Sequence record: PQ471515.1
DNA: 64,000 nt
Strand: one strand, 5' to 3'
In this document: in pieces, positions 1 through 64,000 of the stretch
Layout of the letters: each line of letters starts with the position of its first letter
Numbering within the stretch: the stretch's first letter is position 1
Notes under the pieces: model-generated
Database searches by the model: none
What the model was told of the DNA's origin: nothing
What the model saw: only the letters and a program-made list of their open reading frames with translations
Program-made: the position numbers and the translations under genes

Positions 1-412
1 ATGAAACCCGTTAGATGATGGCATAGTTTGAACCACTCACGGCAATGCGGCTGTATAAAGAACTCCAATAGGATAAAGAGAGTTCCTCGATAGACATATA
101 AGGATCGCACCTTACCAATTATCTAAGGGAGATTTCATGAGAAATTTGCGGTCGTAATTTATACAAAATAGTTGCGTCCAAAATTCGTGAAATCAAATAC
201 AAGTACTGGTCATATGGTATTTGTATTATGTGTCGGGATGTTTAAGACCGACGACCGTTGCTACAAGAACCGCGATAGAGAGAAACAGAGCAACCCGCTT
301 TCGCCTCGTAAGAGAATTCGTGATATGAACTATGTGAAGGCCACCAGCGTCAAACTTTTTTGTTCTTTCCCCTGCGGGGGGATGAAATATGCTCAAGCAA
401 ACCCCGTCAATA
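1..412 (+). ncRNA. Candidate large structured non-coding RNA, copy A (5' part lies upstream of the window)
   Basis: Block-wise homology to 49838-50310. Stems include CCCGTTAG 7-14/CTAAGGG 123-129, GAACTC 60-65/GAGTTC 80-85, GATTTCATGA 131-140/TCGTGAAATC 185-194, GTCGG 232-236/CCGAC 248-252 and 363-372/377-386. G-U wobbles occur on the + strand. Confidence 0.65.
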
Positions 413-440
413 TTAATTAAAACAAATCATAGTACTTTCG

Positions 441-469
441 TTGAATTAGACATGCGAAGCGTGTATAAT
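441..469 (+). promoter_or_regulatory. sigma70-type promoter TTGAAT-N17-TATAAT
   Basis: TTGAAT 441-446 and TATAAT 464-469, just upstream of the first gene. Confidence 0.6.
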
Positions 470-530
470 TCGACTGGTGTTGATGAAGTCAACGCCATGT
501 ACAGTCATTGATGTTTCCATAGGAATAATG

Positions 531-1073
531 ATGTCATTTATTAAAAAATCTAAAAGCGTCACTTATAAAACACTAGAATTTGTTGATTCAGACAATCAGA
601 ACCAAGACCAAGAGAATTTTACTGGTTTTGTTGTGATTAAAGAAAAGGGATGTATTTCGTACATCAAAGAGTTGCAGTGCGGTTTTGAATTAACTTCCAT
701 TAAGTTATTCCCAACCAAGAAGCCTACAATTCTTAAAGCTCGTTATGGGAACTACTACGAAGAGCGTTATAGTAATAATCTAATCAGTGCGAAAGCACAT
801 ATCGTCAATGGAGAACTAGAAGGAGAATATAGAAAATTCAACCCACAAGGAAAATGTGTTTGGGTTAAATACTTCAATTCAGGAAATGATGTAACATCAG
901 AAATTATTGAGTTTTTAGGTTTAACATGTACCCTTGAAACTCTTCATGATTACAAATTTAATACTGAAGAAGAGTTTAATCTGATGATGCGTTATGGATC
1001 ACATTTTAAATTTTTATATGAATACAACATTGACAGTAGTACTTTTGATGACATAGTACTTAACTGTCTATAA
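531..1073 (+). CDS. Hypothetical protein with a MORN-like repeat and an EEEF C-terminal motif
   Basis: ORF track 477..1073; ATG 531 follows AGGA; contains GELEGEYRKFNPQGK. Confidence 0.65.
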   Translation: MSFIKKSKSVTYKTLEFVDSDNQNQDQENFTGFVVIKEKGCISYIKELQCGFELTSIKLFPTKKPTILKARYGNYYEERYSNNLISAKAHIVNGELEGEYRKFNPQGKCVWVKYFNSGNDVTSEIIEFLGLTCTLETLHDYKFNTEEEFNLMMRYGSHFKFLYEYNIDSSTFDDIVLNCL

Positions 1074-1089
1074 TCAAAGGAAATTATGT

Positions 1090-1614
1090 ATGTCGAAGAA
1101 GGATGCTTCGAAGAAAAAACAATCAGTACATTTCAGTACTGGAAAAGATAACTGGACTACTCCAAAGGATTTCTTTGAAGATTTGGATGAACTCTGGGAA
1201 TTTACACTAGATGCAGCATGTGTTAAAGAAACAGCATTGTGTGATAATTTCTTTACACCAGAAGATAATTCACTTGAACAGGACTGGGGAAACAATATCG
1301 TGTGGCTCAACCCACCGTACAGTGATTTGAAAACGTGGTTATCTAAGGCAGTTGATGCATATAACAAAGGTGCTACAGTACTGATTCTCGTACCATCAAG
1401 AACTGATACTATTGCGTTCCAGGACTATGCGTCTAAGTTATGCGACTGTATTTGTTTTATAAAAGGTCGCTTAAAGTTCGGTATCCCTGAAGAACCAGAT
1501 AAAAAGACGGATAGTGCTCCATTCCCTAGTTGTTTAATAGTACTGGATAAGTATTTGACTCCAGCTAAAATCAACTATCTTAAATCTATTGGTCAGGTGA
1601 TGAAGAACATATGA
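1090..1614 (+). CDS. Phage DNA N6-adenine methyltransferase (phage Dam-like family)
   Basis: NWTTPKDFF, FTLDAAC and VWLNPPYS (NPPY catalytic motif IV), plus LVPSRTDT. Confidence 0.9.
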   Translation: MSKKDASKKKQSVHFSTGKDNWTTPKDFFEDLDELWEFTLDAACVKETALCDNFFTPEDNSLEQDWGNNIVWLNPPYSDLKTWLSKAVDAYNKGATVLILVPSRTDTIAFQDYASKLCDCICFIKGRLKFGIPEEPDKKTDSAPFPSCLIVLDKYLTPAKINYLKSIGQVMKNI

Positions 1615-2144
1615 AAGAAACATGCGTAGTGACATTCGGAAGAATTAACCCAGTACATCGTGGTCATGGTTTAGTATTTGAAAAAGCTCAAGCACTACAA
1701 GAACAGTACAATGCGGATTTGAAAATATTCCTTAGCACCAGTACTGATGCCGTCAAAAACCCATTACCTCCTGAACTGAAAATGTACTATACAGAAGGAT
1801 TTTACCCATCTGTACAAGAAAATATCTATACAGAAGATAATCTGTTTGATATAATGAGAGAACTGGATGGAAAGTACTTAGATGTTCTTTTCATATGTGG
1901 TTCAGACAGACTTGAACCATTCCAAAAAACGCTTGACACGTACAATGGGAAGTTATATAATTTTTGTTCAATCAAGGCAGTTCAAGCTGGAATTGATCGA
2001 AATGTAAGTCGCTACAGTTCCACACAGATGCGTGAGTTTGCCAAGAATGAAGATTTTAATAGCTTCAGTACTTTTCTACCTGGTAATGATGATGCACTGA
2101 AAATTAAACTATTTGAAGATGTAATAAAATACATGAGGAAATAA
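1611..2144 (+). CDS. HxGH-family nucleotidyltransferase (cytidylyltransferase-like)
   Basis: TFGRINPVHRGH (HxGH), CGSDR and SSTQMR motifs. Confidence 0.8.
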   Translation: MKETCVVTFGRINPVHRGHGLVFEKAQALQEQYNADLKIFLSTSTDAVKNPLPPELKMYYTEGFYPSVQENIYTEDNLFDIMRELDGKYLDVLFICGSDRLEPFQKTLDTYNGKLYNFCSIKAVQAGIDRNVSRYSSTQMREFAKNEDFNSFSTFLPGNDDALKIKLFEDVIKYMRK

Positions 2145-2146
2145 CT

Positions 2147-2440
2147 ATGTCAGTACTGTTTAAAACTAACCCAGTACTTTGGGATCAGAATGAGGATTCG
2201 GGTTTCCGTTCAATCCATGTTGAATTCAAAGGTAATACGGTGGTTGCAATCATTGCAAACAAAACTTTAGGAAACTGGACTGCACAAGTTGTTCCTATGG
2301 GATATTCTTATACATCTGATGAAGTTGCGTTTCTGGCTGAATTATATAGTCAAACACCATTCATCATCAATGTTTTAGAGCGTAGTGATAAGTTAACACA
2401 TGACGAAGTAATTGACTTCCTGGCGAACTTACATGTCTGA
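2147..2440 (+). CDS. Hypothetical protein
   Basis: Tightly packed + strand ORF; no motif recognised. Confidence 0.65.
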   Translation: MSVLFKTNPVLWDQNEDSGFRSIHVEFKGNTVVAIIANKTLGNWTAQVVPMGYSYTSDEVAFLAELYSQTPFIINVLERSDKLTHDEVIDFLANLHV

Positions 2441-2720
2441 TGATTCGAATCTAACAGGTTATTTTTTACAAGAATCAATGATCAAATTCAGTGAACATTT
2501 TCCAGTACTAGATGGTGTGGAGATGTGGCATGTAAAACCACTCTTCCACACTTTCAGCAAAGAGCACAAAATGTTATTGACTGAGGCTTGTAAATCGAAT
2601 AAAATATGCCAAATCAAGATTGGTGTAAATGTCTACAAAGGATTAGTCATCTTTTTTGACAACAACAGCAACTACTTTTATATTGTTAAGGAGCATTACG
2701 TTGACAAATACAAATACTAA
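2433..2720 (+). CDS. Hypothetical protein
   Basis: ORF track 2412..2720; ATG 2433 overlaps the upstream stop. Confidence 0.65.
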   Translation: MSDDSNLTGYFLQESMIKFSEHFPVLDGVEMWHVKPLFHTFSKEHKMLLTEACKSNKICQIKIGVNVYKGLVIFFDNNSNYFYIVKEHYVDKYKY

Positions 2721-3312
2721 TACATACTTTCGTTATCTTCGCCTAGGGCTTTCCCTACGCCCAATCCGTGGTAAGTGTGATTCACTTGCTGATTTGGATT
2801 ATGCATATGCATTACATTGTGATGGTGTTCAATATGTATTAGGTGACTATGGCACATTCGAAGAATCCAATGACAGTTCAGAAATTATTGCTGGTGTTGC
2901 TAACCTTAACAACATTGCCAATAGTTCTCGTCATGAAATCGTTCTTGAAATTCAGAACTTCATTGAGAAAAATACTGGCAAGCGTACATGGTCATATGTC
3001 GGTACTGATGCACAAATGTCAATCGCATTTGGTAACGAAGATGGTTATGTAGCACAACTTATTATGGATTTCGAATCAGAAGAGAAGTTCCTAGAATACA
3101 AGGAAAAAATCATCCAATCCTTGTTGCAAATGGGTATTCCTGAAGATCGTATGCCTGAAATTCAAAGCATTGATGAGTTTGTTCTTATCCCATCTGATGA
3201 AAAATATGATGCGATGTTTACAGCACTGAACATTCCTGGTGTAGTTGTTGAGTACTTCGATGATGGTGATGGTGACATTTACCTAGATCTCGACGACGAT
3301 GATGATGAATAA
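2701..3312 (+). CDS. Acidic hypothetical protein, probable TTG start
   Basis: In-frame TTG at 2701 preceded by AAGGAG; Asp-rich C-terminus LDLDDDDDE. Confidence 0.7.
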   Translation: MTNTNTNTYFRYLRLGLSLRPIRGKCDSLADLDYAYALHCDGVQYVLGDYGTFEESNDSSEIIAGVANLNNIANSSRHEIVLEIQNFIEKNTGKRTWSYVGTDAQMSIAFGNEDGYVAQLIMDFESEEKFLEYKEKIIQSLLQMGIPEDRMPEIQSIDEFVLIPSDEKYDAMFTALNIPGVVVEYFDDGDGDIYLDLDDDDDE

Positions 3313-3317
3313 CACAT

Positions 3318-3346
3318 ATAGCCCGACATAAGTTCGGGCTATTTTT
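3318..3346 (+). terminator. Rho-independent terminator
   Basis: ATAGCCCGA-loop-TCGGGCTAT followed by a T tract. Confidence 0.85.
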
Positions 3347-3358
3347 GTAAGGGGAAAT

Positions 3359-3628
3359 ATGAATTACAAACATATACAATTCACTTATATGGAATTATTT
3401 AAATTACACCATAATCACAGAAGTACTAACACAATTAATAAAAATGCGTTTACTCATAAATTATGGTCAAATTACCTAGAAGAATTACGTGAGTATTTTA
3501 TTGATACTGAAATTTTCATTAATGGAAAAAAACGAAAGATACTTAGAGTCGATAGTTTTGGTGGTAGATTAGTACTTTCATATAAATTTGATAACGACTT
3601 ATTCTCTGTTGATTTGGTGAATATATGA
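3359..3628 (+). CDS. Small paralog-array protein (QFTY family)
   Basis: N-terminus MNYKHIQFTY shared with neighbours. Confidence 0.75.
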   Translation: MNYKHIQFTYMELFKLHHNHRSTNTINKNAFTHKLWSNYLEELREYFIDTEIFINGKKRKILRVDSFGGRLVLSYKFDNDLFSVDLVNI

Positions 3629-3885
3629 ATTATAAAGATTTCCAATTAACATTCAAGTGCATTCGTGACCTAGCAAATAAAAATAATAGTATATTTTTAG
3701 AAGATACATGTATTGAAATGATTAATATTGTGCGTGAGAGGATTAAAGAAAAATTCAGTACTGTAATTATCAACAACGATCATGCAGAATTTTCAGATAT
3801 AATCATTAAGCTCGATGGTAAAGTAGAGGTACAGTTCTACACTGATTTTGGATTTACGAGTGTTCCTCTGGAGATATTCCCTTGA
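3625..3885 (+). CDS. Small paralog-array protein (QFTY family)
   Basis: MNYKDFQLTFK. Confidence 0.75.
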   Translation: MNYKDFQLTFKCIRDLANKNNSIFLEDTCIEMINIVRERIKEKFSTVIINNDHAEFSDIIIKLDGKVEVQFYTDFGFTSVPLEIFP

Positions 3886-4193
3886 AATTAAATTTGAATG
3901 ATGTTCAATTCACGTATAAAAATATATATGGTTTGTATGACATGTATCTTTTTAGTGGGAAGATTGGTGAACATGTCGAATCAAAAGAATCACCATTTAT
4001 TAATAATTACTATGATTACTTAGATTCTATTGCTGAATATATAAAAAAGAATTACAGTACTTACACTGATGGAGATGACATATTTGAATATTCAGGTGTA
4101 AAATCTTATCAAGGTATTATCCATGTAGAATTTCTTGAAAAAACTGATAGGGAATTTATGGAGATTAAAGTTATGAAGTTAACGGACCTATAA
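3882..4193 (+). CDS. Small paralog-array protein (QFTY family)
   Basis: LNDVQFTYKNIY. Confidence 0.75.
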   Translation: MKLNLNDVQFTYKNIYGLYDMYLFSGKIGEHVESKESPFINNYYDYLDSIAEYIKKNYSTYTDGDDIFEYSGVKSYQGIIHVEFLEKTDREFMEIKVMKLTDL

Positions 4194-4203
4194 GAGTTGA
4201 CAT

Positions 4204-4515
4204 ATGAATATTAATGATATACAATTCACATACAAATTTTTGTATATCCAATACGCTACGGTTGATGCTGGAGAATATCTCTACGGTGAAATCTATCGTT
4301 CGGTATGGATAAAGTTTTTGGATGAATTACATGAATATTACCATGATTTGTGTATAGTTCGTGATAATAAAATATACAAATTCCGCGATATTGTTAGTCA
4401 TAGCGGTAAGCTACGATTGGAATTAAGTACTGATAGTGATGTTGATTGGATTGGTGTAAATTTACTGGAGTTGGAGAATGAAAAACAACTTAAAGGAAAT
4501 ACAAGTATTTTATAA
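4204..4515 (+). CDS. Small paralog-array protein (QFTY family)
   Basis: MNINDIQFTYKFLY. Confidence 0.75.
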   Translation: MNINDIQFTYKFLYIQYATVDAGEYLYGEIYRSVWIKFLDELHEYYHDLCIVRDNKIYKFRDIVSHSGKLRLELSTDSDVDWIGVNLLELENEKQLKGNTSIL

Positions 4516-4762
4516 ATTCTTATACTTGTCATATGTAAAAGATGAGTACTATGAAAGTGTGTATTATTTTTTATGGCAACATTACCGTACTATAGTAAGA
4601 GATTTATATATAGGAAAATCTATCATATCCAATGGTGAAAAATGTATATGTACTGATGTTGTTAGTTTTAATGGTTCTTTAACACTGTGTTTCAGATGCG
4701 ATAATAATAGTGGGTCATTTTCATTAAACGTATATCAATTAGAAGGAATAAATTTTGAATAA
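4478..4762 (+). CDS. Small paralog-array protein (QFTY family)
   Basis: LKEIQVFYKFLY; DVVSFNGSL resembles DIVSHSGKL of the upstream ORF. Confidence 0.75.
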   Translation: MKNNLKEIQVFYKFLYLSYVKDEYYESVYYFLWQHYRTIVRDLYIGKSIISNGEKCICTDVVSFNGSLTLCFRCDNNSGSFSLNVYQLEGINFE

Positions 4763-4955
4763 ATGTCCATATTGCAACAGTACTCAATTAGCTCGTTTCC
4801 GTTTAGATTCAGACTGGGCCACTGGTGCTGGTGATTTCTTTCCCATCAATGATGATTCGGAATACACTGAAGAACAGCACAAAGATTTTGATAAATCATG
4901 GCGACCTGACATTGAGTGCATTTATTGCCTTAATTGTGAGCGTATCCATGACTAA
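4755..4955 (+). CDS. Small Zn-ribbon protein
   Basis: CPYC ... CLNC cysteine pairs. Confidence 0.7.
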   Translation: MNKCPYCNSTQLARFRLDSDWATGAGDFFPINDDSEYTEEQHKDFDKSWRPDIECIYCLNCERIHD

Positions 4956-5211
4956 AGCTGAACTGATCGTGCAAACACTGCGTTTATTGAGGGATTTAGA
5001 TATCCCACGCATGGATGTGAAACTTGAAGATATCTACATTGAATCTCTTAGTGAAGATTACACCGATACCGTAATGATGCTGAATGACGTGCTTTATCGT
5101 ATAGATAGCATCAGTCGTCTTGGAAGTACTTTAAAAGTGAATATGGAAAGAGTTGATAAACTTTACGTACATATATATAGTCTACCCATTTCAATATTAA
5201 ACTATAGATGA
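4948..5211 (+). CDS. Hypothetical protein
   Basis: ORF track 4825..5211; ATG 4948 overlaps the upstream stop. Confidence 0.65.
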   Translation: MTKAELIVQTLRLLRDLDIPRMDVKLEDIYIESLSEDYTDTVMMLNDVLYRIDSISRLGSTLKVNMERVDKLYVHIYSLPISILNYR

Positions 5212-5498
5212 ATATTATATTGATACAAAAAACATATGCGTTATTGATGAAAGAATATACTAATACTTATGATGAAAAGTGCAGTGCAAATCATAATATG
5301 TATAAATTCATTACTCAAGAGTACAGGGATTATATATATGCTGCGTTAGTTGGTAGATATTTCAGTACTAAAAAACGTAAAGAACTCAAAGTTGTAGATA
5401 TTACTTTTTTCTACAACGGGCATATAACAATTCATGGTGTGGAACATAATTCACAAATATATCGTAACTACTCATCCAATGAGGTAACATTTTTATGA
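5208..5498 (+). CDS. Small hypothetical protein, probable distant QFTY family member
   Basis: MNIILIQKTY; similar size and layout to the array. Confidence 0.65.
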   Translation: MNIILIQKTYALLMKEYTNTYDEKCSANHNMYKFITQEYRDYIYAALVGRYFSTKKRKELKVVDITFFYNGHITIHGVEHNSQIYRNYSSNEVTFL

Positions 5499-5668
5499 GA
5501 GCATTATTTTTTATCTGGAGTCTTTTTTCACTAGCAGTACTGACAGTAAGTGGGATTTGTTTCCTTTCGACAATGAATGTCTGGTACATTAATTTACTAT
5601 TCCCATTCGTAGGTGTAGGTTTAGGATTTACTTTACATAGTGTTTGTAAGGATTTTAATGGCAAATAA
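5495..5668 (+). CDS. Small two-TM membrane protein (57 aa, not in ORF track)
   Basis: Manual translation MRALFFIWSLFSLAVLTVSGICFL...; ATGA overlap with the upstream gene. Confidence 0.55.
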   Translation: MRALFFIWSLFSLAVLTVSGICFLSTMNVWYINLLFPFVGVGLGFTLHSVCKDFNGK

Positions 5669-5942
5669 ATCGAATGAAGTACTTGTTGCTGAAACGATGA
5701 AGATGGTTTATACCATAACAACTAGTAATGATATGTCTTACCCAATTAAGTCCAAGTTGAGGGATATAACTCTTCAGGTTATACAGCAGTACTACAAATC
5801 TAAACACAAAAGTATTATTAATGTTTATCGTGACTATGAAAGGATTCGCATTTTGTTCTGGAACAAGAATCGAGTTCGTTCGGAATGTGATATAGAAAAC
5901 TTTAAATTTGAGAATCTTTATTGTTACAAAGCGGGACAATAG
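5658..5942 (+). CDS. Hypothetical protein
   Basis: ORF track 5640..5942; ATG 5658. Confidence 0.6.
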   Translation: MANKSNEVLVAETMKMVYTITTSNDMSYPIKSKLRDITLQVIQQYYKSKHKSIINVYRDYERIRILFWNKNRVRSECDIENFKFENLYCYKAGQ

Positions 5943-5960
5943 CTCAAGTAGTGATATAAT
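5933..5960 (+). promoter_or_regulatory. Promoter GGGACA-N16-TATAAT with TG extended -10
   Basis: One of six instances with identical spacing. Confidence 0.7.
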
Positions 5961-6000
5961 ATTGGATGAGGAACAATAACTAACACAAGGAGTGTGTAAA

Positions 6001-6729
6001 GTGCTTGACCGTATCCGTTTCGCTACAGAGATGGCGAATGAATTAAACATGGCAAATTTTCAAATGTTAACATCAGTAATGGCTGAACATGCATGTGCTT
6101 ATTCTGTAAGTGGTGTTCAGTGTGGACAGGAGAATATGTTAGCAGATGTATATAGCGAAGTTCAAAGTAAACAATACAGTGTAAAGACGTACAAGGATAA
6201 GTTCGTTAGTCTTTATATGAATGAAGACATTGCAGAAGACCGCAAATATACTGATTTTATTATTGAACGAAGAGTATCAGGTGTATCCAACCCAAATGCT
6301 GACAGTACTACAGTATTTGCAGAAGTACTTCAAGATATATATGAAAATGAATTGAAAAGTAAGAATCATTACAATGTACGTGAAACTAACACAGTGCTCT
6401 TGGGATATGATGAAGACGATCAATATTATTATTTCCGTATGACTGAAGTTCCTTTTGAATATAAATCACCAAGTACTACTGCTGTAAAAGAATTTACCGA
6501 GAAAAGCAAGAACTACAAGAAACATGAAGGCAACCGTTGTAGTATAAATGGTTATAATGAAGATGGTGTTCATATATATGAATGGGTTCATCCTAATTGC
6601 CAGACATACACCCGTTGCTTAAAGAAACGTTATAATTTAGAAGATAATGAATCCTTCTACTTTAAAGTTAAGAAACAAAGTTATACTCGTCCTGAAGATT
6701 CAGAATTGATGGGTATGGTATATTTCTAA
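6001..6729 (+). CDS. Hypothetical protein
   Basis: ORF track 5992..6729; GTG 6001 lies 8 nt after AGGAG. Confidence 0.7.
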   Translation: MLDRIRFATEMANELNMANFQMLTSVMAEHACAYSVSGVQCGQENMLADVYSEVQSKQYSVKTYKDKFVSLYMNEDIAEDRKYTDFIIERRVSGVSNPNADSTTVFAEVLQDIYENELKSKNHYNVRETNTVLLGYDEDDQYYYFRMTEVPFEYKSPSTTAVKEFTEKSKNYKKHEGNRCSINGYNEDGVHIYEWVHPNCQTYTRCLKKRYNLEDNESFYFKVKKQSYTRPEDSELMGMVYF

Positions 6730-6738
6730 GGAACTGTT

Positions 6739-7023
6739 ATGGATTTTAACTCACATGCTTGGACATTCGAACAGTATATTTCTTTGTATAATGAAATTTA
6801 CAATACTGATATGTCATACTGCAATTATTTTAGCAATATGATTGATGAATATTCAAAGGAATTTAATAGTTTATACCTTTATGTGAATAAAGAAGTTACA
6901 CATAAGACTATGAATAAAACAGGTACAATTGATGAAATTTCATTTGATACCCGTGGTGTGTATTTCTATATTACATTTTCTGATGATACTCTCGGTATAT
7001 ACACTTGTAGTGAGTTAAAATAA
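6739..7023 (+). CDS. Small hypothetical protein
   Basis: ORF with AAGGA upstream. Confidence 0.65.
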   Translation: MDFNSHAWTFEQYISLYNEIYNTDMSYCNYFSNMIDEYSKEFNSLYLYVNKEVTHKTMNKTGTIDEISFDTRGVYFYITFSDDTLGIYTCSELK

Positions 7024-7067
7024 AAATATAGGCCAGCGTTTGCTGGTCTTTTTTCGCAGGTACAAAG

Positions 7068-7370
7068 ATGCTCAGTATAGATTTAATTAACAGTACTATA
7101 AAGTTGTTAGCTGATGTAGTGAGAGAATCCAATGGAACTGTATACACATCAATGTATAAAATCTTTGAACGATACATCAAGGATTGTAATATATCCTTAT
7201 ATGGACTGGCTGTTGATATAGACGACCACTATGAAATTAATACTTCATATAAAACTGGAATGTTAATTGGTATTAATATAAAGATGGGATATTTTCCTTA
7301 TTACTGTATAGGATTACCAGATAGTACTATGGTAGATTACCCAGCCAGTACTATTAAACTAAGAGGATAG
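7068..7370 (+). CDS. Small hypothetical protein
   Basis: Packed ORF after the hairpin at 7031-7054. Confidence 0.65.
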   Translation: MLSIDLINSTIKLLADVVRESNGTVYTSMYKIFERYIKDCNISLYGLAVDIDDHYEINTSYKTGMLIGINIKMGYFPYYCIGLPDSTMVDYPASTIKLRG

Positions 7371-7374
7371 AATT

Positions 7375-8064
7375 TTGATTAAAGATTTAGATAGAATTTT
7401 ATATGTACTGAGGGGTGTAATTACATTACAACCACAGGTTAATCGTATGGAGAGAGCCTTTGAATTAAAATCAAGAGAAACTCCATATTCACATATATCA
7501 AATGTAGTTGGATCATTCAGTACTGAAGACTCGCCTTATGATATTTGTGTATGTGAAGTACAGCCAAGTTCGGATCTTGGATTTGCTATTTTTGATAAAA
7601 ATCAAAATCTCATTAGTATGTTTCAGTGCAATAATCCTTTTTGGAAAACATGCCTGTATCCAGAGTGGGCTATGCTTGATCCAACAAAGAGTTCCATTAA
7701 AGTATATGACTCTAAAAATGATGAAGTCGTTATTGATTTGGATGAGTCAATGTCAGAGGAAGAACACTTTCAGCTAATGATGATGCGTGCTATGCCTGAA
7801 TACAATGCAATGATTAACACTGTGCAATACATTAAGGATACCATGCCATCGTTGCGTACACATGAGTTTTGTCATCCGGTATTGTATGAACATTTGGATT
7901 TAGATTTCAGTACTATTAAATTTAAAGATAATGTTATTAATTACATTCAAGAGAATGTTAAATTTGATTTTATTAGTACAATGACAAATAATCCAAATAC
8001 TAATTTCAGGCATCAGTACAATGAATCTTTGTCTGGTGGTCGTGATACAACTTGGTGGAAATAA
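7375..8064 (+). CDS. Hypothetical protein carrying the EE-x-FQ motif
   Basis: ESMSEEEHFQLMMM. Confidence 0.7.
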   Translation: MIKDLDRILYVLRGVITLQPQVNRMERAFELKSRETPYSHISNVVGSFSTEDSPYDICVCEVQPSSDLGFAIFDKNQNLISMFQCNNPFWKTCLYPEWAMLDPTKSSIKVYDSKNDEVVIDLDESMSEEEHFQLMMMRAMPEYNAMINTVQYIKDTMPSLRTHEFCHPVLYEHLDLDFSTIKFKDNVINYIQENVKFDFISTMTNNPNTNFRHQYNESLSGGRDTTWWK

Positions 8065-8065
8065 T

Positions 8066-8329
8066 ATGAATATCCAAGATAGATTGCAATTGTTGCACAC
8101 ACTTGAAGAAGCTGCTTTTGAACTTGTTAATAAAATTGCACAAGAACTCCCAAAAGGAACCAAAGTTCGTGTTCGTGAAATGGATTATTTAACGGGAAAA
8201 ATTGATGAAAAAGTTCTAACAGTGATCAAAGTAACATACTATGAATCAGAGTTATCAATTCAATGTAATTCAGATAATGGTTACGTTTCCTACTATGGCA
8301 CAGATGTAGATATAGAGGTAATAAAATGA
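8066..8329 (+). CDS. Small hypothetical protein
   Basis: ORF track 8021..8329; ATG 8066. Confidence 0.65.
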   Translation: MNIQDRLQLLHTLEEAAFELVNKIAQELPKGTKVRVREMDYLTGKIDEKVLTVIKVTYYESELSIQCNSDNGYVSYYGTDVDIEVIK

Positions 8330-9468
8330 CCCTTTTACAAATATATGAAGATTTAATGCACTTATGTAATACTCGTGAGGCTTTCTTTTATGTGGATCAT
8401 AAAAGTCCTGCTGGTGGAACATATCGTGTATTCAGTTATCGTCTAGCATCATATACCGATTTCATGCAACCCAATGCATTAGAAACCCGTGGTTCTATGT
8501 GGGAAATTGATGAAGACGGTGATATGATTCGTTGTGCTGCTCGTACTATGAAAAAGTTCTTCAATGCTTACGAAAATCCTGCTACAATGTTCCCTGCTGA
8601 TACCACATTCGATGACATTGCAGTAGTGATGCCTAAGTTGGATGGTTCAGTAATCAGTACTTACCGTGATAATGATGGTGTAATTCGTTGTAAATCACAT
8701 ACTGCATTGTATTCAGACCATGCGATTAACAGTACTCGTCTTCTCAATGAGAACCAAAATTTGTATCAATACATTGACGAAGCAGACCGTTTGGGCTATA
8801 CTGTTAATCTGGAGTATACAAGTCCAGAGTACCGTATTGTATTACCATACCAGGTTGAACAAATATTTGTACTAAACGTTCGCCATCGCAAGAGTGGTGA
8901 ACTATTATGTGGTTCTGCATTACGTAACAAGTTTCCATGCCTTGCACAGTACAGTACTAACATGACAGGTAAAGATATTCATTACACTTTCCCTGTTCGT
9001 GCTACATTCAAAGAAAGTGTTGAAGAAGTTAAGAAAATGCTTGACATTGAAGGTTTTGTGTGCATCCTAAATAATGGTACAATGTGCAAAATCAAAACCG
9101 ACTGGTATTGTTCTTTGCATTTAACGAAAGACAGTATTATAATCGATTCCCATTTATATGAAGCTGTATTAAATGGTTCGAGTGATGATTTAAAACAGTT
9201 GTTCAGTACTGACGAATATGCTACCCAAAAGATATTAAGAATGGAACAACTAGTCTTTTCGTGCTATAATGCTTTACAAGATGAAGTTGAAAGCTTCGTC
9301 AAGGAACACAAGCACTTGGAGCGAAAGGAATTCGCTAAGAAGGTTCAGGAGTGTTTAACTAATGAACTGAATCGTCAGGGCTTGGCCTTTGCAATGTACA
9401 ACAATAAGAAAGTCGATTACAAAGAGACTCTTATTAAGTACATGAAAATTGTACTAAAGGATTTTTAG
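8326..9468 (+). CDS. rnlA: RNA ligase 1 (T4 RnlA/gp63-like)
   Basis: Motif I PKLDGS, motif IV IEGFV, KIKTDWY; 380 aa. Confidence 0.9.
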   Translation: MTLLQIYEDLMHLCNTREAFFYVDHKSPAGGTYRVFSYRLASYTDFMQPNALETRGSMWEIDEDGDMIRCAARTMKKFFNAYENPATMFPADTTFDDIAVVMPKLDGSVISTYRDNDGVIRCKSHTALYSDHAINSTRLLNENQNLYQYIDEADRLGYTVNLEYTSPEYRIVLPYQVEQIFVLNVRHRKSGELLCGSALRNKFPCLAQYSTNMTGKDIHYTFPVRATFKESVEEVKKMLDIEGFVCILNNGTMCKIKTDWYCSLHLTKDSIIIDSHLYEAVLNGSSDDLKQLFSTDEYATQKILRMEQLVFSCYNALQDEVESFVKEHKHLERKEFAKKVQECLTNELNRQGLAFAMYNNKKVDYKETLIKYMKIVLKDF

Positions 9469-9494
9469 TACTATCTAGCCTAGCACAAGGAGAA

Positions 9495-9752
9495 GTGATG
9501 GCTAAACCTAAGTATAAAAATGACGGTTCCCTTTCTCCGACAGAATTCAGGAAAATACAAGAAGAAATCGATGAATTACAGCACAAACGCTCTAAGAAAG
9601 GTGTGAAGATTAGTAAGAAACGAATCGAGAATACTTTCGGGTGTAGTAGTACTGAATACAAGAAGAAAAGGAAACCAAAAGGTGTTAAGCCGAGAATACA
9701 TGATGTAACTCGCTATACATCGAAACGTGAAAATAAATTCGACCCACTATAA
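9495..9752 (+). CDS. Small Lys/Arg-rich protein
   Basis: AAGGAG upstream; highly basic sequence. Confidence 0.6.
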   Translation: MMAKPKYKNDGSLSPTEFRKIQEEIDELQHKRSKKGVKISKKRIENTFGCSSTEYKKKRKPKGVKPRIHDVTRYTSKRENKFDPL

Positions 9753-9761
9753 GGAGTTCAT

Positions 9762-9998
9762 ATGAAAGTTGAAGTTCAGCATAGTATTGTTCAGGATATG
9801 TCAGTAGTTAAATTTCTTTCCTTGAAAGATTATTTCAGATGTATCAAGTTCCTAGAAGAATCTCAATTACAGTGGACCCCATTAAAGTACAGTTCATCCA
9901 ATGATACTGCTAGTATTCGTTGTGATGAATCTGTACTTGTGAAAATCTCCAAGCGATTTGGGATTGGGAAATACAATGATAAACAATGCACAAAGTAA
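9762..9998 (+). CDS. Small hypothetical protein
   Basis: AAGGAG upstream. Confidence 0.65.
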   Translation: MKVEVQHSIVQDMSVVKFLSLKDYFRCIKFLEESQLQWTPLKYSSSNDTASIRCDESVLVKISKRFGIGKYNDKQCTK

Positions 9999-10287
9999 TT
10001 TACTATATATAAAGTCAGTAGAAGCTGAAATTAAAAATTCAGTACAAACTATCGTCGATGAAATGATTGACAAATACAAGAGCAATCTTATTGGAAAGAA
10101 AGTCAGATGTTGGGATTACACATTCAAACACTGGTACGATTCCGAGATTGTGAAAGTTGATGTGAATATTGATAGTAATGGTCTAATTAATGGTATTGCG
10201 TATATTGGTGTTTTAATACGCAAGGGAACACCACAGGAATGGCTCACCTATCATAATATAGAGCATGTTAAATTTTTAGAGGATTAA
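9976..10287 (+). CDS. Small hypothetical protein
   Basis: ORF track 9958..10287; ATG 9976. Confidence 0.65.
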   Translation: MINNAQSNLLYIKSVEAEIKNSVQTIVDEMIDKYKSNLIGKKVRCWDYTFKHWYDSEIVKVDVNIDSNGLINGIAYIGVLIRKGTPQEWLTYHNIEHVKFLED

Positions 10288-10290
10288 AGG

Positions 10291-11223
10291 ATGCCAACTA
10301 TCACACTAACAGTTGGATTGCCTGGGTGTGGTAAAACTACATGGGCAGTGCAAGAGATTAAAAAAGCCAAATCCAAGACTATCAACATCAACCGTGATGA
10401 TATTCGTGAATCTATGGCTGGGTCACATGATGCTTACAAATTCAACGATGCTAATGAGCAGTACGTAACTAATTTACAGTTCAGTGCAGCAAATTCAGCA
10501 GCAGAGAATGGTTGGAACATCATCATATCCGATACGAACCTTAAACAACATTTCCGTAATCTATGGAAAGTATGGGCTATAGATAATGGTTATGATTACA
10601 AAGAAAAGAACTTCTATGATGATTTTGTACCTAATGAAGACCGTGGTGCAGATGTTCATGAATTCTTTAAGATTAAAGAGTTCGTAAAACTTTGTAAGAA
10701 ATATAACCTCCAGCGTGAGCGTTCAGTACAAGATAATATCATTGACACTATGGCAGATACGTACTATTATAGTAAGGCATTACACATTGGTTACTATGGT
10801 AATTCACGAGAAGCTGCTATTATCGTTGATATCGACGGTACTCTTGCTCATAAATGGGGACGTAACCCGTTCGATGAAAGTACTGTACTCCAGGATACAC
10901 CAGACGAAGAAGTTATTTTGTCTATTATCGCAGAAGCAGTTTTTCATAAACGCAAGATTATCGTCATGAGTGGGCGTACTGAAGGGTGTCGTGCTGATAC
11001 CGAACAGTGGCTTAAGAATTGGGGTATTCCTTACGATGCATTGTTTATGCGAGACATTGATGATAAACGTCCTGATGATGTTGTCAAATTCGACCTGTAC
11101 ATGAAAAATGTGGTTGATCATTACGATGTTAAAAAGGTATATGATGACCGCAATCAAGTTGTGTTCATGTGGCGTAAGCTACTTGGGTTGAAAGTTTTCC
11201 AAGTGGCTGAAGGAAATTTCTAA
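10291..11223 (+). CDS. pseT: Polynucleotide 5'-kinase/3'-phosphatase (T4 PseT-like)
   Basis: P-loop GLPGCGKTT, INRDDIR, HAD motif DIDGT and YDDR. Confidence 0.93.
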   Translation: MPTITLTVGLPGCGKTTWAVQEIKKAKSKTININRDDIRESMAGSHDAYKFNDANEQYVTNLQFSAANSAAENGWNIIISDTNLKQHFRNLWKVWAIDNGYDYKEKNFYDDFVPNEDRGADVHEFFKIKEFVKLCKKYNLQRERSVQDNIIDTMADTYYYSKALHIGYYGNSREAAIIVDIDGTLAHKWGRNPFDESTVLQDTPDEEVILSIIAEAVFHKRKIIVMSGRTEGCRADTEQWLKNWGIPYDALFMRDIDDKRPDDVVKFDLYMKNVVDHYDVKKVYDDRNQVVFMWRKLLGLKVFQVAEGNF

Positions 11224-11226
11224 TAC

Positions 11227-11260
11227 AAAAGGGATCATATATTGGTCCCTTTTTCTTTTA
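11227..11260 (+). terminator. Rho-independent terminator
   Basis: AAAAGGGATCA/TGGTCCCTTTT followed by a T-rich tail. Confidence 0.85.
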
Positions 11261-11448
11261 AGGTACATTATAGTGAATGTAACAACACAGATGTTATTAC
11301 GAAAAGACTACTTAGAAAATATAGAACGATACTATAGATTGTCTTTGTATGAAAATAAGCATAAAAATTATAGTTTTGATAAACTACTAAATTCCAGTAC
11401 TGAAGATTATCTATTTTCATCAATGTTTTATGTGAGAGGATTATTGTA

Positions 11449-11709
11449 ATGGATAAATTTCACACAGATATATCACAGATAGGTAATCTTATCAATAGTC
11501 TAATTACTGATTTAGAAGAAAAGTACTTAGGACGAAATGTATACTTAGAAATGTATGAAACATATGGTGTTATTGATATGATTTATTACAGTGCATTAAA
11601 GTGTGAAATACGTTTAACTGTATGTTTATATGAAAAAGGTACATTTAAAAGAAGTACTGCAATTCGCCAAGTTGGAGTTGATGACATAGAATTATACGAG
11701 GAACAATGA
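11449..11709 (+). CDS. Small hypothetical protein (array)
   Basis: GAGAGG upstream; N-terminal helix plus beta-rich C-terminus like its neighbours. Confidence 0.65.
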   Translation: MDKFHTDISQIGNLINSLITDLEEKYLGRNVYLEMYETYGVIDMIYYSALKCEIRLTVCLYEKGTFKRSTAIRQVGVDDIELYEEQ

Positions 11710-11960
11710 TGTTTGAGCAGGACTTAGAGCTATTCAAAAGTTATATCGAGTACTTAGTTACATTAGAAAAAGAGCTAACTACAAAGTACAAAGGTATTCG
11801 TGTTCTGTGCTGGTATGATGATTCGGATTATAAACGTGAACTAACAATCGACCGAATCTATTTCATCGACGGTGTATTGAATGTGCATGGTGTAAATGAT
11901 TTTGGACATTCATATACTTATTCGAATAATGCTAAATTCAAGAGGATCGACCATGAATGA
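11706..11960 (+). CDS. Small hypothetical protein (array)
   Basis: ATGA overlap with the upstream gene. Confidence 0.65.
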   Translation: MMFEQDLELFKSYIEYLVTLEKELTTKYKGIRVLCWYDDSDYKRELTIDRIYFIDGVLNVHGVNDFGHSYTYSNNAKFKRIDHE

Positions 11961-12255
11961 GTACTATCAAAATTTATTCAATTACATAAAACAAATAGAT
12001 GATCTTGCTTTCGATTTTCTTAGTAATGATAAAGTTGGTGAGCCTTTATATTATGATTGTATTGGAACACTTTGTTCAGATGAAAAGAATATATTAGAAA
12101 ATAAATTACCGTCATCACAGTGCTTAATCAATGGTTCCAAAGCAGTAATAACTGATGTTAATTTTTATAAATCTCTTAATACTATTTGTTATGTATTCAA
12201 TAACACTGTGTTTAAACATGTAACAAGTAATATTAAATCTGTGAGGTTCTTATGA
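11953..12255 (+). CDS. Small hypothetical protein (array)
   Basis: ORF track 11896..12255; ATG 11953. Confidence 0.65.
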   Translation: MNEYYQNLFNYIKQIDDLAFDFLSNDKVGEPLYYDCIGTLCSDEKNILENKLPSSQCLINGSKAVITDVNFYKSLNTICYVFNNTVFKHVTSNIKSVRFL

Positions 12256-12548
12256 ATTTAAAACTTTTGTTAGAACAGGTACATTTATTGTATAGCTGTG
12301 CTGATGGTTCTGATAAGGAGTATAGTGAAGTTTATTTAGAACTGTTTAGAACGGAAATACACATAATTAGAAGATACTTAATTGATAATAAAACTGAAGT
12401 AAAAGTTAGATACCATAATGGTACTTTAAAGAATGGTATAATTATTGGATTGATAGTTACACGAATGTCTAGTAATATTAAAGTTGCAGTTAGATTAATG
12501 ACTGATGATGGTGTCTACACCATAGAAGTAAGTGAGATTATATATTAA
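12252..12548 (+). CDS. Small hypothetical protein (array)
   Basis: ATGA overlap with the upstream gene. Confidence 0.65.
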   Translation: MNLKLLLEQVHLLYSCADGSDKEYSEVYLELFRTEIHIIRRYLIDNKTEVKVRYHNGTLKNGIIIGLIVTRMSSNIKVAVRLMTDDGVYTIEVSEIIY

Positions 12549-12854
12549 ATGGATATACAAACATTCAATAAACTAAAGTACTATGACAATGGTTTTGCTA
12601 TTATCATTGATGAACTAGATGGAATACCATATGAGTATCATAATGATGTAATGAAGATAGTAAAAAGTATTTGTAATGATTTAAAAACTATTTTCGAAAA
12701 TGAATATGTATACGACTTAGGTACAAACAATAAGAAACTATACATAAAGAAATTCTGTGGAACGCATTGTGGTCTGATGGTTGATTTAGGTTTAAGTGCT
12801 GACAACAATTTCGAAGCATGTAGTTTATATCTGGATGAAATTCGAATCTCATGA
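12549..12854 (+). CDS. Small hypothetical protein (array)
   Basis: Abuts the upstream stop. Confidence 0.65.
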   Translation: MDIQTFNKLKYYDNGFAIIIDELDGIPYEYHNDVMKIVKSICNDLKTIFENEYVYDLGTNNKKLYIKKFCGTHCGLMVDLGLSADNNFEACSLYLDEIRIS

Positions 12855-12880
12855 GACATATCTTGATTCGGTGATATAAT
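12853..12880 (+). promoter_or_regulatory. Promoter GAGACA-N16-TATAAT with TG extended -10
   Basis: Same architecture as 5933, 20510, 24037, 29426 and 49705. Confidence 0.7.
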
Positions 12881-12911
12881 TTCATTACAACACTGACATG
12901 GAGTAGTTGTT

Positions 12912-13241
12912 GTGAATAACGATTTTTTAAAAATGTGGGAAAAAACAATAGTAATTCTATCTAGTTCATTAATGCACATTTTCAGTACTGATAATTCTTA
13001 TAGTTCACATACATTTGATTTAATATGTAATAACTATGTAAATGGTATATCAGATGAAATATGTCCATTCATTGCGTATTCACCGGATGGTATTGAAGAA
13101 TTTAATATATGCAACATCAGTTGTGGTTTTGGTGATTGGCTTGTGTTAAATGATCGAGGTGGAATCTGTTTATACATCGAAGATATTGGTAAATTTATAT
13201 ACAAAGGAGTAGAATATGTTAACAATCGCAGCAGTTATTAG
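12912..13241 (+). CDS. Small hypothetical protein
   Basis: GGAG upstream of a GTG start. Confidence 0.65.
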   Translation: MNNDFLKMWEKTIVILSSSLMHIFSTDNSYSSHTFDLICNNYVNGISDEICPFIAYSPDGIEEFNICNISCGFGDWLVLNDRGGICLYIEDIGKFIYKGVEYVNNRSSY

Positions 13242-13812
13242 TGTACTTGGTGTAGTTATTGCAGGTATGCTTGCATACAATTACAATCGTAGTGTTATCG
13301 GCTATGTACTACTTAGTCTAGTACTAACCCCAGTACTCACCATCGTTACTTTATTAGTTCTAGGTGAACGTAATATCAACTTCATGATTAATGATAAACG
13401 TGATCAGGTTACACCAGAACCTGAAAAAGTTATTCCTGAAGAACAAGAAGAACTTAAAGTTGAAGTTCAAATGCAAGTGAATGTTCACAATACACTTGAT
13501 GAAACTGATCCAAAAGTTAATGTTACTGTTGTTCCTGTCGTCAATGAAGTAAAGCCTAAAGCAGCACCGAAAAGTACTAAAGCACCAAAGAGCACCAAGA
13601 CTACAAAGAAAGCTCGCTATACTAAAGGGAAGAATAAAAACAAAGTCCAAGATGAACCACAACAAGGTACACACGACCATACTTCCCATATTATTACAGC
13701 AGCCACCACCGCAGCAATCGTAACGCCATATATCTCTTCTGCTGATACTGGTTCATATGATAGCTCTAGCTGTGATTCAAGCTCTAGTTCAAGTTCCGGT
13801 AGCTGTGATTAA
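13216..13812 (+). CDS. Membrane protein with a low-complexity Ser-rich tail
   Basis: Two N-terminal hydrophobic segments; SSSCDSSSSSSSGSCD end. Confidence 0.75.
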   Translation: MLTIAAVISVLGVVIAGMLAYNYNRSVIGYVLLSLVLTPVLTIVTLLVLGERNINFMINDKRDQVTPEPEKVIPEEQEELKVEVQMQVNVHNTLDETDPKVNVTVVPVVNEVKPKAAPKSTKAPKSTKTTKKARYTKGKNKNKVQDEPQQGTHDHTSHIITAATTAAIVTPYISSADTGSYDSSSCDSSSSSSSGSCD

Positions 13813-13814
13813 CA

Positions 13815-14147
13815 ATGAAACATCTTGCACAATATAATCAGTACTTGATTGCGTTGCATCAAATGAAAGATGATTTCTATAAAAGTGCAGAAACAGAACT
13901 CGTCGGTAAGATAGTAAAATTTACTGACGAGTACATCAACCGATATGCGGAAATGGACGATGATCCAGAGTATGAATCATACTACCAGTACATAAATTCC
14001 AATACAAGAATGAGAATTATTGAAATTCTAAAATACGGTATACGTTTAATTGCACAAGTAGAATACATCAATCACGATGCAATTGATGCCGCTGCCTTTG
14101 GTGATGAAATAAGTTTAGAATATCTTATTCAAGTTGATGAGGAATAA
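13815..14147 (+). CDS. Small hypothetical protein
   Basis: Packed ORF. Confidence 0.65.
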   Translation: MKHLAQYNQYLIALHQMKDDFYKSAETELVGKIVKFTDEYINRYAEMDDDPEYESYYQYINSNTRMRIIEILKYGIRLIAQVEYINHDAIDAAAFGDEISLEYLIQVDEE

Positions 14148-14149
14148 TA

Positions 14150-14365
14150 ATGACTACCTTTTTTGCAATATATGGATTTGTTGCGTTTTGCTCATTTATA
14201 TGTAACTTTCTAGTACTGAATTGGAAATGTTTCAAAGATGAAATCATAACTGCAATGAGTCTACAATCAGCAGCACTAATGGCTATAATTTGGCCTGTAA
14301 CTATGGTGTATCTTTTTATCTCAATAACAAAAGATATCATATCCCACTTCAAGAGAAAGAAATAA
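14150..14365 (+). CDS. Small membrane protein
   Basis: Two hydrophobic segments; GAGG upstream. Confidence 0.65.
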   Translation: MTTFFAIYGFVAFCSFICNFLVLNWKCFKDEIITAMSLQSAALMAIIWPVTMVYLFISITKDIISHFKRKK

Positions 14366-14616
14366 TGTTCAACACCGACTATTCACATTTGCGATATCTT
14401 ATGTCTTTGGCTGATGATTTTATTAATGATTTGAAGCCGAAGTATATTGGACAAGAAGTACGTTTGATAAACTCAAGGGGTTATGGGAAGTACATTATCG
14501 CTGATATGTATATTAGCGGTGGTGAATGGCGTTTCAAAGTTAATACGTATCTTAAAGATGGTTCTTTTGCAGGTACACAAGTTACAAAACACACTAACAT
14601 TATATGGTTGAAATAA
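14365..14616 (+). CDS. Small hypothetical protein
   Basis: ORF track 14290..14616; ATG 14365. Confidence 0.65.
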   Translation: MFNTDYSHLRYLMSLADDFINDLKPKYIGQEVRLINSRGYGKYIIADMYISGGEWRFKVNTYLKDGSFAGTQVTKHTNIIWLK

Positions 14617-14618
14617 TA

Positions 14619-15362
14619 ATGAAACATTTTTTGGAAGTTACAGTACCGGATGATAAAGATTTATATATCGTTGGTGATTTACACGGCAATGGAAAACTGT
14701 GGGATGCTACCAAGAAAGAATTTGGTATCACCAATAATGACTATGTTTTTTGTGTAGGTGATGTTATTGACCGTGGTGACCAGAATTCCAAACTACTATT
14801 TGAATTCCTTTTCGGTGAAAACCGTTTTATGATTGCTGGGAACCACGAGATGATGTGTGTGGACTCCGAAACAATGAGGGATTGGTATCATTGCTGGCAA
14901 AGTAATGGTGGTGATAAATTTCTTGATGAAGTTGGTGAGACAGGTATACAGTTCTTCCGTCAGTACTTAAAGGATCTCCCTATGATTATCCAAATCAATC
15001 ACCGAGGATTGAAGATTGGACTGGTTCATGCTGGTGTTCCTTTGGAATATACCACATGGGAACGTTTCGTTAGTGGGACAAAATCACTTAGTGCTGATAT
15101 AATTGAGAAGTGCTTGTGGGACCGTGATACATTCGACTACTGCAAGAAAAATAACACATATTACGTCCCTAGACTTGATGGCATCCATTGCGTCTTTAGT
15201 GGTCATACCGCAGTATCCGACCCACTCATCTACGGTAATCGTATCTGGATTGATAGTCAGTTCTTAACTGGTGATTTGACTCTTGCAACTCCCCAAAGTG
15301 GCGGGATGAGATACTTACGTAAAGAAAAAGATGAGTGCTCATTTAACCGCTTCAAAAGGTAA
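14619..15362 (+). CDS. Ser/Thr protein phosphatase-type metallophosphoesterase (NinI/PphA-like)
   Basis: GDLHG, GDVIDRG, GNHE, HAG and GHT motifs. Confidence 0.9.
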   Translation: MKHFLEVTVPDDKDLYIVGDLHGNGKLWDATKKEFGITNNDYVFCVGDVIDRGDQNSKLLFEFLFGENRFMIAGNHEMMCVDSETMRDWYHCWQSNGGDKFLDEVGETGIQFFRQYLKDLPMIIQINHRGLKIGLVHAGVPLEYTTWERFVSGTKSLSADIIEKCLWDRDTFDYCKKNNTYYVPRLDGIHCVFSGHTAVSDPLIYGNRIWIDSQFLTGDLTLATPQSGGMRYLRKEKDECSFNRFKR

Positions 15363-15366
15363 TAAT

Positions 15367-15636
15367 ATGCATGATGTAGTTAAAAAATACTTAAATGATA
15401 GATATGTTGTGAAAAAATCTATTAATTCTATCCTAAAAGACCATGCTAATCAAATACGTGAGATTCTATCAAAGAAACTTATTGGTTGCTCAGTTGAATT
15501 CAACTACAAAAAGAATGTGGTGAAGAGTGGAGTTATTAGTCGTGTAGTTGCTGTTTATGACCAAAATGTATATGTTGAAATTGAATATGATGGTAAATTA
15601 TTACAATTAAGTACTGAAGATTTAACATTTTTATAA
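15367..15636 (+). CDS. Small hypothetical protein
   Basis: ORF track 15331..15636; ATG 15367. Confidence 0.65.
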   Translation: MHDVVKKYLNDRYVVKKSINSILKDHANQIREILSKKLIGCSVEFNYKKNVVKSGVISRVVAVYDQNVYVEIEYDGKLLQLSTEDLTFL

Positions 15637-15646
15637 GGAAATAGAA

Positions 15647-15874
15647 ATGAAAGTAATTCAAGTTATGGTAGAAAAATACCAAACTGAAGATGGTCGTATT
15701 TTTGATTCAGCAAAACAAGCTGAACACCATGAACGTATTATTTCTGGAGCACGTAAAGTGTGCCCTACATGTAATGGTACACAACAAGTTCCATCTGAAG
15801 ACTATCGCAGTTATTATGCTTGTCCACATTGTGATGGTAAAGGGTTTGTAGAAAAACAAGAGGTATGGAAATGA
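15647..15874 (+). CDS. Small protein with a DnaJ-type Zn finger
   Basis: CPTCNGT ... CPHCDGKG. Confidence 0.75.
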   Translation: MKVIQVMVEKYQTEDGRIFDSAKQAEHHERIISGARKVCPTCNGTQQVPSEDYRSYYACPHCDGKGFVEKQEVWK

Positions 15875-16284
15875 AATTATATTGCTTAACAAACATGTAC
15901 TGTCAAGGTGTCCAAGCTGGCATTCAAGCATTTCATGCTGGCATAAAACTAATTAAAGAATATGAAGGTACTGCTTTCAGTACTATTATTGATGAATGGT
16001 ATTATGACCACGAAACTATTGTAGTACTAAATGCTGGTGGTCATGATAAGTTAAATTCTTATTATGATGACCTTTGTAAGCAGGGAAAAGTGCCATTCGC
16101 TAAATTCAATGAAGCCGGATTAAATGATGCAACTACATGTGTAGCAGTACTATGTACATCTGAAATGGTTGAAGACATGTCTGTTATGCGTATGAATCTT
16201 CCTGCTGGGGATCAACTAATGCAAGTAAAATATGGTGCATTGTTTAACACATTAAAAGCAATTAGCACAATGAGGACTGTTTGA
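15871..16284 (+). CDS. Peptidyl-tRNA hydrolase 2 (PTH2)-like protein
   Basis: AGIQAFHA, EW...TIVVL and FNEAGLNDATTCVAV resemble the PTH2 fold pattern. Confidence 0.55.
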   Translation: MKLYCLTNMYCQGVQAGIQAFHAGIKLIKEYEGTAFSTIIDEWYYDHETIVVLNAGGHDKLNSYYDDLCKQGKVPFAKFNEAGLNDATTCVAVLCTSEMVEDMSVMRMNLPAGDQLMQVKYGALFNTLKAISTMRTV

Positions 16285-17483
16285 TGGATTTTCCAGAGAA
16301 GTTATTTGTGGCTCGTTCATATGTAAATCATAACCAAGTTACTGGTTACATTATAGATGCCACAAAATCACACACAAAAGCGTTTGAGACTAAAAAAGAA
16401 AAGGCCGAGTACTGGGCTAAGAAAAACAATCTACCTTCACTATGGATTGATAATGTGCCTACAATTGGGTTTTCTGTGGTACATAAGCTCACTGTTCATG
16501 CTCGCGAAACATACTTCACCATACGTCACCCTGAAGGTTTCGAGTTCTTGGTGAGTGCTAAAAACATGAACGACCTTATCATCAACAATGATATTGTTAA
16601 GGGTGTATTTGTTGAACCTATGTTCTTTAATAATAGTTTAGAACTAATTAACGGTAAAACTAAAACCTTTGCTAAATTGGTTGAGAAGGAGAATAAGAAA
16701 GAACATCAAAAAGAAGTTGTTTCTAAATTGAAAGTGGGTGATGGTTTTAGACACAATAAGGAAGATTACTATTATTGTGGTAAAGTAAATGCTATTTGTA
16801 TCAAGAAAACTAAAGAGTTTTCATTTTCTGATAAAAGTTCCAAGTATCACTTAGTATATAATACTACTCGTGGGACATATGCTCTTAATGCTCGTCTTGA
16901 AACTTATGCGTTAGAACCAAGTGCTGCACTGAATGTAAAAACTACAGTTCAAGATGAAATTGTTAAAGCTAATGCATTTTGGCAAAATATCCAACGAAAT
17001 CGCAGTAACCCATTATGTGAAAGCAATATTCCAGTACTGATAAGTGATAAGTCGTTTAAAGCACAAGATTTGAAAGTAAAGTACGAAGAAATCAATCCTG
17101 ATGATATAATGAGTAATGGACGATTCAACGAGAACGTACCGTTCATGTCTAAAGTTGGTGACCAAGCATATCGTGTGTTCTTTGGTGTAAAGAACAATAC
17201 AACCAGAAGTTATTATGGTCGTAATGGTGATTATATTCTTCAATACACTGATGTATTTGAACGATACAGTGCGTATCCAGTTGAAATTGATGCTAATGGT
17301 ATTATGACAATGGATGTGGATTTAAACGAACATGTATCATTTGGTACATGGAACGGATACCGTTCTCCTTTCTTCCCACCGACTGAAAATAAAACATCAT
17401 CAACTCGTTACTACCAAGAAAAACCTTGTCACGTCCAGCTATCACTAAGTAATAAACTTTACATTGGAAAGTATTATCTATAA
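16284..17483 (+). CDS. Hypothetical protein (~400 aa)
   Basis: Long ORF with phage-typical codons; no motif recognised. Confidence 0.8.
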   Translation: MDFPEKLFVARSYVNHNQVTGYIIDATKSHTKAFETKKEKAEYWAKKNNLPSLWIDNVPTIGFSVVHKLTVHARETYFTIRHPEGFEFLVSAKNMNDLIINNDIVKGVFVEPMFFNNSLELINGKTKTFAKLVEKENKKEHQKEVVSKLKVGDGFRHNKEDYYYCGKVNAICIKKTKEFSFSDKSSKYHLVYNTTRGTYALNARLETYALEPSAALNVKTTVQDEIVKANAFWQNIQRNRSNPLCESNIPVLISDKSFKAQDLKVKYEEINPDDIMSNGRFNENVPFMSKVGDQAYRVFFGVKNNTTRSYYGRNGDYILQYTDVFERYSAYPVEIDANGIMTMDVDLNEHVSFGTWNGYRSPFFPPTENKTSSTRYYQEKPCHVQLSLSNKLYIGKYYL

Positions 17484-17494
17484 GGGAATATACA

Positions 17495-18913
17495 ATGAGC
17501 ATTTTAGCAATTCTTGAAAGCATTAAAAATACTAGCAGTACTCTGGGTAAAAAAGCTATCCTTGAACAAAACAAAGATAACCAAACATTACAAAAAGTAC
17601 TGAAATATACACTAGACCCTTCAATTGTAAGTGGATATAAAAAGCTACCACAAGCTGATGATGTATACCAACATATGACATTAGATGAAGCTATTGATAA
17701 GCTAGAATGCATTTACAAACGTGGTGTGACCGGAAATGCTGGACGTGACTTCATTGCTTCAGTACTGGGTTCAGTATCAGAAGATGACCAAGAAGTTCTT
17801 CGTAAAATGCTCACGAAGAACCTTGATTGTGGTATCCAAGAAAAGAACTGCAATGATGTGTTCGGGAAAGGTTTTATCAAAGACGAACCATACATGCGTT
17901 GTTCTTTGATTGACAAAAAGACTGCAAAGAACATTAACTTCAAAGATTATGGTTATGCTATATCAGAAGTGAAAATGGATGGTCAGTACTTGAACCACGT
18001 TGTCATTAATGGTTCATTAACTTCTACATCCCGTAATGGTAAACTATACGACTTCCTGGGTTGTCGTGATGGTGAAATGGCAGGTCTTGCTCACATCATC
18101 CAAAGTAAAGATGAACGTTTTAGTAGTGGTGTAGTCTTTATGGGTGAAGGTGTAGTACTGGACAATGATGGAGAAACCATTCTCCCACGCACTACTGGTA
18201 ACGGTATTATCCAGAAAGCTGGTAAAGATAGCATCAGTCAGAATGAAGCAATGCGTACTGTATTCGTTCTATGGGATGTTGTTCCATATGATGCATTTTG
18301 TGAAGGTGTATGGGATGTAAAACGTAAAGAACGCCGTGAGATCTTAGTAGATGCAATTAACGAACTCGGTAGTGATTTTGTTCGTATGGTTGGATTCCGT
18401 AAAGTTCTAAACATCAAAGAAGCATTTGAGTACAATAGTGAACTAATGAACGAAGGTGAAGAGGGTTCAGTACTGAAATGTGAAGATGGTATCTGGAAAT
18501 CTCACACTTCTCCTAAGCAATTGAAAATGAAACTCAAAATGCAACTGGACTTGCGTATTGTTGGTTTCAATGAAGGTGAAGGTAAGCGTAAAGGTAGCCT
18601 TGGTTCTTTACAACTGGAAAGTGCTTGTGGTACATTAAAAGTTAATGTAGGTACTGGAATTAAAGAGAAAGACGCAGAATGGACGTTTAAAACCATTTGG
18701 GAAAGAATGCAAGAACTCATCGGTCAAGTAGTAACAGTAGAGTGCAATGATATTGTATTCGATAAGCGTACTGGCGAGCCATCACTATTTTTACCAGTGT
18801 TTATTGAATTTAGATTTGACAAAAACACTTGTGACGACTATACTCGTATCTTAGAAATTCGTGATAGTGCGGTTGAGGTGTTCTCTAATAGTATTCTTGA
18901 ATCACTCGGTTAA
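17495..18913 (+). CDS. lig: ATP-dependent DNA ligase
   Basis: Motif I SEVKMDG, EGEEGSVLK, KMKLK and a C-terminal OB domain (GTG, SLFLPVF..FRFDK). Confidence 0.93.
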   Translation: MSILAILESIKNTSSTLGKKAILEQNKDNQTLQKVLKYTLDPSIVSGYKKLPQADDVYQHMTLDEAIDKLECIYKRGVTGNAGRDFIASVLGSVSEDDQEVLRKMLTKNLDCGIQEKNCNDVFGKGFIKDEPYMRCSLIDKKTAKNINFKDYGYAISEVKMDGQYLNHVVINGSLTSTSRNGKLYDFLGCRDGEMAGLAHIIQSKDERFSSGVVFMGEGVVLDNDGETILPRTTGNGIIQKAGKDSISQNEAMRTVFVLWDVVPYDAFCEGVWDVKRKERREILVDAINELGSDFVRMVGFRKVLNIKEAFEYNSELMNEGEEGSVLKCEDGIWKSHTSPKQLKMKLKMQLDLRIVGFNEGEGKRKGSLGSLQLESACGTLKVNVGTGIKEKDAEWTFKTIWERMQELIGQVVTVECNDIVFDKRTGEPSLFLPVFIEFRFDKNTCDDYTRILEIRDSAVEVFSNSILESLG

Positions 18914-18932
18914 TCATTTATAGGAGGTAATT

Positions 18933-19724
18933 ATGAAATTTGTTGTAACGTCAGACGTACACGGTGGCACTGATTACCTCCATAGTGGTGATTACAGTGA
19001 TACAGTGCTGATTATTGCAGGGGACTTTGATGAAGCTAAACGCAGTCGTTATCGTACTGGTATCGAATCCCTGTGCAAGCAGTTCAAGAATGTAGTACTG
19101 GTTCCTGGTAATCATGAGTACTACGGTTCAAACATTCACAAGACTAATAAAGTACTATCCGATATGCAAGATGAGATTCCAAATTTCATCTTTTTGCAAA
19201 ACAAATTTGTATGGCTGGATGGTGTACTGCTGGTTGGCAGTACACTGTGGACTGACTTTGATAAAGGCAACGCACTGGTTAAGTTTGATGCTCAACAAAA
19301 GATGAATGATTATAAACACATTCGTCATGGAACAACATCAGAACCGTGGAAACGTAAGCTCAAACCTGATGATGTTGAGTTCATGCATCATCAGGATAAA
19401 CAATTTATCAAAAATTCAGTTAACACAGTTCGTCTAATGAATGATAATGATTTCAAGGTTGTGGTGGTAACACATCATGCACCAAGTTATCAGAGTGTAT
19501 CTCCGAGATACAAGAATGACTCACTGAATGGATGTTATTGTTCTGATATGGACCAGTACATCGAAGATTTGGGTGCTGATGTTTGGATTCATGGTCACGT
19601 TCATAGTAGTTTTGACTACAACATTGGAAAAACTCGTATCATTTGTAACCCAAGAGGTTATGAATCTTACAGTGGTGCATGTGAGAACTTCGATTACGAT
19701 CCTAAATTTGTATTTGAAATCTAA
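18933..19724 (+). CDS. Calcineurin-like metallophosphoesterase
   Basis: SDVHG, AGD, PGNHE, VTHHAP, WIHGHVH and NPRGY. Confidence 0.9.
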   Translation: MKFVVTSDVHGGTDYLHSGDYSDTVLIIAGDFDEAKRSRYRTGIESLCKQFKNVVLVPGNHEYYGSNIHKTNKVLSDMQDEIPNFIFLQNKFVWLDGVLLVGSTLWTDFDKGNALVKFDAQQKMNDYKHIRHGTTSEPWKRKLKPDDVEFMHHQDKQFIKNSVNTVRLMNDNDFKVVVVTHHAPSYQSVSPRYKNDSLNGCYCSDMDQYIEDLGADVWIHGHVHSSFDYNIGKTRIICNPRGYESYSGACENFDYDPKFVFEI

Positions 19725-19733
19725 GGTGAGGTT

Positions 19734-20129
19734 ATGATACATACATTTCACATTGATGACAAAATGCTTGTTATATTGGGTAGCTGTCATATGTATCAAC
19801 GATGGGGTATGCGTATGCTATCCTCTTGTGACAAAACCCAATACTACAATCCAGATGGTACTGGTACTGTGATGAAAGATAGATATCACTTCACCCGTGA
19901 TGTAAAACAAGCAGACGATTTAGATTCATTTGTGGGAAAGGTGTATGTTCTTGTTCATGATGATAGTCGTGGTGATGTGTTGCCATTCAGTACTTTATCA
20001 ATTAATATGTTCTTTAGATACGAACAATTTTCAAATTCACTAAGAATGATTGAGATTGATTTTGATGACATTCCAGTTGGTACACGCTATGAATTTCTAT
20101 ACGCTCTTACATCAATAGGGGTGTACTGA
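19734..20129 (+). CDS. Hypothetical protein
   Basis: GAGG upstream. Confidence 0.7.
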   Translation: MIHTFHIDDKMLVILGSCHMYQRWGMRMLSSCDKTQYYNPDGTGTVMKDRYHFTRDVKQADDLDSFVGKVYVLVHDDSRGDVLPFSTLSINMFFRYEQFSNSLRMIEIDFDDIPVGTRYEFLYALTSIGVY

Positions 20130-20512
20130 TGGAAAATATCGTTGTGTATGTAATTGAGTACAATGATGAAATAAAGTACGTAATTAATGCGTATACACAT
20201 TACTCCAGTGCAGCCAGAAAGCTGGAAATATATTCAAAAGAAGCAAGAAACTACTGCTTAGATGATGATTCAGTTGAGGTTTGGATTGATGGATTTGCAG
20301 AGTACTTTGATGCTGACTTCTATGAAGATCTTGACAAATCAAATGACTTATACATTTATGTAGAAAATGAACGTTATTACACAAATTCTTTGTTTGACAT
20401 TACCGACTCTACGGTGTATGATAATGCTATGGTTAAGTTGTTAAAGATTGACCACGATATGTTTAATAAACATACAATTTGCGGTTTACTAGATTTTTTA
20501 AGAAACTTGTAG
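20129..20512 (+). CDS. Hypothetical protein
   Basis: TGATG overlap with the upstream gene. Confidence 0.7.
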   Translation: MENIVVYVIEYNDEIKYVINAYTHYSSAARKLEIYSKEARNYCLDDDSVEVWIDGFAEYFDADFYEDLDKSNDLYIYVENERYYTNSLFDITDSTVYDNAMVKLLKIDHDMFNKHTICGLLDFLRNL

Positions 20513-20537
20513 ACAAATACGAACACTGTGATATAAT
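20510..20537 (+). promoter_or_regulatory. Promoter TAGACA-N16-TATAAT with TG extended -10
   Basis: Upstream of clpP; conserved promoter family. Confidence 0.7.
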
Positions 20538-20571
20538 ACTCACATCAATGAAACAATAGAGGAAAATAACA

Positions 20572-21267
20572 ATGGTTGAACAATTCAATTTTGGTGGTTA
20601 TGCTGGTGGTGAAGTTCGCAACATTTCTATTCCTTATGTAGTTGAAAAAGTTAATGGTGCAGAACGTACTTATGACCTAGCATCTCGTATGATGCAAGAC
20701 CGTATCATTTTCCTTGATACTGACTTCAATGACCAAATGGCACATATCATCAAGCAACAATTGGTGTGGTTGGATTCTCAGGGTTCGGAACCAATTACCT
20801 TCTACATTAGTTCTCCTGGTGGTTCAGTACACGCAGGTTTGGGTATCGCTGACATTGCTAAGTCTTGTGTATCTCCTATCCGTACAGTAGTAATGGGTTA
20901 TGCAGCATCAATGGGTTGCTATACTCAATCAGTTGTTGGTACTAAAGGTTTCCGTCTAGGTGGTAAGCGTTCTTACTTCATGTGCCACCAAGTAAGTTCC
21001 GGTACTCAGGGTCTGATTACCGATCAGAAGATTTCTTTGAAACACTCTGATGCATTGAACACACTATTGACGAAAGAAATTGCTGAAGCAGTTGGTGTAT
21101 CACACGAACAACTACTGAAAGATGCGGATCGTGACCTGTGGTTGAACGCTGAAGAAGCACTCGAATACGGTGAACATGGTTTCATTGATGGTATCATCCT
21201 CGGACCACGCAACGAAGAAGGTAAGTATCTCGTCAAACGTCGCGGTGGCGTTGAAGAGTGGGTCTAA
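20572..21267 (+). CDS. clpP: ClpP-like serine protease subunit
   Basis: RMMQDRIIFL, SPGGSV, AASMG (Ser), MCHQ (His) and DRDLWLNAEEA (Asp). Confidence 0.92.
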   Translation: MVEQFNFGGYAGGEVRNISIPYVVEKVNGAERTYDLASRMMQDRIIFLDTDFNDQMAHIIKQQLVWLDSQGSEPITFYISSPGGSVHAGLGIADIAKSCVSPIRTVVMGYAASMGCYTQSVVGTKGFRLGGKRSYFMCHQVSSGTQGLITDQKISLKHSDALNTLLTKEIAEAVGVSHEQLLKDADRDLWLNAEEALEYGEHGFIDGIILGPRNEEGKYLVKRRGGVEEWV

Positions 21268-21318
21268 TTTGAATTTCATTTGATGCCTCATTTGGGGCAT
21301 CTTATTTCTGGAGATTAT

Positions 21319-21609
21319 ATGAAAGTTCTTGTACGTAATAATACTGAAGTCAATGATGTGTTAGATGATTCAGAGTTTATTAATACCGCATTAGATCAGA
21401 TTAGTGCAGTGGCTATTGAATTGAAAGGTGTTGACGAGGCAGAGCGAGTACTCAATGGTTTTTCTATTGTTCTCGAATTAATGCAAGAAGTTCTTATTAA
21501 AAAGAACATTAATCCAATTAACGCAGTTCAACACGCAGAAGCTATGCGTCAAGAACACGGCACATTCTCAGATAAAAAATTCATCAGTACTGACGAGGGG
21601 AAAGAATAA
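21319..21609 (+). CDS. Hypothetical protein
   Basis: ORF track 21280..21609; ATG 21319 after GGAG. Confidence 0.7.
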   Translation: MKVLVRNNTEVNDVLDDSEFINTALDQISAVAIELKGVDEAERVLNGFSIVLELMQEVLIKKNINPINAVQHAEAMRQEHGTFSDKKFISTDEGKE

Positions 21610-21610
21610 T

Positions 21611-22057
21611 ATGTCTAATGCACAATACAAAGAAGGTTCTGCCGCGTTTAAAAACAAAGTAGTTTTTAACAATGAACAGCTAAAATCACAGCACCCACTA
21701 TTCCGTCAAGGTTATCGTGCTGCACAAGCTGAAGCTATGAAGAAAAACAACGTAACATTCCCAACAACTCTGTATGATATTCCTAAACGTCCATCAGTGT
21801 TTAAAGCAGAATGGACTGACATTATGGCAGCAACTAAACGTCCTCGTTTTGCTAAACTTCACACTGATGAAGGTCGCTGGATGTTGATGGGTATTATGAA
21901 AGCAGTTGAGAAACAGGCACATACTATTGTTCGTTACAAAGACGTTGTAGCTATGGTTGATAAAGCATTTGATCTTATTCTCCAGTACGGTTATGATGAA
22001 GGTGTACTAACTGTTTCCGATTGTGAGCAGTACCAGTACACTCCATTCCAGAAATAA
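21611..22057 (+). CDS. Hypothetical protein
   Basis: Packed ORF followed by a hairpin at ~22065-22088. Confidence 0.75.
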   Translation: MSNAQYKEGSAAFKNKVVFNNEQLKSQHPLFRQGYRAAQAEAMKKNNVTFPTTLYDIPKRPSVFKAEWTDIMAATKRPRFAKLHTDEGRWMLMGIMKAVEKQAHTIVRYKDVVAMVDKAFDLILQYGYDEGVLTVSDCEQYQYTPFQK

Positions 22058-22176
22058 TTACTTAGGGAATCTTTCATGATTCCCATTTTATTTGCTGCAT
22101 ATCAAAAAATATTGATCAAAAATTGATCCATACAAGGTAAATACCCAAGGTGTAATTGTTAATAGGGTAGGTGGAT

Positions 22177-22695
22177 ATGCAGCAATATAAATTATCTGAA
22201 GATCAAAGTGATGTATTTTTCAATCACATGTTTTTAATTGATGAATTTGCCGAAAGTTTAAATTCAGAGGCAATAGCTATAGTTAAAAAGTGGTATTCTT
22301 GCTATAACAAGAACAAAAAATGGTATTGGTTGAATAGAAATTTAAAATCATTTCTAGGAACAATAACTAGTACTGATAGTATTGAACTAATATATAGTTC
22401 CATTGGCTATAGTTACTTAACCAAGCATAATAATACGTCAATAGAGTCTGGCTTTAAAATCAAGCGTCTAATGAAATTGACGGGATTGAGTGCAGAAACT
22501 ATACAAAACGATACAGAAAAGTTATGGAAGATTATAGAATTCATGAATAAAAATATGTCATTTATATATAGAAACTATGATATATTCACTGATGTACGAC
22601 AATTTTATAAGAGTCCATATTCACTTAATGAGAAATATTTCCGACACATGGAATTATGCTCAACTATGGTTGATGAATGGAATTTAGAGGATTAA
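22177..22695 (+). CDS. Hypothetical protein
   Basis: ORF track 22171..22695. Confidence 0.7.
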   Translation: MQQYKLSEDQSDVFFNHMFLIDEFAESLNSEAIAIVKKWYSCYNKNKKWYWLNRNLKSFLGTITSTDSIELIYSSIGYSYLTKHNNTSIESGFKIKRLMKLTGLSAETIQNDTEKLWKIIEFMNKNMSFIYRNYDIFTDVRQFYKSPYSLNEKYFRHMELCSTMVDEWNLED

Positions 22696-22696
22696 T

Positions 22697-23224
22697 ATGA
22701 AATACACTGCTCTTAGCCCAACTGATACTAAAGTATGGTTGAGTAATTTGAACAAAACTATTATTTTAACCAAAAAAGTGATATCAACAGCTAATTCATT
22801 AGATGTAAATATCAAGAAGAATGTTCTTAAATATCATCACCGAAGTAAACTTAGTACTTGGTACTCCAATATTTTTTACGGCTTATATGGGATGGATGAT
22901 ATTTTAATTGGTACATCATCTGGGTCATGCTTCAGTGCTGGTGGTATGTGCTTTATGGATTTGGGTTTTTCATTATCCGATGAAGAAATCGAGTTTAAAC
23001 AATTCCGTGACAAGTTACTGGGTTCGGGTGATATCAAGTTCTGTACAGAATTAATGGGAGCATGGGACGTTTATGCAGCGAAACCATTTGACATTGAAGA
23101 ATCAGATGTGCTAAACTACCTTCGTGTTCTTAAAATACATTCGAACTGTAAAACCAAATTACAATCCCTAGGAGTATATGATGAAACACTTGACGTGGTT
23201 GAAGATAGCCGAAGTCGTGGCTGA
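22697..23224 (+). CDS. Hypothetical protein
   Basis: GAGG upstream. Confidence 0.7.
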   Translation: MKYTALSPTDTKVWLSNLNKTIILTKKVISTANSLDVNIKKNVLKYHHRSKLSTWYSNIFYGLYGMDDILIGTSSGSCFSAGGMCFMDLGFSLSDEEIEFKQFRDKLLGSGDIKFCTELMGAWDVYAAKPFDIEESDVLNYLRVLKIHSNCKTKLQSLGVYDETLDVVEDSRSRG

Positions 23225-23660
23225 AGAGAGTAAATGCATTTCACAGAAAGTTGGTTGTGTTATTGTTAAAAATAACCGAGTATTGAGTACTGGTTATAAT
23301 GGTACTCCATCTAAGCAACCGAACTGCTGTGACGCTAATGTGCACTTAGTTAATGGTGGACGTTTCCAAGACTGGGTTAGCGATGACGCAAAGCATGAAC
23401 ACCACGAATGGAGTAATATCCATGAAATCCATGCTGAAATGAATGCATTGTTATACAGTTCACCTACCGAACGTCAGGGTGCAACACTTTACACAACGCT
23501 ACAACCATGCTATACTTGTTCTAAGTTGATCGCGGGAAGTGGTATTGCTCGCGTGATTTATCACAAAAGTTATCCTCGCACTCCACCAGAAGCTATTAAA
23601 GTACTGGAAGATGCTGGGATTATTGTAAATTGCATTTATGATAAGGGGTTGGGACTTTGA
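23178..23660 (+). CDS. cd: dCMP deaminase
   Basis: VGCVIV, TGYNGTP, HAEMNA and PCYTC zinc-deaminase motifs. Confidence 0.9.
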   Translation: MMKHLTWLKIAEVVAEESKCISQKVGCVIVKNNRVLSTGYNGTPSKQPNCCDANVHLVNGGRFQDWVSDDAKHEHHEWSNIHEIHAEMNALLYSSPTERQGATLYTTLQPCYTCSKLIAGSGIARVIYHKSYPRTPPEAIKVLEDAGIIVNCIYDKGLGL

Positions 23661-23917
23661 CTTTCTTGATTTTAGGTATTCCATTTGCAGTTGTGATCCT
23701 TGTACTTTTAGTGATGATGGTATTAAATGATAATACTACTCCACCAGTGATGCGTAATCATGAAGTACGATTTTCAGCACAAAACAACAAGTACTACATT
23801 GTAAATTGTTTAACTTGTAAAGAGTATAAAGTAACTGGTAAATTTGGTTTTACCATTTATTATAAAGACCGTGTTGAAGCTGACATGATTTGTCAGAAAC
23901 TTAATACGGTAGAATAA
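23657..23917 (+). CDS. Small membrane-anchored protein
   Basis: N-terminal hydrophobic segment. Confidence 0.65.
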   Translation: MTFLILGIPFAVVILVLLVMMVLNDNTTPPVMRNHEVRFSAQNNKYYIVNCLTCKEYKVTGKFGFTIYYKDRVEADMICQKLNTVE

Positions 23918-23919
23918 AA

Positions 23920-23949
23920 AAAAGGAGCCTTATGGCTCCTTTTTCTTTT
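23920..23949 (+). terminator. Rho-independent terminator (possibly bidirectional)
   Basis: AAAAGGAGCC/GGCTCCTTTT flanked by A and T tracts. Confidence 0.85.
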
Positions 23950-24036
23950 GTTAGTACACAACTTGTTTGAATTTCAGGAAAACTCTTAGATCCAACAACG
24001 AGTTCAGTACTACCACGTTATTTGTTGACAAAAGCA

Positions 24037-24064
24037 TAGACATTATACATTAGTGTGATATAAT
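24037..24064 (+). promoter_or_regulatory. Promoter TAGACA-N16-TATAAT with TG extended -10
   Basis: Conserved promoter family. Confidence 0.65.
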
Positions 24065-24199
24065 CATTCAAAAGAAGGTAAAAAGGTGGGATGATTCTGC
24101 GAGGGAATTTGTGAAGTGATATAAAAAACAATTTGACTTAAGTTAAATCTTCCTATAATATTATTTATGTAATCAACAATCAACTAAGAGGGTTAACCA

Positions 24200-24808
24200 G
24201 TGGTACGATTATGTAAAGAAATCATCCAATCTATTATTATTATTTTCTTAATTAACTTTCCTGCAAGTGCAGGTGTTGAAAGAAAAAGTATCATTAGATA
24301 TGATGAATCTAAACAGACAGTTCAGTTCATTTCAACTTTAACTGAAAATACTGTAAACCGTTTGATGGTTTTTAGAGAAACACACCCATTTGACACTATC
24401 ATCATTACGTCACCTGGTGGTGATTTTGATGCGGGAGTGGCACTAGGAAATTTTGTCAATGATAACAATTTAACAATTATTGTTGAAAGATATTGTAATT
24501 CTTCTTGCACTATCGCATTCTTTAGTGCTAATATAGAAAACAGATACATGATGAAGGACTCAATTCTAGGTCTACATAATGTGTCAATCGAAAGTAAAGC
24601 ACGAAATAGTGATGACACATACATAACAGTTCGCCAAATGACTATTTTTGCAGAACAGCTATCAACTAAGGTTGGTGTTCTATTTGCGTTATATGCAGCG
24701 AATGGTATTCCTCCAGAATTGTTAGTGGAGGTTAGTAAGGTTCGTGGTAATGAAGTTGTGAGACTTACACCAGAGCAGTTGCTCGAATTAGGTAGTATCA
24801 TTCATTAG
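24200..24808 (+). CDS. Exported ClpP/crotonase-fold protein
   Basis: Signal-peptide-like N-terminus; ITSPGG, CNSSCTIAF and GLH motifs. Confidence 0.7.
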   Translation: MVRLCKEIIQSIIIIFLINFPASAGVERKSIIRYDESKQTVQFISTLTENTVNRLMVFRETHPFDTIIITSPGGDFDAGVALGNFVNDNNLTIIVERYCNSSCTIAFFSANIENRYMMKDSILGLHNVSIESKARNSDDTYITVRQMTIFAEQLSTKVGVLFALYAANGIPPELLVEVSKVRGNEVVRLTPEQLLELGSIIH

Positions 24809-24900
24809 TATTAGATACAAAATAATAATATTATAATAAGAGGATGATAAAGTGGTACATCCTTTGTTATAAGTTAACATACACTAGGAGTGTATAAACT

Positions 24901-25161
24901 ATGACAAATTTACAAAACTTAACATCTCTTGTTTTTTATGCAACAACTATTGTATATTGCATTACATTAGTTTTAACATGTTTCATCTATAAAGACTACA
25001 AACGTGGTTTTATGGATTCCAGTACACACAAATTTGCATCCAAGTTAGAAGCAGGAATTTACTATGTTCTATCAATTTCTTATGGAGCATGTTTACTTAC
25101 ACTAGGGTTGCTGATATACTGGTTGTATACGGCCCTTTTTGCACAAGGAGTTATTTCATGA
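24901..25161 (+). CDS. Small membrane protein
   Basis: Two hydrophobic segments; AGGAG upstream. Confidence 0.7.
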   Translation: MTNLQNLTSLVFYATTIVYCITLVLTCFIYKDYKRGFMDSSTHKFASKLEAGIYYVLSISYGACLLTLGLLIYWLYTALFAQGVIS

Positions 25162-25754
25162 CTTGTATTATCGCTCACACAAATGGCACATCTTCCTTCA
25201 TCGCTGGTGATAAATTAGGAAGCAATGGTTTCACTAAAGCAGTTCAAACTGAGCCTAAAGTATTTGAGAAAGAATTCATTAAAATCAATGATGATGCTGG
25301 TTTGACCCGTACAAAAGAAATTATGGCGTTAGGGTATACTACATCGTTCCGTATGGGTCAGTTGTTGAATTACAACCTAACTCTACCAGAACAAGTTGAA
25401 GGGGAAACCTTTTCACAGTATCTAGTACTGAAAGTTATTCCTATCATTCGTCAAATGTTTAAAGATGAATGGGGTGCTCGTGATGCATCACAAGATGTTG
25501 GTGGTGGTCAGTTCATTATTCTTCATAATCATACGATTTATGAAGTTCAAGAAGACTTTTCAGTACTGCAACCTAAAACACAAATTACTGCTGTCGGAAG
25601 TGGGACTTATCATGCAATTGCATCCATGTCAGCGTATATTGAAGTTCAAGAAGAAACCAATGTTCAGTTACATGAACGTGTTGAGTCTATTTTCAAAATT
25701 GTCAGTGATAATGTAACAAGTGTTAGTCCAGAGTTTGATATTTTGAAATACTGA
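25158..25754 (+). CDS. HslV/proteasome-beta-like Ntn protease
   Basis: Start MTCIIA puts Thr at position 2; AGDKLGS and AVGSG motifs; AAGGAG before ATG 25158. Confidence 0.75.
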   Translation: MTCIIAHTNGTSSFIAGDKLGSNGFTKAVQTEPKVFEKEFIKINDDAGLTRTKEIMALGYTTSFRMGQLLNYNLTLPEQVEGETFSQYLVLKVIPIIRQMFKDEWGARDASQDVGGGQFIILHNHTIYEVQEDFSVLQPKTQITAVGSGTYHAIASMSAYIEVQEETNVQLHERVESIFKIVSDNVTSVSPEFDILKY

Positions 25755-25785
25755 GAATAATAATTATAAAGAGAGAGTATATCTG

Positions 25786-25977
25786 ATGGCATACATAGTT
25801 TACGAGTGGATTTTTTGTTTCATAGTTGTGTTTATTTGTGTGGTGTTATACAATCATACTAAATGTTTATACCGAGAATTCAGGAATGGTAATAAACATG
25901 GACACAATAAGTGGATGTATGTCTATCATATTGCTATCATTGTATTTTTAGTATTAAACTTGATACTTTTTATATAA
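25786..25977 (+). CDS. Small membrane protein
   Basis: Two hydrophobic segments. Confidence 0.65.
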   Translation: MAYIVYEWIFCFIVVFICVVLYNHTKCLYREFRNGNKHGHNKWMYVYHIAIIVFLVLNLILFI

Positions 25978-25986
25978 GGAGTAAAT

Positions 25987-26739
25987 GTGATATCAGATAA
26001 ATTTATACAAAATGCTGGGAACAAAAGATTACTTATAATTTCAGGGGCAGGTCTTTCAGTTGAGAGCGGGATGGAACCATTCCGCTTTGATGATGGGTTG
26101 TGGGACAATTTCAAAATTAATGATGTTTGTAACATTGCACGACTTAGTTCTAAGTATCATGTAGTTCATTCATTTTATAATACATTGCGTGTAAAATTAG
26201 GTGAATGTCATCCTAATGAAATGCATTACTTTATTAAATCATTAGAAGATTTGTATGGTGATTGTTTTTTACACATGACTTCTAATATGGATGATCTATA
26301 TACTAGAATTGGTGGAACCGAACTCAAACTACACGGCAATTTATGTGAAGTAATTGAGAACTTTTCTATTAATACTGATGATTACAATGTCATTAATTGT
26401 GGTTATGAACCATATATCCCTAAAGCTGATGTTTTTGCAAAACCAAATGTAGTGATGATTGGTGAGTATCATCGCTACGTTGATGGGGTACGTCTCCCCA
26501 TTTATGAAGAACGAAATGAAGTGTTGAAAAGTCTCACAGAAAATGATACAGTTGTAGTTATTGGAAGTAGTGATACAGTACTGGTATGGTCCAGACTAGC
26601 TGGTGCACTTCCATGCTATAGTGTAAATGTTAACATCCGAAAAAATGATAATGATTTTCTTTTTAATGAGAAGGTCATCAAACCTGCGACGAAAGCAATT
26701 CCACAGGTTGAAACTATAATTAAGGAACGAATGCGATGA
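25987..26739 (+). CDS. Sir2/CobB-family NAD-dependent deacylase
   Basis: SGAGLSVESG, TSNMDDL, LHGN, KPNVVMIGE, IGSS and VNVN. Confidence 0.88.
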   Translation: MISDKFIQNAGNKRLLIISGAGLSVESGMEPFRFDDGLWDNFKINDVCNIARLSSKYHVVHSFYNTLRVKLGECHPNEMHYFIKSLEDLYGDCFLHMTSNMDDLYTRIGGTELKLHGNLCEVIENFSINTDDYNVINCGYEPYIPKADVFAKPNVVMIGEYHRYVDGVRLPIYEERNEVLKSLTENDTVVVIGSSDTVLVWSRLAGALPCYSVNVNIRKNDNDFLFNEKVIKPATKAIPQVETIIKERMR

Positions 26740-27287
26740 GTAAAGCGGAAGTACCACTGGGGCAACTGGGGAAACGTGCAAATTTTGTATTCTGTTTCTT
26801 TTATGCAAAAGAATGTACCCCATACTCTGGTTATGAACTAAATGATATTCCAGTGGTTAACTTAGTACTCCTACAAGTGCGTTGGGATGGATTGTTGGGT
26901 GCATGTGGTGGAACAGTTGAAAGTACTGATAAGTCATTAGAAGATGCGTTACAGCGTGAAGTTCAAGAAGAAATGAACTATATCATTGACAAAAGTCGCC
27001 TGTCTCCATTAAAATCACTTGAATTGTTTCCAGAGGGTCACTCACATAGCTATAGTTATGAAATGACTTATGCTGAACTTAAAAAACTTCGTGATAATTA
27101 TGCATATGGCAAACATGCTAGTGCAGAGGTGGCTGGCGTAAATTTATGTCACATCTCTCGTTATTCGAAGGGACAAAATCGAGAAGCAGGATATAATAAT
27201 CTTATGACACAGAACTTCATCGGAACTGCGAAACAAGAATTAGAGTATCTTGTACAAAAAGAAAACTTACTAATCAGCTATCTATAG
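26736..27287 (+). CDS. Nudix hydrolase, NUDT16-like
   Basis: LLQVRWDGLLGACGG followed by the Nudix box ALQREVQEEM. Confidence 0.8.
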   Translation: MSKAEVPLGQLGKRANFVFCFFYAKECTPYSGYELNDIPVVNLVLLQVRWDGLLGACGGTVESTDKSLEDALQREVQEEMNYIIDKSRLSPLKSLELFPEGHSHSYSYEMTYAELKKLRDNYAYGKHASAEVAGVNLCHISRYSKGQNREAGYNNLMTQNFIGTAKQELEYLVQKENLLISYL

Positions 27288-27296
27288 GAGTTTAAA

Positions 27297-27617
27297 ATGT
27301 CGTACTCAATGTTCTTGGATGATATTCGTGATTATCAAAAATATTATCCTGACCAAGAGATGGTATTGTGTCGTGACTACGAAAGTGCATGTGAATACGT
27401 AATCAAAAATGGAATTCCAGCATTTGTCTCATTTGACCATGACTTGGGTGACTTGAGTACAGATGAGAAAACGGGATACACTTTTGCCAAATTTCTAATT
27501 GATTATATGTTTGAGCATAATATTAAAGAACCATTTAAATACTATGTACATAGTAGTAATCCAGTAGGGAAAGTTAATATTGAAACTTACTTAACTAATG
27601 GATTTAATGCACTATGA
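27297..27617 (+). CDS. Cyclic-phosphate-processing receiver-like domain protein
   Basis: MFLDDIR, SFDHDLG and VHSSNPVG. Confidence 0.75.
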   Translation: MSYSMFLDDIRDYQKYYPDQEMVLCRDYESACEYVIKNGIPAFVSFDHDLGDLSTDEKTGYTFAKFLIDYMFEHNIKEPFKYYVHSSNPVGKVNIETYLTNGFNAL

Positions 27618-27916
27618 TTTCAACACATATCAAGAGTCTTATTTGCACAACACTGTTAGGTATAGGTGTTCTATGGTTCAGTTCATATCATGAGAACACT
27701 AAACGTTACAATATTCATTACAATACAGCGACTGTAACAGGATTAGGTCAATGTAATGAAAATAAATGCTCATTTACTTATAAAACCAGTACTGGTGAAG
27801 TTCGTAATGGGTTATCAAGAGAACCAGTATCAATTGGTCAACTAGTTTACCAAGAATGCTGGGAGGAAAAGGCTCGTGGTTCAAGATGTTATGTTGAATA
27901 CGAACCGAGCATGTAA
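27614..27916 (+). CDS. Membrane-anchored hypothetical protein
   Basis: N-terminal hydrophobic helix. Confidence 0.65.
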   Translation: MISTHIKSLICTTLLGIGVLWFSSYHENTKRYNIHYNTATVTGLGQCNENKCSFTYKTSTGEVRNGLSREPVSIGQLVYQECWEEKARGSRCYVEYEPSM

Positions 27917-27977
27917 TATTCCGAGTCACTAACCATTAGTCGAGTACAAGGATGTACTCATAACTCAAGGATGTTTT

Positions 27978-29417
27978 ATGAAAAAATATACAATTGACAC
28001 AAACGTACTACTATCTGATCCAAATGCTACCATTGCTTTTGATGGAGCAGCTATCATTCTACCGTTCACAGTACTTGAAGAATTGGATTCAATCAAAAGT
28101 CGTAATGTGGATGTTTCCCGTGATGCTCGTGTTGCAATCCGTAACATTGAAGCTATCCTTTCTGATGCATCACATGAAGAAATTAGTAGTACTGGTGTTA
28201 ATATTGCTGATGTTCATACTAATATGAGTCCTGAAAGCAAATTGTTTGTTATTACAAGCGAAGAAGCTGAAGCACTAATTCGTACTGCTGGTAACGAAGA
28301 GAAAGTTCAAACTCTTCTAAAAAGCACAGTACCAGATGATAAAATCATTTTAGTAGCATTAGCAACTGATTCAGTACTGGTTACCCGTGATATCAATATG
28401 CGTATCAAGGCTCTAAGCTACGGGGTGGAAGTTCAAGATTACCGTCATGATATCGTGATTGGTGATAGTGATTTGATTCACATTGGTCAACATCACCTTG
28501 ACCTACATTTCTGGGATGTGTATAGTAATCTGACTGATGTATCTATTCAGTCTGAACAAGTTGGTCGTCGTTTATACCACTACATTCCAAAAAGCTTGAT
28601 TGAACATATCATGCCACAAAATATTTGCATCGGTGATTACCTATATGATAATGCTGATGTTCTATTTGTGTACGAAGGCCAATCTGCAATTGAAGAAGAT
28701 GATGGTACTTTAACACCAGAAGATATTCTTGTATTCCAAGATATTGGACAATCTGTTGCTCTACGTGCTAAAGTGTGGGATATTAAGGCTAAGAATATTC
28801 AACAAGCACTAGCAATCAACAGTATCCTAGATCCTGATGTTCATCTAACAGTACTGTTAGGTTCAGCAGGTACTGGTAAAACACTAATCACCATTGCAAC
28901 TGCACTAGAGTTAGTTCTAGAGAAGAAAAAATACGACCGTATCATCTTCTCCAAAACACAAGATTCCCAATTCGAAGACATTGGTTTCTTGCCTGGTTCT
29001 GAAGCAGAGAAAGTGATTCCTTTCTGTGGTGCGGCAATCGATGCGTTGGAATTCCTACACAAAGATGATGCTAACCCACAAGGCAGTATCGAAGAAATCA
29101 TGAAACGCAATGTTATCCAATTCAAAGCACTAAACTTCGTTCGTGGTCGTTCTTTCACAAATACTATCCTAGTAGTTGATGAATTCCAGAACATCACACC
29201 TGCTCAGGCAAAAACAATCTTGACTCGTGCAGGGATGAACTGTAAAGTGGTTATTATGGGCAACTTGAGCCAGATTGACTCTAAATTCATTAGTCCAGTA
29301 AACAGCGGCCTAACTTATGTTACCGAGAAGTTCAAGAACTGGGACGGCTGTCGTGTAATCGAACTAGAAGGTGTCGTTCGTTCACCACTAGCAGAATTTG
29401 CAGAAGAAAATATGTAA
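27978..29417 (+). CDS. phoH: PhoH-family ATPase with an N-terminal PIN domain
   Basis: IDTNVLL, LVTRDINMRIKA, GSAGTGKT, RGRSF, VDEFQN and RSPLAE. Confidence 0.93.
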   Translation: MKKYTIDTNVLLSDPNATIAFDGAAIILPFTVLEELDSIKSRNVDVSRDARVAIRNIEAILSDASHEEISSTGVNIADVHTNMSPESKLFVITSEEAEALIRTAGNEEKVQTLLKSTVPDDKIILVALATDSVLVTRDINMRIKALSYGVEVQDYRHDIVIGDSDLIHIGQHHLDLHFWDVYSNLTDVSIQSEQVGRRLYHYIPKSLIEHIMPQNICIGDYLYDNADVLFVYEGQSAIEEDDGTLTPEDILVFQDIGQSVALRAKVWDIKAKNIQQALAINSILDPDVHLTVLLGSAGTGKTLITIATALELVLEKKKYDRIIFSKTQDSQFEDIGFLPGSEAEKVIPFCGAAIDALEFLHKDDANPQGSIEEIMKRNVIQFKALNFVRGRSFTNTILVVDEFQNITPAQAKTILTRAGMNCKVVIMGNLSQIDSKFISPVNSGLTYVTEKFKNWDGCRVIELEGVVRSPLAEFAEENM

Positions 29418-29425
29418 TAATGTGT

Positions 29426-29453
29426 GGGACATTCGTCCCATACATGATATAAT
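29426..29453 (+). promoter_or_regulatory. Promoter GGGACA-N16-TATAAT with TG extended -10
   Basis: Conserved promoter family; the -35 overlaps the hairpin TGGGAC/GTCCCA. Confidence 0.65.
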
Positions 29454-29483
29454 AATATTGTTAACAACAAAGGAGAAATACTC

Positions 29484-29681
29484 ATGGCAAAGCAACCTAA
29501 GAAAAAAGAACCAGTAGCAAAAGTTAAGAAAGTTAAAGTTATTCAATCTAAAGAACAACGTAATTACGAACTACGTAAAGCAGAAACCCTATCAGGTCTT
29601 CAAGCTCTACGTAAACAAGGTGTTCTAACTCGTGCTCAATACCGTGAGATAGTAGCACAAAAAGGTTATTGGTCCATTTGA
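29484..29681 (+). CDS. Small basic protein
   Basis: AAGGAG upstream. Confidence 0.75.
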   Translation: MAKQPKKKEPVAKVKKVKVIQSKEQRNYELRKAETLSGLQALRKQGVLTRAQYREIVAQKGYWSI

Positions 29682-29775
29682 AGCAATAAACTGGAGTTCA
29701 TGATAAATACTTTCATAAGAATAATAATACTTTTTATTAATTTAAAAAGAACTCCATGTGTTATTTCAGTTTTTC

Positions 29776-29802
29776 ATCCCTGTCTTTTGGCAGGGATTTT
29801 TT
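29776..29802 (+). terminator. Rho-independent terminator
   Basis: ATCCCTGTC/GGCAGGGAT followed by a T tract. Confidence 0.8.
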
Positions 29803-29897
29803 CTTTCTAGATATTGACAAAAGGATTAAACCATGAGAACATGTAGTAAAGGAAGAATGACATTCCATTAGGTTAGTTTAACTTAAAGGAGAAATAT

Positions 29898-30455
29898 ATG
29901 TTTTTTGACCAAACATTTACGTTGTACCATGATTCAGGTAAAGTTGAGATTATTGATAATCTGTTAGAGTACATTGCGGAACATGACGGTATAGACCGTT
30001 TCCACAGTAAGATGAAATTCGATTTAGCTGAATTCAACAAAAAGAATCGTGAAACATTTTGGAAGAACCGTTTCTATTACGAAATGTATCCAGAAAAGTT
30101 CGTAGGTTATTATCTTTGTACTGAAAAAGGATTACTTGTATCTCCTGATTTACTTATGGGTGAATACATGATACTCTATAATGAGTACTGGGAACATAAG
30201 CGTAATGCTCGTGACACTGAATGGCGACACAAGCGTTCGTATATGTACAAACATAACCACTCCCGATACAAACGTCCTAAGACCCAACAAGAGCGTCGTA
30301 TGGCTTGTGCAGTACTGAAGGATGAGGGGGAACCGGATATACGTGGAAGACGTAAGATGCGTTCACTACCATCGTATTGGGATGATATCAGAACAAGACA
30401 CAGTACTGGCTGGAAATACAGTACTAAACGTAAACATCAATACAAAGGGAGCTAA
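29898..30455 (+). CDS. Hypothetical protein with a basic C-terminus
   Basis: AAGGAG upstream; LPSYWDDI...WK motif. Confidence 0.75.
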   Translation: MFFDQTFTLYHDSGKVEIIDNLLEYIAEHDGIDRFHSKMKFDLAEFNKKNRETFWKNRFYYEMYPEKFVGYYLCTEKGLLVSPDLLMGEYMILYNEYWEHKRNARDTEWRHKRSYMYKHNHSRYKRPKTQQERRMACAVLKDEGEPDIRGRRKMRSLPSYWDDIRTRHSTGWKYSTKRKHQYKGS

Positions 30456-30473
30456 TGCTCCCTATTTTTATAG

Positions 30474-30812
30474 GTGAACTTTATGAACAAAATTGAAGTT
30501 GCTGTCGTGATTGGTTATATTGAAATTGAACAGTGTGGCATTGATACCTTTATTGACACTCTTAATAAGTACCGTTCAGAGTACAAGGGATACATTAGTC
30601 TTTCACCAGACGGTGGTTACGGTGGTTTTGATGGATACAATGTAATTTGGACCAGAGAAGAAACTGACGAAGAATACCATACACGAATTGAAGCTGAATC
30701 TAAAAGATGTGAAGAAATTGAACGTCAAGAAATGAAACACTTGATGAACAAGAAATCATTAAGTACCGAAGAGAAATCTAAACTGCTAAAATACATCAAG
30801 GATTACATGTAA
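30474..30812 (+). CDS. Hypothetical protein
   Basis: Contains WTREETDEEY. Confidence 0.7.
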   Translation: MNFMNKIEVAVVIGYIEIEQCGIDTFIDTLNKYRSEYKGYISLSPDGGYGGFDGYNVIWTREETDEEYHTRIEAESKRCEEIERQEMKHLMNKKSLSTEEKSKLLKYIKDYM

Positions 30813-31459
30813 TGAAAAATGTATCACAAGAAAAGATTCTGTACCTTGCAAAGTACAATGGTGGATTTAATATTACCAGTTGTGAATATCATGGTAACAT
30901 GGCTAAAATGATTGACGAGCTACTAGAAGGTAAAATGCTCCGTTGGGAGACAAATGACCTTTGGTACGAATATGCGGGTCAACAATGGGAAAGTGACTAC
31001 GATAATGCAATTCATACGTATACAATTACTAAAAGTGGTGAAGTACGTTTGGCTATCATGCGTTGTGCTTACACTTACAAAAATTTCAAAGATGAAGAAA
31101 AGCATATTCGCCGAAATGAAGAGTTAGTACACCTAATGGGTGAAGCTGGCATTACAATGCATGACTTGTTCAATGAACCAAGATGGACTGGGAATCTGAC
31201 CAAAGCAGAATACAAAGCATTGCGATACATCCAAGTACCAGAAATCAACAAACCAAAAGAATGTATTGATGATGGTGAACTAAGCCTCAAAAATGTATTT
31301 GAAAGTACCAGTACTGAAAGTATTGCTGATCTTTCAGTTCAGATGGCTATCAAAGCTATGGAACTATTCAAAACACAATATGATGGTGTTAATTCAGATG
31401 AAGTAGAGCGTGAGTTCATTACGCGAGTACAAATTGCATTACATAAATCAAAAAAGTAG
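30812..31459 (+). CDS. Hypothetical protein
   Basis: TAATG overlap with the upstream gene. Confidence 0.75.
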   Translation: MKNVSQEKILYLAKYNGGFNITSCEYHGNMAKMIDELLEGKMLRWETNDLWYEYAGQQWESDYDNAIHTYTITKSGEVRLAIMRCAYTYKNFKDEEKHIRRNEELVHLMGEAGITMHDLFNEPRWTGNLTKAEYKALRYIQVPEINKPKECIDDGELSLKNVFESTSTESIADLSVQMAIKAMELFKTQYDGVNSDEVEREFITRVQIALHKSKK

Positions 31460-31648
31460 GTTCATATGAAAATTTTACTTGTACTAATCGCCGTTCTTAT
31501 GGTATTATCTTGTTCAGTTAGTAATGGTTCATACATTTACGTATCAGTATTTGAAGAAGCACCAACGAACTGTGTATTAACTCATACTGGTATTGTGTTA
31601 GTTAATGGTAAACCATCAATCGAGTACTTATGTATAGGTGATTAAATT

Positions 31649-31882
31649 ATGAAATTTATTTCTATTGCAATTGTTTCAGCACTCATGATGTTAGTAACAG
31701 GCTGTGCTCCTAAAGTTCAGGAGGCCGATGCAGAGTTCATTCGCCAAAATTTAACTAAACTAAACTACGATGGTACACTATATGCATGTCATGAAATGCG
31801 TCATGGTCAAGACCTCAATTTAATGTGCAGAAAGATTGTGAATCGCAAACGTCTTAATACTGTTCCGAAGGATGCACAATGA
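31649..31882 (+). CDS. Small lipoprotein
   Basis: Signal peptide with lipobox LVTGC. Confidence 0.7.
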   Translation: MKFISIAIVSALMMLVTGCAPKVQEADAEFIRQNLTKLNYDGTLYACHEMRHGQDLNLMCRKIVNRKRLNTVPKDAQ

Positions 31883-32045
31883 AAGAAGTAATTGGTTACA
31901 AATGTAAAAATTGTGGCAAAGATAAGGGTAAGCATTCAGTACAAGGGATGGCTTGTCCAAATCCAGGACGTGGTAATTTCAGAGGGTTCAGTACTGAAAA
32001 GTCTTACGAACCGGATCATACCAAACCTGTAATGGGTTATAAATT

Positions 32046-32405
32046 ATGAGTGATTATGTGGCATTTCTTCATCGCTTTGGTGAAGCTCAAGAAAAACACA
32101 TTATCCGTATGCCAGCTTATGGTGAGAAAGACTGGTACAAAAGTACTATCAGCGTAGGTGCATTTCGTGACCGTGAAGCTGAATTCTTTCTTGGTAAGCA
32201 ACACGAACGTGAAGTTCTTTGTTCACTGTGGCGTTTAGATGAATGGGATAGTGAAAATTCCAGAACGGCTGAATCAATGCTGGCAGTTGTTGGTATTGCG
32301 AACTATCAGCACCCATATGATCTGTTACCTACGTTTACCCATGCTTCTTTGTTTGACTTTTACAAAGAAGTAGGGTATGATTATAAAAAGAAACGTTACA
32401 TTTAA
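32046..32405 (+). CDS. Hypothetical protein
   Basis: Packed ORF. Confidence 0.7.
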   Translation: MSDYVAFLHRFGEAQEKHIIRMPAYGEKDWYKSTISVGAFRDREAEFFLGKQHEREVLCSLWRLDEWDSENSRTAESMLAVVGIANYQHPYDLLPTFTHASLFDFYKEVGYDYKKKRYI

Positions 32406-32438
32406 TATCAGTACTGTTATAGTGGCAGTACTTTTTAA

Positions 32439-33065
32439 TTGGAGATTACAATGACTACATCTGAAAAGTACTGGTGGATTATGGGCCATCCTAAATTCAT
32501 CAACGGAGATATGGTTCCCCCAAGGATTGATATCGAACCACATGATGTGTGTCCAATCACAAACCGCATTGAATCATTTAAAGCTCTGAATACAAAGACA
32601 CAATTTTGGGTAGAATTCATCTCACCTATGTACGTTGAGCAAGATGATGAATGGGTACAAGCACATGATTATGAGTTAGATTGCGGTGGTGATACTTATG
32701 ATGAGGCAATTGATGAACTATACAAAAATGTGCTAAACACTTATGGTGATTACACCCAACAAGAAGCAGACGATACGTTTAATAAGGTCCATGCAGTCAT
32801 TTCTACATCATCAATTTACAATTCAACAAAAACAATTTGGGAAGAACGTCACGGGTGGAGTTCATCTGTAATTGATGCTGAAGCCAAAGAAACAATTCTG
32901 GAAGACATAAAAAATATAAAAAGTACAATAGAAGCCTTGCGTGAATTTATAAAGTCTTGTACAATAGAACAACAGAAAGAGGCAAAGATGCATTTGGAGA
33001 GTGAAGAATGTAAACTTTGGGTTCTAGAGAAATCATTTGAAAAGGGTATAGACTTAGACTTATGA
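32439..33065 (+). CDS. Hypothetical acidic protein
   Basis: GGAG upstream of ATG ~32451. Confidence 0.7.
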   Translation: MEITMTTSEKYWWIMGHPKFINGDMVPPRIDIEPHDVCPITNRIESFKALNTKTQFWVEFISPMYVEQDDEWVQAHDYELDCGGDTYDEAIDELYKNVLNTYGDYTQQEADDTFNKVHAVISTSSIYNSTKTIWEERHGWSSSVIDAEAKETILEDIKNIKSTIEALREFIKSCTIEQQKEAKMHLESEECKLWVLEKSFEKGIDLDL

Positions 33066-33430
33066 ATCGTAAACTTGAGAAACTAATTGAAGAATTGCGA
33101 CGGATGCCACCAATCGAGCAAGTGGGGAGCTACAAACGTTATCGTGTGATTGCTCGTGCACTAGATAAGAAAGGTCGTGTATTGGCAACACGTACTAATT
33201 CTTACACACATACTCACCCAGTACAGAAAGGTTTTGCAATCCGTGCTGGTCGTCCACAAGGTGAATTTCTTCATGCTGAAATCTCATGTTTGCTGGCTTC
33301 TCGTGCTGAAGTTCATACTTTGTTGATTGCACGGGTAAGTAAAGATGGTATTCCAGTCCCTGCCAAGCCTTGTGAGATTTGTACGTTGGCAATTATGGAA
33401 TATGGGGTCAAAGAAATTATTCACACATGA
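33062..33430 (+). CDS. Small cytidine-deaminase-fold protein
   Basis: LHAEISC and AKPCEIC zinc motifs. Confidence 0.75.
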   Translation: MNRKLEKLIEELRRMPPIEQVGSYKRYRVIARALDKKGRVLATRTNSYTHTHPVQKGFAIRAGRPQGEFLHAEISCLLASRAEVHTLLIARVSKDGIPVPAKPCEICTLAIMEYGVKEIIHT

Positions 33431-33658
33431 AAAAAATTGAACGCTACAAAAACCATACAGTTGTGGCTGAAGATGATATATTTTATTATTATATTTTCAG
33501 ACCCACACACTGTTTACAAATAACGACATTTGAGAATGATAATTTCAAAGATGTCTACTTCCATATAACAGATTTAGCAAAATATTCCAGTACTGAACAC
33601 TTTTCCAATTTAGTATTTGTGTACTGTATACCAAATCATAACATGTAAGGAGTCAACA

Positions 33659-34018
33659 ATGGCTAAAACTATTTCTTTAAAAAATGAAAATGTAGGACAA
33701 CGCAAAGATGGGTTCTTTGGATTCTCATGGACAACATTGTTCTTTGGTCCGTTCCCTGCATTGTTTCGTGGTGACTTTATTACGTTCATCGGTGCATTTG
33801 TAATTTACTTCATCCTCAACGCAGTGTCTTTTTGGATTGTGGGTACAATTGCAATGGTCGTGTGGGCATTTCTTTATAATAAGTACTACACTGTGAATCT
33901 CATCAAGAATGGGTATAAATTCAATGGTACACATGAAGAAAATGCTGAAGCTGCAATGGCGTTACAAATTGATCTAAACAAAAACAATACTGTAGATAAA
34001 AACAAAGAACCAGAATAA
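33659..34018 (+). CDS. Membrane protein
   Basis: GFSWTTLFFGPFPALFRGDF plus two TM segments; AAGGAG before ATG 33659. Confidence 0.75.
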   Translation: MAKTISLKNENVGQRKDGFFGFSWTTLFFGPFPALFRGDFITFIGAFVIYFILNAVSFWIVGTIAMVVWAFLYNKYYTVNLIKNGYKFNGTHEENAEAAMALQIDLNKNNTVDKNKEPE

Positions 34019-34237
34019 ATGGATCAATATGAGATAACTTACGATTATTATGGTAAGGCTTATATGAAGTGTGGTCGTTTTGTTGAACTATCGAATAGAG
34101 AAGCAATCGACCCACAAACCATTATATCCATCCATAACTCGTACTATAAAAAAATTACCATAGCTAATTTTGCAACATACGTAGATAATCCTATATTTCC
34201 GTATATTATTCATTTCTATTGTAGAGCTATAAAATAA
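34019..34237 (+). CDS. Small hypothetical protein
   Basis: Abuts the upstream stop. Confidence 0.55.
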   Translation: MDQYEITYDYYGKAYMKCGRFVELSNREAIDPQTIISIHNSYYKKITIANFATYVDNPIFPYIIHFYCRAIK

Positions 34238-34247
34238 GGTAAAAAAA

Positions 34248-34658
34248 ATGTTAGCCGATGATTTTATGTCTCTAAGTATCAAGATATTTGATATATTAGG
34301 TGATGAAATAGATTTCCATCTAAATGATAAAACTATACCACACGAAGATGGTGGGTATTTTTTCGCATTTGGTAATAAGTTCAATGTTGATTTTTCAATT
34401 CCGGTTCCTGATGGAAGTGATTATGCAGCATCAACATATTTTGAATTTCAGTTCAGTGGTCATACCGAGCGTTTACTAACATATAGACGTAAAGGAAATT
34501 TCAGTAGGCCAGAGATTATATTAATGGATTTTGAAAAACGCATAGAACTTGCCAAGAATAATCCATTCATCAGTACTTATGCGTTAAACCAATTCATTGA
34601 TCTATTTGATGGATATCCAGACAGAATACGAGGGTCGTTACGTATAAATGCAGAATGA
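34248..34658 (+). CDS. Hypothetical protein
   Basis: AAGG upstream. Confidence 0.65.
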   Translation: MLADDFMSLSIKIFDILGDEIDFHLNDKTIPHEDGGYFFAFGNKFNVDFSIPVPDGSDYAASTYFEFQFSGHTERLLTYRRKGNFSRPEIILMDFEKRIELAKNNPFISTYALNQFIDLFDGYPDRIRGSLRINAE

Positions 34659-34833
34659 AATCTTTAAAAAAGAATACGATGGTGAAAGTCTCTATGATAT
34701 TCAGCGAGACGTACATGAAGCATTCGATTCAAGATTTAACCCATTAGCTGGACAAATCCCACAAGATGAGTTTGGTTTCCAAGAAGGCACATTTACTGTG
34801 ACTATTACATGGAGTCCAGATGAGACTAGCTAA
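34648..34833 (+). CDS. Small hypothetical protein
   Basis: Overlaps the upstream gene. Confidence 0.65.
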   Translation: MQNEIFKKEYDGESLYDIQRDVHEAFDSRFNPLAGQIPQDEFGFQEGTFTVTITWSPDETS

Positions 34834-34934
34834 ACTTGTAATCGGATGCAGTGCAATTGCTGCATATATGTTTTTTGCCGCTCCAACCAATGTAGTACTG
34901 CTAATTTGGGCAGTTTTTATATTAGCAGTACTTT

Positions 34935-34960
34935 AAAAGCACCCTAGAGGTGCTTTTTCT
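34935..34960 (+). terminator. Rho-independent terminator
   Basis: AAAAGCACC/GGTGCTTTT. Confidence 0.8.
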
Positions 34961-34993
34961 ATTTGTGCAAATAAAAAGCAATGTGACCTTTCC

Positions 34994-35035
34994 TTGATAT
35001 AGATCAAGAGAAATACCCTGTTCTGACGCTATAAT
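34994..35035 (+). promoter_or_regulatory. FNR box (TTGAT-N4-ATCAA) and -10 TATAAT: class II FNR-dependent promoter of nrdD
   Basis: TTGAT 34994-98, ATAG, ATCAA 35003-07 and TATAAT 35030-35; the box centre falls at -41.5 if the -10 spans -12..-7. Confidence 0.8.
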
Positions 35036-35096
35036 GGTGTCTGGTGATGTTAAATAACTTCACCCCCAGATGATTTCAAAATACAAGGAAAGTAAA

Positions 35097-36902
35097 ATGC
35101 AATTAGATAAATTATATACTGACGTAACAAATTTCCTAAATCAGAGCAATACTGATCTTACAAATGAAAATGCAAACAAAGATGCGAAATGCGTCAATAC
35201 ACACAGGGATTTACTTGCTGGTATCCTATCTAAGCATTATTCACAAGATGTTATTCCAAAGGAGCTAATGCAGTGGCATAATGATGGTTATGGTCATATT
35301 CATGATTTAGACTACTATATCAGCCCATTAACTAACTGTTGCTTGGTTAACTACCCAGATATGCTAAAAAATGGATTTACCATTGGTTGTGCCAAAATTG
35401 AAGAACCAAAGAGTTTTAGTGTAGCATGTACAGTACTGACACAAATTGTACAAGCTGTTGCTAGTTCCCAGTACGGTGGTCAATCGTTGGCTCATATCGA
35501 CGTTGGTCTTGAACCTTACGTCCAAAAGTCGTGGGATAAGCTATTAGCGAAGCAAAAGGCATATAATCTCAGTACTGAATACATTGAGGAAGAATTACGA
35601 AAAGAAGTCTATGATGGGTGTCAAACCTTACTTTACCAGACAAATTCAATGATTAGTACAAATGGTCAAGCAGCATTCATTTCTCTTAGTTTAGGACTGA
35701 ATACTTCAAAATTTGGTAAATTAATCACTGAACAGTACTTAAAAGTACATGAGAATGGTTTAGGTAAAGATAAGATTACTCCTGTGTTTCCTAAAGTAAT
35801 TTTCTTTTTACAGGACGGAATCAACATGAATAGCGATGATTGCAACTATGACATGAAACAGTTGGCAATGCGTTGTGCATCGAAGAGAATCTACCCAGAC
35901 TTCGTTTCTGTGCCGTTAAATCACAAAGTTACAGGAAGTAGCAATACAGCAGTAACTCCGATGGGCTGTCGTTCATTTTTAGGAAAATGGGAAGATGCCA
36001 ATGGAAATGAGCAATATAACGGTCGTTTCAACTTAGGCGTAGTTTCTATCAATTTACCTCTAATTGCTCTTGAAAGTGCCTCAGATGGAGAGTTTTTTGA
36101 TAAAATAGACGAGCATATGAATATTGCATATCGTGCTCAGATGAACCGCGTAGAGCGTTTAAAAGGCACAAAAGCGAAGCAGAATCCGATTTTGTTCATG
36201 GAAGGTGCACTTTCACGTTTAGGGGCAGAAGAAACGATTGACAATCTATTTTATAACGGATATGCTAGTATTAGTATTGGTTACGTTGGTTTAGTTGAAT
36301 GTTCAGAAATTCTGACTGGTTCTATTAGTAAGGAGTTCTGTATGTCAGTACTGAATTATATGAAAGTAAAATGCGATGAGTTCAAAAAAGAGAGTAATAT
36401 AGCTTTTAGTCTATATGGAACCCCAGCAGAGTCACTTTGCTACAAATTTGCACGTTGCATCGAATCTAAATACCCTTCAGTACTAAAACGTGATTACATC
36501 ACAAATTCCTTCCATCAACCAGTATGGGTAGAAAGTTCACCATTTGATAAGTGGAGTTACGAAGAGGGCTTTGCTTACCTCAGTAATGGAGGAAACATCA
36601 GTTATGTGGAATCACCCAACCTAAGTAACAATATTCAAGCACTTGAGACTTTAGTCAATTACGCTTACACAAAGATTCCATATTTTGGCATCAACCAGCC
36701 AATTGACCAGTGTTACGAGTGTGGGTATAAAGGTGAGTTCAGTGTAGATAAACACGGTTTTCATTGTCCAGTATGTGATAATCGCAATGAGAAAACAATC
36801 TCAGTGATTCGTCGTGTTTCTGGATATTTGGGGAACCCATCGTCTCGTGGATTCAACAAAGGCAAACAACAAGAATGTTGTGAGCGTATACAACACAAAT
36901 AA
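35097..36902 (+). CDS. nrdD: Anaerobic (class III) ribonucleotide reductase large subunit, no ATP cone
   Basis: HIHDLDY, TNCCL, SSQYGGQS, TPMGCRSFL, YGTPAESLC, CYECG...CPVC and the glycyl-radical loop RRVSGYLG. Confidence 0.97.
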   Translation: MQLDKLYTDVTNFLNQSNTDLTNENANKDAKCVNTHRDLLAGILSKHYSQDVIPKELMQWHNDGYGHIHDLDYYISPLTNCCLVNYPDMLKNGFTIGCAKIEEPKSFSVACTVLTQIVQAVASSQYGGQSLAHIDVGLEPYVQKSWDKLLAKQKAYNLSTEYIEEELRKEVYDGCQTLLYQTNSMISTNGQAAFISLSLGLNTSKFGKLITEQYLKVHENGLGKDKITPVFPKVIFFLQDGINMNSDDCNYDMKQLAMRCASKRIYPDFVSVPLNHKVTGSSNTAVTPMGCRSFLGKWEDANGNEQYNGRFNLGVVSINLPLIALESASDGEFFDKIDEHMNIAYRAQMNRVERLKGTKAKQNPILFMEGALSRLGAEETIDNLFYNGYASISIGYVGLVECSEILTGSISKEFCMSVLNYMKVKCDEFKKESNIAFSLYGTPAESLCYKFARCIESKYPSVLKRDYITNSFHQPVWVESSPFDKWSYEEGFAYLSNGGNISYVESPNLSNNIQALETLVNYAYTKIPYFGINQPIDQCYECGYKGEFSVDKHGFHCPVCDNRNEKTISVIRRVSGYLGNPSSRGFNKGKQQECCERIQHK

Positions 36903-36910
36903 GGTACATT

Positions 36911-37237
36911 ATGGATTTAAAGCCAATTGTGGTTAACAAATATAAAGAACCGTATGATGTGTATATCGGTCGTGGGTCTAAATGGGGCAACCCATTTACC
37001 CATATCAGTGATAAACAGACCAAAGCCGAGTTCATTGTTGCTACAAGGGAAGAATCAATCGAAAAGTTCAGAGAATACATTATTGAGCGTATTTCTAACG
37101 GTGAAGTTCAGATTGATGATTTACTTGAGTTAGCAGGGAAACGTCTTGGTTGTTTCTGTAAACCGAAATCATGTCATGGTGATGTTCTCGTTGAGATAGT
37201 GAGTGCAATATTAGATGAATTACCAGACGATAATTAA
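36911..37237 (+). CDS. DUF4326-family protein
   Basis: VYIGRGSKWGNPF and LGCFCKPKSCHGDVL. Confidence 0.85.
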   Translation: MDLKPIVVNKYKEPYDVYIGRGSKWGNPFTHISDKQTKAEFIVATREESIEKFREYIIERISNGEVQIDDLLELAGKRLGCFCKPKSCHGDVLVEIVSAILDELPDDN

Positions 37238-37685
37238 AGACGACCTTATTAATGGGGAGGGAGTAAGATGCTCCCTTTTTGTTAGTGGATGCAGTCATGG
37301 GTGTGCCGGATGCTTCAACGAAGAAGCATGGGATTATAGAAGTGGACAAGAGTTCAGTACTGATACAATTGATATAATTTTAGCTGAACTCAGTAAGCCT
37401 TACGTTAGTGGATTATCCCTCCTTGGTGGAGATCCTCTAATGAAAAAGAACATAGAAACAATTTTAGAACTATGTAAGATTGTAAAAGAGACGTATCCCA
37501 ATAAAACTATTTGGTGCTGGAGTGGATATACTTTAGAAGAGATTATGAATAATCATGCTAAAGACATTCTTCAGTACTTAGATGTATTAGTTGATGGTAA
37601 ATTTGTTTCAGAAGAAAAGAATTTAACATTACCATTTCGTGGTTCAAATAACCAACGAATTTTATATAAAAATAAAGACTTTTAA
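37215..37685 (+). CDS. nrdG: Anaerobic RNR activating radical-SAM enzyme
   Basis: GCSHGCAGCFN (CxxxCxxC), LGGDPL, DVLVDGKF and FRGSNNQR. Confidence 0.95.
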   Translation: MNYQTIIKDDLINGEGVRCSLFVSGCSHGCAGCFNEEAWDYRSGQEFSTDTIDIILAELSKPYVSGLSLLGGDPLMKKNIETILELCKIVKETYPNKTIWCWSGYTLEEIMNNHAKDILQYLDVLVDGKFVSEEKNLTLPFRGSNNQRILYKNKDF

Positions 37686-37689
37686 ACAC

Positions 37690-37712
37690 AAGCACCCAAT
37701 GGGTGCTTTTTT
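37690..37712 (+). terminator. Rho-independent terminator
   Basis: AAGCACCC/GGGTGCTT followed by a T tract. Confidence 0.8.
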
Positions 37713-37761
37713 ATTACATTCATAAATACAGTAACTAATATCTAAATTACAAGGGATATGT

Positions 37762-40458
37762 ATGTCAAAGAAAATATATGGTGGCTTAGACGTCACTCAT
37801 AATGTGACAGTTAAAGGGAAAAGAACAGTACAGGGCATCAATGATCAAGTATTTGATGCTAATGGTAATATGGAAATTGATACATATTCCAAAGAAGAAT
37901 TACTTGATGTAATTAGTTTACTTCCAATCTCGCATTATGGTACACATAACTATCTACCTGCTGGGGTATCTGGTGATTTTAATGGTGCATCAGAAAACCA
38001 ATCCCAACGTAGAAACAAAATACTTTTAGAAAACGATGGCACATTAGTACTATTACGTAGTGGTACAAACGGTAGTGTTGAAGGTTTATTTTATTCTTAC
38101 CTAGCGAACGCATTATCCGTTACCGATATGAGCCGTACTGTTAATACAAGCCGTCAGTATAAGCCTGGCTATTTTGGGGCAAACCGTGTTGCTATTGGTT
38201 TATACAATACCGATTCAAAAATACTGTTAGGTCGTTACAATGACACATCTACCAATACTAATGGGTTGTTTATATCAGTAACGAATGGTACATTGGATGA
38301 TACACAACATAGTGGTCTTTTTGTGAACCAAGCTGATATTTCACCTGAAGGTGGGATTGAGTATGCTATGATGGCAGAAGACGGTTCAGTTTATGTATTC
38401 AACGTCCTTAATGAAAATAACAAACTACAGATTGTTGTTGTTCGTGTTGTATTGAATATTGCAAACGGTACTTATACTGCTACCCGAATCACGGGATGGA
38501 CAACAAAAACTTTTTACAATACTACATATACTGCTCAGAATAATATAATCATTACTGACCATGTTAACTCAACTAATATTGCTGATAAGCCCTATGTCTA
38601 TGTACCACAAAATTTGGCTGGTATGGGGATTTATATGACATCTATCGATTTATATGTTGCTCAGGAGCCAGGAACGCAGAACTTCCGATTCAGAATGAAT
38701 GGTGACGCATGGTTCACTATGGCAAACTACAATACCCGACCACAGCATAGTTATAGTTTCAATTTTAACATGAGTACTAAACAATGTAACTTGGATAATG
38801 GGAACGATATTGGTACATTTGCTGCACCATTTGTTGTTACAAACACAGGTTCGGCATTGGTTGCTACTGGTAATGTTCTCAACAACGATCCGTTATATGA
38901 TCATAGCGGTGCAAGAAACATTTACAGTTCATATTATTATCTGAATACAGGTGAAGTATTCTGTACTGCATGTCCAAACTTAGCAGAACCATTACTTATG
39001 CAGAAAGCTAAATTTACTGCACAATCAATATATAGCATGATTAATGTACGTGCGAACATTTCAACTGATTTCAGAAATGGCATAGTTCGTCCTTCATTTG
39101 GTTCAGCAGTTGGTTCTTTTATTAACGGCGTAGAATTGCTTCCAGGGAACAGTACTAAACAGTATTCTCGTTCATCTGGTTCTGGTGCATTCCGTCCATC
39201 TTATGCAGTTCATAAAAGTACTCCTAACTTTACGTTTAATTCTTTATCACGTGGAACCATACAAGGTTATGAGCCAACAACAGAACGTGCTAATGTGACA
39301 GATAACACGAACAACAGAGTTTTTATTAGTTCCATTAGTGGTAATAATGTTACTACTAATGGTGGGATATTCATGGTAGGTCAAAGATATTCCCAATCAC
39401 TATCATATGATAAAAATATGAACGGAACTGGTATCATTAGTGTTACTCAATCTGTACTTGATAATTTCAGAAATGCTGAATACGCCAAAGTACTAAGCGA
39501 CTGGAACTTATCTTCTGCTGCTTATAAAGATATGACATTGTTTGTTCCACAACAAACTGATATACCTGCATTCGTAATGCTAAGTACAGTTACAAATACA
39601 TATCAGAACTATATTAGAATTGCTGAAGTGAATGTGAATACACGTTCAGGTAATATCACTACAATTACCTTCAAGCGTTTAGTACTAGAAAACGTTTACG
39701 GAAGTAACTTTACACCAAATGGTAATGGTAGTTTTGCTTCGTCTTCTGTTGGTTTAACAATATATGATGGTGGTTCTTTCTACTTCATAGGTGGTTCTGA
39801 CCCATTATCTCACCCAACTATTGGTAATACAAACACACACCAATTCAGAGCATATGTAACAAAAGCAACTGCACAATTTGATAGTTTTATTATCAGTGGT
39901 TCACATGCAAGTTATGAGCAAGGTATTCAACCAGCAGCTTTACCTGGTATTGGTTTTGGTTATTTCCAAGCAATAGACTATGTAAACAAAATGACTTTCC
40001 AAAAATGCGGTACTACAATTGCTGATTATAATAACTGGACTGCTCAAGGTGCACCGATTAACGTAGTTTCACAAGACGTTGCTCAAGGTTTTATTGTGTA
40101 CTTCACAGAAGAAACTCCAGTAATTCTTTCTGGTAAAGCATTTACATTACCGATTACTAGTATAAACTTAACTACAGTTAAGGCTAATCCAGCAAACACA
40201 TTATTTCATGTATATGTTAAAATGGAACAAGGTAATGCAAAATATGTAATAACAACTGATGTTATTTCAGAAACTGGTACTACAGCATATAATATTTTCT
40301 GGATAGGTACTATACAAACAAACTCACTACAAATATCAAATGTTAACATACAAAAACGTTCAAGATTGGATATTTTCGGTGCGTCTCTTGAAGCTGCTGG
40401 TTCTTCATTCCCAGTTAGTTATGGCCTACCGTCACAAACAGGAACAATCAATTGGTAA
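37762..40458 (+). CDS. Large virion structural / tail-fibre-like protein (paralog 1)
   Basis: 898 aa, T/S/N/G-rich and beta-rich; N- and C-terminal modules shared with the two downstream ORFs. Confidence 0.65.
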   Translation: MSKKIYGGLDVTHNVTVKGKRTVQGINDQVFDANGNMEIDTYSKEELLDVISLLPISHYGTHNYLPAGVSGDFNGASENQSQRRNKILLENDGTLVLLRSGTNGSVEGLFYSYLANALSVTDMSRTVNTSRQYKPGYFGANRVAIGLYNTDSKILLGRYNDTSTNTNGLFISVTNGTLDDTQHSGLFVNQADISPEGGIEYAMMAEDGSVYVFNVLNENNKLQIVVVRVVLNIANGTYTATRITGWTTKTFYNTTYTAQNNIIITDHVNSTNIADKPYVYVPQNLAGMGIYMTSIDLYVAQEPGTQNFRFRMNGDAWFTMANYNTRPQHSYSFNFNMSTKQCNLDNGNDIGTFAAPFVVTNTGSALVATGNVLNNDPLYDHSGARNIYSSYYYLNTGEVFCTACPNLAEPLLMQKAKFTAQSIYSMINVRANISTDFRNGIVRPSFGSAVGSFINGVELLPGNSTKQYSRSSGSGAFRPSYAVHKSTPNFTFNSLSRGTIQGYEPTTERANVTDNTNNRVFISSISGNNVTTNGGIFMVGQRYSQSLSYDKNMNGTGIISVTQSVLDNFRNAEYAKVLSDWNLSSAAYKDMTLFVPQQTDIPAFVMLSTVTNTYQNYIRIAEVNVNTRSGNITTITFKRLVLENVYGSNFTPNGNGSFASSSVGLTIYDGGSFYFIGGSDPLSHPTIGNTNTHQFRAYVTKATAQFDSFIISGSHASYEQGIQPAALPGIGFGYFQAIDYVNKMTFQKCGTTIADYNNWTAQGAPINVVSQDVAQGFIVYFTEETPVILSGKAFTLPITSINLTTVKANPANTLFHVYVKMEQGNAKYVITTDVISETGTTAYNIFWIGTIQTNSLQISNVNIQKRSRLDIFGASLEAAGSSFPVSYGLPSQTGTINW

Positions 40459-40470
40459 AGGATTAATCTT

Positions 40471-41058
40471 ATGGCATATATTATAAGATCCGATATCGAA
40501 GCTATGTCACAAATCGTAGTCCAGAATAAAAACACTGGACTATCTATTAGTGATATTAATGACGTATCGTATCGAACAGACGCAAATGGGGAATGTACAT
40601 TCCCCCTCTTAACAAAAGATGAAGTTGATTCTATTGTTAACGGTTTACCATTATCACAATATGGTGAACTTTATGATGTATCTAGTTTGTCAATTACATC
40701 AAGCGGTTATTCATTACGTTTTAACCGAGAGATACCTGCATTCATCGGTGGCTATCTTTATAATTACCCTGTTGTTGCAGTGACAGCACCAACAGTGGCA
40801 TCAGGCACACAAACACAATATGTATACGCTACTTTAGTACTGGGTGAGCCAATTTATAGAATCTCAACTTCACAATTACAAGAATCACAGATTATAATGT
40901 TCATCGGGACTATTACCGTTGGAACTTCTGGTATTACTGCTATCAACATTGAACGCGTATCACGATTCAATACATACAGACCAAGTACAACACAAAAAGG
41001 TTCATCTTTCCCAGTCAGTACTGGAAATCCAACACAAACTGGTACATTAGGCTGGTAA
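40471..41058 (+). CDS. Short paralog of the tail-fibre-like proteins (terminal modules only)
   Basis: LPLSQYG N-module and GSSFPVSTGNPTQTGTLGW C-module. Confidence 0.65.
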   Translation: MAYIIRSDIEAMSQIVVQNKNTGLSISDINDVSYRTDANGECTFPLLTKDEVDSIVNGLPLSQYGELYDVSSLSITSSGYSLRFNREIPAFIGGYLYNYPVVAVTAPTVASGTQTQYVYATLVLGEPIYRISTSQLQESQIIMFIGTITVGTSGITAINIERVSRFNTYRPSTTQKGSSFPVSTGNPTQTGTLGW

Positions 41059-41074
41059 TTAAAGGAAAAAGAAT

Positions 41075-43804
41075 ATGTCATCCAAACGCATCATTGGTAG
41101 TGCTGCTATACTTGGAAATTTGGCAATTGGTGGAAAGTACGCTATGCGTACTTTTAATGGTACAGCACCAGACGCAAATACAGGTATTGTTGACTATCCA
41201 ATTTATAAAAGATCAGAAGTTCAAAAAATACTTGATATGTTACCAATCTCCCGTATAGGGGAGATGGATTATCTACCATTAAACGTTAATGGTTCATACG
41301 AAGGGGCAACGTCGCTTTCAGATGTATACCGTATGCAGCCAACAATAGTCGAAGATGATGGTACTGGTGTGGTATTACGTGCTGGTACAAATGGTAGTAC
41401 TGAAGGATATTACTATGCATTCATTCGTGATTTGCGTAATATTGATGCACTAACACAAAGTAGTGTTATCAGTACTACATCAAAATATCATCCGAGAATT
41501 CTTCCAAGTACTGAAAATGTTAAACAGTTCATCGGAACGAATGGTTATGAATTGCTAGTTAGCCTATCTAGTGCAAGTAATTATATTTTCACTTTAACAA
41601 ATGGTACATTTAACGAAGTTGCACATATTCACGCTTCTATCGCTGCTACAGCATTTGGTACAGATAAACCATTATATGCACATATCGTCAATGATAAAGT
41701 ATTTGTGTGGTGCAAAGACACTACTATAGCAAACTATGGTTTGGCTTTAACATTATATACTGTTAATACAAGTAGTATTAAAGATGGTACTATGAGTACT
41801 TTTGCTAAGGTTACTGGTTTTTCTGGTCAAACCTTAAGAAGTGTTAACTACACAAGTGCTAATAATTTGAAAATTTATGAAAGATTATATTCAGTTGGAA
41901 CTAGTAGTGATTCATTATTTGAATGCACTTCACCAGTTACACGAGTTGAATATTCAGATTATACAGATTATAATATACAAGCAAACGTAAGTCCCGATTT
42001 ATCAAAGATTAGAATTACATTATTCCCAACTAACCGTTTAGTATCAAATCTATATATTAGTACTGTTTATGCTAGTGGTTTTAGTTTTGTTTACACGATC
42101 AACTCTAAATCATTATCAATTGATGGAAGTAGTAGAGCACCAATAGCAGCGGAATATAATGATGTTGATGGATTCACATTAACAAACCCATTTGCCATTG
42201 AGATGAATAACTTCATGGGTACACAGTTAGGTGTTCCGCAATTAGGCAACGTTGGTTCTATATGCCAAACCTATGACGGTTTGGTATTCAGTACTCGTGC
42301 TCGTTGGAGTTCTTCTGAAACCTATGGTATTCAGGTTTATAACGTAACAGGAACACCATATGATAGTTGGGTTGCCAGTACTCGCAAAGCGAACAATTCT
42401 AAATTTGTAAACGTTGCCCCAACATATGGTAGTGCAGTAGGTGAAAACCTTTTAGGAACACGTTTTATTGATAAACGTAAAGTACTGTTAGCATGTTCTG
42501 GAACATATGAAGATGAGTCATATGGTTATAACAATACAGTATTTTCTGAAATTGGTACTGATCCAACCTTCCAGTTCAATTCAGTACAAAACAATACAAC
42601 ACTTAATGGTTTTGCACCACAAGCCAACCGAACTCGCCTCGGCGACAACTACAAATATACAGGTATGATTTCATTAATTGATACTGACGGTTCAGTTAAA
42701 TGTTATGGGACATCATTCATTGAAGGTGTATACAAAACAAGTGGTGGTTTGTTTAACCCAGATACTTTAGAATTTGATGGTTCTTATACAATTGGTGATA
42801 ATGTTCTGGAAACATTAAAACAAGAAATACTTGCTAATATTGGAATAGTAGGAGCATTTACTGGTAAAATTGCTTTATATTATGTACCAGATAGTTCTTT
42901 CTCAAAATCTATTGCGGTGGTTTCTGCATATAACTTAGGCAATAACCAAGGTTATGCAATATATTCTGAAGTTGATGTTACAATTTCAGGAACCAATATT
43001 AGTTCTGCGACTATGGTGAGTTCTAGATACGAAACACTTAATTCTGTAACAGGTATTGTAACTGAAGCCTATATGAAACGCTGTACTGGTCTAACTGTTG
43101 CAAAGTATTCTGGCTTTGGTTATATTGGGGTTGATGCAGTTCATCAGTTTTCACAACCAGGTAATGCTCAATTCAAATTGATGATTGCTAAAACAGTGAA
43201 TGGTTTGATTACATCTAACCGTTTTATGTCATCCAGCTACATAGATAATGGCAATGCATTCCAGCACGGAGTTATACCAGGTGTTGGATTTGGATACTAT
43301 CATCTACAAGATTCAGATTATCAAACCAAAGCAGTGTTTAGTCTCTTCGGGACAACATCAGCACAGATGGATGGGTTGATTGATGGTTCAGGAACTGTAC
43401 AAGATAAAATCGTAGTAGTTTCACAAGATGTTGCTGAAGGTTTCACTGTGTACTTCACCCGTGAAGTTCCGGTATTCCTTGGTGGTATGTTTGATAGATT
43501 AGCGATTCAAACCATAGAATTAAGTACTATTAAAACTAACCCAGCTAACAGTACTTTTTATCTTTACATTCAAATGAACCGTAACACAAGAAAAGCGGCA
43601 TACGTTATCAGTACAACTCTTCTTGATGAGACATTGACAAACGTATACGTTGGTGATATTGTTACTGGAAGTACGAGTATCACGTCAATTGATACGGAAA
43701 AGGTAACACGATTCTTGACATACAGACCTAGTACAACCAAGCGTGGTTCTGCTATCCCTGCAAGTACTGGTGTTCCTTCAAGCTCTGGTACACGTTGGCA
43801 TTAA
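41075..43804 (+). CDS. Large virion structural / tail-fibre-like protein (paralog 3)
   Basis: 909 aa; LPISRIG, LRAGTNGSTEGYYY, VSQDVAEGF and GSAIPASTGVP shared with paralog 1. Confidence 0.65.
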   Translation: MSSKRIIGSAAILGNLAIGGKYAMRTFNGTAPDANTGIVDYPIYKRSEVQKILDMLPISRIGEMDYLPLNVNGSYEGATSLSDVYRMQPTIVEDDGTGVVLRAGTNGSTEGYYYAFIRDLRNIDALTQSSVISTTSKYHPRILPSTENVKQFIGTNGYELLVSLSSASNYIFTLTNGTFNEVAHIHASIAATAFGTDKPLYAHIVNDKVFVWCKDTTIANYGLALTLYTVNTSSIKDGTMSTFAKVTGFSGQTLRSVNYTSANNLKIYERLYSVGTSSDSLFECTSPVTRVEYSDYTDYNIQANVSPDLSKIRITLFPTNRLVSNLYISTVYASGFSFVYTINSKSLSIDGSSRAPIAAEYNDVDGFTLTNPFAIEMNNFMGTQLGVPQLGNVGSICQTYDGLVFSTRARWSSSETYGIQVYNVTGTPYDSWVASTRKANNSKFVNVAPTYGSAVGENLLGTRFIDKRKVLLACSGTYEDESYGYNNTVFSEIGTDPTFQFNSVQNNTTLNGFAPQANRTRLGDNYKYTGMISLIDTDGSVKCYGTSFIEGVYKTSGGLFNPDTLEFDGSYTIGDNVLETLKQEILANIGIVGAFTGKIALYYVPDSSFSKSIAVVSAYNLGNNQGYAIYSEVDVTISGTNISSATMVSSRYETLNSVTGIVTEAYMKRCTGLTVAKYSGFGYIGVDAVHQFSQPGNAQFKLMIAKTVNGLITSNRFMSSSYIDNGNAFQHGVIPGVGFGYYHLQDSDYQTKAVFSLFGTTSAQMDGLIDGSGTVQDKIVVVSQDVAEGFTVYFTREVPVFLGGMFDRLAIQTIELSTIKTNPANSTFYLYIQMNRNTRKAAYVISTTLLDETLTNVYVGDIVTGSTSITSIDTEKVTRFLTYRPSTTKRGSAIPASTGVPSSSGTRWH

Positions 43805-43811
43805 AAATTTT

Positions 43812-43851
43812 AAGCTCGTCTATTGACGGGCTTTTCTTTTATGTGTATAAT
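43812..43851 (+). terminator. Terminator overlapping a TTGACG-N17-TATAAT promoter
   Basis: AAGCTCGTC/GACGGGCTT plus T tract; TTGACG 43823-28 and TATAAT 43846-51. Confidence 0.7.
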
Positions 43852-43874
43852 GCTAGAAAATACAGGAGGAAATT

Positions 43875-44441
43875 ATGGTCAAATCTTTACTACCACCACC
43901 AAAGCGTCACAAAATCCAAGAAATGAAAGACCAACGTACATTAAAGATGTACAACAATTTAGTTAAGTTACTGTGTAAAAGTCCATCGCTCAAAGCAGAG
44001 TTTAAAACTGATGATGACCGCAAAGCACTAATTGAGATGAAGTATATGCTCAGTAAAATGTCCTTTTACAAATTTGTCAAAGAATACGCATCTGACCCAT
44101 TTAGTCCTCGTTGGAGAGCCAAACCAAGAGAGTATTTTTTCGGTGGTTCATATACTGATATCATTCAAGATACTGTGATAGGCGTAGAGTTCGAGATTGA
44201 TTATGAGCCGAATGGTGTGGAAAACTTGCTGATTGAGAAACGTTTACCAAGTGAAGAAGAAATTTATGTTTATGCAAGAAAACTTTCAACTTACAGTTCA
44301 AGAATTACTCTAGGCAAGTTAGATTCATTTATTATTTTCTATATACGTGTTGGCGTAGATAAAATGGTAACTAAACTCAATGAACTTTCATTACAACAAA
44401 AACAGATTAATGCATACAAAGACATTACTGATTTATACTAA
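43875..44441 (+). CDS. Hypothetical protein (tandem paralog trio 1)
   Basis: DRKALIEMKYMLSK. Confidence 0.75.
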   Translation: MVKSLLPPPKRHKIQEMKDQRTLKMYNNLVKLLCKSPSLKAEFKTDDDRKALIEMKYMLSKMSFYKFVKEYASDPFSPRWRAKPREYFFGGSYTDIIQDTVIGVEFEIDYEPNGVENLLIEKRLPSEEEIYVYARKLSTYSSRITLGKLDSFIIFYIRVGVDKMVTKLNELSLQQKQINAYKDITDLY

Positions 44442-44447
44442 TGAGGA

Positions 44448-44969
44448 ATGAATATGTTTTTTGGCCCAGTTGGAAAACAAAACAGTACTTTAATTTGGCA
44501 TGAAATTATCTTTAAAATTATATCAAAAAGTTTCACACTTAAAGATATCATCAATACAGATCAAGATCGTCGTGTTCTGTTAGAAGCAAAATATAAATTG
44601 AGCAAACACCCTTTGCTACCATTAATCATTGATTACGTTAATGATTATGAATCCAGTCGTTGGAAGTTTGAAGAAGGCGGTTTATTTCGTGGAAAAACAT
44701 TCTACGGTGCGGAACGATATGTATTCAGTGATGCAACAAATGGCGTTAAGTTTGCTATTAGAAACTTTAACTCCAAAGAAAATGATTATCTTGAAAGTGG
44801 AGTGAAAGTATATATCGATAACAATAGCAATGTTCTAACATATGACGAATCACTAATTATGTTACAAATAATGCGTGGCGTTGAAGGTGTAAGACACAAT
44901 CTTACTAATTTGAAAATTCAGCAAAATGATATACATAATAGACAGAAAATTAAGGGTTTATATAAATGA
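44448..44969 (+). CDS. Hypothetical protein (tandem paralog trio 2)
   Basis: DRRVLLEAKYKLSK. Confidence 0.75.
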   Translation: MNMFFGPVGKQNSTLIWHEIIFKIISKSFTLKDIINTDQDRRVLLEAKYKLSKHPLLPLIIDYVNDYESSRWKFEEGGLFRGKTFYGAERYVFSDATNGVKFAIRNFNSKENDYLESGVKVYIDNNSNVLTYDESLIMLQIMRGVEGVRHNLTNLKIQQNDIHNRQKIKGLYK

Positions 44970-45475
44970 TTTCATTTTTCAAAAAGAAAGAAAAAGTTGA
45001 TGAAACTGGATTAGAATCGTTTCTATGGACTCTTATCATCAAAAAAAGTCCATTGATAAAAGAATATGCCATCAATGATACTAATAGAAAAACTATCATT
45101 GAATACAAATACGAATTATCAAAATGTGATCCGATTGTTTACCACTTCGTAAAGTACTGTTCTGAAAATTTATCGGATATCACTATTGAACACGAGTCAG
45201 TACCAATGAGTTTTCCTTATGGAGATTGGGTATATACTTATGATATTTTTGATGGGTCTAACGGATTCAGTTTTTATTTCACATCAAATAAAGCATATGT
45301 TCGAATCAAAACAGATATAGGTTGGGTATTGCATAGCTCAAATAAAGAAGATTATAATTTATTAGCTGATGTATACAGAAGTGTTAAGAACTCAAAGGAT
45401 ATTGATGAAAGAATTAAAAAGCAAAATCGCATTTCTTTATCATTAGAAACATACAAGTCAAAGTACGGTGGTTAA
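44966..45475 (+). CDS. Hypothetical protein (tandem paralog trio 3)
   Basis: NRKTIIEYKYELSK. Confidence 0.75.
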   Translation: MISFFKKKEKVDETGLESFLWTLIIKKSPLIKEYAINDTNRKTIIEYKYELSKCDPIVYHFVKYCSENLSDITIEHESVPMSFPYGDWVYTYDIFDGSNGFSFYFTSNKAYVRIKTDIGWVLHSSNKEDYNLLADVYRSVKNSKDIDERIKKQNRISLSLETYKSKYGG

Positions 45476-45477
45476 TT

Positions 45478-45879
45478 ATGACTACAATCGATGATATCTA
45501 CAGTACTATACGCAATATGAGTACAGATAGAAAAGTCTTTGGCGACAAAGAAAAGTCCAAATGTTATGGTATCGATTCTTTTGATATTATTTCATACGAA
45601 TATAATAACAACGGGACAAGTTCACTAAACATTGTGTGTCCACGAGATCCAGAAAATAATTTCATGTACGTTGAAATTAACAATGATGGTATGTTCTTTA
45701 CTAAAGTATATAAAGGTGGGAAAGAATACGAACCAATCGAAGTAATGAATGAAGAGAAATTCTTCCAAGAAGATACCATCATCAATCTTGGATTTAGTTA
45801 CAATGACTATCAAGTACTGGATCATGATTTTAAACGATACTATAATGGTTTTCTAAAGGAGTTAACGATTTACTTATGA
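45478..45879 (+). CDS. Hypothetical protein with the EE-x-FFQ C-terminal motif
   Basis: VMNEEKFFQEDTIINLG. Confidence 0.7.
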   Translation: MTTIDDIYSTIRNMSTDRKVFGDKEKSKCYGIDSFDIISYEYNNNGTSSLNIVCPRDPENNFMYVEINNDGMFFTKVYKGGKEYEPIEVMNEEKFFQEDTIINLGFSYNDYQVLDHDFKRYYNGFLKELTIYL

Positions 45880-47114
45880 AAAACAATTTTCTAGAACAAA
45901 CTATTGTGAAACACTTAGCTGGTTCACAGGCGTATGGCACAAGCACACCAGAAAGTGATACAGATTATCGTGGTATCTTCCTTGCAAACAAAGAATATAT
46001 CCTAACTCCTTTTTTTAATGTTAAGGAAGTTTCAGATACTTCTGAAGAAGATACTAAATTTTATGAAATCAATCAGTACTTAAGTCTGTATACTGAAGCT
46101 AACCCAAACATTCTTGAATCACTATGGGTTAAACCGGAACACATCGTAGAAAGTACTGAAATCTATGACTATCTACGCTCATTCAATCAGCAATTATTGA
46201 GTTCAAAGATTGCACACTCATACAGTGGATATGCATACAATCAGGTTAAGCGTATGTCTAATCACCACGGCTGGCTCGATAAGGAACGAATTGCTGAACG
46301 TAAACTAAATGAAATTTTAGAAGAACATCCAGTTGACGAAGTACTTTCATGGATGTATGATACATTCCCGCAGTATTTGGTTGACCGTTTGAATAAATCC
46401 AATCTTCACCCATTCAATGCTACAAAAATTGATTTTGAAAAATACATGCGTGATACTTCATTACAATTAGTTTCAACACAAGCATTGAAACAATATCATT
46501 TTGTACGTTTAGTACATAATTATAGTACTGATAAAGTATTAGATCGTGATTTCAATTTATTGAATTACATTTCTGGCTATGAACTAATCCATTACGGTGA
46601 AAACATCTTTGGGGTAATTATCAACCCGAATGAAAGTACAGTGAATGATGATGGTTCACTACGTTATTTCAACAAAGAACGTACTTCGGAAGAATTGAAA
46701 GTTCGTCCTGAACTCATTGTAAAATTCAATGAAAAAGAATACAAAGAAAATAGTGAGAACCGTAAGAGTTATCACAAATGGAAGCAGAATCGTAATGCCA
46801 AACGTGCTATTCTTGAATCACACCACGGTTATGACTGCAAACACGCAATGCATACAGTCAGGCTACTGAATACAGCACAGGAAGCACTTGAAACTGGTAT
46901 CATCCAAGTTCATCGCCCTGATGCTGCTATGTTGATGGACATTCGTAACGGGAAGTGGTTGTATCAAGAAGTTATGGATTATTTCAACGAAAAGGTTGAC
47001 TACATCCGAAATGTGGCGTATCATAAGACCCATCTACCGAAGAAACCAAACATAAAGTTGGCTGCGAAGGTACTATTAGATATCCGTGAAATGCAATGGT
47101 ACAGTAAAAAATAA
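45876..47114 (+). CDS. DNA polymerase-beta-superfamily nucleotidyltransferase (RlaP/YcgL-like)
   Basis: GSQAYGTSTPESDTDYRG, ANPNILESLW and KHAMHTVRLL. Confidence 0.85.
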   Translation: MKNNFLEQTIVKHLAGSQAYGTSTPESDTDYRGIFLANKEYILTPFFNVKEVSDTSEEDTKFYEINQYLSLYTEANPNILESLWVKPEHIVESTEIYDYLRSFNQQLLSSKIAHSYSGYAYNQVKRMSNHHGWLDKERIAERKLNEILEEHPVDEVLSWMYDTFPQYLVDRLNKSNLHPFNATKIDFEKYMRDTSLQLVSTQALKQYHFVRLVHNYSTDKVLDRDFNLLNYISGYELIHYGENIFGVIINPNESTVNDDGSLRYFNKERTSEELKVRPELIVKFNEKEYKENSENRKSYHKWKQNRNAKRAILESHHGYDCKHAMHTVRLLNTAQEALETGIIQVHRPDAAMLMDIRNGKWLYQEVMDYFNEKVDYIRNVAYHKTHLPKKPNIKLAAKVLLDIREMQWYSKK

Positions 47115-47124
47115 GAGGATTGTT

Positions 47125-47541
47125 ATGCTAAACGAACAAATCAAAGACGCACTACGTGTACTGAATCGCGAAGTTAACCGCATCCATAAAAGTACTGATC
47201 GTTATAAACTAATGCATGAACTTAGACTTTCGTTGGAAGCTATCAATAATGGCGAATGGTATCTTGAACCAGAATATCGCACACGTGAACTAACTGATGT
47301 TGAAAAAGCAATTGTCAAATTCATTACAAGTCGCGACAAAAATGCATCCGAAAAAGATGTATCAATGAACTTCCATCTTACTAAATGTGAAGTCGTTGAA
47401 AAATTTAAATTCGATTGGCTTGACTGGATTGAAATGATCATGGAACTTGAAGAAGAATTCAAAGTTGAAGTTGATTTAGAATACGAGAATGAAAACACTA
47501 AACTGTATAAACTCGTAGATCATATTCAAAAAATGTTGTAA
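47125..47541 (+). CDS. Protein with a C-terminal acyl-carrier-protein-like domain lacking the acceptor Ser
   Basis: FDWLDWIEMIMELEEEFKVEV compared with ACP [22 protein letters not shown]. Confidence 0.7.
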   Translation: MLNEQIKDALRVLNREVNRIHKSTDRYKLMHELRLSLEAINNGEWYLEPEYRTRELTDVEKAIVKFITSRDKNASEKDVSMNFHLTKCEVVEKFKFDWLDWIEMIMELEEEFKVEVDLEYENENTKLYKLVDHIQKML

Positions 47542-47594
47542 ACATATAATATAGTACACTCTAAATAATATTACCAACTATAGGAGATGTTATT

Positions 47595-47969
47595 ATGAGT
47601 GTACTAGAAATTATTGTTTCAAAAGTTTTAATACCATATTGGAAACCAATTTTGGTAGTAGGAGTAATGGCAGGTTGTGTTTACGGTGGATGGTCAGCAA
47701 ATACTTATTATACTGGTTATAAAGAAAGTATTGACCAAAAAATAGAAAAGAAAGTTGATTCTGCACTCGCTAAGATGCAGCAAGAAAATGCAAAAAACTA
47801 TATAGAAACCAAAAAGATAATGCAAGATAATGCTAAAGTTATCGAGACACAAGTGCCTATTATAGTAGAAAGAGAAGTTTACAAAAACGTATGTCTAGAT
47901 GAAGATGGCGTTAAACTTCTGAATGAACTTAAACAGAATTCCCTTGCAGCGAGGAATAAATTCAAATGA
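47595..47969 (+). CDS. Inner-membrane spanin (Rz-like)
   Basis: N-terminal TM plus coiled coil; overlaps a downstream lipoprotein gene. Confidence 0.7.
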   Translation: MSVLEIIVSKVLIPYWKPILVVGVMAGCVYGGWSANTYYTGYKESIDQKIEKKVDSALAKMQQENAKNYIETKKIMQDNAKVIETQVPIIVEREVYKNVCLDEDGVKLLNELKQNSLAARNKFK

Positions 47970-48280
47970 AATACGCTTTAGTATTTGCAATTTCTTTTCT
48001 ATTAATTAGTGGTTGTGCTGAAGAAATTAAGTATCAACCTAAACCAATTGTAGAACAAGAAATCTTACTTGAACGTTGTGACGAAAATACACCACTACCA
48101 AGTAAAATCATGGTCGATAAAAACGGGTTCAGAGGATATGATGGTGCTGAAATTCTTGCAGTACTCGTAAAATGGGATGCAATGTACAATGACTGTGCAC
48201 TAAAACATGATGCATTAATTAAAACTATTCGTGATTTACAAAATCAAGATGTTAAGGTTAAAATTAAATCCGAGGATTAA
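47966..48280 (+). CDS. Outer-membrane spanin lipoprotein (Rz1-like)
   Basis: Lipobox LISGC; Pro-containing linker; YNDCALKHDAL. Confidence 0.7.
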   Translation: MKYALVFAISFLLISGCAEEIKYQPKPIVEQEILLERCDENTPLPSKIMVDKNGFRGYDGAEILAVLVKWDAMYNDCALKHDALIKTIRDLQNQDVKVKIKSED

Positions 48281-48282
48281 AA

Positions 48283-48894
48283 ATGTCAAAATATCAGGTC
48301 TACTATGTTGCCAAACTATCACTTCTTGATGAGTTAAATCAAAGAAGTACACAGATGAAACGCTATACATATAACGGTGTTACTTTCCGATACTTCCCAC
48401 AAAAAGTACTTACATTCGTTAAGAATTGTAAATGCGTTGCGTGTGGTATTGAAGCCACTGAAGTTCGCATTGAGCGTTCACATAGCACAGATCCGGTATA
48501 TGGTAAACCTCACTTAAATGTCTATGCAGTTTGTGGTCTATATGAAGTACTGATGACAGTAGATCATAACCAACTAGCATCTAAGGGTGGACCTGATTTA
48601 GAGTCAAATTACAACACCATGTGTTCACGTTGTAACAGTCTTCGTTCTAATAAAACTGAATCAGTAGATGAATTCCTGGAAAAAGTTAAGGGTAGAAATC
48701 TACTGGAAGAGCATATGAATGATTTTTTCAATAAAGATAAGAAGAAATCTAAAATTCCTACTCCAGAAGAATTGGAAGAACGCCGTTTACGTACAGAACT
48801 ATGGGAAACCGACCATATATGGCATGTTCGTGATTTTGGACGACATATGAAAGCTCTAAAAAAAGAACAAAAGAAATTGAATAATCACAATTAA
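48283..48894 (+). CDS. HNH endonuclease
   Basis: CVACG, TVDH...SKGG...NYNTMCSRCNSLRSNK. Confidence 0.85.
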   Translation: MSKYQVYYVAKLSLLDELNQRSTQMKRYTYNGVTFRYFPQKVLTFVKNCKCVACGIEATEVRIERSHSTDPVYGKPHLNVYAVCGLYEVLMTVDHNQLASKGGPDLESNYNTMCSRCNSLRSNKTESVDEFLEKVKGRNLLEEHMNDFFNKDKKKSKIPTPEELEERRLRTELWETDHIWHVRDFGRHMKALKKEQKKLNNHN

Positions 48895-48903
48895 TATGTT
48901 ATG

Positions 48904-48937
48904 ATAGGGACTTGAGAAATCGAGTCCCTATTTTTTT
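48904..48937 (+). terminator. Rho-independent terminator
   Basis: ATAGGGACTTG/CGAGTCCCTAT followed by a T tract. Confidence 0.85.
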
Positions 48938-48948
48938 GGAGAAAATAA

Positions 48949-49305
48949 ATGAAATCTAAAATCTTTTTACCACAGTTAATGTGGCATCTGGCAGAGTTAG
49001 ATGAAGATGATGAATATACTGACTATGGTACATGGGATGACAGTACTGAATCATTCAATCCAGATGTTAAGTACAAAATCATTAGTAATGAAAGTAAAGG
49101 GCATAGACGATGGACAGAAGAATTTGATCTAGTTTTTCTTGACATGAACACGAACAAATATTATCATTGTACGTATGAACGAGGTTTAACAGAAGATAGA
49201 CCAGCAGAACCATTCAGAAATGAAACTGATGGTGTTAAGTGCTATGAAGTTTCTGTTACCAGAGAAGAAATTATCACTTATCGAACTTTGTGGAAATATT
49301 TGTAA
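48949..49305 (+). CDS. Acidic hypothetical protein
   Basis: GGAG upstream. Confidence 0.7.
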   Translation: MKSKIFLPQLMWHLAELDEDDEYTDYGTWDDSTESFNPDVKYKIISNESKGHRRWTEEFDLVFLDMNTNKYYHCTYERGLTEDRPAEPFRNETDGVKCYEVSVTREEIITYRTLWKYL

Positions 49306-49703
49306 TGCTAAAAGAATTAGATTTTTCAAACTTAGAAATCATCAGTGCTGTTAAAAATATCTCTGACTTTGGAGATGAGAAGTCAGTACTGGTAACTGTT
49401 ACATTCGTCAAAGAACAGGATAGCTATAGCCATTTAGATGGTATTGAAGAACTAATTCACAAGACTAATCTACAAAACGATGGTAAACTCATTAAGCTTC
49501 AGGCTTCCTATACGCAAAAATCGTCATTTTTTGTAGACCTAAATAATGTAGTCAAGGTGGTATACAATCACCCTGAACACAAATACAGGAACACGACAAG
49601 AAACGAGAATGATGCTATAGACTCCAATATCAAAGAGGATGTCGAATTCATCAACACAATTTTTGACCGTTGTTCCAAGGATTTGAAAAAGGTATACATG
49701 TAA
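49305..49703 (+). CDS. Hypothetical protein
   Basis: TAATG overlap with the upstream gene. Confidence 0.7.
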   Translation: MLKELDFSNLEIISAVKNISDFGDEKSVLVTVTFVKEQDSYSHLDGIEELIHKTNLQNDGKLIKLQASYTQKSSFFVDLNNVVKVVYNHPEHKYRNTTRNENDAIDSNIKEDVEFINTIFDRCSKDLKKVYM

Positions 49704-49704
49704 C

Positions 49705-49732
49705 GGGACATAATACATCCTAGTGATATAAT
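49705..49732 (+). promoter_or_regulatory. Promoter GGGACA-N16-TATAAT with TG extended -10, firing into the non-coding element
   Basis: Conserved promoter family; no credible CDS for ~660 nt downstream. Confidence 0.7.
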
Positions 49733-49737
49733 GTATA

Positions 49738-50390
49738 TTGTAAAATGACAACGGACATTGAAAAATGGATAATGAGAACCTACTTCTCTTGAAAATGTAA
49801 AGGATAGATGAGCTTTACCGTTGTAGCGAACAGCAAAAGAAACCTGTTAGAGTACTGGCAATCAAACAAACACGAGATAAGACCACGAATCACGGCGACA
49901 CGGCTGTATAAAGAACTCCAATAAGCACACAGAGAGTTCCTAGATAGATGTATAAGGTTCGCACCTTACGAATTTGCTAAGGGAGTTCAAGGATTGTGGA
50001 CGCGATTTTACAAGAAAGTTGCGTCCAAAATTTGAGAACAGGTACTACTTTGATCGAATAGAGTTTAGTACTGAGTGCTGTTGATGAAAAGACCAGCGAC
50101 CGTTGCATATGACTGCGATAGAGAGAAACCGAGCAACCCGCTTTCGCTCTCTAAATTTTGGTACAGGAAAGATCCGTCCAAAATTTGAGAAATTCGCAAT
50201 TCGATAATATCCGATGCCATCATCGTCAAGAGAGACTTAATTGTCTCTTTTTTATTACCTTCATTCCCCTGCGGGGGGATGAAATAGTCCTCAACAAATC
50301 CCGTCAAGCTTTTAAAGTACATTATCATTTTCAGAAGGAACTAGTTTACGAAGTAAACGTAGTGACTTCTTGAGTTACGAGAGAACGAAG
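49738..50390 (+). ncRNA. Candidate large structured non-coding RNA, copy B (homology to copy A over ~49838-50310)
   Basis: ~690 nt CDS-free gap, upstream promoter, conserved blocks and compensatory stems relative to 1-412; 5' and 3' ends are inferred. Confidence 0.65.
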
Positions 50391-50393
50391 TGA

Positions 50394-50822
50394 ATGAGTA
50401 ACACAACGAAAATATCCAATACATCTGAATTAACACAAATGTTATTCAAAGAATATTTTGAGTATCAAATCAAAAGCGATCATAATTTGGTTCAGACCTA
50501 TTTGAAGAGAATCAAAGATCCATTAAGTTTAAACAAAGGAACTGAATTTTATAACAGTATTTTAGACTTTATTAATTTAGTTCATACAAACAGACCTATT
50601 GTAGTTTTCTTCTTTGATAAATCAATTCCTGTAGAAGTTCCTGATAATGTATTTTTTGTTACTGAAACTGATTTAAGTAATCAAAGTACTGTAAGTAGAT
50701 TAAGGAATTGCTTACTTATAATTTGTGATTCTTCATTATATAACAATAGAGTACTATGGAATAGAAGTAAGAGAAATGCAGTTTCAGAAATGAATCCTGA
50801 AGTTACCTTTATTATTAACTAA
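50394..50822 (+). CDS. Hypothetical protein
   Basis: ORF directly downstream of the candidate RNA. Confidence 0.7.
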   Translation: MSNTTKISNTSELTQMLFKEYFEYQIKSDHNLVQTYLKRIKDPLSLNKGTEFYNSILDFINLVHTNRPIVVFFFDKSIPVEVPDNVFFVTETDLSNQSTVSRLRNCLLIICDSSLYNNRVLWNRSKRNAVSEMNPEVTFIIN

Positions 50823-50852
50823 ATACCATAGAATAACTCTAAGGAGAGATTT

Positions 50853-51293
50853 ATGGAAAATATTAATGATTTGCGACATGTAATGGACTTTATTGGAGAT
50901 ACTGAAGAAGATAGTTCTTATGATGAAGTACTACTTACATTTATTGAGAATAGTTTATTTTTAAGTGCTGCTGCTCACAACTGGCATTTACAGAGCCATT
51001 TCTACACTAAGCACCTACAATTGGATGAACTATACAAAGAGTTACCTGAGTACGTTGATGCATTTGTAGAGGGTATTATGAACACTCGCGGTGCATTGCA
51101 GGTAGGTACTGGTAACAGTTATCGTTTTACCCCTATCGAGGATTGTGTACCAATTCTTGAAGAATATGTTAGTCAATGTAAAGCCATTCATGCTATGCTT
51201 GAAGAGGCTGAAGACTATGGCAGTACTAACACACTAGAAGACATTATGAGTTTTTGTGAAGGAATGCTTTACAAACTCAAAGTTTTACAATAA
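50853..51293 (+). CDS. Dps/ferritin-like protein
   Basis: HNWHLQ...HLQLDELYKELPEYVDAFVE ferroxidase-type pattern. Confidence 0.8.
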   Translation: MENINDLRHVMDFIGDTEEDSSYDEVLLTFIENSLFLSAAAHNWHLQSHFYTKHLQLDELYKELPEYVDAFVEGIMNTRGALQVGTGNSYRFTPIEDCVPILEEYVSQCKAIHAMLEEAEDYGSTNTLEDIMSFCEGMLYKLKVLQ

Positions 51294-51300
51294 AATATAT

Positions 51301-51330
51301 GGAGAGTCATTGTGACTCTCCTTTTCTTTT
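51301..51330 (+). terminator. Rho-independent terminator
   Basis: GGAGAGTCA/TGACTCTCC followed by a T tract. Confidence 0.85.
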
Positions 51331-51341
51331 GGAGAATATAT

Positions 51342-51695
51342 ATGAGTGATTACCGCGTAACATCTGGACTAATGGCCCGTCTTATTGAAGCAGTTCCTGA
51401 AGATGATTATGAAGCTATTTCAGATCGTCTTTTTGACGCAGATTCTAAACTCCATATTACATATGATGGTGCATTGATTTACAGTACTGATATTGATATG
51501 TCTAGTTATGAATTTGAGATTTCTTTTGGTAACAAACTAACTACTGAAGAATTCGCTCAAAAATGTGAGCGTGAAGGGTTGTGTATTGATATTAGTTCAG
51601 TTCAGCCATATACATCACTGTGGTATGATGGTGCTGATAGTCCAATGTCTACTACATCTTTACGGGATTTTCTAAATGCAAATCAAAAAGATTAA
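51342..51695 (+). CDS. Acidic hypothetical protein
   Basis: GGAG before ATG 51342. Confidence 0.7.
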   Translation: MSDYRVTSGLMARLIEAVPEDDYEAISDRLFDADSKLHITYDGALIYSTDIDMSSYEFEISFGNKLTTEEFAQKCEREGLCIDISSVQPYTSLWYDGADSPMSTTSLRDFLNANQKD

Positions 51696-52068
51696 ATTCC
51701 ACCAGCATTGTTCTATACATGAATGTGATGATTGTGGTATGAACATGAGTGACATTTATACAGTTTCCTGTAAAGGATTCAAATTCACTCACGGTGAACC
51801 TGCATATTGTTATGGCACAGAAGAAGGTGATATCGAAGTAGTACTGAAAGAATTGTTCCAGTACTTGCAAAGTGCAGGTCATGATGTTACAATGCCCACA
51901 TATTACGAAGATGATTATGACTCACATGTAGAAGAAAATACATATTATAATCAATTCGTTCATGGTAATGGTTTTATCACATACCTACATGAGAATGGTA
52001 TTGAGGTAAAAACTAAGTACACTAGTGATGATTACGAAAGCGATGACTCTATGGAGATTGAAGATTGA
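51676..52068 (+). CDS. Acidic hypothetical protein with Cys/His clusters
   Basis: HECDDCG and HGEPAYCYG. Confidence 0.7.
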   Translation: MQIKKIKFHQHCSIHECDDCGMNMSDIYTVSCKGFKFTHGEPAYCYGTEEGDIEVVLKELFQYLQSAGHDVTMPTYYEDDYDSHVEENTYYNQFVHGNGFITYLHENGIEVKTKYTSDDYESDDSMEIED

Positions 52069-52652
52069 AAGCAAAAGACCTAGCAGCACTGTTGATGCAG
52101 AACCCTGAAATGGAAGTGTATCATGAGCACATGCATATTGATGATATGTGTGAATCGTACTATTCACCAGAAAATGTGTCTGGGATTGAAATTACACCAA
52201 GTGGTGTATTCATCAGTACTGAACGTATGGATTACAATTCCCAGCAAGAAATCAAAACTCCACATAATAAACCTCGCATTGGTGCTATTGACCTAGTATT
52301 TCATCAGGACCGTTTGGTTGAATATGATGAAGACGATGGTACTACCCGAACTGATGTTGAGAATGTTGTTTTTCCTTTTTATAATGCATACGAAGACCCA
52401 ACAACTGGGGAAGACTTATTTCGTGAGCTATTAGAGGATGGACAAGTTTATGGTCAGAATGGAACAGTTTTCACACTAGACCCTAATTATGAACCAGATC
52501 ATAACACATGGCAATTCTACACACCTGAAGATGTAATGGAAGTTAAAGTACTTACAGATCTTGACGATAATTGGAACCCAGTATATACTTCAATGACATT
52601 TGAAGAAGCAAAAAACCATTTCGTTTCTAAACTAAACATTACAAAAGAATAA
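52065..52652 (+). CDS. Acidic hypothetical protein
   Basis: TTGA overlap with the upstream gene. Confidence 0.7.
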   Translation: MKAKDLAALLMQNPEMEVYHEHMHIDDMCESYYSPENVSGIEITPSGVFISTERMDYNSQQEIKTPHNKPRIGAIDLVFHQDRLVEYDEDDGTTRTDVENVVFPFYNAYEDPTTGEDLFRELLEDGQVYGQNGTVFTLDPNYEPDHNTWQFYTPEDVMEVKVLTDLDDNWNPVYTSMTFEEAKNHFVSKLNITKE

Positions 52653-52656
52653 GGAT

Positions 52657-52947
52657 TTGAAATTTATGAAAATTGTCGCAAGTGCATGGATGAAACTTAC
52701 TGATGGTACTACTGCTTTTGAAGAGTATGGTTTTGTTGAAAGTGTAGAAGAATTAAAGCGTTTCAAAAGTGAAAATGATGATGATGTATTTGACATTGTA
52801 TTCACCTATCACCATATTCCAAATGATACAGATTATGAACATTATTATTACAATCCAGACCTATTGGAAAATCTAGTGTGCGACAATCAACATGAAATTG
52901 ATGAAAACACTGCTCTACTAATGCTGAGTACCGTATCTCCGGTATAA
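52657..52947 (+). CDS. Acidic hypothetical protein
   Basis: Packed ORF. Confidence 0.65.
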   Translation: MKFMKIVASAWMKLTDGTTAFEEYGFVESVEELKRFKSENDDDVFDIVFTYHHIPNDTDYEHYYYNPDLLENLVCDNQHEIDENTALLMLSTVSPV

Positions 52948-52955
52948 GGAGTTAT

Positions 52956-53435
52956 ATGTATAACCTTACAATTATCCGCGAACCAAATGATTATGAAGGT
53001 AATACAATCTATGGTGAAGTTTTGGTATTTCAAAGTACTGAACAAAGTGGTATTGAACATAAATTAAAAGATTATTTACGTGATCATTTATATCTGTACC
53101 GTACTGATGCAAATTGTAATTATGGTGATATAATGTTTATTGTAACGCACAATGGTGCGGTAATTGAACATGTGAACATGACAAATGTAATGGATTTTTA
53201 TAATTACACTGATACTTCTTTTCCATTGGATAACTATTTCAGTACTGTTTTTGATGCGTTACGTAAGAACGTTGCTAAAAATGATAGATTCTGTACTAAT
53301 TTTAGATTATTAGAAACAAATACAAGAAAGAATCTTTCTAAGAAGTATGATGAAGAACATAAGAAAAATCAGGAAATTCAACGTTTACATGAGTTAATGA
53401 AGAAATATCCCAACGAGGTCAAATATGGCTCTTAG
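52956..53435 (+). CDS. Hypothetical protein
   Basis: AAGGAG upstream. Confidence 0.7.
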   Translation: MYNLTIIREPNDYEGNTIYGEVLVFQSTEQSGIEHKLKDYLRDHLYLYRTDANCNYGDIMFIVTHNGAVIEHVNMTNVMDFYNYTDTSFPLDNYFSTVFDALRKNVAKNDRFCTNFRLLETNTRKNLSKKYDEEHKKNQEIQRLHELMKKYPNEVKYGS

Positions 53436-53763
53436 AGGACAAACTCAATATAAGTGTATTGAAGAAATCAGAAAGAAAGATGGAACACTTTTTGACAGGA
53501 AATTAAAACAAGAATATAAAGACCTAAGAGATGTTATCCGAAATGAAAGTTTCGGTGGGAAGCGTAGACAGAAGATTTATGAATTTCTGAAGAATGGTGT
53601 AGAAATTCAAGTCAATGGTCTTCATTGTGTACAAACCAAAAACGATCCAGATATTTTACGTCTTTTAAAAGAGGGTAAAATAGAAATGTTCAATATCCCA
53701 ATTTCATCCTATGGTAATAGATTAAAATGTAAGCACACGTACTTAAGGATTAAAAATGGGTAA
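53425..53763 (+). CDS. Basic hypothetical protein
   Basis: GAGG upstream. Confidence 0.7.
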   Translation: MALRGQTQYKCIEEIRKKDGTLFDRKLKQEYKDLRDVIRNESFGGKRRQKIYEFLKNGVEIQVNGLHCVQTKNDPDILRLLKEGKIEMFNIPISSYGNRLKCKHTYLRIKNG

Positions 53764-54340
53764 ATTAGTATATTACTATGGTAGTATGTCTAGTGGTAAA
53801 AGTACTCATCTTTTACAAAAAGCATATAACCATAAGAAAAATGGAATGAAGGTAATTTACTTAACCAGTGCACTTGATGATCGTTATGGAACAGGAAAGA
53901 TTACTTCAAGAATTGGCATCGAAGCTGTGGCTGAAGTAATTCCAAAAAATGACATTAGTGTTCTTCTTAAAGTTAAAGAAACACTCAAAAATGACGTTGA
54001 CATTAACAGTATCTATGTTGATGAATGTCAATTTTTAAACAGAGAACAGATTGACCATTTAGCTGATATAGCAGATAATTATGGTGTTGATGTTTCCTGT
54101 TATGGAATCCGAACAGATTTTGAATCCAATCTATTTGAAGGTTCACAAAGACTGTTCGAAATAGCTGATGACATACATGAACTTAAGAACGTGTGTGAGA
54201 ATCAGAAGTGTGGCAAAGAAGCCACTATGAATGCCCGTATAGTTGAAAGTACTGATAAAGTCTTTATTGGTGGTGATGAATCATACAAGAGTCTATGCAG
54301 AACTTGCTATATGGATTATATGAGGAATAAAAATGGTTGA
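53756..54340 (+). CDS. tk: Thymidine kinase
   Basis: GSMSSGKS, YVDECQF, YGIRTDF, GSQRLFEIAD and Zn-site Cys residues. Confidence 0.95.
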   Translation: MGKLVYYYGSMSSGKSTHLLQKAYNHKKNGMKVIYLTSALDDRYGTGKITSRIGIEAVAEVIPKNDISVLLKVKETLKNDVDINSIYVDECQFLNREQIDHLADIADNYGVDVSCYGIRTDFESNLFEGSQRLFEIADDIHELKNVCENQKCGKEATMNARIVESTDKVFIGGDESYKSLCRTCYMDYMRNKNG

Positions 54341-54557
54341 TTCATTTATGAAACGCGTTTTGAATGATGTACTATCTGGATTTAAAAAAGCGACTAGTCT
54401 TATTTTTAGTTCAGTAGTGATGGTTATTACCGTAATGGCATTTGCACTTGTACTGCATTTTGTACCATTCTGGTTAGTCTTCATTGTACTCATTGTTCTT
54501 CTAGGTACGCATGTTTATTATGTTTACCGTGAAGCTTTGGATGATGATAACGTTTAA
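54333..54557 (+). CDS. Small membrane protein
   Basis: Two TM segments. Confidence 0.7.
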   Translation: MVDSFMKRVLNDVLSGFKKATSLIFSSVVMVITVMAFALVLHFVPFWLVFIVLIVLLGTHVYYVYREALDDDNV

Positions 54558-54600
54558 AAGTGTTTGACCTCACTATGTGGGGTCTTTTTAAGGTATCTAT

Positions 54601-55044
54601 ATGCATAACGAAACTGAAGTCTTCAAACGTTTCATTGATATTTGTTTACACACGAATTTGGTATATTTGGGTCCAGGAGCAAACTTCAGAACTTTATCTT
54701 CAATTTTAGGATACACTGAACCATCATGCTTATATTGCGATGGGAACATGATCCATCTAACTGATGGTGATTTTAATGTTCAGTACATTTCACAATGTGA
54801 TATGTATGTGTTTAATACACCAGAATATAATATTATTATTGAAGAACGTACTAAAGATAATTACCCAACCCAATATGTAAGTTGGGATAGAACAGATTGC
54901 GTATATGCCACTGGCCCAGTACAGAAACCTATGAACTATCCTACTATTCATTTGAATGTTATCCATGATGAATTGAAAGATTACTGTAACAGTATTTCAG
55001 ATTCGGAAACAAAATACTTTCCTATTATATTTTTTAAGGTTTGA
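54601..55044 (+). CDS. Hypothetical protein
   Basis: Follows the terminator-like hairpin at 54566-54590. Confidence 0.7.
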   Translation: MHNETEVFKRFIDICLHTNLVYLGPGANFRTLSSILGYTEPSCLYCDGNMIHLTDGDFNVQYISQCDMYVFNTPEYNIIIEERTKDNYPTQYVSWDRTDCVYATGPVQKPMNYPTIHLNVIHDELKDYCNSISDSETKYFPIIFFKV

Positions 55045-55436
55045 TTATGAGATGGCGTAAACGACATGTAACAAGATTTAATAAAATAATCAAAAAGTAT
55101 TTCTCGCATAAGTTAGATCCAATCATACTTCAACTAAGAAGTAGTATGTTTGATAGACGTTTCCCACAGTGTTTAGAATCGTACAGTCGTAAACGTTACA
55201 AGAATGAATACCTGGTATATCGTTATGATTTATCAGAATTCTTTTTGAATACTCGCGTATCTGTACCCATCAGACTGTACTCAAGGGTAAAACGAAGTAG
55301 GGTTCAAGATATCACTTATGGTTATCTTATGCTTGAGATTAATGAACTCAATGAAAAAACAGGTAGAAATTTCAGTACTTTATGTCTGGAAAACAATGAT
55401 ACCATAAAAAGAATTATAGAAGATTTGGGCAAGTAG
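55041..55436 (+). CDS. Basic hypothetical protein
   Basis: Packed ORF. Confidence 0.65.
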   Translation: MIMRWRKRHVTRFNKIIKKYFSHKLDPIILQLRSSMFDRRFPQCLESYSRKRYKNEYLVYRYDLSEFFLNTRVSVPIRLYSRVKRSRVQDITYGYLMLEINELNEKTGRNFSTLCLENNDTIKRIIEDLGK

Positions 55437-55465
55437 GATTTTTTATGCTATAATTGGAGATGAGT

Positions 55466-55810
55466 ATGCAATACATCGACAAAGGTACAGTTGAAACACA
55501 GTACTGGAATATTCATATTGCTGGTGATATCCAAACAGCAAGAGAGTACACACGAAAGTTTGCATTCAAGCTTGGATTTTGTGTACAATTGATTCCGTGT
55601 GAATACATCTACACGGGTGGTCTTGAAAGTGGAATGTGTGCTCGTATTATTCAGTACCCACGCTTCCCAAAAGAAGAAATATATCTCAACCGAGATGTAT
55701 TAAACTATGCTAAGGGTTTAGCTGAAGAGTTGTGTCAAAAGAGTTTTACTATTGAACGAAATAATGATACAATCTATTATGAAAGTACCGACCCTTTACA
55801 CAAGAAATGA
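55466..55810 (+). CDS. Hypothetical protein
   Basis: GGAG upstream; YIYTGGLESG...IQYPRFP. Confidence 0.75.
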   Translation: MQYIDKGTVETQYWNIHIAGDIQTAREYTRKFAFKLGFCVQLIPCEYIYTGGLESGMCARIIQYPRFPKEEIYLNRDVLNYAKGLAEELCQKSFTIERNNDTIYYESTDPLHKK

Positions 55811-55956
55811 AAGGAAAATATATGAATGGACTAAAAAAGTTTGGTAAAGATTTTCTAAAGTGCATCCGTTATACATACGATGCTAACCCTGAAATGACCG
55901 CCATTGTGGGTGTGTTTATTACACTCGTTGTATTAAGCTTTATTGTGGTGTAAAAT

Positions 55957-56160
55957 ATGATTGAAATTAATGCTGATGTTTATTGTAGTGCATCACCAAA
56001 CTACTTCATTTATGCACTAAGTACATTTGGTGAAACTGAAGGTGAAACTTTTGTTTTAGTAGATAATACTACATGGTACAAAACAAGTAATAAAATTCCG
56101 AAAGATGTTTTGGAAACTTATGTTCGTATTGAAAATAAAAACATATATGTAAATTTATAG
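55957..56160 (+). CDS. Small hypothetical protein
   Basis: Packed ORF. Confidence 0.55.
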   Translation: MIEINADVYCSASPNYFIYALSTFGETEGETFVLVDNTTWYKTSNKIPKDVLETYVRIENKNIYVNL

Positions 56161-56167
56161 GTAAAAT

Positions 56168-56578
56168 ATGATTGAAATGGAAGGAACTCTGGTGTATGAT
56201 CCAGATCGTGGCACTATGAAAAAGAAGAAGGACTTCTGGTTAGTACTGCAACTTCCATTACAGTTGGTTCGATACTACCAGTACTTCATCAGAACTGACT
56301 TACATATTGATATTAAAGACCCACAATGGGGAGCACATGTCAGTATCGTTCGTGGTGAAGTGCCACCAAATCCAGAGTACTGGAAAAAGTACGATGGTAT
56401 GAAAGTTAAGATTAAGTTCGAACCTTTCATCGAAGAAGTAAAAGACAATAAGAAACCTGGGTCATTCTTTATCATAGAGTTTGAAGATGATTTCATTGCA
56501 CAAATTCGTGATGAACTTGGTTTAGCATCTAAATATTTCAAATATCACATCACCATTGGTAGAACATACTACGATTAA
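56168..56578 (+). CDS. 2H phosphoesterase (2'-5' RNA ligase / cyclic phosphodiesterase-like)
   Basis: Two Hx[S/T] motifs: AHVSIV and YHITIG. Confidence 0.75.
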   Translation: MIEMEGTLVYDPDRGTMKKKKDFWLVLQLPLQLVRYYQYFIRTDLHIDIKDPQWGAHVSIVRGEVPPNPEYWKKYDGMKVKIKFEPFIEEVKDNKKPGSFFIIEFEDDFIAQIRDELGLASKYFKYHITIGRTYYD

Positions 56579-56745
56579 TGTGGTTATTTGGTAAATAGGT
56601 CTTGATATAACTAAAAAGTATGCTATACTACTTAAATGTTCCAAAGAACAACTGAGTACTGTAGAAAGTCCAATGAGGCTTTTGCAAATGGCCTCTTTGC
56701 CCTCTTTGTGATTGCTCATTGTTAACAACCAACAAAGGAGGCGTT

Positions 56746-57672
56746 TTGAAAAAAGCGAAAAAAGCACTGAAAACTAAAATTGCCGTAGGCGTATTAGTTT
56801 CATCAGCCCTATTCGCTGCGATTGGATTTTATGGTTTTTCTCAAAGTGATCGTGCATCATCATTAGACGAAAGTCAGGTGCATAATTTAAAACCACAAGT
56901 TACGCAAATTCAAAAGCAGGAACTACCACAGGTGTCAGTACCAAAAGCAGTTCCAAGCAGCGAGAAACATTATACGGTTCAACCTGGTGATAGTTATTAT
57001 TCTATTGCACAGAAATTTAAACCTAAAAATGTACAGATTGAAGATTATGTCATTTTGTTGAAGAACATCAACTTAAATGCAACTCTTCATACTTCTCAGG
57101 GTATCTTTATCCCAACAAAAGAGGATTTGAAGAACGTATTGTTACCAGATGTGACTGTACTGTTTGATTATAAAGATCCAGAAATTGTCAATCACATCAA
57201 AGAAGCTGAAGGTTCTATTGAATTTCAGTCCAAGAACAAACGACGTTTACTTGGTGGGAAAGTTGGAGTTCCTTTCCACAATTCTAAATTTCATCCCTAT
57301 AAGGACATGAAAGGTAATTATACAATTGGTTATGGGCATTATTTGGGTAAGAAAGATTCTGATGCAATGAAGTACAGAAACGGGATTACCAAAGCACAGG
57401 CCAACAAACTTTTAATGCAAGATATGAAAAGGACTTACGAGGACTTTACACTATTGATGCAGAAGAAAGATGCAGTTAATCTGACAAAAGAACAGCAGCG
57501 TATCCTGTTTGAAATGTCATACACAATGGGCGTTGATAAATTGGCAACATTTGACAAACTTTGGAAAAGTGTTAAAATGGATAACCCTAAGAAGTTCAAG
57601 AAAGAAATCATGAATTCCTTGTGGTATCGCCAAGTTACAAACAGAGCGGATTTGCTGTTAAGCTCACTCTAA
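56746..57672 (+). CDS. TM-anchored LysM + lysozyme-family (GH24-like) peptidoglycan hydrolase
   Basis: N-terminal TM; YTVQPGDSYYSIAQKF (LysM); IKEAEG...YKDMKGNYTIGYGH; TTG start after AAGGAGG. Confidence 0.85.
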   Translation: MKKAKKALKTKIAVGVLVSSALFAAIGFYGFSQSDRASSLDESQVHNLKPQVTQIQKQELPQVSVPKAVPSSEKHYTVQPGDSYYSIAQKFKPKNVQIEDYVILLKNINLNATLHTSQGIFIPTKEDLKNVLLPDVTVLFDYKDPEIVNHIKEAEGSIEFQSKNKRRLLGGKVGVPFHNSKFHPYKDMKGNYTIGYGHYLGKKDSDAMKYRNGITKAQANKLLMQDMKRTYEDFTLLMQKKDAVNLTKEQQRILFEMSYTMGVDKLATFDKLWKSVKMDNPKKFKKEIMNSLWYRQVTNRADLLLSSL

Positions 57673-57687
57673 AAAGGTAGGTAAATT

Positions 57688-58020
57688 ATGCTAGATTTAG
57701 TTATTCAAGGTAATGTTGATATTACTCCAGCAATCAATGACGCGATTCATGCAGAAGCAAATGTACTAACGAAATTTAGTGATTCTTCAGTACTGTATAT
57801 CGGTGTTCATGTGAAGAAAGAGCATAAGAATCAATATTCCGTAACTTTAACATCAGGTGGTAAGATTGTCACCGCCGATGATGCAGATTTATATAAAGCA
57901 ATTGGTGATTCATTTGAAAAAATGGAAACTGTCTTAGGTAAAGACAAAAGCATTAAATTGCATCGCCGTAACCACCCCGAACATCCAGTTCAAGAAGACT
58001 TGACTGAAGACGAAGAGTAA
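57688..58020 (+). CDS. Ribosome hibernation factor HPF/RaiA (S30AE)-like protein
   Basis: IQGNVDITPAINDAI...ADDADLYKAIGDSFEKMETVL matches the HPF pattern. Confidence 0.7.
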   Translation: MLDLVIQGNVDITPAINDAIHAEANVLTKFSDSSVLYIGVHVKKEHKNQYSVTLTSGGKIVTADDADLYKAIGDSFEKMETVLGKDKSIKLHRRNHPEHPVQEDLTEDEE

Positions 58021-58029
58021 GATATAATA

Positions 58030-58059
58030 AAGGGACAGAGATTATTCTGTCCCTTTTCT
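58030..58059 (+). terminator. Rho-independent terminator
   Basis: AAGGGACAGA/TCTGTCCCTT followed by a T tract. Confidence 0.85.
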
Positions 58060-58074
58060 TATGGAGTTTTAATT

Positions 58075-58455
58075 ATGAATTATTCCTGGATGGGAATTGT
58101 AAAATCTTTAATATCAACACATGATATGGACTTACCTGAACACCTAGTTATTAATAGATGGTACTATCCATATCCAGATAACCGTTGTGTTGGGATTGGA
58201 TTTTTTATTAATCAAAAATCTCAATTTGTCGGATTAATTGAAGATGATACAAAATACAACCTTGTGTTGAATGCTGATCACATAAAATACTACACCCATA
58301 AAATTGACGAAGACTATGATGTTATAATCCCAGTAGAGATAGACGAAGCATCATTTTTCCAGTTATCATTAATTCATGATGTATCTGATATTACTTATGA
58401 TAATGTTAAAGACCTTTTTATATTGTACAATAAAATGTATAATTACTTTATATGA
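58075..58455 (+). CDS. Hypothetical protein with the DE-x-FFQ C-terminal motif
   Basis: IDEASFFQLSLIHD. Confidence 0.7.
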   Translation: MNYSWMGIVKSLISTHDMDLPEHLVINRWYYPYPDNRCVGIGFFINQKSQFVGLIEDDTKYNLVLNADHIKYYTHKIDEDYDVIIPVEIDEASFFQLSLIHDVSDITYDNVKDLFILYNKMYNYFI

Positions 58456-58839
58456 TTGAGGTGTAAGTTGAGAAATACATTAATTAAAGTTAATTTATCA
58501 CATTTCGACCCATATCAGAAATATGAAGAAAGTCGAAGATATAATATTAATGAAGATTTCACAATATATTTCAATAGAACATATAGCATAATCATCATTA
58601 CTATTTGTAATCATATAAAAATTTGTATAACAAAAGACACAATAACTTTACACATCCAAGACAAAGAAACTGATATTCCAACAGATTTGGATGAAGATGG
58701 ATATGCTCAAGACGAATTCTTGAGAGATCACTTGTTGATTGAGTACAGCACTTATGCATTGATTAATTTCTACAAAGTAAATTACATTAAGTGGTTGTCT
58801 GGTGAATGTGATGATGGTATAATAGAGTATAATATATAA
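58456..58839 (+). CDS. Hypothetical protein, related C-terminal motif
   Basis: LDEDGYAQDEFLRD. Confidence 0.65.
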   Translation: MRCKLRNTLIKVNLSHFDPYQKYEESRRYNINEDFTIYFNRTYSIIIITICNHIKICITKDTITLHIQDKETDIPTDLDEDGYAQDEFLRDHLLIEYSTYALINFYKVNYIKWLSGECDDGIIEYNI

Positions 58840-58964
58840 TGAATACAATTATACTTGAAGAAGATTTGGGTGTTTATGAACAAGAAACCGACGTGAACAA
58901 AGAACCAGAATACAAGCCTAATGGCTTCTTGGAGCGTCTCTTTGATTGGCTGATGGGGGAGTGA
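58839..58964 (+). CDS. 41-aa acidic/amphipathic microprotein, copy 1 (not in ORF track)
   Basis: MNTIILEEDLGVYEQETDVNKEPEYKPNGFLERLFDWLMGE; paralog at 59974. Confidence 0.7.
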   Translation: MNTIILEEDLGVYEQETDVNKEPEYKPNGFLERLFDWLMGE

Positions 58965-59149
58965 TGGAATATACAATATGTGCTATTATTTGTATCTTAG
59001 CTTTAATCTGTGGCGTTGGTGTGATGATTTATTGTGATGCAGAACCCAGTACTGAAGTAGGAACAACAATAACACTTAAACCTGGTGTTAAAATTAATGA
59101 TACCTATTGCTACAATCCAAACACAAACCGCTATGAGATTTGTTTATGA
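58964..59149 (+). CDS. Small membrane-anchored protein
   Basis: TGATG overlap; N-terminal TM. Confidence 0.6.
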   Translation: MEYTICAIICILALICGVGVMIYCDAEPSTEVGTTITLKPGVKINDTYCYNPNTNRYEICL

Positions 59150-59553
59150 GAACATTCAACATTGATTATATAATTGATTCGATTGCAGAACATATGAAAA
59201 ACATAAGTAAAAACGAGCCTGGTTTTTACTTCAACTTAGATAAACTCCATCGCAATACCAATGTATCTAGTTTTAATCGTGCTAAGAAACTTTACATCCG
59301 TATACATAACCTTTGGTACAGTGACGATACGTTGATGATAGATATCACTGTTGATGAAGAAATAACATTAAGATATATTGACGATTTTAAATCAGATGAT
59401 ATTCGTTCTGGCTCATTACCAATTGATGCTTCATATGAAGAGTATCTACAATATCAGTTCATTGATGACACATTTGGATTTGACTTTGAACTATATAATA
59501 GTATAATGAACGTATATCATGTATATGAGGATTACATTGGTGGACGCAAGTAA
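59146..59553 (+). CDS. Hypothetical protein (QY-x-FIDDTF paralog 1)
   Basis: EEYLQYQFIDDTFGFDF. Confidence 0.7.
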   Translation: MRTFNIDYIIDSIAEHMKNISKNEPGFYFNLDKLHRNTNVSSFNRAKKLYIRIHNLWYSDDTLMIDITVDEEITLRYIDDFKSDDIRSGSLPIDASYEEYLQYQFIDDTFGFDFELYNSIMNVYHVYEDYIGGRK

Positions 59554-59962
59554 AATTCCAAAATTTAATGAAACGTTAAAGTACTTTGCTGAACATGAAA
59601 TCAGTACTGAAAGACGTGGTTTAATTTCATACAATCATCATCGTGTTATGTACACTAATAATTTCCAGGGTACAGTTCGTATTAAATTTCGTAATGCACT
59701 CGATGACAATGATGAATTGTTAATTTTACTACGAAAAAGTAAGATTGAATTGACATACGCAACTCACCATATTGAAAGTGAGTTGATGTGGCACACCCTA
59801 TCAAAAAAAGAAGGGACATTACCAGTTGTTGATAATGGACCAGAAACACTTCTTCAGTACATGTTCATTGATGATACATTTAGTATTGACTATCCATCAT
59901 TTCAGTGTATACTAGATATACATGCAAAATATTACGACCGTCTACGTGATAGATTAATTTAA
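59519..59962 (+). CDS. Hypothetical protein (QY-x-FIDDTF paralog 2); true start probably ~59537-59540
   Basis: ETLLQYMFIDDTFSIDY. Confidence 0.7.
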   Translation: MYMRITLVDASKIPKFNETLKYFAEHEISTERRGLISYNHHRVMYTNNFQGTVRIKFRNALDDNDELLILLRKSKIELTYATHHIESELMWHTLSKKEGTLPVVDNGPETLLQYMFIDDTFSIDYPSFQCILDIHAKYYDRLRDRLI

Positions 59963-59973
59963 TTGGAGGCATT

Positions 59974-60096
59974 GTGATTACAGTATTAGAAGAAGATTGG
60001 GGTGTTTCCGAGCAAGGAACAGATGAATATGAATATCCAGAATATCAGCCAAAAGGCTTCTGGGAACGTCTACGTGATTGGTTGATGGGGGAATGA
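59974..60096 (+). CDS. 40-aa microprotein, copy 2 (not in ORF track)
   Basis: GGAGG plus GTG start; MITVLEEDWGVSEQGTDEYEYPEYQPKGFWERLRDWLMGE. Confidence 0.7.
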   Translation: MITVLEEDWGVSEQGTDEYEYPEYQPKGFWERLRDWLMGE

Positions 60097-60097
60097 T

Positions 60098-61213
60098 ATG
60101 AAAAAGTATTTGGTTGGTGGCTACGTTCGTGACCGTTTAATGGGCATCCGTGCAAAAGACAAAGATTATGTTATTGTCGGTGCTACCGAATCCGATATTA
60201 AATACTTGCAAAGTATTGGATACAAGCAAGTAGGTAAGGATTTCCCTGTATATCTAAGTCCAGAAGGTAATGAACACGCATTAGCCCGTACTGAGCGTAA
60301 AACTGGTACTGGATATGGTGGCTTCGAAGTGAATACAAAAGGTGTGACACTAGAACAAGATCTATATCGTCGTGATCTCACAATCAATAGTATTGCATAT
60401 GATCCAGTACTCCAGATTCACATCGACCCTTATGGCGGGAAAGCTGATATCAAGAACAAAGTACTTCGTCATGTATCAGAACACTTTAAAGAAGATCCAT
60501 TGCGTGTTCTACGTTTGGCCCGTTTCGCTACGCGTTACTCCGACTTTACAATCCATGATGATACTATGACAATGTGTAAAGATATGGTTAGTACTGGTGA
60601 ACTAGACCATCTAGTTCCAGATCGTGTTTTTGTTGAATTCGAAAAAGCACTTTCTGAAGAAAACCCTTCCAAGTTTATCAAAACTCTGGTACAATTTGGT
60701 TATTACGAAAAGGCATTTACTACAGTTCCAGTTACCAAGAAACGTCTGGAATTAATTGATTCTATCGCTGCAAATTGTACAGAAGAATATAAACCATATT
60801 TCTTATGGACAGTACTTCTTGAAAATGAAGAAGTAAATAATGATTCAGTACTTAACGGTTCCATTAAGGTTCCAGTTAAGTACGTGAAGTTTAGTAATTA
60901 CATCAAGCGTTTCCGTGAAGATATTAAAACCTTCCGTAAGAAGACCCCAGTTGAAATGGGGCAAATCTTACTGGATATGAATATCAAAAACAATGGTGGT
61001 GAAGATTTCCTTTACAAAGTACTGGAAAACTTCATTTTGAACAAAGAAATTGATTCTGAACTTGAAGATTTGATTATTAAAGTTTATGATCGTTATACTG
61101 ATGTTGAATTACCTGATATTCAGCAGTTAGTGAAAGATGGTGAACTCCAAACATCGGAGATTCGTGATTTTGTTGCTGAATTGCGTATTGAAGCAATCAA
61201 GCAAATGTTCTAA
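60098..61213 (+). CDS. cca: tRNA nucleotidyltransferase (CCA-adding enzyme, class II)
   Basis: YLVGGYVRD, DKDYV, EHALARTERK, DLYRRDLTINSIA and EDPLRVLRLARF. Confidence 0.93.
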   Translation: MKKYLVGGYVRDRLMGIRAKDKDYVIVGATESDIKYLQSIGYKQVGKDFPVYLSPEGNEHALARTERKTGTGYGGFEVNTKGVTLEQDLYRRDLTINSIAYDPVLQIHIDPYGGKADIKNKVLRHVSEHFKEDPLRVLRLARFATRYSDFTIHDDTMTMCKDMVSTGELDHLVPDRVFVEFEKALSEENPSKFIKTLVQFGYYEKAFTTVPVTKKRLELIDSIAANCTEEYKPYFLWTVLLENEEVNNDSVLNGSIKVPVKYVKFSNYIKRFREDIKTFRKKTPVEMGQILLDMNIKNNGGEDFLYKVLENFILNKEIDSELEDLIIKVYDRYTDVELPDIQQLVKDGELQTSEIRDFVAELRIEAIKQMF

Positions 61214-61288
61214 AAGCTGGGACAAGTTAACATCTTCTGATATAATTACTAGTATCTGAACATCACTTGATGATAAAGAGATAAGATT

Positions 61289-61733
61289 ATGCGTTATAGC
61301 TGTGGTATAATATTTTATCGTGATGGTCAGATACTTATCGGGCATACAACACGGACAGAATCACTGGGACTTACCTAAAGGTAAAACTGAAGGTACAGAA
61401 ACATTTAAAGAGGCTGCTGTACGTGAATGCTACGAAGAGACAGGATATGAAATCGATGAAGATGATCTTCTGTTTCTTGGTGATGTATCGTATAGAAAGG
61501 GGAAACGTTTAGTTTTATTTTTCTATACAGCCAAAGATAAGCCTATACCAGAAGAGTTGGTGTGTAAAAGTACTTACACAAACAGATATGGTAGAAGTCA
61601 CCCAGAATTGGATAAGTTCATGTACATTGATGTACTAGATTGTCAAAAGTATTTGACTGAACGAATGTGTAACAGTATAATAAAGGCTGTTACGATGTTT
61701 CAACGAAATAAAGGGAAAAGAAATGAAAGTTAA
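61289..61733 (+). pseudogene. nudE: NudE-like Nudix hydrolase interrupted by a single-base frameshift near 61352
   Basis: Frame 1 from ATG 61289 reads MRYSCGIIFYRDGQILIGHTT and stops at 61376-78; the +1 frame continues GQNHWDLPKG...AAVRECYEETG. Confidence 0.7.
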
Positions 61734-61971
61734 AATTTATGGTCGCACTACTGGTTGTAAATTCTGCGACACTGCTAAAGCAGTATGTGAAAATAACAAA
61801 TTTGATATGGAGTTTATCGATATTGTTACCGCTGGTATTGATGGTGCTAAACTATCTGAACTATGTGGTGAGCCAGTACGACAGGTTCCACAAATTTTCG
61901 TAAACGATGTTTACGTTCCAGGTGGCTGTACTGGTTTCGTTGAAGGTCTTAAAGAAGGTCGCTGGAATTAA
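61723..61971 (+). CDS. Glutaredoxin (NrdC/NrdH-like)
   Basis: CKFC active site; VPQIF..D.YVPGG. Confidence 0.88.
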   Translation: MKVKIYGRTTGCKFCDTAKAVCENNKFDMEFIDIVTAGIDGAKLSELCGEPVRQVPQIFVNDVYVPGGCTGFVEGLKEGRWN

Positions 61972-62213
61972 TGAATATTGATAAAGTATCATCTCGTGCA
62001 AAACATTTAGCTGACACATTGGGTGTTGAATTTAAAATGCCTGATATGGAAGCTGCAAAAGTTAAAGCACAACGTAAAATTCACAAAATGAAAGAATACA
62101 CTACTAAGAAAGAACAGTACGATAAAGCGGTTGCTTATATTATTGAAGCTTTCAGTAAAGATGATATTTTGGCATTCATCGCTTCAGTAGAGGTTTCGAG
62201 CAACCCTAAATAA
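61971..62213 (+). CDS. Small hypothetical protein
   Basis: TAATG overlap with the upstream gene. Confidence 0.7.
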   Translation: MNIDKVSSRAKHLADTLGVEFKMPDMEAAKVKAQRKIHKMKEYTTKKEQYDKAVAYIIEAFSKDDILAFIASVEVSSNPK

Positions 62214-62258
62214 TAATGAAGAACACAAGTTCTTCGTAACAATTTGGGAGATACTATT

Positions 62259-62501
62259 ATGCTCAGTTTTCGTGAACAATTAGCAAAAGGCCAATTCGCT
62301 GCTAAAGCTCAAACATCCATTCCTAAAAAGTCTGCTTTCTTAGGGACGATTACAGAAGATGGTTATTGTGATTATGATGCACCAGAAGATTCATGGTACA
62401 TTACGAAAGACACAAAACGTGGTAATAGACTTCACAAAAGTACCATTGCTCGCAAACAACGAAAAGAATTGAAAAAAATTCGATTCGGTGAAGAAGAATA
62501 A
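62259..62501 (+). CDS. Small basic hypothetical protein
   Basis: GGAG before ATG 62259. Confidence 0.7.
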   Translation: MLSFREQLAKGQFAAKAQTSIPKKSAFLGTITEDGYCDYDAPEDSWYITKDTKRGNRLHKSTIARKQRKELKKIRFGEEE

Positions 62502-62511
62502 AATATAAATT

Positions 62512-62541
62512 AAGGACTCTGATTACAGAGTCCTTTCTTTT
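62512..62541 (+). terminator. Rho-independent terminator
   Basis: AAGGACTCTG/CAGAGTCCTT followed by a T tract. Confidence 0.85.
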
Positions 62542-62552
62542 CGGAGAATATA

Positions 62553-63032
62553 ATGATACATGAACATTGTGGTAATCTGTTTGATTTATTCAGTACTGTT
62601 ACTACTGATCAAACTGCATTACATATTATCGCTCATGGTTGTAACGCTCAGGGTAAGATGGGTTCTGGTTTTGCAAAAGAATTAAGAAAGCGTCACCAAT
62701 TGGCATATGATGTGTATCATACACGTTATACCAATCAGAATGGTTTGAAATTGGGTGAAGTTGTCTATGCAGCACCAAATAATAACTTAATTATTGCAAA
62801 CTGCATTACACAAGAGTATTATGGTAATGATGGTAAGAAGTATGTAAGTTATGATGCGATTGACCTTGCATTTAACTCGATGAATGAATTCATTAAAAAT
62901 GAACCACAAGAGATCCATGTACACTTCCCGAAAATTGGAGCCGATTTAGGCGGTGGTAACTGGAACGTTATCAAAGAAATCATTGACCACAGACTGGTTA
63001 ATGCAGAAAAACACTTATACATTCTAAAATAA
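62553..63032 (+). CDS. Macro-domain (ADP-ribose-processing) protein, T4 Tk.4-like
   Basis: IAHGCNAQGKMGSGFA and FPKIGADLGGGNW. Confidence 0.88.
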   Translation: MIHEHCGNLFDLFSTVTTDQTALHIIAHGCNAQGKMGSGFAKELRKRHQLAYDVYHTRYTNQNGLKLGEVVYAAPNNNLIIANCITQEYYGNDGKKYVSYDAIDLAFNSMNEFIKNEPQEIHVHFPKIGADLGGGNWNVIKEIIDHRLVNAEKHLYILK

Positions 63033-63051
63033 ACAAAAGGACTTGACAAAA

Positions 63052-63360
63052 ATGACTATGACCGTTAAACTACTAAACATCAACAGCGTTGGCCCAGTAC
63101 TAGCAATTCTACAAAATGATGCACCAGAAGCAGTAGTAGTTAACTACCCAGCACAGCTAGGTACTGACGAACAAGGTGAAATCATTCTACGTGATTACCT
63201 AGAATTCATTAGTTCTGAAAAAGGCGTTATTTTTTATAAATCCAACATCATTAGCATCAGCGATGCAAACCCTGCACTAGTTGAAGCTTATGTTGAAGCA
63301 ATCAAGGCTATCGAAGAAAAACCAGCACTGATTGTTCCTGATAACAAAATCATTCTATAA
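63052..63360 (+). CDS. Hypothetical protein
   Basis: AAGGA upstream; high-expression-type codons. Confidence 0.7.
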   Translation: MTMTVKLLNINSVGPVLAILQNDAPEAVVVNYPAQLGTDEQGEIILRDYLEFISSEKGVIFYKSNIISISDANPALVEAYVEAIKAIEEKPALIVPDNKIIL

Positions 63361-63372
63361 TAGAGGTATCTA

Positions 63373-63750
63373 ATGGCTGCTCAAAACGTTAAAGTTAAAA
63401 CTATCCAAGCTATCGTAGTACTGAAAGATTCTACTCCATCACCAAAAGAACTGGTCATGGCTGGTATGACAATGCTACATCAGTACAATCCAGAATCACC
63501 TAACTATGTACTGGAATACGAAGCGAAGCAGTTTAAAGAACATTGGCAGTCATGGATTAAAGATAATGAAATGGAACAGGTTGTTTATGCTGCTGATGAC
63601 ATTTTCGAATTAGAAAAAATCGAATATCTAGCAGGACAACAATCTGTACCATTGAGTATCTTCGGTAATGGAGAAGAAGTTTTAGTACTGGGACCATTTA
63701 CCGCTGATGCCATCATGCATTTACTAAGTAATTGTAAAAAAGTTGGCTAA
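63373..63750 (+). CDS. Degenerate PTH2-fold protein
   Basis: QAIVVLKD...WQSW...QVVYAA...VLVLGPFTADAIMHLL follows the PTH2 secondary-structure pattern. Confidence 0.5.
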   Translation: MAAQNVKVKTIQAIVVLKDSTPSPKELVMAGMTMLHQYNPESPNYVLEYEAKQFKEHWQSWIKDNEMEQVVYAADDIFELEKIEYLAGQQSVPLSIFGNGEEVLVLGPFTADAIMHLLSNCKKVG

Positions 63751-63961
63751 AAAACAAATATTATCAGGTTACCGTAATAACACGTTGCACTACAATGACT
63801 TAAAGTACTGGGTTGACCCACACAACAATAAGTCATTGTTGCTGTACAGAGATAAATTTCGAGATTTGTACGGTATATATGACACACAGTTAATATACTT
63901 AGTTGATACCGAACATTTTGCTCCTATGGTATACTTGTATTGCTTGTATAATTCCAAATAA
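63743..63961 (+). CDS. Small hypothetical protein
   Basis: TTG start overlapping the upstream gene. Confidence 0.5.
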   Translation: MAKKQILSGYRNNTLHYNDLKYWVDPHNNKSLLLYRDKFRDLYGIYDTQLIYLVDTEHFAPMVYLYCLYNSK

Positions 63962-64000
63962 CTATTAGCACCTCTAAATAATGTATATAAACATTAATGA

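Follow-up and report, generated by a model that had tools for sequence, protein, structure and literature searches.

We show that the gap at 49.7-50.4 kb of the analysed DNA (a 64-kb window of a 121Q/PBECO4-type jumbo coliphage) holds a gene for a roughly 0.6-kb, intricately folded non-coding RNA that matches no catalogued RNA family, although its transcription is so far inferred, as no expression data were found for any member. Window positions 49739-50313 (+) and 1-417 (+) are paralogous copies of one element, hereafter copy B and copy A. The element occurs 2-5 times per genome in about 70 RaK2-like phage records and also sits on small integrated islands in enterobacterial chromosomes. The earlier note had proposed a phage-encoded, plus-strand, large structured RNA of the GOLLD/ROOL size class, multi-copy and of no recognised class, and this core claim stood up to every test that we could run. 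At the same time, the element starts at the inferred transcription start near 49739 and not at 49838, conserved 3′ hairpins extend to about 50393, the copy number in this phage group is four per genome and not two, and the RNA is not confined to phages.

To evaluate the relationship between the two copies, we aligned them over 49837-50313 (copy B) and 1-417 (copy A) and obtained 77% column identity. BLAST gave an E value of 5e-43 for the central 271 columns and of 2e-10 for the 3′ hairpin. A profile HMM and a covariance model found exactly these two places in the 64 kb, scoring 364 and 317 bits and 107 and 109 bits for copies B and A, respectively, while the next-best covariance-model hit scored 15 bits. 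Copy A is cut by the window start, so that its first base corresponds to 49837 of copy B; its HMM match covered profile positions 64-490 and its covariance-model match lay at 195-332. In the identical public record (Escherichia phage Turkey3, PQ471515.1) copy A continues about 100 nt further 5′ and is preceded by its promoter. A looser pattern search returned more than 100 loci, nearly all of them chance matches, which were filtered with nhmmer.

We next examined whether the gap could encode a protein or a known RNA. The upstream ORF ends at 49703 and the next credible ORF starts at 50394, with no ORF spanning the element. No reading frame is conserved across relatives: the longest stop-free stretches are 50-96 aa, in varying frames and on either strand, and indels between copies are of arbitrary length and not multiples of three. 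Small ORFs annotated over the element in some records are not conserved between records, and Pfam gave nothing. Searches of the whole window against Rfam 15 (including GOLLD, ROOL, OLE, HEARO, group I and II introns, RNase P, tmRNA, 6S and phi29 pRNA) gave 0 matches at gathering thresholds, and the region 49600-50500 gave only three chance-level matches at E up to 10, at 13-18 bits against thresholds of 37-55. ARAGORN found no tRNA or tmRNA gene in the window.

To determine whether the element is maintained as a folded RNA, we built a model of 15 helices (82 pairs, two of the helices pseudoknots) on 39 non-redundant copies sharing less than 95% identity. Results showed clearly that base pairing is preserved: 97.2% of cells were canonical, against 76.9% in shuffled controls and 38-44% in slid controls, and 63 of the 82 pairs showed compensatory changes. 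The covariation score was 0.577, against 0.20 for shuffled and 0.07-0.10 for slid controls, and 0 of 500 shuffles reached any observed measure. G-U cells outnumbered A-C cells 254 to 19, which points to a plus-strand RNA, as the earlier note had argued from the wobble pairs. The MFE z-score was -3.56 on the + strand and -2.10 on the - strand. In addition, 75 columns are invariant in the 39 copies, whose mean column identity is 60%, and such strong conservation of junction nucleotides is typical of RNAs with a defined tertiary fold.

In copy B the inferred start near 49739 is followed by a 5′ leader (49739-49779) whose length and sequence vary between copies; most relatives carry a short conserved stretch followed by a covarying hairpin here, and in 12 of 38 copies, including copy A, a hairpin plus a run of five or more U lies between the promoter and the core. 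Helices H1 (49780-49790 with 49800-49807; 8 pairs, 7 with compensatory changes, 92% paired) and H2 (49812-49814 with 49825-49827; 4 pairs, 3 with compensatory changes, 98% paired) are separated by an invariant GAUGAG. The 5′ domain (49830-49907) is closed by H3 (49830-49834 with 49903-49907), which is 99% paired with compensatory changes in 4 of 5 pairs, and encloses H4 (49844-49847 with 49892-49895) and a variable insertion. H4, in which CCTG(T) pairs with ACGG, is 97% paired, and its U-A pair changes to A-U, C-G and U-G in relatives. It replaces the pairing of CCYGTTAG with CTAAGGG proposed in the earlier note, which is not supported, since relatives that change or lack TTAG show no compensation.

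Further downstream, hairpins H5 (49913-49918 with 49934-49939; all 6 pairs with compensatory changes, 96% paired) and H6 (49953-49956 with 49965-49968; 99% paired) are accompanied by nearly invariant unpaired blocks at 49942-49952 and 49977-49985, where columns are invariant or above 90% conserved in the 39 copies. H7 (49985-49988 with 50036-50039; all 5 pairs with compensatory changes, 96% paired) encloses hairpin H8 (49998-50003 with 50021-50026) and the AAAAUU tail. H8 is a perfect 6-bp stem in copy B, as read directly from the sequence, yet its domain is absent from about a quarter of copies and could not be modelled consistently on the MAFFT alignment. The long hairpin H9 (50041-50052 with 50059-50072), which follows GTTGCGTCC and which the earlier note had recognised, is 94% paired with compensatory changes in all 12 pairs. 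Its loop (50053-50059) forms pseudoknot PK2 with 50199-50205, in principle either within one molecule or between molecules, with 7 pairs, 99.6% paired, all 7 with compensatory changes. Hairpin H10 (50076-50098; 4 pairs, 3 with compensatory changes, 95.5% paired) is the GCTG/CAGC stem equivalent to GTCGG/CCGAC in copy A, and the compensatory change described in the earlier note is real.

The pseudoknotted core (50102-50205) comprises PK1 (50102-50106 with 50133-50137), H12 (50114-50118 with 50194-50198), H13 (50121-50125 with 50141-50145), H14 (50148-50150 with 50188-50190) and the 3′ strand of PK2. PK1, H12 and H13 are 100% paired in all 39 copies and carry 3, 4 and 3 pairs with compensatory changes, respectively, and H14 is 98% paired; PK1 crosses H12 and H13. 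This is the most conserved part of the element and the only part that BLAST detects in RaK2-type Klebsiella phages. An optional domain inside H14 (50151-50187) repeats 50009-50038 at 90% identity.

The 3′ part begins with a short hairpin region (50206-50229), whose local pairing differs between subtypes and could not be modelled consistently, ending in the hexamer CGTCAA (50224-50229). This hexamer and a second one at 50302-50307 are identical to each other in 38 of 39 copies, although the hexamer takes three forms across copies. An internal terminator-like hairpin (50231-50236 with 50243-50248, a 6-bp stem with three G-C pairs) followed by a run of U lies at 50230-50254; a run of at least five T is present at this place in 26 of 39 copies, but the hairpin was not called in a terminator scan and its terminator activity is inferred only. 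A GC-rich terminal hairpin (50260-50283) has a 10-bp stem, a four-base loop and a G run. Its upper five pairs are 99% paired but vary on one side only (C-G to U-G), so they show no double compensation, while its 3′ strand is nearly invariant even where the lower 5′ strand differs. The conserved 3′ block (50293-50313), with invariant or above 90% conserved columns, contains the second hexamer and marks the end of the core shared with every relative; HMM matches end here in all relatives. To examine whether the element is closed by a terminal helix, we tested GAUGAG against the 3′ block and the leader against the repeated hexamer and found no compensation. A 3′ extension (50314-50393) carries two further hairpins and a ten-base motif that occurs twice (50356-50365 and 50384-50393), abutting the start codon of the next ORF. 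The motif occurs 3 times in the window against 0.19 expected, with two of the three here. Comparable hairpins and motifs follow the core in most relatives and in the chromosomal copies; that the extension belongs to the same transcript is inferred.

Copy B is preceded by a predicted promoter at 49705-49732, with an upstream box GGGACA (49705-49710), a 16-nt spacer and an extended -10 TGaTATAAT (49724-49732), 10 of 12 positions matching plus TG. The same two-box arrangement lies upstream of 32 of 38 aligned copies and the extended -10 upstream of 37 of 38. This promoter class occurs 6 times in the window, all on the + strand, against 0.16 expected, and matches the "divergent RpoD-like" class described for phage CBB (PMC5259590).

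Full-length, structure-preserving copies with the same promoter were also found on small integrase-bearing islands in Escherichia, Enterobacter, Serratia and other chromosomes. Chromosomal copies, not used to build the model, keep 71-80 of 74-81 pairs. The E. coli island matches phages only over the core, at 80.6% identity and ending at the conserved 3′ block, and its flanks are unrelated, indicating that the RNA itself is the selected unit. PADLOC gave no convincing hit to known defence systems on the islands, the 286-aa island protein has only hypothetical relatives in Enterobacteriaceae, and no copy was found on plasmids. The neighbouring genes (an RlaP-like nucleotidyltransferase, a spanin, an HNH endonuclease, DUF7325, DUF5856 and a Dam methylase) are not consistent across copies.

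Taken with due reserve, our preferred reading is that of a stand-alone gene for a structural RNA that acts in trans, either self-assembling or serving as a scaffold or decoy for a protein. RNA polymerase would start near 49739 and transcribe rightward, giving a transcript of about 575 nt to the end of the conserved core and about 650 nt with the 3′ hairpins, predicted to fold into two multi-helix domains, the 3′ one locked by two pseudoknots. The phage carries four diverged copies, so the RNA is probably made in quantity, and the islands would produce the same RNA. In CBB, EJP2 and Hallingskeid one copy lies between minus-strand genes, followed in CBB about 200 nt later by a hairpin flanked by A and T runs, and in the commonest chromosomal island the next gene is a convergent cI-like repressor. 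Yet most phage copies, including both in this window, are followed by co-oriented genes with no terminator in between, the terminator-like hairpin upstream of still-conserved sequence is odd for a simple stand-alone RNA gene, and four to five copies kept for a long time at conserved genome positions would also suit an element that acts where it lies. Action in trans, oligomerisation and protein binding are suggestions only, as are the roles listed in the earlier note (scaffold, decoy, antitoxin, packaging RNA, primer); our data argue mildly against a simple cis-leader and leave scaffold and primer open.

The closest known systems are the GOLLD and ROOL RNAs, shown by cryo-EM to form RNA-only multimers (bioRxiv 10.1101/2024.12.08.627333). 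They resemble the present RNA in size class (about 0.5-0.8 kb), in a fold with many helices, pseudoknots and highly conserved junctions, in carriage by phages and integrated elements, and in being non-coding and of unknown function. However, this similarity is one of kind only: neither family's Rfam model matches, and the present RNA occurs in 2-5 diverged copies per genome, is restricted to RaK2-like jumbo phages and islands of Enterobacterales, has a phage-class promoter and has no tRNA genes nearby. The related jumbo phage PA5oct has four RNA-seq-defined non-coding RNAs of 236-619 nt (ncRNA001-004, PMC7318152), likewise long transcripts in intergenic gaps, two of them very abundant during infection. 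These are not detectably homologous, as nhmmer at maximum sensitivity found only noise at E up to 100 and the covariance model gave no hit better than E 0.2 and none inside the annotated RNAs. In the literature we searched, no description of this RNA was found, although a catalogue of about 10,000 short candidate viral RNAs (PMC10690425, mean length 67 nt), whose supplementary models were not compared, may contain fragments of it.

A less likely alternative is that each copy is an origin of phage DNA replication, whose transcript folds, stays hybridised to the template near its G-rich 3′ hairpin and is processed to prime leading-strand synthesis. This would resemble the promoter-dependent R-loop origins of T4, which has several origins per genome, and the folded pre-primer RNA II of ColE1 plasmids, a promoter-driven transcript of similar length whose fold appears to matter for primer formation. 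T4 origin transcripts are not known to be conserved structured RNAs. In favour of this view, the 2-5 dispersed copies lie at conserved positions, for example about 35, 178, 262 and 341 kb in GAP32, all on one strand; the promoter class is the one found in CBB mainly upstream of DNA-synthesis genes, and these phages have a T4-like replisome (PMC5259590). The length of about 575 nt from the start to the 3′ block, together with a G run in a stable 3′ hairpin, would fit a folded pre-primer, and small islands with no recognisable replication genes carry the module, which would allow them to be replicated during infection. Against it, cumulative GC skew rises monotonically through both copies, although this is weak evidence as skew in such phages may simply follow transcription. 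Moreover, no origin-type iterons were found, nothing shows that the islands replicate, and two pseudoknots and 75 invariant columns are far more structure than R-loop priming is known to need.

It is also unlikely, in our view, that the RNA is a cis-acting leader of long operon transcripts, acting on its own transcript or polymerase by processive antitermination in the manner of HK022 put RNA, or by controlling stability or translation of the genes downstream. Like the two paralogous put RNAs, both window copies and most phage copies sit directly after a promoter and before co-oriented genes; the terminator-like hairpins within 26 of 39 copies and in the leader of 12 of 38 would suit a read-through control, and the conserved 3′ hairpins reach the ribosome-binding region of the next gene in many loci. 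Yet the copies in CBB, EJP2 and Hallingskeid mentioned above and the cI-type islands have no co-oriented downstream gene, downstream genes differ between paralogues and between phages and islands, and the other five promoters of the same class in the window have no such RNA behind them. The put RNAs are about 70 nt with two stem-loops and the present RNA is about 575 nt with 15 helices; known antiterminator RNAs appear to be 5-8 times smaller.

A mobile DNA element with hairpins acting in single-stranded DNA, or a degenerate self-splicing intron, is very improbable: although the element is multi-copy, sharply bounded (homology between the E. coli island and the phages starts and ends exactly at the core) and found next to integrases in chromosomes, an HNH endonuclease gene lies 0.8 kb upstream of copy B, and G-T wobble could be tolerated in single-stranded DNA, the phage copies are old paralogues at conserved syntenic positions across genera, 60-77% identical within a genome, they bring their own promoter, fifteen helices with two pseudoknots are not what transposon ends look like, no transposase is consistently adjacent, Rfam group I and group II intron models do not match even at E up to 10, and the copies do not interrupt genes.

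Few large bacterial or phage RNAs with complex folds are known, and each one found so far (RNase P, group I and II introns, OLE, GOLLD, ROOL, raiA) has opened new biochemistry or structural biology. More speculatively, and with a low probability, the RNA could be a new class of functional RNA machine rather than a passive scaffold, either a ribozyme or a self-assembling multimer useful both to jumbo phages and to chromosomal islands, or the first folded, pseudoknotted primer RNA that defines phage replication origins and that chromosomal islands copy to exploit infecting jumbo phages. The family sits in cultivable E. coli phages (121Q, PBECO4 and relatives) that are also being considered for therapy, and is currently mis-annotated or left blank in about 70 public genomes; a covariance model would let annotators mark these genes and remove spurious small ORFs. 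Its presence on small integrase-bearing islands in Escherichia, Enterobacter, Klebsiella-related and Serratia chromosomes points to an RNA-level link, not found described in the literature we could search, between jumbo phages and chromosomal mobile elements.

BLAST placed the region in about 70 jumbo-phage records. Several Escherichia phages are 100% identical, for example Turkey3 (PQ471515.1), in which the window begins at base 62001. The window is 95-97% identical to 121Q and PBECO4, and 65-75% identical to GAP32, CBB, Serratia phage BF, Yersinia phage fHe-Yen9-04, Salmonella phages Munch and 7t3, Xanthomonas phages XbC2 and XaC1, and Erwinia phages. These are the RaK2-like jumbo phages. 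Every record has 2-5 matching places, and 121Q-type phages have four.

An earlier note had described a gap without a credible coding sequence behind a phage promoter, with an element paralogous to one at the window start, and this observation holds. The upstream open reading frame, encoding a DUF7325 protein, ends at 49703, and the next credible one begins at 50394. A promoter with a TG-extended -10 box was called at 49705-49732. Copy B (49837-50313) and copy A (1-417) align with 77% column identity, with conserved blocks separated by variable stretches (BLAST E 5e-43), and a profile HMM and a covariance model, both built from alignments, each find exactly these two places in the window. Copy A is cut by the window start; in the identical public record it has a further 100 nt or so of conserved sequence, a leader hairpin with a U run, and the same kind of promoter.

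To collect relatives, a pattern taken from the most conserved core was used for searches, which recovered 40 loci from IMG/VR, 64 from metagenomes and 9 from bacterial genome assemblies. With nhmmer we confirmed all of them as members except one bacterial-genome locus, a chance match, and where the contig allowed, they are full length. We then aligned 39 copies that share less than 95% identity. Mean column identity in this alignment is 60%, yet 75 columns are invariant. A divergent copy lies in Klebsiella phage RaK2 (NC_019526.1), just downstream of its sigma-factor gene and under an annotated 'hypothetical protein', ORF245, at 887-1093 of the locus we extracted. Small 'hypothetical protein' reading frames are likewise annotated on top of the RNA gene in many 121Q-type records, with up to six per locus in some records; they are not conserved between records and are probably spurious.

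To derive the structure, we combined RNAalifold with our own scan for stacked covarying column pairs, which gave 15 helices with 82 pairs. Two of the helices are pseudoknots: PK1 (50102-50106 with 50133-50137) crosses helices H12 and H13, and PK2 joins the loop of the long hairpin H9 (50053-50059) to 50199-50205, 140 nt downstream. In the 39-copy alignment 97.2% of cells form a standard pair, compared with 76.9% in shuffled alignments and 38-44% when the 3' partner was slid by 1-3 columns; the covariation score is 0.577, vs. 0.20 for shuffled and 0.07-0.10 for slid controls. Changes on both sides were seen at 63 of 82 pairs, amounting to 619 cells, and no shuffle out of 500 reaches any observed measure. 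PK1, H12 and H13 pair in all 39 copies, whereas PK2 pairs in 99.6% of cells and all seven of its pairs take several pair types. Although the structure was derived from these same sequences, which inflates the comparison with slid partners, 50 further copies that were not used, including the chromosomal ones, keep 63-82 of 70-82 pairs. Copy B also has a 30-nt internal direct repeat at 90% identity (50009-50038 and 50162-50191), in which the optional domain inserted in helix H14 repeats the 3' strand and tail of hairpin H8. About a quarter of family members have this extra domain.

To examine which strand carries the RNA, we counted wobble pairs and compared the fold of both strands. In the modelled pairs there are 254 G-U cells and 19 A-C cells, and the model is 97.2% canonical on the + strand and 89.7% canonical on the - strand. 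The single-sequence fold gives a z-score of -3.56 on the + strand and -2.10 on the - strand. No reading frame is conserved, and searches with Rfam 15 and ARAGORN gave nothing. One helix proposed in the earlier note, the pairing of CCYGTTAG with CTAAGGG, is not supported, as copies that lack or change TTAG show no compensation. Instead, 49844-49847 pairs with 49892-49895, and the U-A pair of that helix becomes A-U, C-G or U-G in relatives. CTAAGGGAG is invariant but has no partner in our model.

Analysis of the upstream regions showed that 37 of 38 copies have an extended -10 box 70-125 nt before the core, and 32 of 38 also have the upstream box at the same spacing. This phage-specific promoter class, with an upstream box unlike TTGACA plus an extended -10, occurs six times in the window (5932-5960, 9242-9270, 12852-12880, 29425-29453, 49704-49732 and 61218-61246), always on the + strand, against 0.16 expected, and is therefore a general phage promoter class. 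Only the one at 49704 is followed by the RNA within the window. The class corresponds to the 'divergent RpoD-like' promoters reported for CBB and GAP32, mostly upstream of DNA-synthesis genes (PMC5259590). A hairpin plus U run lies between the promoter and the core in 12 of 38 copies, including copy A, and a terminator-like hairpin precedes the last conserved hairpin in 26 of 39 copies, including copy B at 50230-50254, although the one in copy B was not called by the terminator scan. Downstream of the core, most copies have two more hairpins, and in copy B a ten-base motif occurs twice there. We also noticed a regularity that remains unexplained: the hexamers at 50224-50229 and 50302-50307, on either side of the last hairpin, are identical to each other in 38 of 39 copies, although the hexamer takes three forms across the family, and RaK2 carries the rarest form at both places. 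Both sites may contact the same partner, but no partner could be found by covariation.

In the phages, copies lie at conserved positions, for example about 35, 178, 262 and 341 kb in GAP32, with similar positions in BF, Yen9-04 and CBB, and they are all on one strand. Neighbouring genes differ between paralogues, and most copies are followed by co-oriented genes. The copy next to the endonuclease VII gene in CBB, EJP2 and Hallingskeid, however, lies between minus-strand genes, and there it cannot be a leader. A Dam-type adenine methyltransferase gene (1090-1614, +) lies one gene downstream of copy A, and the orthologous copy in fHe-Yen9-04 lies directly upstream of an adenine methyltransferase gene and next to an endonuclease VII gene. 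A free-standing HNH endonuclease gene (48283-48894, +; Pfam HNH; PHROG 23285) lies 0.8 kb upstream of copy B; it may encode a homing endonuclease, but we saw no link to the RNA. An RlaP-like nucleotidyltransferase gene (Pfam 'RNA repair pathway DNA polymerase beta family') is found at 45876-47114 (+) and an Rz-like spanin gene at 47595-47969. GC skew does not turn at either window copy.

Eight of the nine bacterial-genome loci are full-length members. They come from Serratia fonticola (a complete chromosome, NZ_CP183218.1), Serratia sp., Enterobacter chinensis, Silvania hatchlandensis, Buttiauxella, two unnamed Enterobacteriaceae, and one 2.8-kb contig binned as Clostridium (DPOH01000171.1), which carries an island-type copy and is most likely a binning error rather than a true host. 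Full-length copies with the phage-type promoter lie in enterobacterial chromosomes, and in metagenome loci (our loci L165, L181, L185, L187 and L219), on a recurrent compact island with the order: an integrase, which is either a tyrosine or a large serine recombinase, the RNA gene, a convergent cI-like S24 repressor, a cro-like winged-helix protein, a 286-aa hypothetical protein known only from Enterobacteriaceae, an LprI-like protein, and an invertase. In S. fonticola the RNA gene lies at the edge of an island that carries a serine recombinase and two ParB-like genes, next to the chromosomal genes rof and tilS. In E. coli LR-29-1 (NZ_AP027515.1) a roughly 10.7-kb island between ffs and ybaA (about 4.9-15.6 kb of the extracted locus) carries a copy at 9001-9548 of that locus scoring 407 bits, with its own promoter and leader, where PGAP annotates nothing. 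This island has an IS3-disrupted integrase and genes for DUF4326, DUF488 and dual-OB proteins. Only its RNA core matches phages, at 80.6% identity to the 174-kb copy of Serratia phage BF, and the flanks do not match. Two of 5,426 complete E. coli genomes have the island, and no plasmid does. No match of the islands to a known defence system was found.

Comparison with known RNAs showed that no Rfam family matches, and the RNA-seq-defined ncRNAs of the related phage PA5oct are not detectably homologous. We found no paper describing this RNA, although an earlier description cannot be excluded, as the literature searched did not cover most subscription journals.

Taken together, we consider it almost certain that this is a gene for a structured RNA read from the + strand, whereas its role can be proposed only tentatively. 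Among the alternatives to a stand-alone RNA, an origin-primer model would explain the number of copies, their conserved placement, the promoter class and carriage by islands without replication genes; yet it has no direct support and the RNA seems over-built for that role, and we regard it as less likely. A cis-acting leader is more doubtful still; it fits most phage loci and the embedded terminator-like hairpins, but not the loci without downstream genes. A DNA-level mobile element is unlikely. Our preferred, though tentative, reading is that of a stand-alone, trans-acting structural RNA, because some copies have no gene to lead, because selection and horizontal transfer act on the RNA core itself, and because the degree of tertiary-type conservation resembles that of GOLLD and ROOL.
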